Source: Dimorphilus gyrociliatus
Taxonomy: Eukaryota > Animalia > Annelida
DNA length: 64,000 nucleotides
Reading direction: 5' to 3'
NCBI GenBank assembly: GCA_904063045.1
Contig: CAJFCJ010000011.1
Span: forward strand, 744,001-808,000
The translations under genes and the position numbers were made by a program. A model generated the notes under the pieces. That model made no database searches and was not told the origin of the DNA. It saw only the letters and a list, made by a program, of their open reading frames with translations. This document shows, in pieces, positions 1-64,000 of this stretch. Within the stretch, counting starts at the first letter, position 1; the number at the start of each line of letters is the position of its first letter.

Positions 1-518
1 GTCCAAGGTCGTTTGACATATACAGCACCGTAGACAAGTTGAATGCCAAGTTTCTCCACTTACTTTAAGCAAATACCGACACGTTATCAATTCTCCGCAT
101 CCAGCACAGAACGCGTCTATTGTAGTTTCACTCTGCAGCAATTGTAACTTGATTAACAAGTTAGAAACGTTTAATATAGATAACTGAAAATTTCTGTTGA
201 TCATAGTTCAGATAACATGTCCAGAACTTGATAAATGAGCACAGGCGGACGAGATACTTTTATGGATAAGATGGACAATAGGCGAGTACCACCGCCCCTT
301 TGGTCGCGATATGAATTCTAAATGAGCGAGAAAATACACAGAAATGCGCAGATGGGCAGGCGTGAGCAAAAATGTCGTGCTTCGTTTGTATTCTCAAAAC
401 GCGCTATGATTTCATTTGCAACACTAACGCAAACACAAAGCGTCTTGACGCCGCTGTCTGCCAAAAGTCGAGGCGTCTAACTAGATTTTCCGTATACTAA
501 CACGCTCACATCAGTCAT
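1..518 (-). CDS. Awh (Lhx6/8): LIM-domain protein, most like LIM-homeobox Awh/Lhx6/8; 5' part only, runs off the window
   Basis: Minus strand 132-1 reads SETTIDAFCAGCGELITCRYLLKVSGETWHSTCLRCCICQTTLD, a C-x2-C...WH-x2-C-x2-C-x2-C LIM finger; RYLLKV and LRCC.C...LD match Lhx6/8/Awh. It follows the acceptor ttgctgcag. Putative 9-nt first exon ATG ACT GAT (518-510) with donor gtgagc in phase 0; an alternative in-frame ATG lies at 204. Absent from the ORF track because there is no stop inside the window. Confidence 0.72.
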
Positions 519-2924
519 ATGTGGTACGTATAAAGAAAATGTGCGTCAAGCGTTCCGATTAACAGGCGTCAGAATTCGGTTACGTCATTACTTTATAGTA
601 TTAAGGCCGAAAAACGACAACACCTGGTATTCGTATAATACTTGAAGAACATAATGATCCTATGCGGAACGATGAGTACCTTTGACTATGCCTCTTCTCA
701 ACATAATTATTATCGCAATTTTCTCCTCAATCATTTCTTTCGAGTATATATTTATCATTGCGCATGTCTCATCGAAAACAAAGGAAGAAAAAAAACGTTT
801 TCGGATTATCTTTTATTTAAGACTATTCTACTGCTTAATAAGCTTTCGAGATTACGAGGATTCTAAAGTCAGAACCTGAATTTGTTTAGAGGAGTATTGA
901 ATTGTGCTCAGTTTAATGTCAAACCTTTATGTGTGTTTAACGTCAGAGTAAAATAAAGGTAATAGCTTAATCTTCTTAAATTCTCATCATCACATTGAAA
1001 ATTGTAAACCTTTGAATCTTAAAAATATGAATTTACCATGTTAAAGAATTTTTTTCTATCGTTTATGATGTTAAATTCAAGAGTTTTGATTTTTAAAGCA
1101 TAAAAATATTAATAAACAATACTTTAAGTGTGATAAAGAATATAATTCATACCTTTAAATTTCCGGAGTAAAGTGTTATTCTGCTATCAACACTGGAACA
1201 AGACGAAGATTCTCCAAATGATTCGAGAAGCATATTTGCGGAATTAGTTATGACGTGATCTGTCGATGATGAAGACATTTCACTCTCTGCGATTATACGC
1301 TAAAGTGTCGAGAGCGTAAACAAACGTTCAGTCAAGCGAAACTAAAGGCTAACCGCTGAGAAATCTGAAGTAATGTATGCAAGAAACTCAGCCAATCAGT
1401 GAAGAGTAGGTTGCAAAAGCCCCTACTCATTGGCGGATTGCTATTACGTAAACTATAGGCTTATATTCCATACCAGTCGATAAATTTTGTTGATAAACAT
1501 CAAAAACGATTCAGTATCATATATACAAATTAGATTAATGAAGTTTGTATGAATTGAACATGAAGATATACGAACTTGAGAGATTATGATCTATGAATAG
1601 CTATCTCGAATGGTAAAGAACGTGTCAATATTCCCTGCCGTCAGTCTTACACCTTCCCTATGGCTTTAGTCTTATAATCACTCACAAACGGACCAAACTG
1701 TGTCTCACTTACTCTCTCATTCTATTTGAGGTCAGAAGATTGACAAAGTAGAATGATATATTATATAATGCAACAGAAAGTACTAACTACGTAGGGCAGG
1801 AGCTAAAACGCACAAATTATATATTACTAGGTACTTATTGAGTCTATTCATTAAGTAAGAATTTGTTCGTCATATCTATTTCACTAAAAACAGTTCTCTT
1901 GATAATTAGCATATCGCATTTGGACATTATTTACACCATCATGCTGACACATTATATCATTCAGTTCTAGTTACAGTCTCTTTTATTAATTAGATAATGT
2001 ATTTTTTGTGACTATATAGGAGAAATTATATAAATATAATATGGAAATAAAATATTCATACTTTGTATTGTTTTGAATTTTCCACTATAGAAAAATAAAC
2101 TTTTTAAAAAAAATTATTTAAAGGAAAAGCGATAATATATATATTTTTATAAAAATTGAAAGGAACGCATAGATGTTATAGTTGAGAGAGCAGCTCGGCT
2201 AGAAGAAATACAATTGTACAAAAGAGATGTGCAGATGGCGTTCCGTAAAATTGAGCGTTAAATATAATAAAAACTTAGTTTGTTACAAATCCTGCGAATC
2301 TAGGCAACGTAGGATAAGGAACCTTAGGCGAAATGAGTATAACTCGACTTCATTTGGTTTAAATTTTTCATAAAATAATAGATTCTTATAAGAAAATTAT
2401 TCGTATAAGTTACCAGACTGATTATGTAATAGAATTTGCATTTTTTTTGCTTTTAATGTAAAAGCTAAGTCATATCTAAGAAGCTGAAGATATGTTCGGC
2501 TAGGAGATGCTGTTATAAAAGTCACCCTGGTGGCTTGTATGCCGCCATCTATCTGATACACGCTGCCTCATTCAAATGTAATAAATATCCTTTTATATTG
2601 GTGTAGTGAATGAATATAAAGTTTTATTTTGTCAAGTTTAGTTAAAATATTACCGAATATTTCGAAAGTGTGTGAAGTTCGCTTTTGTGTGTTAATTAAA
2701 ATTAGGGTTATCAGAAAAAACTTTAAATAATTAACTTCACATAAAAATTTCAGATTTCATCTGAAAAGTTTGTGAATCACTTTATCGTTAAATATTAATA
2801 AGACAGTATATATAAGAGTTACAGCTAGTGAAAAGACTGCTACTTTCTTTCTTTTCTGACAAAACTCTCCATAAATCGATGCAAACTTGAGGGTAATTAT
2901 ACGGCTGTTTATGAAATATTTTAT

Positions 2925-2938
2925 CCAGAAGATGGCAC
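2925..2938 (+). promoter_or_regulatory. CTCF-like motif CCAGAAGATGGCAC between Awh-like and Vsx-a (related motifs at 2228-2242 on + and 2541-2554 on -)
   Basis: Matches the CTCF core CCASNAGRKGGCRS. Motif match only. Confidence 0.4.
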
Positions 2939-5587
2939 TACGAATTCAATAGTTTTCATTATTAGCCAATAGATGGAAAACACTATTATCTCGATTTTAG
3001 AGTGAATCGCAGAAGAAAAATTCTCCAATATCCTTGTTATATTTAATGATACCTAATGCCGTTGTGTAAACCTGATTAGTAATTCAAAACACAGATTCTT
3101 AAGTTTTCTATGTGATTTATCCGACACGATCAACATTTGTAATACTCCCTAGTTTTTTATAAGAGAAATTTAACGTTTTAAGTTGATATTAAAATTGCTA
3201 AATTTATTAATTAAGGGAAAAATTATTTTGTAACGCTTTCAAATTAGAAAGAAGTTTCTATCGCGTACTCAATTGATTATTGAACACAGAGAATTGCGAA
3301 CAGTTACAATGGAGTATCGGAATTAAATAGGCAATGGAAGAATTAAAAGAGTAATTAAATTAGACCCTTCGCACTCTTGCAAACTTTTCTCTAACCTTTG
3401 CCTCTTTAATGAGGTCGACGTAGTCATACGAGAGCCTTTGCATTGCGTGAGACGTCATTGCAAATCTTACATGAGAAATATTCAGTTTTCTACTCTGCGA
3501 CGATTGTTTTCAGCACAAACATTTTTACATTCGTCGGGCGTAGAGCAATTATGGGGCGTTAATTGGTAACTGGAGATAGAATTTAGTCTAATTGAAGCAG
3601 AGTGCGGGGGAACAATATCTGTATTGCTGTTTCGATTCCGTAATTTAAACGGTCCGTCTAATGAAAATACGCGAGTTGAATAACGAGAATAAATTGCTTG
3701 GCGGAACGATGGAGAATTTCAATAATTATCGCCTGCAAATTGCTCGGGTATTGTGCTTACTCCGAAACCTACCGATTGTCTAATTGAGTAGTCATTTCCG
3801 CATCCGTTGGCCATTTCGATCGTTTTGTTAGTCGCACGTGCCGTCGTTGATAAGTGTTTATTATTTATTTGGATAAGAGATTAATAGAAAATAATTCAAT
3901 TTCGAAATATTTTTAATTAACTTTAGATATTTCAATAACTAGCATAAGTTTGTTGAATAATTAAACCAATTAGAAGAGCGCTAACAACAATAGCGTAGTG
4001 CAACAATTGAAAAATGAACAATTAGCGTTTCTTTAATGAGGGTGGGGCCACACAGTTTGTCGTTCGGTTTCCTTTCATCCTTTTTTCTCTTTTTTTTGTT
4101 TCACTCCCTTCCTTCGAAAGCTTAATACTCACATGTAAAAGTATAGTTTCGATGAATACTTGTATAAACTTGTAAGTTTTTTTTTATAATATGTGTAAAT
4201 CGTACTCTTTATCTATTATACCTATTATATGTAGATTTCACAGCATTTGTATTTTTATATTTTTATGCTTAGAAAATGTATCAAAAAGCATAGCATAGAA
4301 GGTATTCTACAATTCTTTCTATAGTTAACGCCTTCGACGACGCGCCGATAATCGGAAAGTGTTTAAAGCTTTCGACGCCCGTAGGCAGTAGTTTTATTAA
4401 GATCGTTTGCGCAAGTGGTGGAGAGAAACGCATTTTGGAGAGACGCTCTAGGCGTTTTTTGCAGACTGCGCTAGTATTTTATGACGGCTTCGTTATAATT
4501 ACTCGTCGTATACAAAACGTCATGGTCTTTATCGAATTACTGCTGAGATTGTCGCTAGAGAATTTGCTTTTTCCACTTCAATTATAAATTTAGGAGGACG
4601 ACGGGTAAAAATTTGGTCTAATTGACGGTTTACTCTCACCCCAACACCTGCCTACCAACACCCACAGCGATTACCGCCCACCGCCCACTCGCTTGAGCAA
4701 GCAGCAAATATGCACCACTCATTATCTCATGATCTCTCCTCAAGCAGACGTAACTGTTATGTTACGGTTTGCTTCGCTAATGGACTCTTGCTGCGCAAGT
4801 ATGAAGGACCTACCGTGTCAACTTTCCACTTCTATTTCTATTATACGCAACTGAAGGAAGCTAAGGAAGCCGTGTAACATAGACTGTATACAGAAAGCGT
4901 TTACAATTAATTCGTTATTTAAACGAGTAATTATTTGATGAAGGCTGTTAAGTGTTAAATTAGTACGAAACTCGACGCTTCCACGCCCTTTTTCATTACG
5001 CTTTTTTGCATACAAACGCTAGTATTTTATTTCTCTTTGAACGACGTCCTTAGTGAGTGTTCTCGGCAAAGAACTAACTCTTAAAAATTACAAACGTCCC
5101 AACATCTCCGCTTAGACATGTTCAAACGTGTTCAACGAGCTAGTTCAAAGTGTGAATCCTAAACGCTTTTGAATAGGTGTACAATGGAGACTAATGGCGT
5201 CAAGGCATCCCTGAGGCTTTTCAAATTTTATTCGCGCATAAAATCTTCCGATAGCTCGGTAGATGGCTCTGGCACCAGTTGACGATAACCAATAAGCTTT
5301 CGAGAACTGTAGAATAATTATGTGAGATGATGAAAGTAGTTGGACGCTGATTGGCAGGCAATGTTGGAAATATTTTGATCACTTTATTGCAGCACTGACT
5401 ACATCCCGTTTGCACGCAGTCGCCGATTTTAAAAGAGACGTTGAAGAGGAGAATACTATAATTATATAATTAATTTATTTATTTTGTGCTTAAAGTTGAT
5501 ATTAAGACCTTTATATCAAGAAGTATCAAAACGTATTCAGTATTTAATGCAGTATATATGAATTTCTTCATTTGAATTTAAATTATA

Positions 5588-8500
5588 ATGCATCAAGCTC
5601 ATTCAATGGCCGCAACTGCCGCAATGGCTTATCAAACTACATCCAGTTTACAACGATCGCCCTTCGCTATTCACGAGCTACTGGGACTTAGTGAAAGACC
5701 TCCACCTCCTCCTCCACCGATCCCTCCATCCGCTCAACTTGACTGGCGACATGTTCATCTCCAACAACTTGCAGCGTCTGCAATGCCGCCTCATCATCAT
5801 CATCCTCATCTCCACGCAACACCGACTGATATGCACTCTCATCATGGTAAGTCTCCTATTTACAAATCTTCTTCCTGCTACTTGGCAAAAAAAGCAAATC
5901 AGCTTTTCCAACTAGATAAATGGTTATGCTTTACCAAAGTAACAAAAAACTTGCAAAGTTTGTTTTCAAACTAAATTAATAAGCTTAAGACACTCCCAAT
6001 ACTATATATATATATTGTTTTGCAGTTGCTATGTAACGTTTGTTAAGAGTTTATTTCCGTTAGGACTCTGTAAACGCTTCTAAATTATAATATTTGGCCA
6101 ACCCATTCGTAATATTAAATTTTCGGATAGATATGGATTAACTCCTAATTACTGTCATAAATTAGTTATTAACCGGCAAGACTTTAAGAGGTAACATATT
6201 CGACTAGACAAGAAACTGAACATGAAATATTTAAGATTGTACAAAGTGGCAATATGCTATCAAAATAACAATGCAACTATTGTCATTCATTCAATTAGAG
6301 TTAGGAACGAATTCATCAATTAATCATATTTGCTCGCGCCTGGTGAGCAACCACAACAAAATTTTCATCACGCTCATCTGACCATGCAACTTCCTTTCTG
6401 AATATTTCACAAATCTAATCGACTAAATATAACGAGCGTTTTTTCTTTTAAAGCTTATGTGAATTAGCGCACGTACTGTAATCGGCAAAACAACGAGACG
6501 AATACTGTTATGCCTATTTTTACAAATACTTATTACTCAAGTGATACATGTGAATGGTTTATCTCGTGCATGTGTAGCAGCAATCAGAGTAAAGGATAGA
6601 AATCAAATTCTGTATAAGGATAATCTAGTTTGCCGAGCACAATTACATTTTTGCACGCCTAAATACGCCCATGTTGCATCAATGTTCGCGAATAGATTGC
6701 GTTATAGACATTTGTCGGAGCGGATTGCTCTCCAGATTTTTATGGCAGTTAATTTTTAACATTGAGAAGTTTTAAATCATTCACATGATTAGAAATAGAA
6801 TTGCGAGAAAAATTGTGCACTTGTGTCACAGCATGATATATATGAGGAACTAAGGAAACGTTCCGATTCAACCGGAACGCGAAATTGGCGAACGTCATTT
6901 CAAATAAGGTTAGGGCGGAAGAATGCGGCGTCTAAAATCGTCGCAAAATCTAATTGCCCTCATGCCGTGACGTCGACTGAGCTAATGAACGATTGGCGAA
7001 CACGCACACAAATCAGCTTTACAGTCATGCTACTCATTCAAATTTTATTGATCGTCTGCAAATTGATTGCTCAAAATCTTTTTCACCGATAATTAATTAT
7101 TTTGACGAATCATAGTCGGAATGTCTAATTTTAACATTTCTTTTTCTTTCTGTTAACTTCAGATAAGTGTGGAGAGATAAATCATAGCAAAAGCTATAAA
7201 ATAATTCAAAATAAATAGCCTATAAAATACAAAGAAGTAAGCGTAAAATCATAATATAACATAATTATGCTAAGTGTTGGATGAAATTGTGTTCGCTTAA
7301 ATTCACTTAAATATACTCCAGCTGCAAATTACCTTCATTTGATATGCCCTCTGGTGGTAGGTTTTTAAACCAAAATGCTTGTTATCTGCAAAAACAATCA
7401 CCAGTTATCTTAATCAGCAACAAAAACAAGCAAAGCTTTAGACCACATGTCGATAGCGTTATCTTGCCATCTTTCTTTATAGGCCTGGAATGTAATTAAT
7501 TTTATTACAACGTTGTTAATAAAAGCTATGATATATTCTGAATATTAACAAAAATCTCTTGAAATCTTTCGCACTGAAAAATATCAAAGTTGAATTTGTG
7601 TCCTCATAGAAATTAGCGTTGGAGTAGCCTAGAATTGAAGGGATATCCCCAGAGAAAACTATACGATGTCCTAAAAAGTTCATATCTTCAACAAATGAAA
7701 TGAGATAAATACTTAATGTGGTTATTATATTCAAAAACTTTTCCCCAGCAGAGAATACAAATGACCTAGATGCACTTGGTCGACCATTAACTTCTTCTCC
7801 AACAAACGGAAACAAGAAAAAAAAGAAAAAGCGGAGACATAGGTAAGATTTAAAATTTCTGGATGGCACAAGTCTCAATCCCATATCCCATTATTATGAA
7901 TTTAACGAGTAATTTTTGCATGCCTTTGCATATTTACTTTTTATTGAAACGGAAAACCGTACTAAAGCGTATAAAGTCTACTCAATTTGTCGTCGGTTTA
8001 TAAAAAAGTATAATCGCTTCAAAGAGCGAATTTCCTTTAATTAGTGATAGACGTAAAATTAATTGCTGCTCATGTAAATGTAATGTTATGTCTAGAGTAT
8101 CAATTACGTATGGATCTGTAACGTCGTATTATTCGCTCGATTAGCTTCCAATCATGCGCTTATAAATGTGAAATACGAAATCGAGAATTTTTGCTCGTAC
8201 AATCTAACACATTAAAGACATAAAAATTTAACAAATGTATACGACTTCAAACAAGCACACAATGGTTAATACTCATTCTTAAACTGAGCGATAATAACAA
8301 TTTCAGGGAATTATATATGCTTTTATCTCTAAATTGACTGTTTCAACGATAAAATACTAATTACTTAACGTAGATTACCAAAAATACCGTTGAGAATTCA
8401 TAGCGTGTCAGGAAACGAATCGAAAGGTTCAATGCGCGGACTTGCAGCGCCTTTGGCTGGCGAAGATAATCGGCTCATTCATCTCTCTATTTTCCTACAG

Positions 8501-10767
8501 AACAATTTTTACATCTTATCAGTTAGAAGAATTGGAAAAAGCGTTCAAGGACGCACACTACCCAGACGTCTATGCTCGAGAAGTTCTTTCTCTAAAAACT
8601 GATTTGCCTGAAGATAGAATACAGGTATGTTAATGTTTGTGACAAACAGTTGTAAATTTTATTATTATTATTATTATTATTATATAGAACTTTCGAAATT
8701 AAAGACCCTAAGTAATAGATAACAAAATTCACAATGAAATCTATTTCTGATTTAAGAAGAGTTTTTAGTCTGATAATCTTTACTCATCCATAAATTGCGC
8801 GAAATAAGCAATTACGATAATTGAATTATTGTGTATTCCCAAGCTGAATGTTTTGTGATAGGACATTTATTATCCATCAAAAAATATTTGCGCTGTCTTA
8901 GCTCGTGCATACGAAACGAATCATCACCGAATCATCCTAGCGTGTCATTGTTTTTTCTTCTGCGTCCTTGTTTCAGATAATTGCATTCCTCCTATCCAAA
9001 CGTAATAAATTGGTTAATTTTCATTCCACAATTGGCAATATCTCTACAAAAAGATATATCGCCGATATGTACATATATATATATATATATTCTGAACTAT
9101 ACCATACATTTATATCCTTCCCCGTAAAAGACAATAGAACTTTCCTATTTCGTTGTTTTTGTTGGTACTAGACACAATGCTTTGTCTTCATCGTTATAAT
9201 TAATACTTATGTGGATACAGAGGGAACTCATTCAGTTGCTGACATTTTTCTTTTTTCCTGAGCTCTGTCACGTTTGCATCGGGTGGTGCTAAAAACTCCC
9301 TAGGGGGTACATGATCGATTGTAGAGGATAATGTGTCCTTCTGACGATTCAATGCTATTTTATATATAAATTTTATATATAAATTTTACATATAAAGTAT
9401 ATATACAGTATATATATATATATATATTTTAAATATTTAACTACTTTCAGTTTAAAGGCTAATTATGACTTATGATTTTAGTCTGTGATAGCAAGTATGA
9501 AAGTCATGAAATGAACAAAAATTTATCCCATTTTACTTTAGTAGCTACTTTCTTATTCAATATAAAAATTATGGATTATTAAAGAGTACAAAAGGTGAAG
9601 AAACATAGTACTTTAAGTATCTGTCTTACGACTATTACATCAGTGCGAAAGATATATTACACGAATATTAATGATATAGTGAATTTTGTATTATGATTAG
9701 TTAAATTCTATCAGCAAATACCAACAAATAAATAGTTGTAGAAATGAACAATTAATGAAGAGAGTTTATATTAGGATTTATGTCGTGGAATTCATCATTA
9801 AGTCCAACTGCATTTATAAATTGTCAAGGAAAAAGTAACGCTAAAGCATATAGATGTAGAAAAAGCACAAGCGTCGGTGCACACAAAGGATATAGGAATA
9901 TAATTGGCAATCGCTTCGACACAATCTGAAAACGTGCTTACTGAATGATAAAATGGCGCCAACAGCTTAATTAAAGCAACCCTAATTGGGCACGAATCAC
10001 TAATTGGTGACGGCGTCCACGTGACGCCAGCGTCAGTTTGCTCGTTTCCGCCGCCTAATTGGCGTTTCCCGGCGTCTTCTTTTTGTGATTATATATATGT
10101 GCAATTTTTCTACACTTCATTCGAATTTACTTTCTCAATATATTTCTTTTTCGTTTCTTTAATTTGTGCACACAGCACGCATGCAGCAGCTTGAAATCGG
10201 ATTTAATTAATGCGAACGTTTAATTGTTTACAACTGTATTTCGTAATTGATGTAGGCGCTAAATCTTCCTTATATTTTATCCATATTATAATACTATTTC
10301 AATTTGATTGGACTTAAAGTAACAAGTTATTTTTCGTATTTTAGGTTTGGTTCCAGAATCGCCGAGCTAAATGGAGAAAATCCGAGAAAACATGGGGTAA
10401 AGGGTCAATAATGGCTGAATATGGCTTGTATGGTGCAATGGTTAGACATTCTCTTCCACTTCCAGACTCTATAGTGAAACCAACAAATGAGGGGAAAGAA
10501 GTGGTTGAATCTAGCGCTCCCTGGTTGCTGAGCATGCATAAAAAATCGATCGAAGCGGCACAAAAATTGAAGGAGGAAGAAATGGAAAATTTTCCAAATA
10601 GTAATGACCAATTAAAAGAGGAGAGTATTGCAAATTTAAGAGCAAAAGCTAAAGATTTTTCCAGTTCTCGTGATCCTTCAAATGCTGCTTTTAAGCCCTT
10701 ACCATTCGATTCTTCAACGACATCTTCAGCCACCTCAACTCCGTCGTCCCTTGACCCGGGAACTTAA
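5588..10767 (+). CDS. Vsx: Visual system homeobox protein, copy a (299 aa; eh1 motif, Q50 PRD-class homeodomain, CVC domain, OAR motif)
   Basis: Exons 5588-5846, 7749-7842, 8501-8624, 10345-10767; all GT-AG with consistent phases. Motifs FAIHELLGL (eh1), [47 protein letters not shown]|[15 protein letters not shown] ([18 protein letters not shown]...[11 protein letters not shown]) and OAR-like [11 protein letters not shown]. Confidence 0.95.
7344..7357 (-). promoter_or_regulatory. CTCF-like motif CCACCAGAGGGCAT in Vsx-a intron 1
   Basis: Near-canonical CTCF core on the minus strand. Motif match only. Confidence 0.4.
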
Positions 10768-12335
10768 TTAGAGCCGATAACGTGCCTCGTTCGCCCTCCA
10801 AATCATTCTGCTTCACCAAACTTAATTCATTTGCGATTCGCCAACGAAATGTTCACAATATATACGGTGCTTTTTATGTCTTATACATCGTTGTAACATG
10901 TATCCCTCTAGTTACTTTCTTGTTCGTTCCTATATATTTTATCAAATGTTATTGAAAAAAATAAAACATATATGTATCAGCGTATTGTAGAATCTATTCT
11001 ATTCGTGCTGCATTTGTGTTTATCTGCTATTCATGTGCAAATTATAGATATAACTAATCTTTAATTAAATTAATACATTTATACACAGAAATTTTTTAAG
11101 TAAAAGTTGTTTTAATTTATTTACTGAGAAAATTTTTTACTGAGGAATCGGAAGATATCTAACAAATGCAAAACATAACAGTATGAAATACGAGACGTAC
11201 GGAATTTAATTAGATTCTCCTTTTGTTTTAACTGACAATTTGTTGACTTATTTCATGGTTCTATTCAAGCATTCCTCGACTTGTTCAATTTGGTACTCTT
11301 CGAAGTTAAATTTATAGTTAACAACCATTATTTGAGGAATCTGTTTATTTCACATAGTTTTCTATTAACTTGATAATTTGCGATTTTCCTAATCCAAAAA
11401 TATATATCGAAAATTAAATCTTTTACAACTAGCATTATATTATTTAATATATTTGATCATCTATTAAAATTTTATGTATGTATACTGTATAATATTCTTG
11501 AGTGAATAAAACTGCAGAGAAACATATTCATGTTTCAGACGAGAGATGTCGCTAGTATTTTGCATAAGCGAAGGACATACAGAAAATTATACATTAAAAA
11601 CATCATTATTTTGCGTATGATTAGCTGGCGGCTACCTCGAAACAAAGGATACGCATCTTTTAGAGAATTAATTAGCTAGCCTTCAGCCATATACATTTGA
11701 CACAGATGCAGTAAAGCTCATAGCCACCCGATGGTATATTTTTTTCGACTATTAATACACTTTCTAAGATTTTTGGGAAACTATCAAAGTTCGTCAGTTT
11801 AAAAACCTAGAAAAAACTTTTATTTATATTGAACACTTTACACCTTTCTATAGAAAATTGTTGTAAAAGCCAGAACGTTTGCTATTTCTTTATTTACAGT
11901 GATTTAATTGTTTTTTTGGTGTGAACTTTAATCCCTTTTAAAATCCTAATGAACACATAAAAGTAAGAATGAATCTCTTCCATTTGACTTATTTGCTAAT
12001 GGTATATCCAATCAAATTTCGACACATTCTAACAGCCAATTCTAAAATAGAAAATTATTGTATCTATAATATCAAAGTTGTCTTGTTGACAAAAAGGTTT
12101 TTTGCTAAAATAGTTATTTATTGGAAAAAAATAATAAAACTATAAAGTGAAGGACAAAAGTAATTCCTACCGATAGTAAAAAACATGGCGCAGTGGGCTG
12201 GACCAAGTTGTGATTGACGTGCTCTGTGGGCGGTCTCTATCTTTAATCACAACTAAACAATAGCTAATTGGCCTCCAGGTCGCTGAGAACGCTCTCTACC
12301 TGTGACATTTTTCATTGTACATCTGCTTAACCAGG

Positions 12336-15300
12336 ATGTCTTCATATTGGCCGTCCTCTAGCCGAACATATTCTTCCGTTCAACCTTCAACACCAACTCA
12401 AAGACCTTTCGCCATCCACGACCTGTTGGCTCTTCAGCCTCAACAGCATTTTGCAGATTATCAGCATTATCAAAATGCTGGCGGAATGCCGACGCCCGAA
12501 GATATGGCGGCTTCGCCTTATGCTGCTTGGAGAGCGGCAAACTTAGTATCGGCTTTTCCTCCGACTTCCGATCATTTTGTTCCGAAGCCGTCTAGTAATT
12601 GCTATATGACTGCAAATGATCATGTAGCCCGACAAAATACTCCTCACTCTGGACTCAGTACGCTACATAGTAAGTTTCCCTTTTTTCAGTAACATTTCTT
12701 GGTATATTTTGTGCACTTCAAGTTCTTTCATTTGTTGTACTTGAAATCAACCTCACCCGTTTACATATCGTTTGACGCCACACCCAAAAAATTAAGTATA
12801 TCTTTTCCTACATAAACTAGTGAAAGACATATGTTACCACGAAGTTCACTTGAAAATTCATGTGTCGATACATTTGCGACAAAGTTATATTTAGCTTCAT
12901 TTCATTTACCTACAAGTTTTCTAATGCCCTCAAACCAGACAGCCGAATACATTATAGCAGTTTATTAGTATGTTATGATCATGAAGCTTATCGTATAATT
13001 CGCTACTATTCTTTGATAAGCCTGATGAATATCAAATTTACAATTATACGCCATTCACTTGGTATAATAGTTAATTTTCCACTTAGAGACTTAACGAATT
13101 GTATTTTGCAGGCCATTATGTCGATTGACCTACATTAAACATTTTCTTGCTATCTTCCCCAGTTTCTTAAGCCATTTGAAAAGCAAAACCTAAGAAACAC
13201 ATTTTGAGTAGACTGTTAAAAATATGACTAGCTACAGTTAGGAATACAATGTTTTAACATCAACATCTTTTTTCCATAGAATATATCAACTTACTGTAAA
13301 TCACAGTCGAAATTTAAGATTCATTTTAACTCACTATTAGATATTATTTGAAACAATTTCACAGTTTCATTCAAGAATCCTAAATATATAGGTCAGTCAG
13401 TATGCAAGAGCTTCATAGTCAGCTATTTTAGTTCCTCAAAGGAAGTCACAAATGCAGTTCCAGAGTTCTCTTTTTGAAAAATTAATAATACTATTAGGAG
13501 ATCTAGAACTTTAGACGACAGTTTTTTTTCATTAAAGTATAAAAGGTATGAACCATGGTAAGATATGGTGTGACTGGTCGAAACGACGGGGGACCAATTA
13601 GAGTCTGACAGCGTTCACAACAGCAGCTAATTGAGTGTTAATTTCTGAGCAGAATGCTTTCATAATGGCGACCTTAGCCTTTCAGTATTCGTTCATAAGA
13701 ACCCAAGACCTGTCATAATGCTATTCCGCCTTTGTATTGCCTCTATATAATTATCTAGGCTCAAACGGCTTTTCAGGACAATATTAAAATTTCGATGATC
13801 GTGAATCTGTAATAAATCATAAACATTGTAGTTTTTACATTATTTTTTGGACTGACTAATTGGGGGGTTGTAATGTAGTCTGTAGCTGTGTTGAAACGCA
13901 TGTTCAAGATTAGATTTAAGCTTAAAATTGCTCCGCTATAATTGGCGCCTTGTACCAAAGCACCGTTCATGTATAAAGGACAGATGTAGTGATAAAATTT
14001 GCGTGACAACGCATCTTCACCAGTTTCCATAAATAAACTTAAAATTTTTAGCGAATTACTCGTCTTGCGTAAACTTAAAGGAACTAGATGAATTGAAGTA
14101 ACAGTTTTAAAATATACGAGCTATTAAATTTCAATCACCTTCAGTTTTAATCACTGCATAAGATAAGATGAGTATTGCTGATAACGATATCACTTATCAA
14201 TAGTTTGCTTGTCTTGCTCACGACAAGTGTCAATTTGCTCAATAAAAAGATAAACACTTTCATTGCCTATGCTTGTTTAACGACTAATCTCGAGTGGGTT
14301 AGTGACTGTTGTTTTTCAGCAAAGTGTATTGCAATAAAGATTTGACATAATTATTCGTTTTATTACAAATTCCTTTTCGAAGTATTTTCACATTCCCATA
14401 CTCTCGTTAGCTTTGCGAACGCATGAAAAAAGGCCTTCAAAGCCTTTTTGAGAGTAGGAAAATTAAATGCTTTTATCGATGACAGGTTGCAGTGAAAGCC
14501 TAAGAAACGATTCTGAGACCAGTATGAATGGCACGAAGAGCAAGAAAAAGAAAAGACGACATAGGTAAAAACGTTATATTTTAAATTTAATGGCATTAGA
14601 AAAGTGTGATCAATAAAATCATGTATAAGTTTAATAAGTGCTTCGGGTGTTACAAATATGATGTCAACGAATGTCGAGAGAATTTTAGAGAATCTCTTAC
14701 GCAATCCAGTAAAGGAAGAGTAAAAATTGCTTCCACGACTGTATGATAAACAACAATCAAATTCCTACTAAGTGTTCAAAGAATTCTATTTTAAGTTAAA
14801 CAATATTGAAAGTCATTCAAAAGAATGGAAATTTATTATAATATTCTTGTTTCTTTTTATAAAGGACAATTTTTACGTCGTATCAACTTGAAGAATTGGA
14901 AAAGGCATTTCAGGATGCACACTACCCAGACGTTAACGCAAGAGAGGTTTTGTCTCTAAGAACAAATTTGCCAGAGGATAGAATTCAGGTTGAACCATTT
15001 TCACTTTTACCGTATATATATGTGGCTGCAAATTTTTGTCACTCACCAACTAATTAAGATTATTTCTCATACAACACGCATCAGTAAAATCAAACCGCGA
15101 AATACATTTCGGACAGTTCAAAGGCATTTAAGCTACTTACACAAAATAATTAGCGAGACTTTGTAATTGCCAATTAACATGCACGACCCATTGCAAACAG
15201 GCTACATTTTAAGAATAGTATCATGGTAATAGTCTCGAAGGCTCTATACAATAATTTAATTCAGCAGATTCCGTAGCAAAAGATCATGATTTTCTTCATT

Positions 15301-16413
15301 TGATAGATTATACTGTTCTTGAATACACATCGGGGAAATTATAAGCATAAAATTATCAAACTACATGTATACTAATATATATATATATATATGCCTAGAC
15401 ATCTTCATTGTCTATTTTCAACTGGATCAACGTCATACAAGTAGAAACTTTGTTAACTCTAATTTAAGTAATAGTATCTAAAGAGAGAATAGCTAAAGAT
15501 GTATTGTAAGATTTATTGTTAATTAGCTGAGAAATAAAAGGGGGGTATGAGAGCGTGTAAAGGCAGCATAAAAACAACCCGCATTGTTCAAAGAATATAC
15601 GGCGTCTAATCGAACGTGCTCCGCGCTCACTGCAGTCTGTAACTAACAAGCTTCAAGTTTCGCAGCGCCATGCCCTCTAGACTAATCAAGCCATTCACGC
15701 CTAATTAAGCTTCTACAATGTGAGTTTATTGGAACTATTTTCTTCCCAATTAGAACCTTCCTTGTTTTAATGTCTTATAGAGCCAATTTCATCTTCGCTC
15801 CTCCTATATTCTTGCTCCGCCCCACGCTCTTTGTTATACAAAATCGAACAATTTTCTACTAGATTATACATTTTAAACTTTCTAAAAAGAGAACATCTAT
15901 GTGACGAAGAAATAACTTTAAAAAGGATAAAAAGAAACAATTATTTTGCAGGTATGGTTTCAAAACAGAAGAGCAAAGTGGAGAAAAACTGAAAAAAAAT
16001 GGGGTAAAAGTTCTATAATGGCTGAATATGGATTGTACGGTGCCATGGTTCGACACTCTCTCCCCCTTCCGGAGTCTATTCTAAAACATAACCAAGGAGA
16101 CGAATCTTCTGCTCCATGGCTTTTAGGTAACCAAATTAAAATTGCCTAAAAATCAACCATCACACTATCAATGTTTGATACAGGAATGCATAAAAAATCT
16201 CAAGAAGCAGCAGAGAAACTAAAGGATGATAATTCACCCAGCTCAGCTCTTGAAAAGAGTGCTGATAAGCGTGATAGGCACGATCAAACATCTGAGGGTT
16301 CACCACCGAAAGTACGATCGAAAGCTGGTTTTCCATCACCGAATAATCAATCCTTACAAGCCATGTTTTTACAGCATAGGCCACCACATCAATCTCTCAT
16401 GTTTGCTCAATAG
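12336..16413 (+). CDS. Vsx: Visual system homeobox protein, copy b (313 aa; eh1, homeodomain, CVC; no recognisable OAR)
   Basis: Exons 12336-12669, 14486-14564, 14865-14988, 15952-16126, 16184-16413; phases consistent. Motifs [56 protein letters not shown]|[12 protein letters not shown] and CVC split by a 57-nt intron (WLLG|MHKKS). Confidence 0.94.
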
Positions 16414-17085
16414 TTTTTTTGTTTTTTTCAACGTGCCTGTCAAAATGTTGTGCTTTGGAAAGAATGTATGCATTTAAGATAAATATTTATGTCTGTATTA
16501 CTGTTAAAAAGTGGTTTTTGTCACTCTTTCTCTGTGTCTCTATCTCCTTATCTTCTTAAAATATTATATACTTTTCCTTTCTTGTAAATTGACTTGTAGT
16601 ATTTTTCAACCAAATAATTGTTCAAAAATTTCAAGATTTACTATTATCATTAAATAAATATCAATTATTTATTTTCTGTATTATTAATTTAATTAAGTGA
16701 TAGTAAGAATTCGAAATTTGGATAGCAACGTGTACAATTAAAAATTGTAAACATCATGAATATTCATATAGATAATTTTTTCACCATAGTTAACATTTTT
16801 GATTAAATCAAAAGCAAATTTTTAAATTTCTAATCTTAAAATTAGAGGGAAGAATGTTCTTCGTTTGAAAAACTGCTCTCTGATCGAAGCATTAGTAACA
16901 CAGCTAGGATAGAAAGTCGCTTAAAGTATATTTCGGAGAGAAATAAGAAATTGCATAAATTAATTGTATCAGTAGAACACCAGGTAGTTTATATAGTTAA
17001 AAACATTTTAACATCTCTCAAATTGTTTTTTCTATACGTGCAACCCAACTCCAAATCCAGGTTAAATAAGTAGGAAATATTTATT

Positions 17086-17101
17086 CAATAGATGGCGCTG
17101 T
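17086..17101 (+). promoter_or_regulatory. CTCF-like motif CAATAGATGGCGCTGT between Vsx-b and Otx
   Basis: AGATGGCGC core; 15/16 identical to the reverse-oriented copy at 28645-28660. Confidence 0.5.
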
Positions 17102-20100
17102 CAGAAATGAGCAAGGCCATCTATGGAGTCCTTTCTTAACAGTTACATAAATCCTCATGCTAGTAAAGAATATCTTAAAATAATACTTTTCTATTGCTTT
17201 ATTTTATTCTTCCATGCTTCCCCATTATAAATTTTAATATTTCTTCTACATTATATATCTGACATGAATACTTAGAATTCAGATAATTTTCGTCGATTTA
17301 AGCTGAAAACGAAAGACAGTTATATTCATGCCATTGGCAGTTTCTTCATTTGTTTACTATATAAAATTTTCATTTCCCTGGGTAATGGAGTATTTCCACC
17401 CATAAAAAGGTCACTAACTCAAAAAATAATCATCTAACATTATTTAATCAATTAGAAAGACATAAATTGCTACATAAGACGAGCTTACATTTCTTTGTCA
17501 TTAGTATAGCCGTAGGCAAAAATAAATGAAGAGGTAATTATACGCATTTCATGGCTTGAACGGAAATTAACAACAGAATAATCATGACACAAATAAACCA
17601 AACAATTAAAAGTAACTTTAATCACTCGACATCCTTATAACGTGTTTCTACATACTATAAATTGTATACTTGACAAAAGCAATTGTTTTACTAACTTAAA
17701 TTACGAAGTTGTACTTTTTTAACTTTACTTCTAACCGCCAAAAATTGCATAATAAAAATCTGAAGAAAAAGTAAAATGTAAAAGATAAATTTTGAAATTA
17801 GAAAGTTTATGGGAAGTGACACTAATCGAAACATCAACTTCAACCATTGATGTAATAATTATCCTCAATAGATTCTTCCTTCTATAAAAAGGCGCTCTTT
17901 AAATTCTTGTGTCTATAAAATAACTTCATTTCTACACTACCTCAAAGCGATAAATTAAAAGAAAAATAAATTATTAACCCATTAATGTGCATTTAACATC
18001 CTCGACTCCAGACAAAGTACTAGAATAAACAATTTTCTACAATACTCCGAAACGTTATTATATCATTATTAACCCCAACAAAAAAATCTTTAAAAAGTAT
18101 TCTCAAAAAGACTTAATGGAGTGATCTAGCATGTATCTTTAAGACTTTGAAATCTCTAATGTAAATCCAAACTGTACAATTATTAAAAATAACAGAGATT
18201 ACACACACTAGATGCCGCCAGTTTTCCTAAACTTGAAACAGGTGCCATCTGCTTTGCATTTACGAAATGTGCTGATTCCTCACTCTGATAAAACATCAGA
18301 TAAATTATAATTTAGTACTTAGGCCCTCTTCTAGTAGAAAATATTTTTAGATTCAAGGTGGTTTTATACAAACAGTATATATCACATATTTATAAATATA
18401 ATTCATGTATATATGTACACAGTATAAATTGAAGTCTTTCTATTACATAATTTTTACCAAAAAAATTAACATATATGATTTCAGCGAAAGCTTTCACTTC
18501 GCAAGAGCAACCGTTATTTAATGTTGGTGAGTATACACAGCGTCTCCCATTATCGGCCGTCTTTTAGTGACGTTTTCAATTTACTCGCGTTCCTTTCAAG
18601 TGCACAGGCCCCGCTCGGCGCACTAAGCTAAGCTTCTTAACTCTCTCGCATGCATGCAGAGGCTGCCGTTTTCCTCTGCTGCTGCCGTATGCCGGCTATA
18701 GACGGCGGCCTCTTTGTGCGTTTTGCGGCTTATTTCATCAGACAAAAAGCACACTGCCAAACCACTCTGCATCATTCGAGCACATCTTAAACTTACCGCA
18801 AAATTAAGTTATGATTTTCAAATTCAATAACTGATATGTATCTTTAAGTACAAGAAATATAATGGACTTTCGCGAACGTATACTTAATCTCTTTGTGCTC
18901 TTGATAAAAAAGTACATATATGAATTCATTTACAGATACAAAGATTGTCAAATAATACATCTATACATCTATGTATATATGTTCGAGTACGGTATCCGGC
19001 GCTAATTAAGTGAAACACTACAAACGATACGTTTCCGTATCGCATCACAACTACGGAAAATGCTAATTGTTTGAGAAGAGCGTCGACCGGAAATCGGTCG
19101 TCATCGACGCTGTGAGAGCTTTATTTTCACGATTTTCTGGCAGTTGAACGAGAAATTAAAAGGTATATATGACTGTGGGTCGGTGTGAATAGAAGGAATA
19201 TTTACTTAGCAGCCCGCCAAAAGGCCTGTTCATACACAAACTATACCGGTACCAACGAATAGCAGTTTATTCTCAAAAAATTCCATTTATTCCTATGTCT
19301 TTGGAGACATTTATTCCTCTTTCCCCTAAATTAAAAGAGTATAAATTTAAAACCCCTTTCTTGGAGATTTTAATTTCTTTAAAATTTAAGAGTAAAAAGT
19401 GATATGTGAAATAGGGAATATTTACTTAAATTTTAGATAGTGTAGTAACGTAGACGAAGGTGGCTGGGTGACGCCGTATGTTTGCAGTTGAGTACACTTT
19501 GCGCGGCGTTCAACAGAGTTCGTGTTGACACAAAGTGGCTAAACCAACACGGCGTTAAACACAGTAGCTTTCTAAAATAGCTCTCACACTAACCTATATA
19601 TTTTCCTACCCCGAAGCTAACCGCCTAATGTCTGCTTATATGTACACACGTCCACGCAATGGGGAAATGTACAGTTTTTCATGTCCATATTATGAAAACT
19701 CATCAAAATGGCACCTGCCGTAATCATGACTGGCGTCTGGCACACTTCAATAGCGCACCACCCACAACCCGCGTTCGCAACTCTCCAATCCCGTCACCCG
19801 GGAAACGCCTGCAGCACGTAGAAAGGTGTTGTGTACATACACAAACACGAAAACTTTCCAAATGAAATTTGTATATATACAATTTACAGTGCACAACACT
19901 TCACTTTTTATTTTCGAGATAAAATGAGCAGGGAGATTTAAGGAGAAAAAAACGGAGAAAATATGATAAGGAGAAAATGTATAGTCAAAGTTTAAGGAAA
20001 TATATACATAGTAGACGCTGTATACGCGTACATTACATAGTATTACATAGTAATTTGCTGTAAATATAGACAACACCGCTCTTTTCCAATTTTTCAAACC

Positions 20101-20204
20101 CAATACTGACTACGGCAAGAGAAAGACGACATTGACACGTTTACACGTATACACATGCATGCACATTGATATAAATTAACATAACGATTGGATATAGAGA
20201 CTTT

Positions 20205-22065
<1,861 letters not shown>

Positions 22066-22111
22066 ATCCGTCCCAGGTTTTAATCACTCTTTTGGTCTAA
22101 GTAAATTGGAC

Positions 22112-22272
22112 TGAAATGTAGAAATGATTTTTAAGCTACTTCCAGTTGTCGTTCGCGAAAAGTTTGCGCTCAAGGAATTTATTTAGGAATTAGCGCCAAC
22201 TAAAGCCGTTTCAATAGTCGGGCCGTGATCCTTTAGCGGATTTGTGAATTAAACATTAATACAGACACTTAC
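22112..22272 (-). other. Putative 5'-UTR intron of Otx (161 nt)
   Basis: Minus-strand donor tcag|gtaagtg at 22272 and acceptor catttcag| at 22112. The downstream 46 nt contain an in-frame stop before the ATG, so this region is non-coding. Confidence 0.55.
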
Positions 22273-23784
22273 CTGACTAAGATGCTTCTTGCCGCGATAC
22301 GCACACACGTTTGCTAGCACGCTCGATTTGGGTCGAGCGGGCATTAGAGTTAGGCGGAGCCAACGTTGTCCAATCAGCGAGGATCAGTGCCGAATGGGAG
22401 CTTGATTGACGTTCATCGGCTTGCGTTTGGTGTGTAATTAGAATGTTGTGTAGCGGCGTAGAGCACTAGCTACTCTCGCTATTTTCTCCGTTAACCAGCT
22501 CGTTAGCGGCCGACTAGCAACTCCCAAGAGTTTAGCCGCCGTTCGCTGACGCCATTTTCGTATCGTTTTGCGCATGCATGTTTGATGAACGTTCGCTGCG
22601 CAGGTGCCGCGACACCGTAAGACACTAACGAATTGTTTATGTTTGCACCGCGTACTGCCGCAAGGTGCAGTAAGAACAATCACACGCTAATGACGTTATT
22701 ACGTCAGTGTAGTGTGCCAATCATACTTTACCTTTGTTTCTATCGTCTTCAAACTTCCTTTGATCGACCGCTTTGGTTTCTCATCGCCCGCCTGCGTCCG
22801 AGATATTCATTGTAAAAAACCATTCTATCATCGCTTCGCTGTGTGTTTTTACTAGACTTTTCTTTTAGCTTTCTGATGGATGCGTGCACATCGATAGCTT
22901 ATAGGTATGTCGCAATGCACTTTTTATTAGGAATGCCATTTGAATTGAAAAAAGTATATAAATTTGAAGACTTATAAAATATCGTATTTTTTGAAATTCT
23001 GCTTTCAAGAGTAAAATAATTACGAATACTTGCTATAACCTTTTGTGAAATTGATTTTAGGAGTTTTCCCTGAATCTTAAATGACTTTTCTGAATGATAT
23101 TTAAGTTTCTGAAATTTTTCTGAAAGGCAAACTGCCAGAGGATGGTTTCTCTCTTACACTATTCTTCCTATTAGAAAAGTGATCGCCCGCATTCAAGCTA
23201 ATCGCTTGCTCGTTTAGTTGAACACTTTGTAAAAGAACCATCTATAAGCACATATTACAAGGATCAGAGGCGATTAGTTGTATTTTTACCAACAATCCTA
23301 TTATACTTTATATCCGATTTATATCATGTTTATATAGACTTTGATTTGAGTAAGTGTGAATTGAGAGTAGTGACAACAACAACACTCCTACATCCGTATG
23401 TATAACCCTAAAATCTTAAATCGAATAGAGATCTACTGCAAAAATTGATGCTTTGAAATTCATTTGCATAAAATTTACATATTGATCGGCAATCGATCGC
23501 CATGACGTGTTAGCATGATAAAGAGGTTCGTCGAGATCAATGCTTTCAACACTCGATACATTCGGACTCAGCACTTGGTTGATATTTGCATAAATAAGAA
23601 GGCGTTGAGAATTTATAGAAGTTTGACAGTTGTATGAATATTTTTGGCACAGTTAGGAGCTTAAAGTTAATGCATAACTTTTTGGAAATGGTTTAAATTC
23701 AAAAGCGTTTTATAGTATTATCAACAACGCCTTGTCATTGGTTTTATTTTAGAATGTCATCTTCATTATAAACGTCTTTGAAAA

Positions 23785-23850
23785 ATATACATATTATATA
23801 TATATATATTATTATATATATTATATATATATATATTATATATATATATT
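23785..23850. repeat. Compound (TA)n/(TATT) microsatellite; other (TA)n tracts near 9070-9090, 9401-9428, 15375-15392 and 24771-24795
   Basis: Read directly from the sequence. Confidence 0.9.
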
Positions 23851-24240
23851 AAAGCACGTTCAATCTTGTCGTTTATATATAAAAGTCGTGCGAATGGAAT
23901 AAAGAAGGCGCGGGTCAGTAATGTTAAACAGGCCTCAAATGTCAAACAACTTGCGCTTTCAATATTGTCTTTCAACGAGCGGTGTATTTGATTGGGAACG
24001 GGCAAAATAGGCGTGACTATGCATGAAAAAGGAAAAATGAATTAACGTTGAACCGGTTTTAAAACATGCAGCATCAAATAGATGCGAAAAAGATAGCGAA
24101 AGTTTGCCAACACATTTAGCAATCAACTAAATGGAACAATTAGAGCATGGCGCCAGATTGACTTGCGCAGTAATTTTGCGATTTGGCTTTGAAATCACGC
24201 AAAGGGGAGGCGTGTGACGTACGTCAGTGTACATCGGTCA

Positions 24241-27200
24241 TGACGTCATCATCATTATACGCTTCATGCCCGCGTTAATTCTCTCAGACGCTTGCCTTGT
24301 TGGCTGTTGCAGGTGCACTAACTGCAAATTAGTGAACGGTACACACAACAAAGACTTCACTAACTAAATTAAGTCCTTTTATTTAGCGGGGTGTCATTTT
24401 ATGTGGCCGGCGGGCGTCGATCGATAGACGCCAGGTAACGGTTGGATTAGGACGGCACGCTGCAGCCAATCTGCCAATAGAAGTGCAGTCGCCTAATTAA
24501 TGAGACGTCGCTGCACTAATTGATTAGATATTGTATTGTTGTATCGAGATTTTTCAACGTGTTTCTTAATTAAAAACGAAGCTGGGTAGCCATGAGGTAG
24601 CTGCATGCATGCAGACGACGATGCTCTCGCCTTCAATAAGGCATAATCCTGGCTTGACCTAGATGACGAAGGCGCGCGTTGCTGCTGTTGATCAAAGGCG
24701 CGCACCTGGCACGCAGCGTCTCTTTTGCACTTGAAAGTATCCTGTTTATACATTTGAATACTATACATTTATATATATATATATATATATATATAGTTAA
24801 TACATGAATGCAAATTTAACAAAAGATCTAATTTTTTCAATTAGTAAATGTCCTGAATAGTCATTTACTTAATGAAAAATCATTGTTTTATTAGAAATAT
24901 TTTGATATATATTTGCATATTAACAAGAAAGTTTTGTTGGGTTCTTAGTAGTTTTCTAATGTTTTCCGGCGGTCGGGTGGTCTTCTGATCAGCGACTTGG
25001 GCGGAGTAATGTCGGCGCCAGTCAGCCTACTCAACATCACTTAGTCTGTTATTATCGCCAAAGAGAGCAGGCAGGCAGTCGGTCAGAAAATTGGCCTGAC
25101 TCAAGGTGATTGTGAGCAAATGATTGGAGGGGCATTGTAGCGAAGAAAGAGGAGATTGGCGGCAACAAGGTGAGAGTTGAAATGTGAGTGCGGCATGCAC
25201 AGGTGTGGTGCACTATACCTCTTTGATGGTCGCCACCCACCTTGACGACAGGTCGTCAATGACATCTCTGTTATATAGGCCTCATCGCTATTACTTTAAT
25301 ATCCGTCATGGTATATTTACGGTCACCCTATGGGCTAAGAAAAAGTCGGCAATTTGTCATGTCCGGTGCTAGATGTATGGCAAGAGGGAATAGTTTCGCA
25401 ACCAGGCGGAAAGGGAGCGTTAAACGAGACGGCTGTGAGACGTCGATAAGACGCCTGGCCGGGAGAAGGATAAGCGCTGAACGCACGCATATCATAAATA
25501 CATCATGGATGTATGCATAAAGACAGAATTAATTTTCTTTCTTTCTCCTTATTCTCCCCGATATTTTCAATTCCTTTTTCTCATTTTAACTAAATCCTCC
25601 CCTCCTTACACTATTCACGTGCCGCGTACTCGACCTCAATCCGTCTCACTCTAAGCCCCGTCTCAAATACGCAGTAAACACATAATTTTAAAGCTGCTGT
25701 CGAGACTAAAACCTCTGTAAGCTGATCAAGGCGGGGTATATAGTCAGCTTGCACACTGCCATTCGGACAGACAGAGTCGGTCGGTGGCTGCAGCCGGAGG
25801 AAGTTTTTAAAAGAGATCTACAATTCGTCAATTACTGCTCGGCCGTTACTATAAAAATAGTTGGTTTGACATGTAAGTGTTTCCTTAGGCAAGGCACCAT
25901 CGCATTGTTGTCGCCTTTTCAGTACCTTGTATTCATGAGTATATAGATTGCTTTTCAATTATGCCGTACACCCCTACTGTCTTTTGCTTCATCCCATTCT
26001 CACCTGCTTTATCAACTCAACGAAACTTTCGAAAAGAAACACCGCTTCTGTGTATTCGAAATTCTTGCTAGCATCAAAGTGAAAACGGATACCTGGGTAG
26101 TGACGTCATCTAGCCGTAACTAAATCATTGAAGCGGATAAGCAGGAAAATGAACAACATATACGTGAATAAAGAATATGATTAGACCGTGTTCTCTCAAG
26201 CATATAATATGAAATCTGTTGCTTATTGTAATGCTTGAGAACTATCTTGCATTTCATCGGCTTTCGGTTGTCCATTCAGAACAGCCAAACTTCTCTAATT
26301 CAAAAATAAAAGCGAAATGCTAAAAGAACGACAGATTGGTGCGCGTCATCATCAAGATGTTATCGCTTCGTCACTATTTAGGCGGCTCGTGTGAAGTGGG
26401 CGGCTGACGAGGCAAATGGGCGGCAAAGTAGGCGGGCATCTTGCGACGTCCATTAGTGAGCATTACACATATCCAGGTCACGCCCAGGGTCACGTGATAG
26501 ATTCAACCGAAATATGGTGTTGTGGGCACTCCACATCTGGTACGCCTCAGGGCCCCAGAGGAGAGCCGAGAAGCAACTGAACTTGAACGTATTTCGAATA
26601 TTTTTTATCGATTTAATTCACATTAAACAAGAGAAAGTACATTTTCCTAGCTATTCAGCACTAAGTTTTTTTGTAATTAATTGGACAAATTCGAACAAAC
26701 AATTAAACATATCAATTATTCTTAAAGAATGCCCGCCCGTTCGGAGATGATCGATGAACAATAAATCATTCAAGAAATTTGCTCAGTTCTACACACGATC
26801 TTGTTTGTACAGGACAGCTTAACGGGACGAGCAAATAATATTTGATTTCGGCTCAACGTTTTGTTGTGCGATGCACCTTCGGGCACATGTGTACACTCTC
26901 TCACCATCCTATCCTCATCCTCTTATAGTTCCATACGCCAGATTTCCCTACGCTGTTAAATTCTTTTGTCGTTGATTCACAGTCCTTAATATGTATATAA
27001 TTAGAAGCAAGTCTGTGATTCTAATTTGTCTTTACTTAATTTCAGTGATTGAATACTTGCAATTATTACTTTGTTTTCTCTCCATACATTTTCAGATCAA
27101 AAGTTAGTTCTATACACCTGCCTTAGCGGAAGGTCTTTGAACAAAATAACAATACATGTTAATTGGTGATATAAATGACAGAAGCGGCTTTTAAAGACAG

Positions 27201-27721
27201 ACGTCCTACTACGGCTGCAGACTGTATTAGATCGGATCATTTTACCTAAAAACTTTCACTACTGGTATAAGAAATATTTTTTGAAAGTTTGTGAACACTT
27301 TTATATCTTCGTCCGGCTTCCAAGGTTCTTTTCTGAGTCGTTGAAAAAGAAACAAAGTGCATCTAAAGATTATGTTTTTAATAATTCACGTGTGTGAATT
27401 TGCAGCCCAAGTTATGAGAAAACCAAATAAATTTAACTGAAAATTTTAAGGTTTAGGAGTTATTTCAAAACTTTTTTTAAAATTTTTAAAGCCCACATAA
27501 TATCCTCCGAAATTGTTTATAAACCTTACGGCAGTCAGCCAATCTCTCGATCCCGATAATTTTTTATGCATACAATTATATATTTTCTACAAACATCTAC
27601 AGATTTGTATCAAACTTTAAATAATTACATCCGTTGTTATTTTCGACGTTTTCACCTTGTTGTAAATCTTATCTATCTCACACTTCTAATCAAGTGATAA
27701 AATGATAAATATATGACGTCA
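24241..27721. promoter_or_regulatory. Three full CRE palindromes (TGACGTCA, each followed by TC) upstream of Otx at 24241, 26101 and 27714
   Basis: Exact TGACGTCATC read at all three positions. Confidence 0.45.
26398..26497. promoter_or_regulatory. Promoter-like island: three GC boxes (26398, 26418, 26431) and E-box GTCACGTGA (26489-26497)
   Basis: GGGCGG twice, GGCGGG once and a CACGTG core in a GC-rich patch with no adjacent ORF. Confidence 0.4.
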
Positions 27722-28644
27722 TCGTAATTATAGGCCAAACTAATATGCTATAGAAGCGAACAAATTAGTTTGAAGCTAAAGTAATGTGATGTTTCATATT
27801 TAGAAGAGTGGAGTAATCATAACGAAGAAAGAGCGGACAGATTTATTTTAGGTTGGCGATCGCACAAAATCATACATTGTTTATTTGAACGTCCTATAAC
27901 CGCACAATATTTTAAATAATCCTACTAAGTGCATGCAGCACATACCGCTTGTATTTTTTGACTGTCCTTATACAGTTCGTAGAATGTTAAGTGGAATGTT
28001 TATACGAAAGTACAAATACAAATATAGGCCTATGACCCAATTTAAATCACTTTGGAAAGTTTAGCTTAATATATTTGAAGTGTATTTCAACTTCGCTTAT
28101 TGCATACTATTTAATTTCTAGGTATATAAAAACCTTTTGTTTTGATGCGTTAATCGTAAAATAATCACTTACTCTGTTATTCTTCTGAGAAGACATTTTG
28201 AGCATATGATTACTCAGGACAGTATCTGCTAATAAATTATTGATTTGTGCAATAATCCTGATTATAGAGCCTACTAATTTTCCTTATACTACTAGTATAC
28301 AATTTAAATTTACGCTTAAATATTTACAGTAAGCGGATTAGAAAATGATAGTTTATAAAATTTTTTTTATTTACATACTTACCTCAATTACAAAGAATAT
28401 GACTGCCATCTTTATTTTCATTTATATCTACTTTATGAAGTATCAAGAAAATAATTCAAAGAGTTAATGAAAAATCACAGAATGAGAGCAATGAAGACAT
28501 TTAAATCGACATAGGAATATTTATTTCAATGGTGATGAAAATAGAACAAAAGTGCTAAAATCAGTAAAGTGATTGGATATTATGAGTGATTTTCTTTAAA
28601 AATATTTTCTAAATAATAATGACTTTCAAATTGATGAACATCTT

Positions 28645-28660
28645 ACAGTGCCATCTATTG
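28645..28660 (-). promoter_or_regulatory. CTCF-like motif CAATAGATGGCACTGT at the far edge of the Otx upstream region
   Basis: Plus strand acagtgccatctattg; inverted near-copy of 17086-17101. Confidence 0.5.
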
Positions 28661-28943
28661 TATATTGAGAAAACTACATTTCTGTTACAAATTCTTCAAT
28701 ATACAATAAAATATTGTATAAAACAATATACTTTAATAAATAGCTAATGTATAAAAATTATCAAAATAATATTAATCTTAGCTTAGTGTTTCAAAACGCA
28801 GTTCAATAATTTGCTGCTCGTGTAATTAATAGTACTTAATAATTTTTAATAATTTAAGCATAGATGATATATACAATGCACACTAATGCCTCATATAGTC
28901 GCTGCTTTTAGAGATGTACAGAGCCTTTAAACAAGAAACGCAT

Positions 28944-29640
28944 ATGCAGCTCAAAGCTGTAATTATTGTAGGATCAGTTCGGCAAAATAGACTGGCAGAT
29001 CGAGTTCTGAAAATGATTTTGGCAACTATACAGAATAGTTATGAATGTGATGTAATTGGTTAATAGAAATAATCAATTAAATATTTCTTATGTATTTTAA
29101 GTAAATGATTTTTTAGATCCACTGGTAATGCCATTTGGCTTTGTAAAAACACCAATATTCCATTATGATGAAGAGCGCAATGGGGCTCCTCAATGGTTGA
29201 TAAAGGCGGAAAAATTAATAAAAGAATCGGATGCAATAGTCGTGATAACACCAGAATACAATCACTCACTTTCGCCAATAGCTGCAAGTATAATCGATCA
29301 CTTTGGAGTTGATACTTATAAGTGTAAAGCCAGTGCAGTTGTCAGTTATTCAATTGGTGATTATTTTTTCTTTAAATTTACACTAAACAAATTTAAATAT
29401 ATTACAGGAAAACTCGGTGGTATTAGAGCAGCAGATCAAGGCAAAATTCTTTTGAATAAACTTGGAGCTATATGTGTTCCTCATGTACTTTCCATTTCTG
29501 AGGCAGACAAAAAAATTTCTCAGCATGGAGTAATTTTAAACAAATCTCTTTTGATTTCTCTAAAGAAATTAATGAAGGACCTAAAATGGTATACGATGGC
29601 GTTCAAAACTCAGAGAGAACGTTTCGGAGAACTAAATTAA
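28944..29640 (+). CDS. NADPH-dependent FMN reductase / quinone reductase (flavodoxin-like fold; about 195 aa)
   Basis: Exons 28944-29058, 29117-29356, 29408-29640. FMN-binding motifs VIIVGSVRQNR and DAIVVITPEYNHS, plus GGIRAA. An in-frame upstream ATG at 28914 is possible. Confidence 0.85.
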
Positions 29641-29881
29641 ATGCTATAGTAGATATGAGAGCAAACTGGAATATATAATAAGTCAGGCAAACAACATACA
29701 CAGAACTGTCTACTCTACTTAAATATAATCTTCATGTTAGTTACTGATTGTCGTTCTTATGAAACCTTAAAAATGAATAAAAGAAAAATTATTCATTAAA
29801 TATTGGAGATTTATTAATTTTTTTGAAAAAGATTACTAATTATATTATAAACAGGCAGACATATTTTTGTTTCCGGTCAAA

Positions 29882-29896
29882 ACAGCGCCCCCTGTA
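29882..29896 (-). promoter_or_regulatory. CTCF-like motif TACAGGGGGCGCTGT upstream of the cytokine-receptor-like gene
   Basis: CAGGGGGCGCT core on the minus strand. Confidence 0.45.
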
Positions 29897-30013
29897 TTAA
29901 ATCAAAATGGCCGAAACTGATAGCTTTTTCTTAAAAATAGATAGATTAATTATCCGTTGGTGACAAATGTAAACTCTACAATTCCTACAACTTCACTTTT
30001 TATACTACTTCTA

Positions 30014-32929
30014 ATGAGAAGTTATGAGAACATGACAAATTGGATGTTACTTTTGGTTCTACTTTCGTTTATAGCACAGAGCGCAGAGGATCCTTGCAAT
30101 AATATTTTACAAGGAATTCCGCTAAGTTTCCAAGGTCTCCTGGCTCCCAACAATTTCAACCTAACAACCTATGGTATGCAAGAAGTAACATGCAAGCCGG
30201 AACAGTCTTATACAGAAATGTATTTTTGTGTTATATCTAATACTAAACCAGTAAAGTCTATCTTTGTAATTATTACTTCATTGATATAGCTTAAAGTGAA
30301 TAATTTTATTAAATTTCAGATTGAGCAAGTAAGTAATGAGACAATCATTTTGAAAAATCAAGCAGTTGATGGTATATTGTTTTGCCTCATAAAAAACAAA
30401 AGCAACCACTTCTTTCAGAAGCATGTAGCTTTTTTTGTAGGAGGTTAATATTCACCATTTATGCATGAACCATTCTAAAAATATAATTGTTTCTTCAGCT
30501 GCCCCTGTTATATCTGAAAATCTTAGGTGCTCTTTAGAGTATCTTTCCATAATAATATGTAAAAGAATGACAGGAGTACAAATTGTAAATATTACAAACA
30601 TAAAATGTGAGAGATTATCTACTCAAAAATGGAAATTAAATGTTGAAAACAGCTATTTAACCAAAAAAGCAAATATTACCCTGAAAAAGTCCAATTACTT
30701 TGGAGATACGTTTAAGACTATAATAATTCCATTGAAAGAAATTGGTAAGTTTAATCAAACATAAAAATCAAAAAAAAAAGTAATTAACTAGAACTCTTTA
30801 AAAAAATAACAGTAAGCTTATCAAACTTCTCCTTGACCATTGATGAAGTAAAAACAAATACAATTGTTGTTCAAACCCACTATCCCCAAATCTTCAAGAG
30901 CCACAATGTATCAATAAAGATTACTGTACACTTGAATTGCAAATGGAAGATAAAAAAGTGCCAGATGGTAATATATATTTATAGATATATTGTTATTACT
31001 CTTCTAATTATATTTTCGTACTAGACTTTTCAACGATCTCTTTCCAAAAATGGGACTTTTGAGGTGAATAGCCTCATACCACATACTGAATATGAATTAG
31101 GCCTTTCAGTTCAGGCTGAATATTCCAAAATAATCACAAACAAATCTTTGAGGTTCAAGACAAAACCTGCTGTTCCCGGCTGTTTACCGGAAGTGTGTCA
31201 AGGATGCTATAAATGGCTAAATAAAAGTTCACTGATAATTTTTTTTCAGGTAGGCTTATAACTATTTTAATTTTTATATTAGAATATTCTTATTTCAGCC
31301 AATTCCACCGTATTGTGCTTTTGGTACAAATTTATCATATATGGCAATAATCATGGACAACCGAACTACTCATATGTTTAAAGTTAGAGGTAAAGAAAGA
31401 AAGTTTGTGTTCCAAGATTTAAAAAGTAATCTTGGACACCATATAAACATCTTTCCTATCAACTCTCTGGGTTTTAATTACAAAATTCCAAAAGAAACCA
31501 TAAATATTGAAAGGGAAAATGGTAAAACTAATTAAAAAAAACAACAATGTATAATTTTAGAAATATATTTTACAGCCATTTGCACCAATTCTGATATCGT
31601 TTTATCAAAAGTTGGACAAAAAAAAATTGGGATTTACAGTATGAAACAAAATACTATTCTCGTCTACTATGAAAAACGCTTCCGTCATTTCACATATGGA
31701 GTACAGTGGAAAAAATTTTCTCGTTCAAAAAATGATATTCTAAATGGAACAGTGAATCTGGATAAAAATGTCGAAGAGTACGAGTTCGGAATTGCAACAA
31801 AATGTGGAGTTCTTTGGAAGAAATGCGTTTTTTCGCAACTCACAGATAGAAAAGTGACCCCCGAGTATCAAATTCTTAAGAATGAAGTAATTGTTACACT
31901 TGATAGATCTTGTTCTAAAATAAAATTTTACTACAAATTTTCTATTCTGGTTGAAACTTCTATTATGTCCTGCAAACAAGGTAAGATTATATATAGGTAC
32001 AATTTTTTAAATAGAGAATTCAATATTTAGAAATTCTCAATTTTAAACTGAATTGGAGTGAGAATATAAAATGTAAAGGAATAGTATCAAATATTAGACT
32101 CACTGCACATTCCGTTAGTGGAGAGAGCTTTTCCAGAAATGAGACAGTTCGCACTAGACCCATCCCAAACAATGGTTACTATATTCCTATATGTTTGTAT
32201 ATTTTTTCTAAAGAATGCATTCCATATTTAAAATTTTTTTAATTATTTTAAGGCTTAATACCTGTAACGATTTTTGGTTTTGTGGTAATTTATTGCTTTG
32301 TACGCTATAGAAGGGTAAGAAAAAAGCTACTGCATTCATTAGAGATTAAGTGCGGCATATACATTTTGCAGAGATTCACTTTTAAAACAGTGTCGGATAA
32401 ATTTATTCGTGAATTGAATAATAAACAAACTGGTGAAGGGTCATTAGAACAGACTCATTTTATTCCAAGTTCAGAATCTAATCTTCAACCTGATGAGAAT
32501 TCTACTCAACACTATACAAGTGTACATGATTGTGATAAGAACACGAAAAACACCAACATCAAAGAATTGGTAAAAGCAAAAAATGAAATTCCTGAAACAT
32601 CTCAGAAATGCCAGAACGAACTGATAATAGCAGAGAGTGATGAAAACCCGTACAAGTTTAAGATTGAAAATTGTTCTCAAATGCATAAGGTAAATGGTGG
32701 AAATAGAATTAAAAACCTGTCTAAATTTAAAACTTACCCTTCATTTCAACAGCAAAATGATTGCAGAACAAAATCATTTACTGATGGGATTCCATACAAG
32801 TTGAAATTCGTAAATTGTCCACAAGTAGATCAGGGAAATGAAAGCGAGCAGACGCAGACAGGCAGTGATGGAATTACATACTCATTGATGTTTACAGCTG
32901 AGCAGAAAGAGATTGACAACAATCAATAG
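30014..32929 (+). CDS. Type I cytokine-receptor-like membrane protein (gp130/domeless-like: signal peptide, Ig-like domain, cytokine-binding module, FN3 repeats, TM helix, Tyr-containing tail)
   Basis: Hand-derived exons 30014-30250, 30320-30443, 30499-30744, 30813-30967, 31025-31249, 31299-31521, 31576-31980, 32031-32174, 32253-32929 (possible 57-nt intron 32315-32371). Signal WMLLLVLLSFIAQSA; GAAPVISENLRCSLEYLSIIIC (C-x9-C, cf. gp130 PKNLSC); SNYFG; NSLIPHTEY; PIPPYCAFG; TM GLIPVTIFGFVVIYCFV followed by RYRR. Confidence 0.62.
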
Positions 32930-33583
32930 GCAATGATGATAATTATTGAAATGTTGCCTTCATTCAGGAATAAATTTTGATTTTTTTAAATATAGAAAAA
33001 AATATATTTATATAAAAAATAACGTAATCGCTGAAAGTCTGTTCGTTTATTGAATAGAATTGACCATTTTTGTGGATTACATTAGGCAACAGTTTTAGAA
33101 ATTTTCATTAATACTTTCTTCATTTGTTGCAATTTTTCAGTCATTATTTTTATATCACGACTTCTTGATTTAAAAAGATTAGGATAAATGTTTTTTACAC
33201 AAACCAGCGAAATCATGACTTTTCATAAGTAATCAGCGATTATTGTGTGGACAAGTGAGAGCTATCGGAACTGACAAAAAAATTTTTAGACCTTGATTAT
33301 CCATGATAAAAGGTGCGACATTAAAAATTCAAAGTGTTATTAATAGTTAAATCAGATAAAGATTACTTTTCAAATATACGTAGTGTTTTTCATGTTTTAA
33401 AAAAAAGGAACATATAAACATAAAGACTTAGTAAAATTACAAGTTAACATTTTTCGAGATTTTTCATTTTAGAAATAGATATAAAGAAAATTGATATTAG
33501 ACATATTTTTTAGTTTGATATAAGCATTTGTAGAAAAAAAAATTATATTGATTAGTGCTATGATTATAGTGTTAAATAAGTTG

Positions 33584-33829
33584 TGTTGAATAAGTTACGA
33601 TAAGTAACGTTTGTAATAGCCGGCAGAGGGCCGATGTATCTTTTAAACATAACGTTGTAAGAATCCCGCCAGGTGGCCCTTGGTGTACGTTCAGTAGCTG
33701 AATTGTCTTTACCGTAGTAATATACGGTTGCTCCCTGCGAATACGATTTTAGTAACTGAATTGTCTTCACCGTCGAATCATATCGCTAAGTTCACGGTGA
33801 CTATTAAATTAAAGTCTTTTTCCTACTTT
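33584..33829 (+). repeat. Left LTR-like direct repeat (starts TGTTGAA; contains an internal duplicated unit of about 55 nt)
   Basis: Colinear with 36595-36768: aagttac..taagtaac, agaggg, caggtggc, tcagtagctgaattgtctt.acc, ggtgactattaaat. Confidence 0.7.
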
Positions 33830-36594
33830 TTTCAAAATATAGTATACTATTTATTAAACTAGTGTTTTCTGAGGTTGGCTTGAATTAAACTCTTTAAATA
33901 TTTTATAAATATTTCGATTTTTTTTGCTTTTCGAGATATAAAATTTTATTATTGAGAAAACTGACATTATTTATATTATAAAATGTAGGTGCCTATATTA
34001 TTAACGTTGAGAAGATTCAAACTGTAACAAAGCGTAAAGTCTAATAATCTTTTATGCGATTGAAAAAAATATTTGTGTTTTAAAAATATTTTGCTTTTTT
34101 GACTTTTTTGTAAAAAAGTAGTTGGGGCAGAACCCCAAGAAAAGAGCCCTCATCGTAATTCTTGGATAATGTCATTTAAGAGTAATGTATTTGAAAGGAA
34201 AATTCTTCTAGTTCCAAAAACCAACTAAAACTCAGTTAAAAACAAGGAAAATAGTTTAAGATCTTCTGCGCCTTGTCTGTTCATTATTTTCAATTTTTCT
34301 GCCATAAATCTTCTTTAGTTAATACTTTACTGTTATTTCATGTCATGGAGTATGAAAATCCCTACTAAAAGCCGATTGTATAGAACAGTTTGTGTAATTA
34401 TGCATTTTCAAGTAAGAAAAACTAATTTGCAAAAAATGTTTAAAATTAAACAAAATTCGATTCCAATGTTCCAGAACTAGCTGCCAAATTTGGAGAAGAT
34501 CAATCAGCGGCAAAGAGAATTTTAAGAATCGGACAAACTAGAGATGATTACCTAAGGTGTGAATTGGAATTATTTAAATTGCGTGAGAAAACCTTCATAT
34601 CGAGAAATGATTTCAGCTTTAATGCGTGTTTTCGATCCTCTTGGTTACATAGAACCAATTAGAGCTGCGTTCAAAACTATTTGGTAATAAGTCTTTAGTC
34701 ATGGAAATACGTAAATGGAATTCAAATGTCCCTGATTCACTTGTAAATGAATGGAAAACGTTAACGAAAAAGTTGCCAGAAAAAATACAGTTTTCTCGGT
34801 ATATTAGAAAACCATCAGCTTACCGAGTATGTAAATGCGTCTAATGATCGCCATGAAGCAGCAATTTAGGGCCTAATAGGCAAAACTTGGCACATTATCG
34901 GTGGGAAATCTTTTTTACAAAGAAGCTATTCCAGATAAAAAAACATCAACTCCAAGGAGAGAATTGACGGCGGCTTTATTAGGTGTTTAATTAGCCTTAG
35001 AATATTTTTCTTTTCTAAAAATTGGAAAGAAAACAACCACTTTATTGTTGGACAACAAAACTGTCAGAACAGGATATATCAAAAATATGTCAATCCCTCT
35101 AGTTCGCTTTGAGAGAAAAAGAGTAAAGAAAATTCTTAATCATACAAATGATTATCAATTGAATATGTACCCACGGAAAATAATCCTCCCGACAAATTAA
35201 CAAAATTAAAAGATTTCTCATTAAAGGAAAATTGGTTGGAGGTGAAAAATACCACGAAAGGAAAAAATATTCAAAAGATTCTCTTGGGGAAGGTAACCTT
35301 GCCTTGGGAGCAAGAGAAGGATTTTAAGAAGGAAGTGGCAGGTGATCCATATAAATTTACCCCCGTATTAATTGGAAAAATCACAGAAGAACAGAAAATT
35401 ATACCACTCGCAGCAATGGAAAAAATAAAACTGTCCAGAAATGAACTGGGACAATGGGAGGTCGTGTTGAGAAACAAGCAAACAAGAGTGTTGATTTACA
35501 AAAAAATGAGTGCAGCAAAATTATTAATGAGTACGTGCATTGGAAAACGGGTCATTCTGGACCTAACGCCATGCATCATAGATTGAGGCGTCTGTTTTGG
35601 ACAATTGGGTAAGCAGCATTAGCAAACGAAATTCATGATCAGTGTCAGGAGTGTGAAGAGTGGAAAAAAACAAAAAATTACAGTACGAAATCAGCCTTGT
35701 AGGGATCAAGTCTTAGACGAACCTATCCCGTTTGAATCAATAAGAATAGATATTTTCGGTCCCTTCACGAATAAAAATGGAGAAAAAAGGAATGTTCTCA
35801 AAGGAATCTGCCTAAAAACACAAGCTGTGGCACTGGAGCTGAGTGAATCTTTAAATAAGAACAGTATTCAGTTACCGCTATTAGGGATTAGATATTTAAA
35901 AGGTCCTATAATAAACATTAGACCAAACAATGCAACGACCTTTGCCCAAGCTTAAAGAACCTTCAACAGAAAATGAAATTTCATAAACCCAGAGCAACAT
36001 ACAAGGGAGGCCTTTGGGAGCGTTCAATTAGAACAGTCAAATGGATCCTAGCTCGTTAATTAAAGAATCATTTTAGAGTTTGGAGTTGGAGTTGTCTGCT
36101 AGCCGTCGCAGAGGAAGCCATTTTCACATAACTTCTCACCGCACTTATGAAAGATCCAGATCAAGAAGTTCTAAGCCAAAAAACACTTGTTAAATATCAT
36201 AGAAACTTGGTGGTGAATTGGCAAAATTCTAAGAAAGCCAAGGATAATTGGATTTCTTTTAGATGGAATCAAGAAATGTTGGAAGTACTGAGAGAAGTAA
36301 GAGAAGATAAAAAAGGCGACAAGCCCTACGTCGGGCAAATAGTATTAATCAAAAGTGATAGAAATCGAGCTGAATATAAAAAAGTGAACATTTTTCAGTT
36401 GATTAAGTCGGATGACAAAAAGATTAGGAATCTCCTAGTCAAGAATTCAGATGGAAAGGAAATTCGTAGAAGTATACAAGAACTAATTCCAATTAAATAA
36501 TAATCCTTTTCACTGCATTTCTGTTTTATGTATGTTTATGTGTGTGTATGTTTGGTGATGATTTCAGTTACCTTTCATCTTTCTTGGCGGAGAA

Positions 36595-36768
36595 TTTTGA
36601 AAAAGTTACTCTAAGTAACATCTTCAAAGCCAATAGAGGGCTAGGGACTTTTAAAACGTTCAAAATAACACTCGTCAGGTGGCTCTTATACGATTCAGTA
36701 GCTGAATTGTCTTCACCAAGTTAACATTGCGTTAAATGGTGACTATTAAATAAAGCCTATCCTGCTTT
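36595..36768 (+). repeat. Right LTR-like direct repeat
   Basis: Same conserved blocks as 33584-33829; the 3' end is not resolved. Confidence 0.7.
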
Positions 36769-36908
36769 ATTTATATCATGTTTAAGCTAATAATTAAGAC
36801 AGAAAAAATAAAATGTAATATCTTAGTTATGAAAAAAATTTCTAATGTTCGACCTATCAAAATTTATGTTCAATTTTAAGACAGAATACTTTATTAAACT
36901 TCATTAAA

Positions 36909-37775
36909 ATGGGGAAACCGTGAATTTTGATAGGACAACGCATCTGTTAAATAACCGTTAAAACTGTTTTTCGCGGCAAAGAATTTCTTTTATAAATTTA
37001 TATAATAAAAAGAGACGCAGGATAAAAAGGGCTATACAGAAAAAAGAGAAAAAAAAGGAGAGAATGACTTCAAGAAAAACTTTTAAAGAGCTTGATGTAG
37101 ATGTTATCCTGTTAACCATTCAGAGGGAGCTAAAAAAAACAAAATTTTAGGTATTAGAGATCTCTTAAGCAACAATGGGAAGAAAAGAAAAAATTTCTGC
37201 CTTGAATTACAGTCGTCTAAAGTATTATTCACCGATGAGGCTAGATTCTCACTGAGTGTTCCAGATAAATTTTGTATTTTGACCAAAGATGGCGAAAAAG
37301 ACTTCAGGGTAACAAAAAATATGGGCAAATGGTCTGGGGACTAAAAGCATCTGATGGAATCTTCAAGCTGTAAAGGATAACGAAAAAACTTAATGGTGAA
37401 AACTGTAGCCATTTTATTGTGGAAGATGTTCTGCTTGTTTGAGAAAAAAATGAAGACGAAGTACATCTTCCTGGAAGATAGTGCTGGATGTCATACTGCT
37501 AGGACTACTATTCAGGTGAATAGTATCCTTCCTCTTGCTTGGCGAACAAGCAGCACATATTTTAGCCCGATTGAGAACATATGGCACCCCAGTAAAAACC
37601 TGGTAAATGATGGTCCACAATTCGAATCTGATGAATTATAGAAAACAAATTAGAAAATACTCTTTTTATACCCTTACAAAAGAGCAGCCAGGGATATTTA
37701 TTACCAAGTATGTTTGACGGAATAGTGCGAAGGATCAAAGAATGTATCGAAAAAGATAGTCATATCGTATTTTGA
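36909..37775 (+). pseudogene. Tc1/mariner (IS630-Tc1, DD-E) transposase remnant
   Basis: Motifs KVLFTDEARF, MVWG, FLEDSAGCHTA, WRTSSTYFSPIENIW and SMFDGIVRRIKECI in broken frames. TIRs were not identified. Confidence 0.78.
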
Positions 37776-38694
37776 AGCTAGTTAGTTCATAAGACTAATG
37801 TAAACTTTTTTTCTTCTGTTCCAAATATTATGAAGCAAGGCAAAAAAAATAAATTATGTAATAATAATTGAAAGAAAATCTTATATAAATTAAAGTTTAA
37901 GAGACAAAAATATTTTTCTTAGTGAAAAGATTTTTAACATGTTGGCCAATTCAAAATTCGTGTTATTTTTACGAAGATTACTTTAAACCGAATAGACTGA
38001 GAAAACAAAACACTTTCAGCTTTCAAACACATTTTGGGTATATTTTACCTGGAGTGAGTTGTTGGAATATGATAAGGAAAATTTTTTATCTCCCAGAAAC
38101 ACTTATTCTAAAACTTCCTCCTCCCATGTATCAGACTGGTTATATAAATCTCATTTTCAGCAAAAACCTCATTTTGCTCACATTTTTCTGTATCTACCTT
38201 CATTTTACAAAAGGCTCATAACAATTTTAATTTTTTTGATTGCCTTATGGGAAATAGTCCAATCTACTCTGAAACGCATATCGATTGCTTTTCTGTTCTG
38301 ATTTGCAAAAAAGAAAGAATTTTCGTTATTCAATTGTTATTATTATTGTCTAAAATTTCTCTACTATTTTCTTTAATGTCAGATATTTAGCTTTTCATTG
38401 AAAAATCAAAGTTTTATTTCAAACATAGTTTGCTTCTCATGCATTAAAAAGACTAAGAAAAATGTTTTTTAGTTTGTGAGAACTTGAGGCAAAGACTTCT
38501 CGTTTCTTATATAATACAATGAAATCATACTCAATCTTAAATACTGCATATAGTCAATGATATTAGTTTACCTGCTTTAAAAAACTGTACACTGTCCAAC
38601 ATATTTCGATCATATTTAACTTAAGAAAAATACTGAATTAAAAATATATAAATTCGCTCGGTTAAAATATTTTCAAAAGAAAAACAAATGTACT

Positions 38695-39273
38695 TTATTC
38701 ATATGTGTATTTCGAAATGTTTTTACCATATAAAGACATTACCTCTTTAATGATATCTTTTTCACCTTCTTTTAAATTTAGAAGGCCATTATATTTACCA
38801 TACATTATTGAGTTTTCACTAAAACTATGTTTTAACCCTAAAACATGACCAATTTCGTGTACTGCCACTAGAAAAAATAAGATACCTTTTTTTTCTTTAT
38901 TTTGCCATTGTTGATTCTCGTTAAAATGTATACGACCATCAGGTGGAAGGAAGGCATGACCGAGAACATAGCCATCAAATCGCTCCCCTCCAAATTTTAT
39001 TTTTATATCGCAAAACCGATCCATTTGGTTTAAAAACCGAAAAGGTGAGAGAGTAGACCAGTATTTAAATGCCTTTTTTATATCAGATTTATAATTTTTC
39101 AAACGAAACTTTTCGGGCTCCTTTAAAATACAGTAATTTAGTGTTGTTTTATTCCATGAAGATAAATTTTCATTTCCGCAAACAAAACCGCATGTAAGGT
39201 TTTGATTTAAACTCAATACAAAAAGAAAAACTTGTAAGAGAAAGTGACATATTAGAAAAAGAAGCCCTAACAT
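38695..39273 (-). CDS. Matrix-metalloproteinase-like (M10) catalytic-domain protein with minimal or absent prodomain (192 aa as one ORF; the C-terminus may be spliced)
   Basis: VAVHEIGHVLGLKHS zinc motif, Met-turn SIMY, W..TTLNY, AFKYWS, GHAFLP, IHFNE. Hydrophobic N-terminus from the ATG at 39273 (the ORF-track start at 39294 is GTG). Confidence 0.8.
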   Translation of the reverse strand: MLGLLFLICHFLLQVFLFVLSLNQNLTCGFVCGNENLSSWNKTTLNYCILKEPEKFRLKNYKSDIKKAFKYWSTLSPFRFLNQMDRFCDIKIKFGGERFDGYVLGHAFLPPDGRIHFNENQQWQNKEKKGILFFLVAVHEIGHVLGLKHSFSENSIMYGKYNGLLNLKEGEKDIIKEVMSLYGKNISKYTYE

Positions 39274-39794
39274 TATTTTAAATGCAATGAACACATAAAA
39301 GGCTGTTTATAACAGTATATTCCATAGGCTTTTATTTTTCTATATTTATATCTTTTTATGTAAAATATCAAACGACATATATTCTCACCATTTTGCAATT
39401 TTCATTCTTTATTAAAAAGAAATTGGTGTGAAAAAGAAGAAAAGTAGTTTTCACTTTTTTTAAATTTTGATTTCTAACTTTATTACTTTTCTTTAAAACT
39501 TTCCATTTAAGAAATTGTATTTACTACTCCAATTGTTTAATTACAACGTTAAAGGAATTAATCGTAAAAAAAGAATTTTTGAGTTAAGTAGTTAACTAAA
39601 AAAGTTGGTTTGTCCTTTTATACGTTTTAAAAAACTAATATAAAATCTGTGTTTACGGCACTGTTGATAGTAATTGTTAAACACTTTTAACCTACTACAG
39701 GTAAAACCCAGCAACATAATTGAAACATTATATGATTGTCTGTACCTCCCTCTAGCTGTGACATCAGTTATATTTCTACTATCGGAAGAAAACA

Positions 39795-40259
39795 ATGCAC
39801 GTAAACATATTTCTTTTAGCAATTTTACCTTCAATTGCAGTAGGTAAGTTTTAATGCTGAAATATTTTATGTAGTATATAATTGTTTTGCTTAATAGGAC
39901 TGTATTGTTGGGACTGCGTGGGTATAGCTGAAAATGGAAAGACCGCAAGTGATTGTTTTACTAATCTGACTTATGAAAGTACCAAAAACTGTTCAACATC
40001 AGCGTGTCATACATACTGGGCGCGGAGTACAATAAACACATATCATATAATAAGAGGATGTGATAAACTTACATTAATGAGAGAAGCAAATGATAGATGT
40101 ACAAAACTAACAGAAATGCGAATGGTAAGATGTTTTGATCAATGCGAGTCTAATAAATGTAATGATCAACCTTTTTCATTTGGGAATGGAGTTCTAATTA
40201 AATGTTTCAACGAAAAATTTCTTTGGTTTCTCGCGATCGTAGGATATATTTGCTCTTGA
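39795..40259 (+). CDS. Ly6/uPAR (three-finger, quiver-like) protein, probably GPI-anchored (136 aa)
   Basis: Exon 39795-39843 encodes the signal peptide MHVNIFLLAILPSIAV; exon 39898-40259 encodes LYCWDC...C...CSTSAC...RGC...C...C...CESNKCN followed by a hydrophobic tail. Confidence 0.75.
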
Positions 40260-40664
40260 CTCCTTTTATCACAGATAATGGCTTCTTTCATTTAATTTAA
40301 TATTTTTTTAATACGGAAAAGAATTTATTTCTAATTAATTACTCATTCCTTTTAAACAATTTTAATGCAATTATTCCCGGAAAGAAGAAAACGATGAAGT
40401 ATAGTAGAAAAAGCATTTTTGTTATTTCTGTTTTTTTTGTTGGTGCATTAAGATTTTCTTATACTTCTTGATACAGCAGCGACATTTGTTATCGACGTCA
40501 AAAAAGGATGAAAAGGTTAAATTTGATGAGAAAGTAAGAAATTCAAGACAAATATCATGTATTTTAAGTATCATTTTCTGCATTAATATTTGAAAACCGT
40601 ATTTGTTTCTAATACAATATACATGTATATGTATTTATATATATTAAGGTGTTATCATAAAGAT

Positions 40665-43600
40665 TTAATTGAATAGAGAATTAACTGAAGCACCCTGAAA
40701 AGTAATAAATGTTTAGTACGAAATAAAGAATTGTATATTTTACAAACCGGTAGGGAATAGACAAAAAGAAGAATGAAAATTAATAGTAATATTATAACAA
40801 TAGCAGTAATGAAATACCACTTGTAACTTTTCCATATTATATGCTTTAAAGATTTCCAAGGTGAAGTAAACCATAAAAATGATGTAGCTGGTCGATTGGG
40901 CTTTTCAAGCTTAGGCCTTTGATTCGGTTCGTCCTGACCACGACCAGCAGGACAATCTTGAAATTCCTTTTCTGATAAGAGTTCTATCTGCATTTCGATT
41001 TTTCCAGACAGTGACTTTTTACCATCTTTTTCATTATATACTGGCCAAAAGCCGGATAAACGCTTTTGCTCGAAAAGTGAAATTCTTTTTTGTTGTTTTT
41101 CTACACTGTATATGCAAGAAAGAATAGTAAAAAAGGTTATTTCTTACGGTAAAATTTACTCATTTTGCGTTTTCAATTGCCCAATATTACATTTACGTTG
41201 TGATTTTGCTGGCTTTATCATGTCATTCAAATTTAGCTCTAGTGTTCCTAAAAAGTCATCGCTACTAAAATTATCATTATCCCAGACCTGAAGAATAAGA
41301 GTTGGGGGAACCATAATTTCTGATTCGTTTAAACTCCAAAAGTGATCTTTCTTTTTAACACACACAAGCTCTTCAGCCGGCATGTAATCGAAAGGAAAAA
41401 CCATTCTCCAGTTGAAGTTTCCTTCTCCGTCCAATGATCGGTAATGAACATCGGTCGATTGCTTATCATCAATATCTTTTATCCATCCTTTGACATAAAT
41501 GTCGCTCATTTTTTCACCAGTTATAGATGTTTCGTCTAATACAACCTCTTTCGTGTTCCAAATTACAACTCTTATTTCAAATCTGTAAAAATACGAATAA
41601 TAAAAATGCCTTCTAAAAACAACTTTCTACTTTTTTGGTTTGCGTGATGTAATGTCTAATGCTGGAGGTACTCCATTATCAAGGGGAAACATATCAACAA
41701 AAAGTTGTAATTTGCCTTGTTCAATACCGGGCTGAAAAAAATTTCGTTAATATCAGTAAATTTTTATACAAATTGTACTTGAAGTGGACAATATAAGGAT
41801 CTGGTTTCAACATGTTCGGGGACGAAAAAAAACTTCTTTTTCTCAGCCAAAAAATGTAGCAAGTGAAGAGCTAATCGTTCTTTAGGTGGTCCTAAATGCT
41901 TATGAAGGATCATAGAATTCTCTGAAATGTTTATAATTTTAACAAAAGCATTAGCTTAAAAAAGTATACCAAAATTTCCTAATTGGAAAGTGCTATGTCC
42001 GATTTCAACTGTTGGATTATCAATCGAATTTGAAAACAAAGGATCATTTAAGCCTGCTGAAATGCAATAGCTTTTAAGTATATCAGTAGGTTTCAGAGAA
42101 TCTCTCCATTGGTTTGGACCAGACCTATAAATATACAATCATTAATGGCATAGAGTATTTTTTAATGAAAAGTATTCACGTGCAGTAGGTCTTAGCGAGA
42201 CCTACAGTTGTCTTGTATTTGCTCAAAAGTCGATTCTCTAAATCAATTGTTGTTTCTCCAATAACGTCGTCATTTGAAACTAAATCAAAATCTTTCACTT
42301 TGATAATAACATCTTTTTCAACTGGTATATTTGCTTTTAATTCAAAAAGACAGCCAAAAGTAGGATTAACAGAATTTGGAATAAAGGAATCTCTGTTATT
42401 GACTTTCTTTTTTCCAATTTTTATGGATATATATGGGTCAGCCTAAAATTAAGAATAATAAAAAAAGGAATTAGAGAATTCAGACCAAACCATTCCATTT
42501 GAGTCTTTAGGTTGAAGATCAAATGCCTTAATTACATAAATTCGTATTAAGTATTCTTTCGGGCTAAAATCGGGAACATTGCTTAGAACTTTCTCTGGTA
42601 TCTCTTCATTTGGATTACTTGGTAATGGATACACAAAAATATTTCCTTTAAATTGCCCAGCTGTACTGCTTTCTTCGTCTAGATTTTTGCCATGTTGCAA
42701 ATTAAAAGTGTCACAATAGTCAGTAAACTTTTCAAACATAGGAACTTTCTCCAATTCGGTAGTATATATTTCAATGGTACTGTAACCTAAATCCAAGTAA
42801 TGTTTTGCTTTTTTCAAGTCACCAAGAGAAGCATAGTACTTCGACCACCAGTCTATATTTTCTTCCCATAAATCGAAATACTGCAAGATAACTATATTTT
42901 TGGAAAGTTTATCAAAAAATAGAGAATGCAGTTGAACCTCGTTTTTGTTCAAAGATTGATCATCATCGGAAGTTTGTTTTTCTTTATGTACATTTAATGA
43001 TGCTATATTTTCTTCAAAGGATGCTGACAGTAATGGTTGCTTTGTAAAGAATATGTTAGATGGTTAAAAAGAAATTTATAATTATATACAAGAAACAGAA
43101 AACAGAAAGTGTCAAAGCATTTTACCTTAGTTCTTTTCTATACAACACAAGACAAAAAATAAAGTATATATATAAAAAATTCTGATTAAATATTTACTTT
43201 TTTTGAATATAGTTTTGGTTGATCAATTGTATCCATAGCAGTGTTAAGTATACCTAGAAAGAAAAAGCTTTTCAGTTTCAATCACAATTTCATAAGGGAT
43301 TAAATGAAAAAGAAAATCTGATTAATGAGAGTAAAGTTTTGAAGAAGACTTCTTTTTTTTTGACTAACCGGTCATACCAACGATAATCGTTTCAGAATCG
43401 TCGGAAACAGCACTTTCTAGAAAATTATTCAATTTCGTTATGTTTTTAAACTAAATATGCTCACCCTCATCATTTATATCAGAAAGGTTTTGATCATTCT
43501 GATACTTTCTTTGATATTTCTCAAAAGAAGAAACCGTATGCATTCCTACTCTTGGCTTTCTTCCAAATTGCCTATTATCTCGAACAATTATATTCAAAGG

Positions 43601-46600
43601 CGGTAGATATAACTCTTCTTTTGGAAGCATCTGAAAAAAGTCTTTTAAGAGCAATTTCTTCAATATATCTCAACATACTATATCGAAAAATATCGTGCAC
43701 TCTTGAAAATTCGGGTTTTTTTTAATATTTTTTATCACTGGTGACTTTTGAACATGTCCACCAATTTCAAATTCAATAGATGGAGAGGTTACGTTTGAAA
43801 ACTGATATTTTTTCATATTTCTCAAACCCAAACATAATATTTCAATACCAGTACGTTGAAGCTCTGGACGAACTTCAGGGGGAACAGTGTAAATGTCGCC
43901 CATTTTTGGTGGAGTACTGGGTAGTATATTTCCATCCATCTGCGAAAGACCCTTTAACTCTATCTATTTTGTATGATATTTGTACCTGTAGTAACTCAAA
44001 GGCAGCCAATAATTCACCCCCATCTTGATTGCCTTTTCTTATGTCGAACCATTGTAAAGACACTGGTTCATAGCTCTCGTCAACTTTTAATTTAACTTGA
44101 GGTGTCGCCATTGATCTACCGAGAAATTCAGGAGACCCCTAAAATATTTCATCAGATGAATACTCTCAGATATAAAAAGTGCATTAAGCTTACTATCAGA
44201 TCATTATCGAAGAATTCTATTGCTATTAAAGGTGGTTTATTATTTATTTGACTTGGATGACCATGAATTATTATGTTGTCAAATATAATTGTTTGATCCC
44301 AAGTTGGGCAAAGAGTTTTCTCCAGTTTTTTAGTTTCATCGGAATAATTCATGAAAGAAACACGAGCAAATGGATCTAAAATTATCGTATGAGAAACGTT
44401 CAGAAAAATTTTTAGTTACCAGAAAGTCCGTTCGAATCACCGGCTGAAAGATTTCTTGCTTGATAAATATAAGCCCGTAGTTGGTATTTTTTAAATTCTG
44501 AAAAGCTTTATGTGATTGTGTTTTACAATAATTTATTGAATACCTTTGCAATTTAAAAACATTCTTGGTGCTGCCAGTTTTTCTTTTGATTTCTTTTCCT
44601 TTAACAATATAAATTTATGATATAAACGTTCGAAAGATTTTTGATAATTCTCACCTCATCGCTTTTAAATGAAAATATGCAGGGTTTATCGTTTTTGGAA
44701 TTTTTGAGTTGTCTGTGCCACCGTCGTCTTCTAACCATGTCTAGCTTCCTTTCTACATGATGAAATTTCATAGTAAACGTAGGTGCATATTCCCATCCTT
44801 CAGAATCTACTTTCGCTTTTTCAGTTTTAGACTGAGTATGTGTTTTACTGAATGCACGAGTTCTCATCCATCTTCGTCTTCTGCATAGATGATACATTTT
44901 TTCCACTGGTCCCCAGCCACCTATAGATATCTCAATGCTGTATTCCCAACCATCATCATCCACTGCTTTGTTTTTGTCTATGCTCCATTGATTTTTCCAT
45001 TCCCAACCGTCAGATAGGACGACATCTTCTTTTCCTTCAGCTTTATCTCCTTTCTAAATTAATGGAAGTAATAAAACATAATTTTAACATAAAAAACTAA
45101 CCACATCGATCCAAGGACTGTTTTGGTCAGGGCTCCATTTACCCCCAATAGTTCTCGATTGTAATTCATAAACTTCTTCAATATAACTTTTGTGGCCAGA
45201 GTCTTTATCATAAAGCATACTTAGCTCTGGACTTATGTACCAGTCACCAACCCATGACCAACCATCAGACACTATAAAATCATCCTTTTTTAGCTTTACT
45301 TTCCCGTTGTTATCAGAAAATGATGGGCGAGTTGAAAATTTTCCAGACCATGTATTCATTATTTTTACTTGATTTTCATAAGTTTCTGCAAAAAGTGATA
45401 TTTCACCGTCTTGATTGTCAGTCCAGGAACTTTCATATCTAGCCAAACCAAACCACAACTTTAACCTAAGTTGAGCTGGTATTTCAAATCGCTTTTCATT
45501 CTCCATTTTCTCACCAGGAAATTTTAAATGAATTGTTTCTAAATTATTACAATATTTTCCTCTATAATCTGGGTTAGGAGAGAAAAATATGTCGTTGGGC
45601 GGAATTCGGCAAAAGGCTTTTCGCTCATTATCTGATATCATCCATATAATAATATCAGGAATACTACTTTGAGGTTCTAAGGCTATATTTTTAAGTTGTT
45701 CAAAATAGTCCTCAAGTTCGCTGATTGCTTGTTCTGGATTATCTGCCGTCTTTCTTAGGGTAATAGCCTGTTCTCTAACATCTGTCAATACTCTCTGTCT
45801 GTGAATTCGTATTTCACGATCCAAGTTGTTTTCTACTGTCTGTCCTTTTATTATGTCTGGTAAGGGCTTTTGACAATCAAGAATAACTCTATCAAGGGTT
45901 ATTATTATCAACTGTGCAAGCTCTTTAAAAAAATAAATTAATACATATTTATAAATGTAATTATAGTATTGTTACCTCTTTCACTTAGTTTAGCTTTAAA
46001 AGCTCTTCTAATCTGTTCGAGGTTTGACTCTAGGTTATGCAATGTCTTAAGAATGGAATTAAGGCTTTCCAATCGGAAAGAAATATCTTCCCAATGACAG
46101 TCTACGGAAACACATGGTTTTGTACTACTCCAAGGAAGAAAGTGGTAATAAGATCCATCAAAAACAGGATTTGTTATTTGTGTTGTTGATGCACTTGGTG
46201 GTACAGTTTCATCTAATTTGTTTCCGTAATTTCCTATTGAAACTTCGAATTCCACTGGAGCATCATCGATATATATCAGGGAAGCATTATAAAATATGGC
46301 ATTGAGCTTAAACTTCCGACGAGCCATAAATTTTTCAACATTGTACAAGCTCTCTTGGGAAATTTCTTGCGATGGAACGTCTGGACTCTCTTCAATTGCC
46401 ATTTTTAACTCAAGAAGAGCTCTCCCTCTAAAGCAGACTCCTTCGCCCTTTAAAAAAAGTCAGAGATAAAATGTACGGCTAATAATATTTACAATTTAAT
46501 ATTATGTAGTACTTTTCCATCGTTCATGTAATCATATTTATTTCCAAGACAACTGAATTCTCTAGGTGATCCATAAAAATTAACAAATGAAGGCCCAAAC

Positions 46601-49600
46601 GTTGGCAGAAAACCTATATAACATTTTTTCTTTATTATTTGAGAATTTTATTTAAATTGAAGCAACAGCATTATTTTTAGAAAATTAAATGTCAAAATAT
46701 ATACACCCAATCTGTTAATTATCTACAACTACTTCTTGTTATATGCGTGCTGAAAATAATATATATGGTCACTCTTCTAGTTTAAGTGAATATATAAAAC
46801 AAGCGGGCTTGCAAGTTAGAAGATAAAAATGAAAATCTCTCTTGACAGGTTTGTATATTTTTTCTGTTTTCAAATACATTTTAGTAGCTTTTACCTTCTA
46901 TTCCTGGCAATATATTAATATATTATAAAACCAGACATTCAGTTCAAAATTTTTTAATCGAAATTAAATGTCAATCTACAACAAATATTCACCGATATCA
47001 CCAGGAGAAGAAATATGTGAAAGTTGAATGAAAGCAGTTCCAACATAATCATCTTCTGTAAGCGCATCCCTGTTAGTAGGTTAGTAAAAAACATGAAATG
47101 AATAAGTAGGTGTAAATTATCTAATTTCAGATTTTGAAAATGTTAATTGACTAAGACAGGCTCGTCTGGTGCAATAATATTGAGAATTAATTAAAACCAA
47201 AAAAAATTTCCCCTATTCAGCATAGCGTTCAGATAATTATGCTAAATTCACAAACCATAAAGATCTCCCAGCTTTGAAATATCTGATAATCTTAGGAATG
47301 TTGTACAAATTGTGTCTTCGTCAGATAGACGATCCCTAAAATAGAGAAATCGCAGAAAACACTTTGTAAAAGTTTACTTACCAGTCTCTAATTTGCAGTC
47401 GTATCCTTTCACACATCGACGGAAACTATAGAAAAAACTCACTAAAAATTAATTATGAAGGTATATAATGTCACCCTTAATCCTAAGTTAAGCTCCTCAT
47501 TAAATTCAGGGTTGTCATTTTTTTGAATAATTTGTGACCTAACTTCTGATCCGGCAAAAGAAAAAACAAAATATGGATCGACTCTACCTCCTTTTTTTTG
47601 TTTTGAGCCAAAAAATTTCTTTACGTCTCCAACCAAATCACAATCCACTGAAAAAAGACACTTATGTTTTACTTGAAAAGAATAATGTTTGGTTTATTAC
47701 TTATTGGTAAATCTTCGCATCGGTATAAATTTAAGGTAAACTTTGCCGGTCGCAAATGCACTCCAGACGGTTTTAATAAATTTGACTCAATATCTTCTTC
47801 ATCATTATTTAGATCAAAATTTGGTGCAGTATCACCTGGTCCAAGAACAGTTGCACAAATTTTAATATAACCGCTGGCCCCTGAATTTAGATCTTCAGGG
47901 TTGCTAAGAAGTAACCATTTATTTATAAGAGAGTGATCTTGGGCTTCATAAATCATTCCTATGTCACACTGAAATTGATAACAGTAATGCTAGCTGAGAA
48001 ATAAGCTGTATGTACTTCTCAAATACTTACCTTAAAGTTTCCGATAAGAGAGTCTGATCGTAACTTTTTAGAATGAAAAACTTGGAAGTCTAATATTTCA
48101 TCGAACAACTCTCCGGGCGAACAAAAGAAATTGAAAAAAAATACTTCATTCCAAAATGGTGAGTTTGTAGACTTCTTTATTCTTGTTTGTTTCGTTTGTT
48201 GAAAACAGGTAATTCTGGTTACTGGGTCAATGTTTCCTCCTTGTAGTTGACGTCCTTCAATAATTTTAATCCGAATCTTAAATGCAATTTAGATAAAATT
48301 AGTTATAAAAATAATAATATTCTAAGAACATTGACATTTTGCCAAGAGCCAAGAAATAAAGCTTTTAGCACTAACAATTCTTTAAAATATATTATGATCA
48401 ACCATAAACGAAAAGATTTTTTATTATCTATAAACGTGTCTCTTCTATTTCCTTCAAGACATCAATCACCATAGAAAAAGATGAAACAAGCTATTAAAAA
48501 TTTTTGGTATTAGATTTTGATCACACAAGCAAAGTATTGTTCAAAATCAATTATTATATTTAGCTGGGCATACTAGAAATATACAATTGATCATATAATT
48601 TCAAATAAAGAAATTCTCAACCTGAAAGTCTTGAGATTTATTTGACAAGCGGCCTCGAATTTTTCTACTTTTTGGTTTTTTTCTTTTGGTGATACTATTA
48701 TTCATATCAGCTCGTGAGTCGTATTCGATTGTGTCATTTTCATCTGCCAGTTCATTATCTTCCTCTGAAGAAACATTTATTGTAAATATTACATATACTC
48801 AGACAATAAAGGTACATATTAGTAAAGTAGTTATAACTCAGAAAGCGCTTAGAGTGCTTTGATAGCTAATTACCTTGTCTAGAGTCAACAACGTCGCCTG
48901 TTTCATTATTTTCAATATTCTTCTCAGCTGATATTGGCGCTTCATAAAGTATTTGAATTGATACCGAGCACTAAAAATAACCTTATTATTTAAACTGTAA
49001 ATTCAAACAACAATAGCTACATCTGTTTTTCTGTTTTTTTTATCCATCATTAACAAATTTCTTTCAAGTTTCGGATTCTGCATCAAAGCATTCACTGCCA
49101 ACTTTGTTTGGCAAACTAATCTACAATATGAAAATGTTTGAGCTTAATTATCAATTGTGAAAGTCTTTGCTAGCATGTACAATTAAATTCGTCTTTATAA
49201 TACTTGTAATATATAGAGAAGGGATAAGAAATGTAGTTAGTCTCAAATATAACATAATAAATTATTATGCATATATGTAAATAAATATTTTTCTAGACCT
49301 CAAAAATATACAAAATTTGTGGCAGGTTAACCTAAATTGATCAAAATAGCCTATTTGGGAACACCCTAATAAGTACACTTTGCAAATAGTATTTGTACAA
49401 GCACCAGTCCGTCTGTAACAAGGCCTATAGAATTTCGACTCACGCGAGCAAAAATTTCATAGGATTAAATAAACTACTGAAATTTTATCCTGAAGTTAAA
49501 TAAGTAATAATTCGAAAGACTAGACCTATTTCTGCCAATCTTTTCATGATCCATTAATTTTATCGTAATGTTTTCATTGCTTTTCAGCGGACCTGGTACA

Positions 49601-49899
49601 ACTTCAAGGCGAACATTCTGTAATCAAAGTTAAATTCTAAACTACGTTCATTTCGTGCGCTCTTCCTCAAAAAAGAAGTGCCCTTATAATTACCTCATTC
49701 CAAACAGGGTTTAAATCATTTTCTTTCACTGATGTTTTATCTTTACAGCCTGAAATATATCACAATATCATTTTGAAATATGTTTGTGGTCGAAAATATG
49801 ATAACCTCTAAATTCGCAGACAACAAATGGATCTGTTTTCCCCAATGTCTCTATATCGGGAACGTTTGTCGCACTGATGATTTTAATCAAGAGAGCCAT
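40665..49899 (-). CDS. Type-1 ferlin (myoferlin/dysferlin-like): multiple C2 domains, FerI/FerA/FerB, DysF, C-terminal TM helix
   Basis: ATG at 49899 ([15 protein letters not shown]...KTDPF). C2[10 protein letters not shown]; [10 protein letters not shown]; GFLPTFGP; DysF GWEY...RRRRW; IDWWSKY; [17 protein letters not shown]; [17 protein letters not shown]; [12 protein letters not shown] plus TM; last exon GASVNSLFN* (40694-40665). Confidence 0.93.
46993..47335 (-). other. Pair of homologous, mutually exclusive ferlin C2C exons: A 47335-47256 (80 nt) and B 47069-46993 (77 nt)
   Basis: A encodes (W)[26 protein letters not shown](G); B encodes (W)[25 protein letters not shown](G). Both are phase 2 in and phase 1 out with canonical AG/GT, so joining both shifts the frame. 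Confidence 0.85.
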
Positions 49900-51323
49900 T
49901 CTTGAAACTTGACTAAATGATAAAAATTTAGATTTTCAGATAAAAAGTACTCTCCAGGAAAGCTAGTTGACCTGTGAGGCCGATACACACTATAGTCAAG
50001 TATTTTTTTCTCTAGATGGCGCAAAATAGTGTTAGATTACGAGATGCAGTGCTATATTTTTCTCATCAACATTCAATAGGCCTTAAATATATGTCTGCGC
50101 AAACTCTGAAAACAGCTTTAATACATATTGGAAAGAAATCTGGTTCAAACTTCTAAAACCGTACTATGAAATATTATAACTGTTGAATATTAATGTGGAT
50201 AGCACATCATACATCACACTTTGATATTTGACTGAAACAAAATATCATCAAGTGGTATATCATTCTTATGCCTGCTTTTTAAACGTCAAACACACAACAT
50301 ATCAACAACTTTCCTGACATTTTGAATTTCTATCAAATAATAAAATTCACAATGAGCTGGTTACAAGATATTTTCAAATAAACAACTCAGTATATATACT
50401 TTTATTAATTATATAGCTTATCTAACTAATATCTTATAAATATTAAAAAACACTTTTTAATGAAAACTATAAGCGGAAATGATAAGATTGCTACCAATAA
50501 TGGAGACTTTCTTTAGTCCTAACTTATTCAAGAGTATGAAAATATTTAATATTTACTCTACACATGTATTTAGAAAATCTTGAATAGTGTGAGCTTAATT
50601 CTACTAATTATTTGCATTTTTATAATGACCTGTTCTTAGCTAACCTTTGTTCGTTACTATTGAAGAAGTTAATTTTCATATTATCATGAAAAATTTCAAT
50701 ACAGTTTGACAAAAATTAAGAAAAGAACAATACTGTCTGCTTTTTGTTCATACAAAAAATTCCCCGCGAAACGGAAGTGACGCGAGCATAAACTATGGCT
50801 AAAATTTAAAGAAAAACGTAATAAGATAATTAAGTTTAATCCAAGCAAAATATATGAAACTTCAATAATAAATTTATTTTTAGAAAGAATGGTTAGACAT
50901 TAAATATATTTTATTAAATATCTGACAGTAGAAGTAGAATTAAGAGTCTACTTGGAAATATGATAAATTTAAATTACTATTGATATAATAATAACTTTTA
51001 TTTATGATCTTATTAAATAGAGAAGAAATAAAAAATGATTTGACACAAGTTTAAAATATGTATGTTTCAGCAATATTTTTCGGTGTGGGATTTAGAAAAT
51101 CCTTTTTACGAGAATTATTTCTATTAATTTTTTTAACTGATTGTTTTATTTTAGCATTTTATGTATAGCTGCTAAATCAAAAAAATAGCTTTTTTTGACA
51201 TTATGTTGACCTTGACAATGACGTCAATGGTGGAATTACCTCAAAAGCTCAATTTCCATAAAAGGTATTGAATCACTAGATCTAATTTCGTAATGTCAAA
51301 AAAAAGTGTTTGCAAAATTTGCA

Positions 51324-52289
51324 ATGACCAACACGTCACCATTGAAAATTTTACGACAGCTAACTAAAACTATAAGAGCTGATGGTAGAAAATATAGAGA
51401 TTTCAGAAGGAGAATTTCTCAAGGTGACCCTAACAGTCCAGTAGGTGGCGTTAGCCAACTCTCTAACTCCGCCAATTTTATGGAGGAAAATGATGAAAAC
51501 CCGGGCTCCGTCGAAGAAGATTGCAATAAAATTGAAGCAAATAAACTCTCACAAAACTTATGCAAATTTGGTGAGAGCTATGGTCTTCCTGCAGAGCGTC
51601 GGTCAACAGCGTCCTTTGTAGAGGACGACGAGTTCCATTACCTGAAAGGAGAAAAAGTTCAGAGGTCACGATCTTTAAAGACATATAAAACTCCTCCAGG
51701 AACACCGCATCAGAAAAAGGTGGTTAGATTTGCTGATGCTTTGGGTTTAGATTTAGAGGATGTAAGAACTATTATGAACAAAGATTCCCCTCCATCTATA
51801 CCAGCATCGGCAATAGAGCCATTAAAGAAAGGATTAGAGGAAGAACAAAATGGTAATAAACACATCGTTGTCTGCTTTGAACAACCGGGAACGTCTGTCA
51901 ATTTTCTGAATCGAGTTCATTACCAGAAGATCTGTTTGGAAAGTGTTCAAGTGGAGGATCAAACTGTTTCAGGAATAATTCGAGTGGGAAACATTGCCTT
52001 TCACAAAACAGTAATAATCAGATACACTACGAATGAATGGCTCGATTATGTAGATGTTTTTGCTTCATATGTTTTAAAGTCTTGTGATGGCAAGACTGAT
52101 AAATTTTCTTTCACACTTTCTATTCCTGATTCCTTTAGAATTGGACATAGATTACAGTTTGCCCTATGCTATAAAATAGAAGGGGCAGAATTTTGGGATA
52201 ATAACGGAGGTAATAATTATGTGCTAGAGTGTTTCGCACATTCTTTCCCTACTTTGGATTCCGATAGAACCTGGATTCATTTCTTATGA
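51324..52289 (+). CDS. PPP1R3: Protein phosphatase 1 glycogen-targeting regulatory subunit (PPP1R3B/C/D-like, CBM21)
   Basis: Single ORF with PP1-docking motif KKVVRFADALG, GIIRVGNIAFHKTV and FWDNNGGNNY. First ATG at 51324; a full CRE lies at 51219-51226 upstream. Confidence 0.9.
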   Translation: MTNTSPLKILRQLTKTIRADGRKYRDFRRRISQGDPNSPVGGVSQLSNSANFMEENDENPGSVEEDCNKIEANKLSQNLCKFGESYGLPAERRSTASFVEDDEFHYLKGEKVQRSRSLKTYKTPPGTPHQKKVVRFADALGLDLEDVRTIMNKDSPPSIPASAIEPLKKGLEEEQNGNKHIVVCFEQPGTSVNFLNRVHYQKICLESVQVEDQTVSGIIRVGNIAFHKTVIIRYTTNEWLDYVDVFASYVLKSCDGKTDKFSFTLSIPDSFRIGHRLQFALCYKIEGAEFWDNNGGNNYVLECFAHSFPTLDSDRTWIHFL

Positions 52290-52841
52290 AAGCTCCTTAT
52301 TAAAATTGGTTGCAATCATGCTTTTGTTTGAACAGAGTAGACTTCTTAGGCAACATAATTTGTCCTACGTTGTTTTCTGAAATACTGATCAACCTATATT
52401 TCACTTTTTTTCTTGCCAGACGTTGGAAAGTTTCTTGATTAAATGTTAGCTTCATGTAACCTAATAACTGATATTTGTAGTCGTCCTGGCCGTCCTTTTA
52501 TTTTAACACGTTATACTCTCATCAGCAATGTCTCATTTCCAACTAGGCCAAGTTGAAATGTTTTCAAATTAACGAGAAATTTGTAAAAAAAATCTTTATA
52601 ATACAGCGTTTTAGTATTTATTCGTTTTTCAAGTTATATCTAATAAATATAATATTCTACGCTTTTCCGGAACTCTAGCAAATACTTAAAGTCACAGTAA
52701 AAAGCAAGTATTTCCAAACGTCTCTAAAGGCTGTTACTCATAAGTTGTATTTTTTCGAGATGTAACCTATTTAAATATTTGAATTAATATGAATATTACA
52801 ACTTGTTTCACAACAAGAAGTGTTTCTTAGTTTCAAAATCT

Positions 52842-53294
52842 TTACAATTGCGAATACAACATTCGAACAGCATTTGAGAATCCGACGTCATTGTAATTCA
52901 GATAGCATAAACTTCCGAATGCACATATCGATAAAAACAAAACCAAAGGCTGCGCAATTTTTCCAGGAAAGCCATGGATATAATCCTCGGCCACTCCAGA
53001 GAGACGCCAGTGGGAGTGGAGAACCATAGCTGTCACCAAAGCAAAATCGCAAATTGCGTTTGGGTAAATGAGAGCTGCCGGTATAGTTGGGAGCAAAGCA
53101 AGCATTACATATCTCTCTTTCTTCCAATGATGTAGTTCCTTAACTTTTTCGGTTTCCTCTTCAGGTCCCCTGATTCTCTTAGGAAGAGCGCTTGAAATTG
53201 AAATTGTTTTTCTCATATATATGGCTGGCGTTTTCGTATTTAGCGAAGCCCGCAGAAGGTTTGAAGATGCTAGTCTGAGAGTAGAAAAAGCCAT
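52842..53294 (-). CDS. SDHD: Succinate dehydrogenase cytochrome b small subunit (150 aa, intronless)
   Basis: Basic mitochondrial presequence, HHWKKER, HSHW...EDY and three TM segments. Confidence 0.92.
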   Translation of the reverse strand: MAFSTLRLASSNLLRASLNTKTPAIYMRKTISISSALPKRIRGPEEETEKVKELHHWKKERYVMLALLPTIPAALIYPNAICDFALVTAMVLHSHWRLSGVAEDYIHGFPGKIAQPLVLFLSICAFGSLCYLNYNDVGFSNAVRMLYSQL

Positions 53295-53547
53295 GATAGC
53301 CGAATTCTGACTGAAAATCCGATGTCTACTGAAGGTTCTTCAAGGTTATACTATCAGAATAACTATCAGGATATTCCAAATGCTCTTTCGTATGTCAAGT
53401 GGTTCGTATTCCACACTCAAAACACGATGTTATGTAGGTGGTGTCTATAGTCTACCCTACATTTGAGTTTACGATTTCCGCTTCCTGAGTAAACATGGAC
53501 GAATATGTCTATTAAAATATCAAATCTTAATTTTGTATCTTTTTTTA

Positions 53548-54856
53548 ATGACGATGGTCCTTCTTAATATGACAGAATTAACGACTGATACTTCAGAAGC
53601 TACTAAATGCCAATATAACTGTAATTATTACGAAGAAAAGAAAATAAAAGCAATCTTGTCAGCACAAGCAGACCTAATTTTTGCTCAGCAAAAAGAATTA
53701 CAGTCAAAAAACGAGCAAATTCAATGCTTAGCTAACGAAAATCAGCAGGTTTCAAAGTCTATTGTAATGTTTGCGAAATATTTTACCAGGCGCTATCAGA
53801 ATAAAAATAATACTATTAGAACCACTTCAGGCGCCATGTTGATAATTTTTTAACAATGTATCTGTTTGCAAAAAATTTTATTTCAATTTTTTCTAATTCA
53901 GTTGAAGAATAAATTGCTTAATTTTGAAAACAAAATTTGTGGGAAACACCAAGAAATGTAGGTTTTGAAAAGACAAATGTAATCGTTACTTTATTGATAT
54001 TTTTTGCAGAAGTAAGGAAAAGAGCGATTTTGATGAAAACCTAATAAATTTTAAATTCCCATTCGAAACTACTGAGAGCGCTTCATCAGAATCGTCTAAC
54101 AATTTCTACAACGATGTTATGGGTTACTTAAAAAGGTGTGAAAGCAACTATCCATCAGCAGAAACTTTTACGGATGCTGACATTTTGCGAACGGAAGCCA
54201 GAATTGAAAGCGTAACAAATTTAACAGCTGGAAAATTGTTTAATGAAGTTAAGCTCAGTGGAGAAATTAAAGTTCCTAGATGGAGAATAAATGGTTTATC
54301 TAATTGTTATACAATGGAAGGAATCGAGGTCAGAATACGTACTTTTAAATAAATCATTCAAACACATTCATATTCTGAGTGTTGGATCATATAGAATTTT
54401 CTTTTAACAGGATATAACCGATGACTCCTTTATTAAACGTCATTTGAATCTTGAGATTGAGGAAAAGAGAAGAAAGAGGTAGGATAAATACAATTACGTG
54501 TACATAAATTCAATTGTGGATTATTAGGTGGGACTCTCAAAGAGTAAGGGAAAGAAGACAGGTAGAGCACTTGAAGCAAGTAATGAGTTCTAGCAATCTC
54601 AATCAAAAAAAAAAGACAAAGTTAAAATCTTTTTTGACTGAAGGTTCAAACGGTAAAGAAATAATTTGAGGAAAATTTCTTATTAATTTCTCAATAATTT
54701 TACAGTAAAGTATGTTGAAATCTGTGAGACAGTACCAGTTACTGCTTTTGGGGAATCCATCCCTAAATTTGAAACAAAGTAAGATGATTTTATAATAGAT
54801 AATTCGTTTATAGTTGTATTAATTTCAGAGATTTTAATCTACCAAAAGACTTTTGA
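53548..54856 (+). CDS. MSL1: Male-specific lethal 1 homologue (N-terminal coiled coil, PEHE domain; about 289 aa)
   Basis: Exons 53548-53748, 53902-53957, 54010-54328, 54411-54478, 54528-54652, 54706-54778, 54829-54856. PEHE: KVPRWR...EDITDDSFIKRHLNLEIEEKRRKRWDSQRVRE; C-terminal VPVTAFGESIPK. The start could instead be 53569. Confidence 0.85.
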
Positions 54857-54945
54857 AATTTATCCCGTCTCATTAATGATCTTACCTTTGTTTAATTGTT
54901 AATACATGTTTTTAAGAATGATCAATTTTTGAAAATAAGTCTTTT

Positions 54946-55718
54946 TTATCTAAACCAGCTGGGCAAGTCTGACATATCCCAACTGACTCGCTTGTCTTTA
55001 AAGTAAGAATCTTTAATTTTAGAGGCCTCTTTCAAGTCCTTGTCTTCAGGTGTTTCCGACTTGAATAAATTGGGGAAAGTATATTCGTATCCATCAGCCT
55101 GAAAGTTATAAATAATTGTTTTATATATCTTTATTAATAAATAACAAGAATAAAGAGAAAAAGCTTTACTAGTTGTACAAAGGCCATTCTGATTTGATCA
55201 TCTCTATCGGAAATGTTTCGTCTTATAAGTTTATTTTTATGATCCAAAACTCTTGCAAACCCTTCCTTTTCTTCGGCTAAGAAAGAACTGAACTATGAAA
55301 CTATTGTAAAATGAGTGAACATAAGCATATAACTCACGGCGAAGCAATGTTGTTCTTACTCTTCTTACGGGTATTCGATAAACCTTTTCTAAATATTGCT
55401 TCACATCATGGTTTGTCATTCTGATAAGAAACATATTATTTAAAATTTAGTTTACTAGTAATTCACATACTGAGGATGTACTTCAAAGGCAACATAATCT
55501 TTTGGTTTGTTATATTTTTCGGCCCGAATCATTTTCATCCAAAACAACGGGAGATATATTCGAAGCTGAGGATTATTTTTGTACCATAAAGGGTATTTCG
55601 GAATCTTTTGTTTCCACAATGGTCTATTTAATATGTCAATTTAAGTATGGTTCAAATCTAGCATTTAAAAAGAAACTCACATGTACACAGATAGCTTTTG
55701 AAGAAATTGTGAAGACAT
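54946..55718 (-). CDS. MRPL23: Mitochondrial ribosomal protein uL23m
   Basis: Spliced reading MSSQFLQKLSVYIPLW...YPLWYKNNPQLRIYLP...FEVHPQ|MTNHDVKQYLEKVYRIPVRRVRT...MAFVQL|...LPSWFR*. Confidence 0.88.
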
Positions 55719-55866
55719 GCCTGTTCTTTAATAAGTGTCAAGGTCACTGAGACTGAGAACAGCTTAATAACTTACCGCGTTTTCGTAAACCAATGAACTC
55801 ACACCACATATATCTTCTGTTATATTGCAGACGACACAAACGTGTTGTTATAATTTAGTATCAGAT

Positions 55867-58461
55867 ATGCTTAATAGTTTATCGCTTGTTCCTCTTTTTC
55901 TTCTCAGTCTGGACATTCACCTCAGTGGTTTGTCTTTTACTATTTATTAATTTTTTTCATTTATAACTTTTACTTAATCACTCTGACAAGAGTTATTTCA
56001 TTTTTGCTTAAGTTAATGATAGGTTTCTTATAAGAAATTATTATAAATGACTTTTAGGAGGGACTGTCGCTCATACTGGCGTGAAAGGTTACTCCAGTTT
56101 GACTGCTTTATTTCTCGCAACTTGGTCAACATTAAGTGAAGGCAAGTAGTATTATACAAGTGTTTGCTTATGATTTCATGTTTATAGTTTCATATTGTCT
56201 ACATCTCTTTATATATTTCTTTACATCTGACGGTATTTATGAACAATACACCGTTGAGTTAAGTTGTAGAAGTTGTCTTGATCGAATTCTACAGCTATAC
56301 CTTGTCTAATAACAATCATCATTTTCTTAGGAGTTACAGCATCTACTGAAGATGTTGATAAACACTTAGAAATGGGTAAGAAAATGTTGGCAGGCGGTCA
56401 ATTGAAAGACGCTCTTCTTCATTACAGTGCGGCTGTGGGTGAGAACTTGACCAAAATTATAGCTGCTGTGATTGCTTAACTTTTTCATTGAATGTAGATG
56501 GAGATCCAAGCAATTATCAAACATATTATAAAAGAGCAACAGTTCTACTGGCCTTAGGAAAGTCCAAATCAGCACTACCTGATTTAGATAAAGTTATAGA
56601 AATGAAACCGGATTTTAATGCAGTAAGTTGTTAAGAGATAATTAATTGTAATCTCTGTAAAACTTCCGATTTATCCTAGGCAAGACTGCAAAGAGGTAAT
56701 GTAAAATTGAAGCAAGGAAAACTAGATGAAGCGTCCACAGATTTTCAAGAAGTAGTACGTATATATTATTATTAAATTGTAGAAGTAATTAAGACAATTT
56801 ATTATTTTTTTCTAAATCTATTAGATTAATAGGGATCCGACAAATAAAGATGCAGAAAACCAACAAAAGTTAATTAAACCTCTAAAAATAGATATTAAAG
56901 AAGCAATGGAATTGATTGAAGATGAAAATTATAACGATGCCATAGCTTTATTAACAAGATGTATTGAAATTTGTCCATGGGATCCAGAGCTACATGAAAA
57001 AAGGGCAGAGTGTCACATTGCTCAGGGTATATTTCATTAATATATAACTCAGACGAATATAATACCTTATGTGTTCAGGAGACTACCTCAAAGCAATTAA
57101 TGATATCAGACCAACAACGAAGTTGAGGAATGATAATACCGAAGGATATTTGAAATTAAGCGGCCTTTATTATAATATGGGAGACGCTGAGGAATCGTTA
57201 ATGTACGTTAGTTGATTGTCATAATGTTTAAAAAACGTGTTTAAAGACGTCATAATTAAGTTGTTTTAAATCGCCGTTTTAAATGTTATACTTAATTAAA
57301 AAGTTAATTATTTTATTAGTCAAATACGAGAATGTCTTAAATTGGATCCAGATCATAAACGGTGTCATGACCATTACAAAAAGGTAACGAATCTTCATGT
57401 CAGTTAGATTAAAAATATATTCGCTTTAATTCTCATATAGGTAAAAAAACTTTCCAAGCAAATGTCCAGTGCTCAAAAGTATATTAACGAAAACAAATGG
57501 AAAGAATGTATTGAAAAATCACGCGTTATGCTTAAAACAGAGAATAAAGTCAATGCCTACATACTGAAGGCTCATTCTCATTTGTGTCATTGTAACATGA
57601 AGGTTGCTTTGTAATTTATACTATATATTCTGTAAATTATTGTATATTTTGGATTTATTTGTAGGACGGTAATATTAAAGAAGCATTCAGTGAATGTAAC
57701 AAAGTTCTAAATATGGATGAAAATAACATTTACGCTCTCTGTGATCGAGGAGATACTTATATCATAAATGAGCAATACGAAGAAGGTATTCAAAATATAC
57801 GGAATTTTAACATAATGAAACTTCTTCTTTGTCAGCTGTTAATGACTACCAAAAGGCAAATCAAATAGACAAAGAGAACTCCAGAGTTCACGAAGGTCTA
57901 AACAGAGCAGAAAAATTATTAAAGCAATCAAAGAAAAGAGATTACTACAAAATTTTAGGAGTGAAGAGGTATCTAATAATAATAAACTATAATATCCTAA
58001 CTTTCATAGAAACAAAATGAGACTTAATTGCTTTCTCTTAACTATTAAAAAACGAATTATCCCACATTTAGTTTGAAAACTATATATTATTTAAAATATT
58101 TGTTATTTTTTAGAAATGCTAACAAGAAAGAGATCTTAAAATCCTATAGACAATTAGCAGCAAAATGGCATCCAGACAAATATGAAGGAGCAGATAAAAA
58201 GTCTGCAGAAAAAGCTTTTATTGATATTGCTGCTGCTAAGGAAGTTTTAACGGATCCTGGTATGTTTTATCTATATTCATTATGTTTTATCCATTTCCAA
58301 ATCAGTTTAATTAATTTTTCGTGAATAAAGAAAAACGTTCAAAGTTCGACAACGGTGAAGATCCCCTAGATGCCGAAGAACAAGCCCAACAAAATCATGG
58401 TTTTCATGGATTTAACCCATTCGAGTCAAGTGGCTTTCAATTCAAGTTTAACTTTAATTGA
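55867..58461 (+). CDS. DNAJC3: DnaJ homolog subfamily C member 3 (P58IPK): signal peptide, TPR repeats, J domain
   Basis: Exon 55867-55927 encodes signal MLNSLSLVPLFLLSLDIHLS; from 56331 GVTASTEDVDKHLEMGKKML...; KRDYYKILGV; WHPD; FIDIAAAKEVLTDP; C-terminal FKFNFN*. Confidence 0.93.
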
Positions 58462-58758
58462 ATTACATGATTTTGGACTGCAATTACTGTTTTATTAGGA
58501 TATTAAGAAGAATAATTGTTATGATCTTTGAAACAATAAAATAAATTTTGTTCTCTAAAATCCGTCTCAAAAGTAAAGAAGCATTTAACTTGTGTATGAG
58601 GTGTAAAAAATTAAGTAGATAAATAAACTAGATTGTAAAAAACTTAGGTTTTTTCTGATTGTTTCACTTGACAAAGTTCAGTTAAATATTGTGAGTTAAA
58701 AAACAGATGGCGTAAGAATACTTACTTCTTGCATACTTAAATATCGCCCAGATTTGAA

Positions 58759-59249
58759 ATGCAGCAATATATTTCAAATATATGGAGATATCGATTTAAT
58801 ATAGTATTTAAACGCCTGATAGGGTTATCCAACTATAGTTTGGGAAGAAATAAGTTCATCTACCCAAAGCTGGATGAAACTCAATTGGAAGAAACTCTGA
58901 CAAGTGGACATGGTCCTGGGGGACAGTCTGTAAACAAAACAACAAATTGTGTCGTCTTACGTCATAAGCCGACAGGATTGTTTGTAAAAGTAGGTTTCAA
59001 TATATATTTATATTGTTTAGTCCTAATTTTGTGTAGTTTTAGTGTCACGAATCACGGGATCTTAATGTTAATAAAAAATTGGCTAGAATAAGACTTCAAG
59101 AAAAGCTGGATTTACATCAAAACAAATCGCGTAGTTTACAATCAATGGCTAAAAAAGATGCAGCCAGGAAGCGAGCTCAAAAGGTGAAAAAAACAAACGA
59201 ACGTCTTCAAAAATTAGCTGCATTCAAAGAACGTGAGGGGTTGTCTTGA
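58759..59249 (+). CDS. MTRFR: Mitochondrial translation release factor in rescue (C12orf65-like, GGQ)
   Basis: Exons 58759-58989 and 59043-59249; [29 protein letters not shown] and a basic C-terminal helix. Confidence 0.88.
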
Positions 59250-59461
59250 CACGTTCGTGTTGTTTTCAATAAATTACTAACATATTGTGGTAAAATATCA
59301 TTTAAATTTTAAAATATAGAGCTTTGAGCAGTTGGTTTCTTATAGGCAAAGTGTGAGAGAAAAGAATTATTATAAAAAATATATTCCACTAAAGAAAAAC
59401 TACTGAAGTTCTGTGCTGAATTTCTTCGTAATTACCGTTCGAATTTAGAATAGTGTCCATT

Positions 59462-59535
59462 ATTGCGCATGCGCAATCTTAACTTGAGCACGAGCGGAAC
59501 TTGTCGAAGTCTCGTTCATTGTCGTTATATCGATA
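59462..59535 (+). promoter_or_regulatory. DDB1 proximal promoter: NRF1/ewg palindrome ATTGCGCATGCGCAAT (59462-59477) and DRE TATCGATA (59528-59535)
   Basis: Exact motif matches 55-130 nt upstream of the DDB1 ATG. Confidence 0.6.
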
Positions 59536-59589
59536 ATAAAGTACTATCGTCGATATAGCAATATCGCGATCTGTTAATCAATCTTCAAA

Positions 59590-62500
59590 ATGTCCTACAA
59601 CTACATTGTGACTGCCAAGAAACCGACCACAGTGTCTGCAACAGTAACCGGTATGTATCTCCAGAGAAAATTTCTGAAATGAAGCTCAATTCTATTTCAT
59701 AATAGGTCACTTCACATCAACGGATGTTATTAACCTTATATTAGCAAGAAATAGATTGATAGAAATATATGAGCTAACTCCGGAAGGATTAAAGTCAGTA
59801 AAAGAGTTCGAAATTTTTGGAAAAATTGCAACGCTGAACGCCATTTTACCAGATGTAATATTTTTTAACCCTGCTTGTTTTGAATATTCTTACATTTGTC
59901 TTATCATTTCAAATACCAAAATATTTTGCTGTTATATTAAAAATAGTATATACCTGGAATTACGACTGAACTTTTAAAACAAACGATTTCTTCTCACTCG
60001 AATCAAATTAATTGTTTTAAACAGAAGCTTCTTTACAGGGATACGACAAAAATTTGCTGTTTATTGTTACTGAGAAAGGTTCAGCAACAATGCTTGAATT
60101 TGTTCAAAAGTCATCTGATCTTGAAATAATTACAAGAAGCTATGGAAATGTTTTTGTAAGTTATATTTCATAGCTACGATTTTAACATTCATGAAATATA
60201 ATGATAAATATAGGAAAGAACTGGAAGGCAAGCTGAAAGTGGAATAATTACTTTTGTAGATCAAGAAAATAGATATATATTTATTAGAATATACGACGGT
60301 TTATTAAAAGTTCTTCCAATAAAAAATTTGTCGGGAATTTTTGAAGAGGGAGCAAAAGAAATAAATTCTTACAATATTCGTATAAAAGAATTGGATATCA
60401 TAGATGTCTGTTCGTTATATATTAAAGGGGCACCTACTTTTGCAGTTTTATATGAAGTAAATACAGCCGTTTAGTTCAATTATTTTAAATACTGATATTG
60501 AAATCTAAACTTTTTGAAAGGATAATTCTTCGAGGCATATTACAACTTACAAGCTTGATGAAGAAGAAACTGAACTCGAAGATGGACCTTGGGAGCAACG
60601 TGACGTTGAACAGGAAGCAATATATATTGTTCCAGTTCCTGAACCTATTGGTGGACTTTTAGTATTTGGTCAAGTATCTATTGCACACCTAAACAAAGGG
60701 ACGTGTGAATGCCGCACCCCTGCAGTTATGCAGGTAAACTCGAAAAAAAAAAATTTTCACTCAGAAATTTAGTAATTTGACCTTTACAGAATCATTCAAT
60801 AACTGCTGTTGAAAAAGTTGATAAAGATGGCAAGAGATTTTTACTTGGAGATTCCTTCGGAAGATTATATATTCTCATATTAATTGTTCATGAGGATTCT
60901 AATACTGGAGTTAGTGACCTTCAACTAGAAATTATTGGGGAAGTTAGTAAATATTTTTAAAGTAATAATAAATGTTATTAATCGTTTTATTTCAGACCAA
61001 CGTAGCAGACAGAATAACTTACTTGGACAATGGATATATATTTATTGGATCTTACTCTGGTGATGCTCAATTAATTAGAGTGAGCCTTGTGTTGTTGAGA
61101 AAATTTGTAACTTAGTAATGTTTTTTATTCCCTAGTTGCATAAAACTAAAAACCAAGATGGATCTTATGTCGAAATAATGGAAAATTTTTCAAATATAGG
61201 TCCTATTTTAGACTTTGCAGTCGTAGACCTAGAGAGTCAGGGCCAAGATCAAGTATATTTCTGTTTTTTCCAAACATTAACTAAACATAGATAATTTTAG
61301 ATGATTTGTTGTTCCGGTAATCTCCATAATGGATCTTTAAGAGTCATCAGGAATGGAATTGGTATAACTGAAACAGGAATAATTGAACTTAGTGGAATTA
61401 AGGGAGTATGGCCGTTATCGATTTATGAAGAGAAAGATGAGGATGTTATACTTTTGTCATTCCCAGACGAAACAAAGTAAATCATTGTTTTATCTCTATA
61501 AAATTTTGATTGTCTCTCCTGTAACAGACTGATCGCTTTATGGGAAGAGATGGAAGAGATAACTATCACGGGTTTCGAGCAAGAAACGAGGACCCTGTTT
61601 GCATCGAATGTAAAGTTTGGTCAAATTCTTCAAGCTACAAGAAAAAAATTGATCTTGTGGAATAAATCTAAAAGAGAGCAAACTTTTTCTTGGAGCCTGG
61701 ACGAAGACAAGAATATATCTTTATGTAATAGCAACAATGAACAAGTAGTGGTCGCTTCAGCAGCTAAGTTAATCTACTTTGAAGTGAGGGATGGACATCT
61801 AGAAAAAATGGCAACAGTAGAGTTGCAGTATGAAATAGCTTGCATGGATGTGACCCCTAGAGATGGTAGTGACCGAACAGATGTCGTATGTCTAGGTGTA
61901 TGGACAGATATCTCTATTTATATTTTAAGTTTGCCTAATTTGTCAGAAATTCATTATCAAAAACTACCAGGAGGTGGGTGGATTTTAAAACAATATTTCT
62001 TTTTTAGCTTACAGTTTTAATACTTCCTAGAAATCATACCAAGATCGATACTGACAACGGTATTTCAAGAACGACACTATCTTATGATAGCTATGGGAGA
62101 CGGAACTTTATATTACTTTTTAATCAGTCCATTTGATGGTGAGCTTATACACTGTTTCTTACACCTTGACATTCCTAATAAGAATAACTCCTAGGCAATA
62201 TTCACAATCGTAAAAAAGTGACTCTTGGAACGCAGCCTCTTCATATTCGTCATTTCACATGGAGGGGAATTACAAATGTCTTCGTTTGTTCTGATCGGCC
62301 GACTGTTATATTTTCTTCAAATCAAAAGCTGGTTTTTTCAAATGTTAACTTAAGGACAGTCAGCTATATGTGTTCTATAAATTCAAAAAACTACAAGGAC
62401 ACGTATGTACTATCAATTTGACATTGGAAATACAAAAATATTGTTTTTTGCAGATTATTGTTAGTCAGTAATGATGGTATATTATTTGGTGAAATTGATG

Positions 62501-64000
62501 AAATGCAAAGACTTCACACTAGAACCTTTGAACTGAACGAAAGTCCGCGAAGAATAGCATATCAACCGGAGACTAAGACATTTGCTTTGTTAACCAGCAG
62601 ACGAGACACGAGGGGAAAGGGCAGTAGACAGACAAACCATTTGCGAGAATCTGCTAGCACTGGTTGCTCAAGCGTTACAACAAGTGAAATATCACCTATT
62701 ATTCTGAAAAATTTAAGAATACCTAATTTTAAGGAGGGTGATATTATGGAAATGTTTAATGTGCTTTTTTTAGATCAGTATACTTTTGAAGTCATTCATT
62801 GTCACAAGTTTCAACCATACGAATATGCTTTGTCAGTTTGTACTGCAAGTCTGGGGAAAAGTAAGGAGACATATTTTGTTGTTGGGACAGCATTCGTTTT
62901 ACCAGAAGAAACTGAACCTAAATATGGCCGTCTATTTGTTTTTAAGAATGAGCAGGGATCTATTAGACAAATATCAGATGTTGATGTACAAGGAGCTCCT
63001 TATTCGATGACTTCCTTTATGGATGATAAAATTGTTTGTACTATAAATGGAACAGTACGAGTTTATGAAATGGGAGCTGATAATTACTTAAATTTAGTTT
63101 GCTCCTATTTTAACAATATTGTGGGACTCTATTTAATAGTAGATAAAGAACGAATTTACATCGGAGATTTATTCAGAAGTGTCACTGCCATAGAGTATAA
63201 ACCCGAGACTGATGAGTTAAAAGGTTGTTTATAAATTTTAATTACAAATGTTAAAATTAATATATTTCATAGAAATTGCCCGCAATTATTCTCACCAATG
63301 GCTAACAACTTTCGCTGTTCCTGAAGCTGACACAGCGATTTGTGCAGATCATTGTTGTAATGTTTTTGCATGCACAAGAGAAGAACAAATGAATCAAGAT
63401 GGAGAACTAGATACAGAAATGAAAGATTGTGGGCTTTTTCACTTAGGGGATTCCATCAATGTTATCAAAAAAGGATCTCTTGTTAAACAAGACTTAATGG
63501 ATAGATCTATTGAACTTGGAGTAATGATGCTTTTCGGCACAATAAGTGGTGGAGTCGGTGTTGTTGTTCAAATACCAAAAAACTACTTCGGCCTCTTAAA
63601 AGAACTACAAGACAGAATAGTGAAAATTGTTGGTAGTGTCGGCAAAATAACTTACGATGGGTATTTTTTTACAACTTAATTAAATCTGCCTTTCACATTC
63701 AATATTATTGCTCAAAACAAAGCCTGCTTTATATCAATTTTTTTCAAAATTTTAGGTGGAGAAACTATAAAGATGATAGAGGAGAAAAGCCATCATATGG
63801 ATTTATTGATGGGGACATAATCGAATGCTTTCTAGATCTGCCTATTATCAATCAAGAAGAAATAGTGAAAAATTTAGAGGTAAGTTCTTCAAAAATATAC
63901 TAAAAATCGTCTTCACCTTTATAATTACAGTTGGAAGATAATGGAAGTAGACGTCCAATTGAACATCACGAAATGGTTGGATTAGTCGAAGAATTAAGTA
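59590..64000 (+). CDS. DDB1: DNA damage-binding protein 1 (multi-exon; last few codons lie outside the window)
   Basis: [12 protein letters not shown]...GHFTS; [14 protein letters not shown]; [11 protein letters not shown]; TLGTQP; [11 protein letters not shown]; IDEMQRLH; [18 protein letters not shown]; FHLGDSINV; [14 protein letters not shown]; LVEELS at the window end. Confidence 0.95.

What the first reader, a model, noticed from the sequence alone, without database searches (positions are those of the whole stretch)
46993..47335. Duplicated, mutually exclusive exons swap the Ca2+-binding loop 3 of the ferlin C2C domain
Seen: after the constitutive exon ending ...IRD-TG (47382) come exon A (80 nt, [28 protein letters not shown]) and exon B (77 nt, [27 protein letters not shown]), then GFLPTFGP (from 46613). 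Both have canonical splice sites and the same phases, and both are open and keep the D-x-D-x5-D pattern; including both or neither breaks the frame. The flanking introns (186 and 379 nt) are far longer than the gene's typical 50-60 nt. Established: this loop supplies Ca2+ and phospholipid ligands in C2 domains; dysferlin has alternative C2A first exons, but I know of no described mutually exclusive C2C loop-3 exons in ferlins. Inference: one gene makes two Ca2+/lipid-tuned ferlins, perhaps covering muscle-repair and secretory roles that vertebrates split between paralogues.
Basis: partly seen in the sequence, partly recalled or inferred. Interest (0 to 1): 0.82.

Follow-up and report, generated by a model that had tools for sequence, protein, structure and literature searches.

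The report
Swappable calcium-loop exons in worm ferlin
This small marine worm's ferlin gene (a membrane-fusion and repair protein) has two neighbouring copies of one short exon and puts exactly one into each message, giving two versions of a calcium- and membrane-binding loop; molluscs, other annelids, ribbon worms and rotifers carry the same swappable exon set, and I found no paper describing it.

Summary
Exon A (47256-47335, 80 nt) and exon B (46993-47069, 77 nt) lie on the minus strand. They share the same phase and have AG/GT splice sites. Including both or neither shifts the frame into stop codons. Spliced contigs of one public run show all four predicted junctions, at similar depth. The gene is a dysferlin/myoferlin-type ferlin. 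The swapped block aligns with the myoferlin C2C L3 loop from D446, plus the next strand.

- The calcium ligands (D, S/T, D) are kept in both exons. The differences lie at the membrane-touching tip (exon A keeps the near-universal Arg; exon B has Ala, seen in none of 158 other variants) and in the strand (Cys versus the usual Gly).
- The pair is not peculiar to this worm. Tandem same-phase copies sit at the same place in Paralvinella (4), Pinctada (3), Tubulanus (2) and Rotaria (3). RefSeq isoforms of oysters, mussels and octopus swap exactly this block.

I found one copy only in a shrimp, a flatworm, an orthonectid, Nematostella and deuterostome isoform sets. No paper found describes this. Different Ca2+/lipid tuning is inferred, and tissue use is unknown. 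The scan has noted many other mutually exclusive exon pairs elsewhere in this genome.

The parts
40655..49899 (-). Ferlin gene (dysferlin/myoferlin type), approximate extent
   Evidence: Pfam: FerI 47672-47956, FerA+FerB 45087-45911, C2 41159-41509, Ferlin_C 40658-40993. Eleven constitutive introns between 44498 and 49020 are confirmed by spliced contigs, and the frame stays open through either exon. The putative start ORF at 49768-49899 is not verified.
47382..47425 (-). Constitutive 44-nt exon, [14 protein letters not shown] plus TG; it supplies the first L3 aspartate (myoferlin D444) and two bases of the Trp codon
   Evidence: joint 47425|47475 and both downstream joints.
47336..47381 (-). 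46-nt intron between the constitutive exon and exon A
   Evidence: GTAAGT...TTTTAG; joint in X2.
47256..47335 (-). Exon A, 80 nt: [26 protein letters not shown]; keeps Arg at the L3 tip and has Cys in place of the usual strand Gly
   Evidence: one contig carries both joints, depth 289; HMM E 1.2e-11.
47070..47255 (-). 186-nt intron between A and B; its last 21 nt (47070-47090) hold two (T)ACTAAC motifs, 15 and 7 nt before the AG
   Evidence: Of 14 introns, only this one has such a tandem motif.
46993..47069 (-). Exon B, 77 nt: [25 protein letters not shown]; canonical xVGT strand, but Ala where 151 of 158 other variants have Arg or Lys
   Evidence: joints at depth 521 and 219; aligns to myoferlin chain 9h6x_D residues 497-519; E 5e-13.
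46614..46992 (-). 379-nt intron between exon B and the next constitutive exon; no third exon copy in it
   Evidence: no HMM hit better than E 81 in this locus besides A and B.
46513..46613 (-). Constitutive 101-nt exon, (G)[19 protein letters not shown]...

Best explanation
Exons A and B are the two surviving members, in this compact genome, of an old cluster of mutually exclusive exons in the spiralian dysferlin/myoferlin-type ferlin gene.

Shown:
- Each mature mRNA carries one of the two exons.
- Double inclusion or double skipping breaks the frame. Such messages would presumably be removed by nonsense-mediated decay (inferred).
- The swapped 25-26 residues run from the second aspartate of Ca2+-binding loop L3 of the C2C domain, through the next beta strand, to the turn before GFLPTFGP.
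- Both versions keep the Ca2+ ligands.

Inferred:
- Both isoforms still bind Ca2+.
- They probably differ in how strongly, and to which lipids, the Ca2+-loaded C2C tip docks on membranes.
- Exon A keeps the conserved tip Arg (myoferlin R447, a membrane contact) and is about two charges more basic overall.
- Exon B replaces that Arg with Ala and keeps the canonical Gly strand.
- Exon choice is probably regulated. The tandem UACUAAC at exon B's acceptor is a candidate site for a branch-point or STAR-type RNA-binding protein.
For: - Anatomy and frame logic.
- All four junctions appear in spliced contigs of run X2, at depths of the same order as the flanking constitutive contigs (289 for A; 219-521 for B; 621-934 for flanks).
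- Ferlin identity.
- Mapping to L3: plus PMC12264198. That paper gives the L3 ligands as D444, W445 carbonyl, D446, T449 and D452, and the membrane tip as R447, L448 and K450.
- AF2 models of oyster C2C with either exon type give the same sandwich. The block forms loop 94-100, strand 101-109 and a turn, with similar pLDDT.
- Antiquity: tandem same-phase 77-nt copies with AG/GT sites lie between the same flanking exons in Paralvinella (4), Pinctada (3), Tubulanus (2) and Rotaria (3).
- Ostrea edulis RefSeq isoforms P0179 and P0198 are 99.1% identical and differ only in this block.
- Magallana has 3 versions, Mytilus 2 and Octopus 2.
- Exon B scores higher against Tubulanus copy 2, Pinctada copy 2 and the Macrostomum exon than against exon A. 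Exon A is closest to the single Intoshia exon.
- All 14 genomic copies keep D at positions 1 and 7.
- The Arg position is R or K in 151 of 158 other variants and never Ala.
Against: - The RNA evidence comes from one run of unknown library type, as assembled contigs. It gives no tissue, stage or quantitative information, and one junction in that table was not shown, so rare A+B inclusion is not excluded.
- No binding or physiological data exist for any of these variants. The tuning idea rests on homology to human myoferlin.
- Orthology of exon A with particular copies in other phyla rests on 25 residues and is weak.
- Independent duplications in several phyla are not excluded.
- AF2 confidence in the block is moderate (71-89), and the alignment is dominated by Gly-type sequences.
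Confidence: 0.8

Rival explanations
1. The two isoforms do not differ mainly in Ca2+ or lipid tuning. Instead they differ in contacts the C2C strand and turn make with neighbouring ferlin domains or partner proteins, or in folding and stability.
For: More than half of the swapped block is the strand and the following turn, not the loop. The class-defining change is Gly versus Cys/Ser/Ala in the strand. C2C is part of a rigid multi-domain core with many interfaces (PMC12264198).
Against: The block also contains all three membrane-contacting tip residues of L3, and Dimorphilus A and B differ at two of them (R/A, D/E). No interface data exist for these residues.
Confidence: 0.25
2. One reading: the two isoforms divide tissue roles (for example muscle membrane repair versus secretion) that vertebrates divide between paralogous ferlins.
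For: Lineages with two ~50%-identical type-I ferlin paralogues (sea cucumbers, amphioxus, Nematostella) show only one core exon in their isoform sets or locus. Lineages with the exon cluster use splicing instead. Both isoforms are abundant in whole-animal RNA.
Against: There are no tissue-resolved data. The gastropod Babylonia has two genes as well. Vertebrate paralogues differ along their whole length, not only in this loop.
Confidence: 0.15
3. One of the two exons is a decaying duplicate that is spliced in only as noise.
For: Exon A has unusual residues (Glu at position 6, Cys at the Gly position) and exon B has a unique Ala at the Arg position.
Against: Both are open, keep the ligand aspartates and have good splice sites. 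Both junction pairs have contig depths of a third or more of the flanking exons. Multi-copy clusters with all copies intact occur in four phyla. Oyster copies are conserved copy by copy between Ostrea and Magallana.
Confidence: 0.04
4. The pair arose by a recent duplication inside the Dimorphilus lineage and is unrelated to the clusters in other phyla.
For: Twenty-five residues cannot give a robust tree. Copy numbers differ among phyla (2-4).
Against: A and B are only 55% identical in DNA and 46% in protein. B is more similar to Gly-type copies of a nemertean, an oyster and a flatworm than to A, and A is closest to the Intoshia exon. The order, with non-Gly copies first and a Gly copy after them, recurs in Dimorphilus, Tubulanus, Pinctada, Paralvinella and Rotaria.
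Confidence: 0.05

Closest known systems
RefSeq 'myoferlin-like' isoform sets of oysters, mussels and octopus (Ostrea edulis, Saccostrea echinata, Magallana gigas, Mytilus edulis, Octopus spp.)
   Same: Same gene family, same exon position and the same mutually exclusive swap of the block after IxDW. Ostrea isoforms P0179 and P0198 differ only there. Pinctada has three tandem same-phase genomic copies.
   Different: Three versions instead of two. They exist only as automatic annotation, and I found no paper discussing them. All listed molluscan versions keep the tip Arg that Dimorphilus exon B lacks.
Alternative splicing of human dysferlin (alternative first exon, exons 5a, 17 and 40a) and myoferlin
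   Same: Ferlin isoform diversity that alters C2 domains or their linkers. Alternative splicing of DYSF exons 5, 17 and 40 is cited in PMC11171558.
   Different: These are alternative first exons or cassette exons, not mutually exclusive copies of a Ca2+-loop exon. Vertebrate and other deuterostome isoforms seen here share one core exon and vary only by an optional insert just after it.
Myoferlin C2C domain, L3 loop (cryo-EM, PDB 9h6x and related; PMC12264198)
   Same: Exon B aligns to the chain 9h6x_D stretch DRLTKNDVVGTTYLHLSKIAASG. The D-W-D-x5-D ligand pattern is kept in both exons.
   Different: Myoferlin has one fixed loop with tip residues R, L, K. Dimorphilus has R, L, D (exon A) or A, L, E (exon B).
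Mutually exclusive exon clusters made by tandem exon duplication in general (ion channels, Dscam and others; own knowledge)
   Same: Adjacent homologous exons of equal phase, one used per transcript, with frame incompatibility as a safeguard.
   Different: Here the target is a C2-domain Ca2+/lipid loop. I found no significant competing RNA pairing.
C. elegans synaptotagmin snt-1 A/B isoforms with alternative C2B-coding exons
   Same: One gene yields two Ca2+-sensor C2 domains through alternative exons.
   Different: Different protein family and C2 domain. No paper on it was retrieved here, so this is a lead only.

Membership tests
Ferlin family, type I (dysferlin/myoferlin-like) | FerI, FerA and FerB motifs between C2 domains | tested here: met
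   Pfam FerI 3.8e-17, FerB 1.4e-27; FerA 4e-07, which is below its curated cutoff.
Ferlin family, type I (dysferlin/myoferlin-like) | C-terminal Ferlin_C region with membrane anchor | tested here: met
   Pfam Ferlin_C 1.1e-21 at 40658-40993, followed by a hydrophobic stretch in the ORF.
Ferlin family, type I (dysferlin/myoferlin-like) | DysF domains | tested here: inconclusive
   No Pfam hit at E <= 0.01 for the exon 44604-44963. That exon does carry repeated GWEY...RRRRW motifs, and the best named relatives are myoferlin/dysferlin-like proteins with PF06398 hits.
Mutually exclusive exon pair | Adjacent homologous exons with the same phase and usable splice sites | tested here: met
   80 and 77 nt, both entered after 2 and left after 1 codon base, AG/GT sites, 46% residue identity.
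Mutually exclusive exon pair | Transcripts contain one or the other exon | tested here: met
   Four junctions appear in X2 contigs (up-A, A-down, up-B, B-down). No A-B joint is among the 15 listed, and one joint was not shown. The evidence comes from one run and from contigs only.
Mutually exclusive exon pair | Both or neither exon is incompatible with the protein | tested here: met
   Both cases give a frameshift with stops in the next exon.
Ca2+-binding C2 domain, loop 3 | Acidic ligands D-x-D-x5-D at the positions of myoferlin D444, D446 and D452 | tested here: met
   Both exons keep D446 and D452 equivalents and S/T at 449. These residues are invariant or nearly invariant in 54 aligned C2C domains.
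Ca2+-binding C2 domain, loop 3 | Actual Ca2+ and phospholipid binding by either variant | not testable with these tools
   Needs recombinant C2C-A and C2C-B.
Conserved spiralian exon cluster | Tandem copies at the same intron position in other phyla | tested here: met
   Paralvinella 4, Pinctada 3, Tubulanus 2, Rotaria 3. A single copy in Macrostomum, Intoshia, Halocaridina and Nematostella.
Conserved spiralian exon cluster | One-to-one orthology of Dimorphilus A and B with particular copies elsewhere | tested here: inconclusive
   B clearly belongs to the Gly class. A is nearest to the Intoshia exon and Rotaria copy 2, but only 25 residues are available.

The most novel reading that the evidence does not exclude
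An exon cluster dating back to early spiralians lets one ferlin gene make two to four C2C domains with the same Ca2+ site but different membrane-docking tips and strands. In Dimorphilus the canonical-looking exon B has uniquely lost the tip arginine, giving a Ca2+-binding but weakly membrane-docking ferlin. Its use would be switched by a STAR/QKI-type protein through the tandem UACUAAC at its acceptor. This would be a natural, genetically tractable series for dissecting how the C2C tip sets ferlin membrane binding.
Probability: 0.25. Interest if true: 0.65.

Novelty: new member of a known kind. Interest (0 to 1): 0.5.

Why it matters
Ferlins (dysferlin, myoferlin, otoferlin) are Ca2+-dependent membrane repair and fusion proteins linked to muscular dystrophy and deafness. 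The recent myoferlin structures show C2C loop L3 coordinating three Ca2+ ions and a phosphatidylserine while inserting its tip into the membrane.

A natural, conserved set of alternative versions of exactly this loop and the following strand offers ready-made variants for binding studies. It also shows that many invertebrates diversify ferlin function by splicing rather than, or as well as, by gene duplication.

For annotation, the cluster is mishandled in some gene models. The Paralvinella and Rotaria predictions string two copies together. Ferlin sequences from spiralians should therefore be checked at this point.

Tried and rejected
- Exon A alone against PDB sequences gave no hit, and exon B only a weak one (E 1.3) that is nevertheless positionally exact.
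- I looked for a third, decayed copy in the long Dimorphilus introns and for hidden copies in the single-copy loci with an exon HMM. There were none.
- I tested whether the best inverted repeat (exon A donor region against the region just upstream of the downstream acceptor, 17 of 20) could be a looping element. Seven of 200 dinucleotide shuffles do as well, so I do not count it.
- Apparent isoform pairs in sea cucumbers, Nematostella, amphioxus and Babylonia turned out to be paralogues of 39-68% identity, not splice variants.
- Look-ups of Ostrea, Holothuria, Limulus and Diadema loci failed, because the isoform was not the longest product or the gene exceeded 100 kb. No deuterostome locus was therefore read as DNA.
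- The worm's own annotated ferlin protein did not appear in either word search. The structure models were therefore made with oyster isoforms instead of the Dimorphilus sequences, which have no reference as spliced proteins.
- The coral metatranscriptome run X1 holds a 95-99% relative, but it covers only the first 12 nt of exon A, so no selection test on A or B was possible.
That row is not used as evidence.

Full report
**What is in the sequence.** The window's minus strand between about 40.6 and 49.9 kb encodes a ferlin. Pfam finds FerI (47672-47956), FerA and FerB (45087-45911), a late C2 domain and the Ferlin_C end (40658-40993). The nearest named proteins are myoferlin-like and dysferlin-like proteins of invertebrates.

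Earlier notes of this scan name the genome as the annelid Dimorphilus gyrociliatus. I did not verify that independently. The AT-rich sequence and ~50-nt introns fit the compact genome described in PMC7854359.

Directly after the FerI exon comes the C2C domain. Its third coding piece ends ...IRD plus TG at 47382. Exon A (47256-47335, 80 nt) and exon B (46993-47069, 77 nt) follow. The exon starting (G)FLPTFGP at 46613 comes next.

Both alternative exons have AG|G acceptors and G|GT donors and the same phases. Either one alone keeps the frame open over the 965-966 residues I assembled from junction-supported exons. Both together, or neither, shift the frame into stop codons.

**RNA evidence.** Only two public runs held this stretch. 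Run X2 has no library type on record, but it contains spliced contigs that are 99-100% identical to the window. They remove 11 constitutive introns of the gene at GT-AG borders.

The same run shows all four alternative junctions:
- 47382|47335 and 47256|46613, on one contig with depth 289.
- 47382|47069, at depth 521.
- 46993|46613, at depth 219.

The short flanks (25-27 nt plus 2-5 ambiguous bases) are what a k=31 assembly graph produces at a bubble. Flanking constitutive contigs have depths of 621-934. In this whole-animal sample both forms are therefore major, although contig depth is a rough measure.

No A-to-B junction is among the 15 joints listed, and one joint was not displayed. Run X1, a coral metatranscriptome, contains a 95-99% identical relative. 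It covers only the first 12 nt of exon A, so it says nothing on selection.

**Where the swapped block sits.**
- Exon B aligns to the myoferlin chain 9h6x_D at residues 497-519, DRLTKNDVVGTTYLHLSKIAASG. This corresponds to D446 onward in the native numbering of PMC12264198.
- That paper reports that C2C loop L3 coordinates all three Ca2+ ions through D444, the W445 carbonyl, D446, T449 and D452.
- It also reports that L3 touches the membrane with R447, L448 and K450, and that phosphatidylserine binds between L3 and L4.
- In the worm, D444 and most of the Trp codon lie in the constitutive exon.
- Exon A supplies D-R-L-S-D-E-D and exon B supplies D-A-L-T-E-D-D.
- The ligands are therefore the same in both, and the tip residues differ (R, L, D against A, L, E).
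- AF2 models of the oyster C2C domain with a non-Gly exon (P0198) or a Gly exon (P0179) give the same beta sandwich. The block forms the loop (residues 94-100), the next strand (101-109) and a turn. Confidence is similar in both: pLDDT 77/87/74 against 77/89/71 per ten residues.

**How unusual the residues are.** I collected 158 distinct versions of this block from other animals.
- The Arg position is R in 145 and K in 6, and never Ala. In this sample exon B is unique in lacking a basic tip residue, whereas exon A keeps it.
- The strand position is Gly in 117, Ala in 17, Ser in 15 and Cys in 9. Exon A has Cys.
- Counting all charged residues, exon A is about two charges more basic than exon B (direct reading of the sequences).
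- Work on synaptotagmin C2B loops reports that small loop differences change fusion-pore behaviour through membrane affinity (PMC5905296, abstract). This makes a functional difference plausible but does not show one.

**The pair is old and widespread.** I fetched ferlin loci of other animals and searched between the conserved FPSMCE...D exon and the GFLPTFGP exon. All copies listed below have AG|G acceptors, in-phase GT donors and the two ligand aspartates.

| Animal | Copies | Lengths | Residues at the strand start |
|---|---|---|---|
| Paralvinella palmiformis (annelid) | 4 | 77 nt each | DDCVCSG, DDPVSMA, DDPVGAC, DDPAAVA |
| Pinctada imbricata (pearl oyster) | 3 | 83, 77, 77 nt | DDTISSA, DDYVGTH, DDTIGTS |
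| Tubulanus polymorphus (nemertean) | 2 | 77 nt each | DDTMATA, DDPIGTA |
| Rotaria sordida (rotifer) | 3 | 77, 77, 65 or 80 nt | DDITCST, DDIVSRN, SDTIGVG |

In each case non-Gly copies come first and a Gly copy follows, as in Dimorphilus.

At the protein level:
- Ostrea edulis RefSeq isoforms P0179 and P0198 are 99.1% identical and differ only in this block.
- Saccostrea, Magallana (three versions), Mytilus and Octopus (two versions each) show the same swap.
- Each oyster version is conserved between Ostrea and Magallana.

Only one copy was found in:
- the flatworm Macrostomum;
- the orthonectid Intoshia, whose exon resembles exon A;
- the shrimp Halocaridina;
- one Nematostella gene.

The RefSeq isoform sets of Ptychodera, sea urchins, Acanthaster, Anneissia, Branchiostoma, Lingula and Lineus all share one core exon. 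Seeming isoform pairs in sea cucumbers, Nematostella and amphioxus are paralogous genes.

Exon B scores higher against Tubulanus copy 2, Pinctada copy 2 and the Macrostomum exon than against exon A. Exon A is nearest to the Intoshia exon and Rotaria copy 2. A and B share only 55% of their bases. The duplication therefore long predates Dimorphilus. With 25 residues, however, I cannot prove one origin for all phyla.

**Mechanism.**
- Shown: one of the two exons is used per message, and frame incompatibility applies otherwise.
- Inferred: mis-spliced forms are cleared by nonsense-mediated decay. Both isoforms bind Ca2+ but differ in membrane docking or in contacts made by the strand.
- Possible control element: the intron before exon B ends in TTTTACTAACCTACTAACAG, with two branch-point or STAR-protein motifs 15 and 7 nt from the AG. 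Only 3 of the gene's 14 checked introns have any CTRAY in their last 45 nt, and none of the others has a tandem. This element was flagged separately by the scan (s1-083103). I did not test it beyond this count.
- A candidate looping stem between the exon A donor and the downstream acceptor region is no better than chance.

**Novelty and verdict.** Five full-text searches combining ferlin names, C2 domains and mutually exclusive exons returned no paper on this. The library lacks most subscription journals. The isoforms do exist in automatic RefSeq annotation for molluscs, and tandem-exon switching is a well-known mechanism. The scan has about 180 notes mentioning mutually exclusive exons; all eight shown are in this genome. 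I therefore class this as a new member of a known kind. It is solidly real, conserved and experimentally useful, but not a new principle.

The claims that the loop's Ca2+ chemistry is swapped and that the arrangement is unknown need the corrections above. The proposed division of labour between tissues remains untested.

Noticed in passing
window 47070-47090 (minus strand, just before exon B): Two (T)ACTAAC motifs lie 15 and 7 nt before the acceptor AG. Only 3 of 14 introns of this gene have any CTRAY in their last 45 nt, and none of the others has two. Paralvinella copy 2 also has ACTAAT right before its acceptor. This is a candidate branch-point or STAR/QKI-type control site, already flagged by the scan as s1-083103.
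   Followed up: partly
Proteins P0166/P0362/P0369, P0171/P0376, P0169/P0332, P0278/P0441/P0442, P0177/P0404, P0428/P0429: Across deuterostomes, Lingula, oysters and octopus, isoforms of one gene differ by an optional short insert placed exactly between this exon and GFLPTFGP (for example GPED, GTYP, acidic stretches). The turn after the strand is thus a second, widespread hot spot of ferlin splicing. The vertebrate variation seen may correspond to the known dysferlin exon 17 cassette; I did not verify this.
   Followed up: partly
P0256 (Paralvinella) residues 440-580; P0300 (Rotaria) C2C region: Public gene models string two of the alternative exon copies together with translated intron between them. 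Spiralian ferlin models are therefore unreliable at this point.
   Followed up: partly
L007 (Intoshia linei) 4558-4634: The orthonectid Intoshia has a single exon at this place. It resembles Dimorphilus exon A (13 of 25 residues; MLRLSDLSDLGD against [12 protein letters not shown]) rather than the canonical Gly type.
   Followed up: partly
window 45485-47777, run X1: A coral metatranscriptome holds spliced ferlin contigs 95-99% identical to the window. A close relative of this worm was therefore living in that coral sample. The one change in the constitutive exon (47384) is synonymous.
   Followed up: no
window 48277-48621 (minus strand): A third long intron (345 nt) lies in the N-terminal part of the gene. 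An unspliced contig (48330-48651, depth 19) and a loose end at 48578 do not match anywhere else in the window. A further alternative exon or retained intron is possible.
   Followed up: no
window 46993-47069: Exon B is covered by two contigs of different depth (521 and 219). It also has a second in-phase GT 9 nt before its donor, which would delete the three residues G-D-I. Whether that donor is used is unknown.
   Followed up: no
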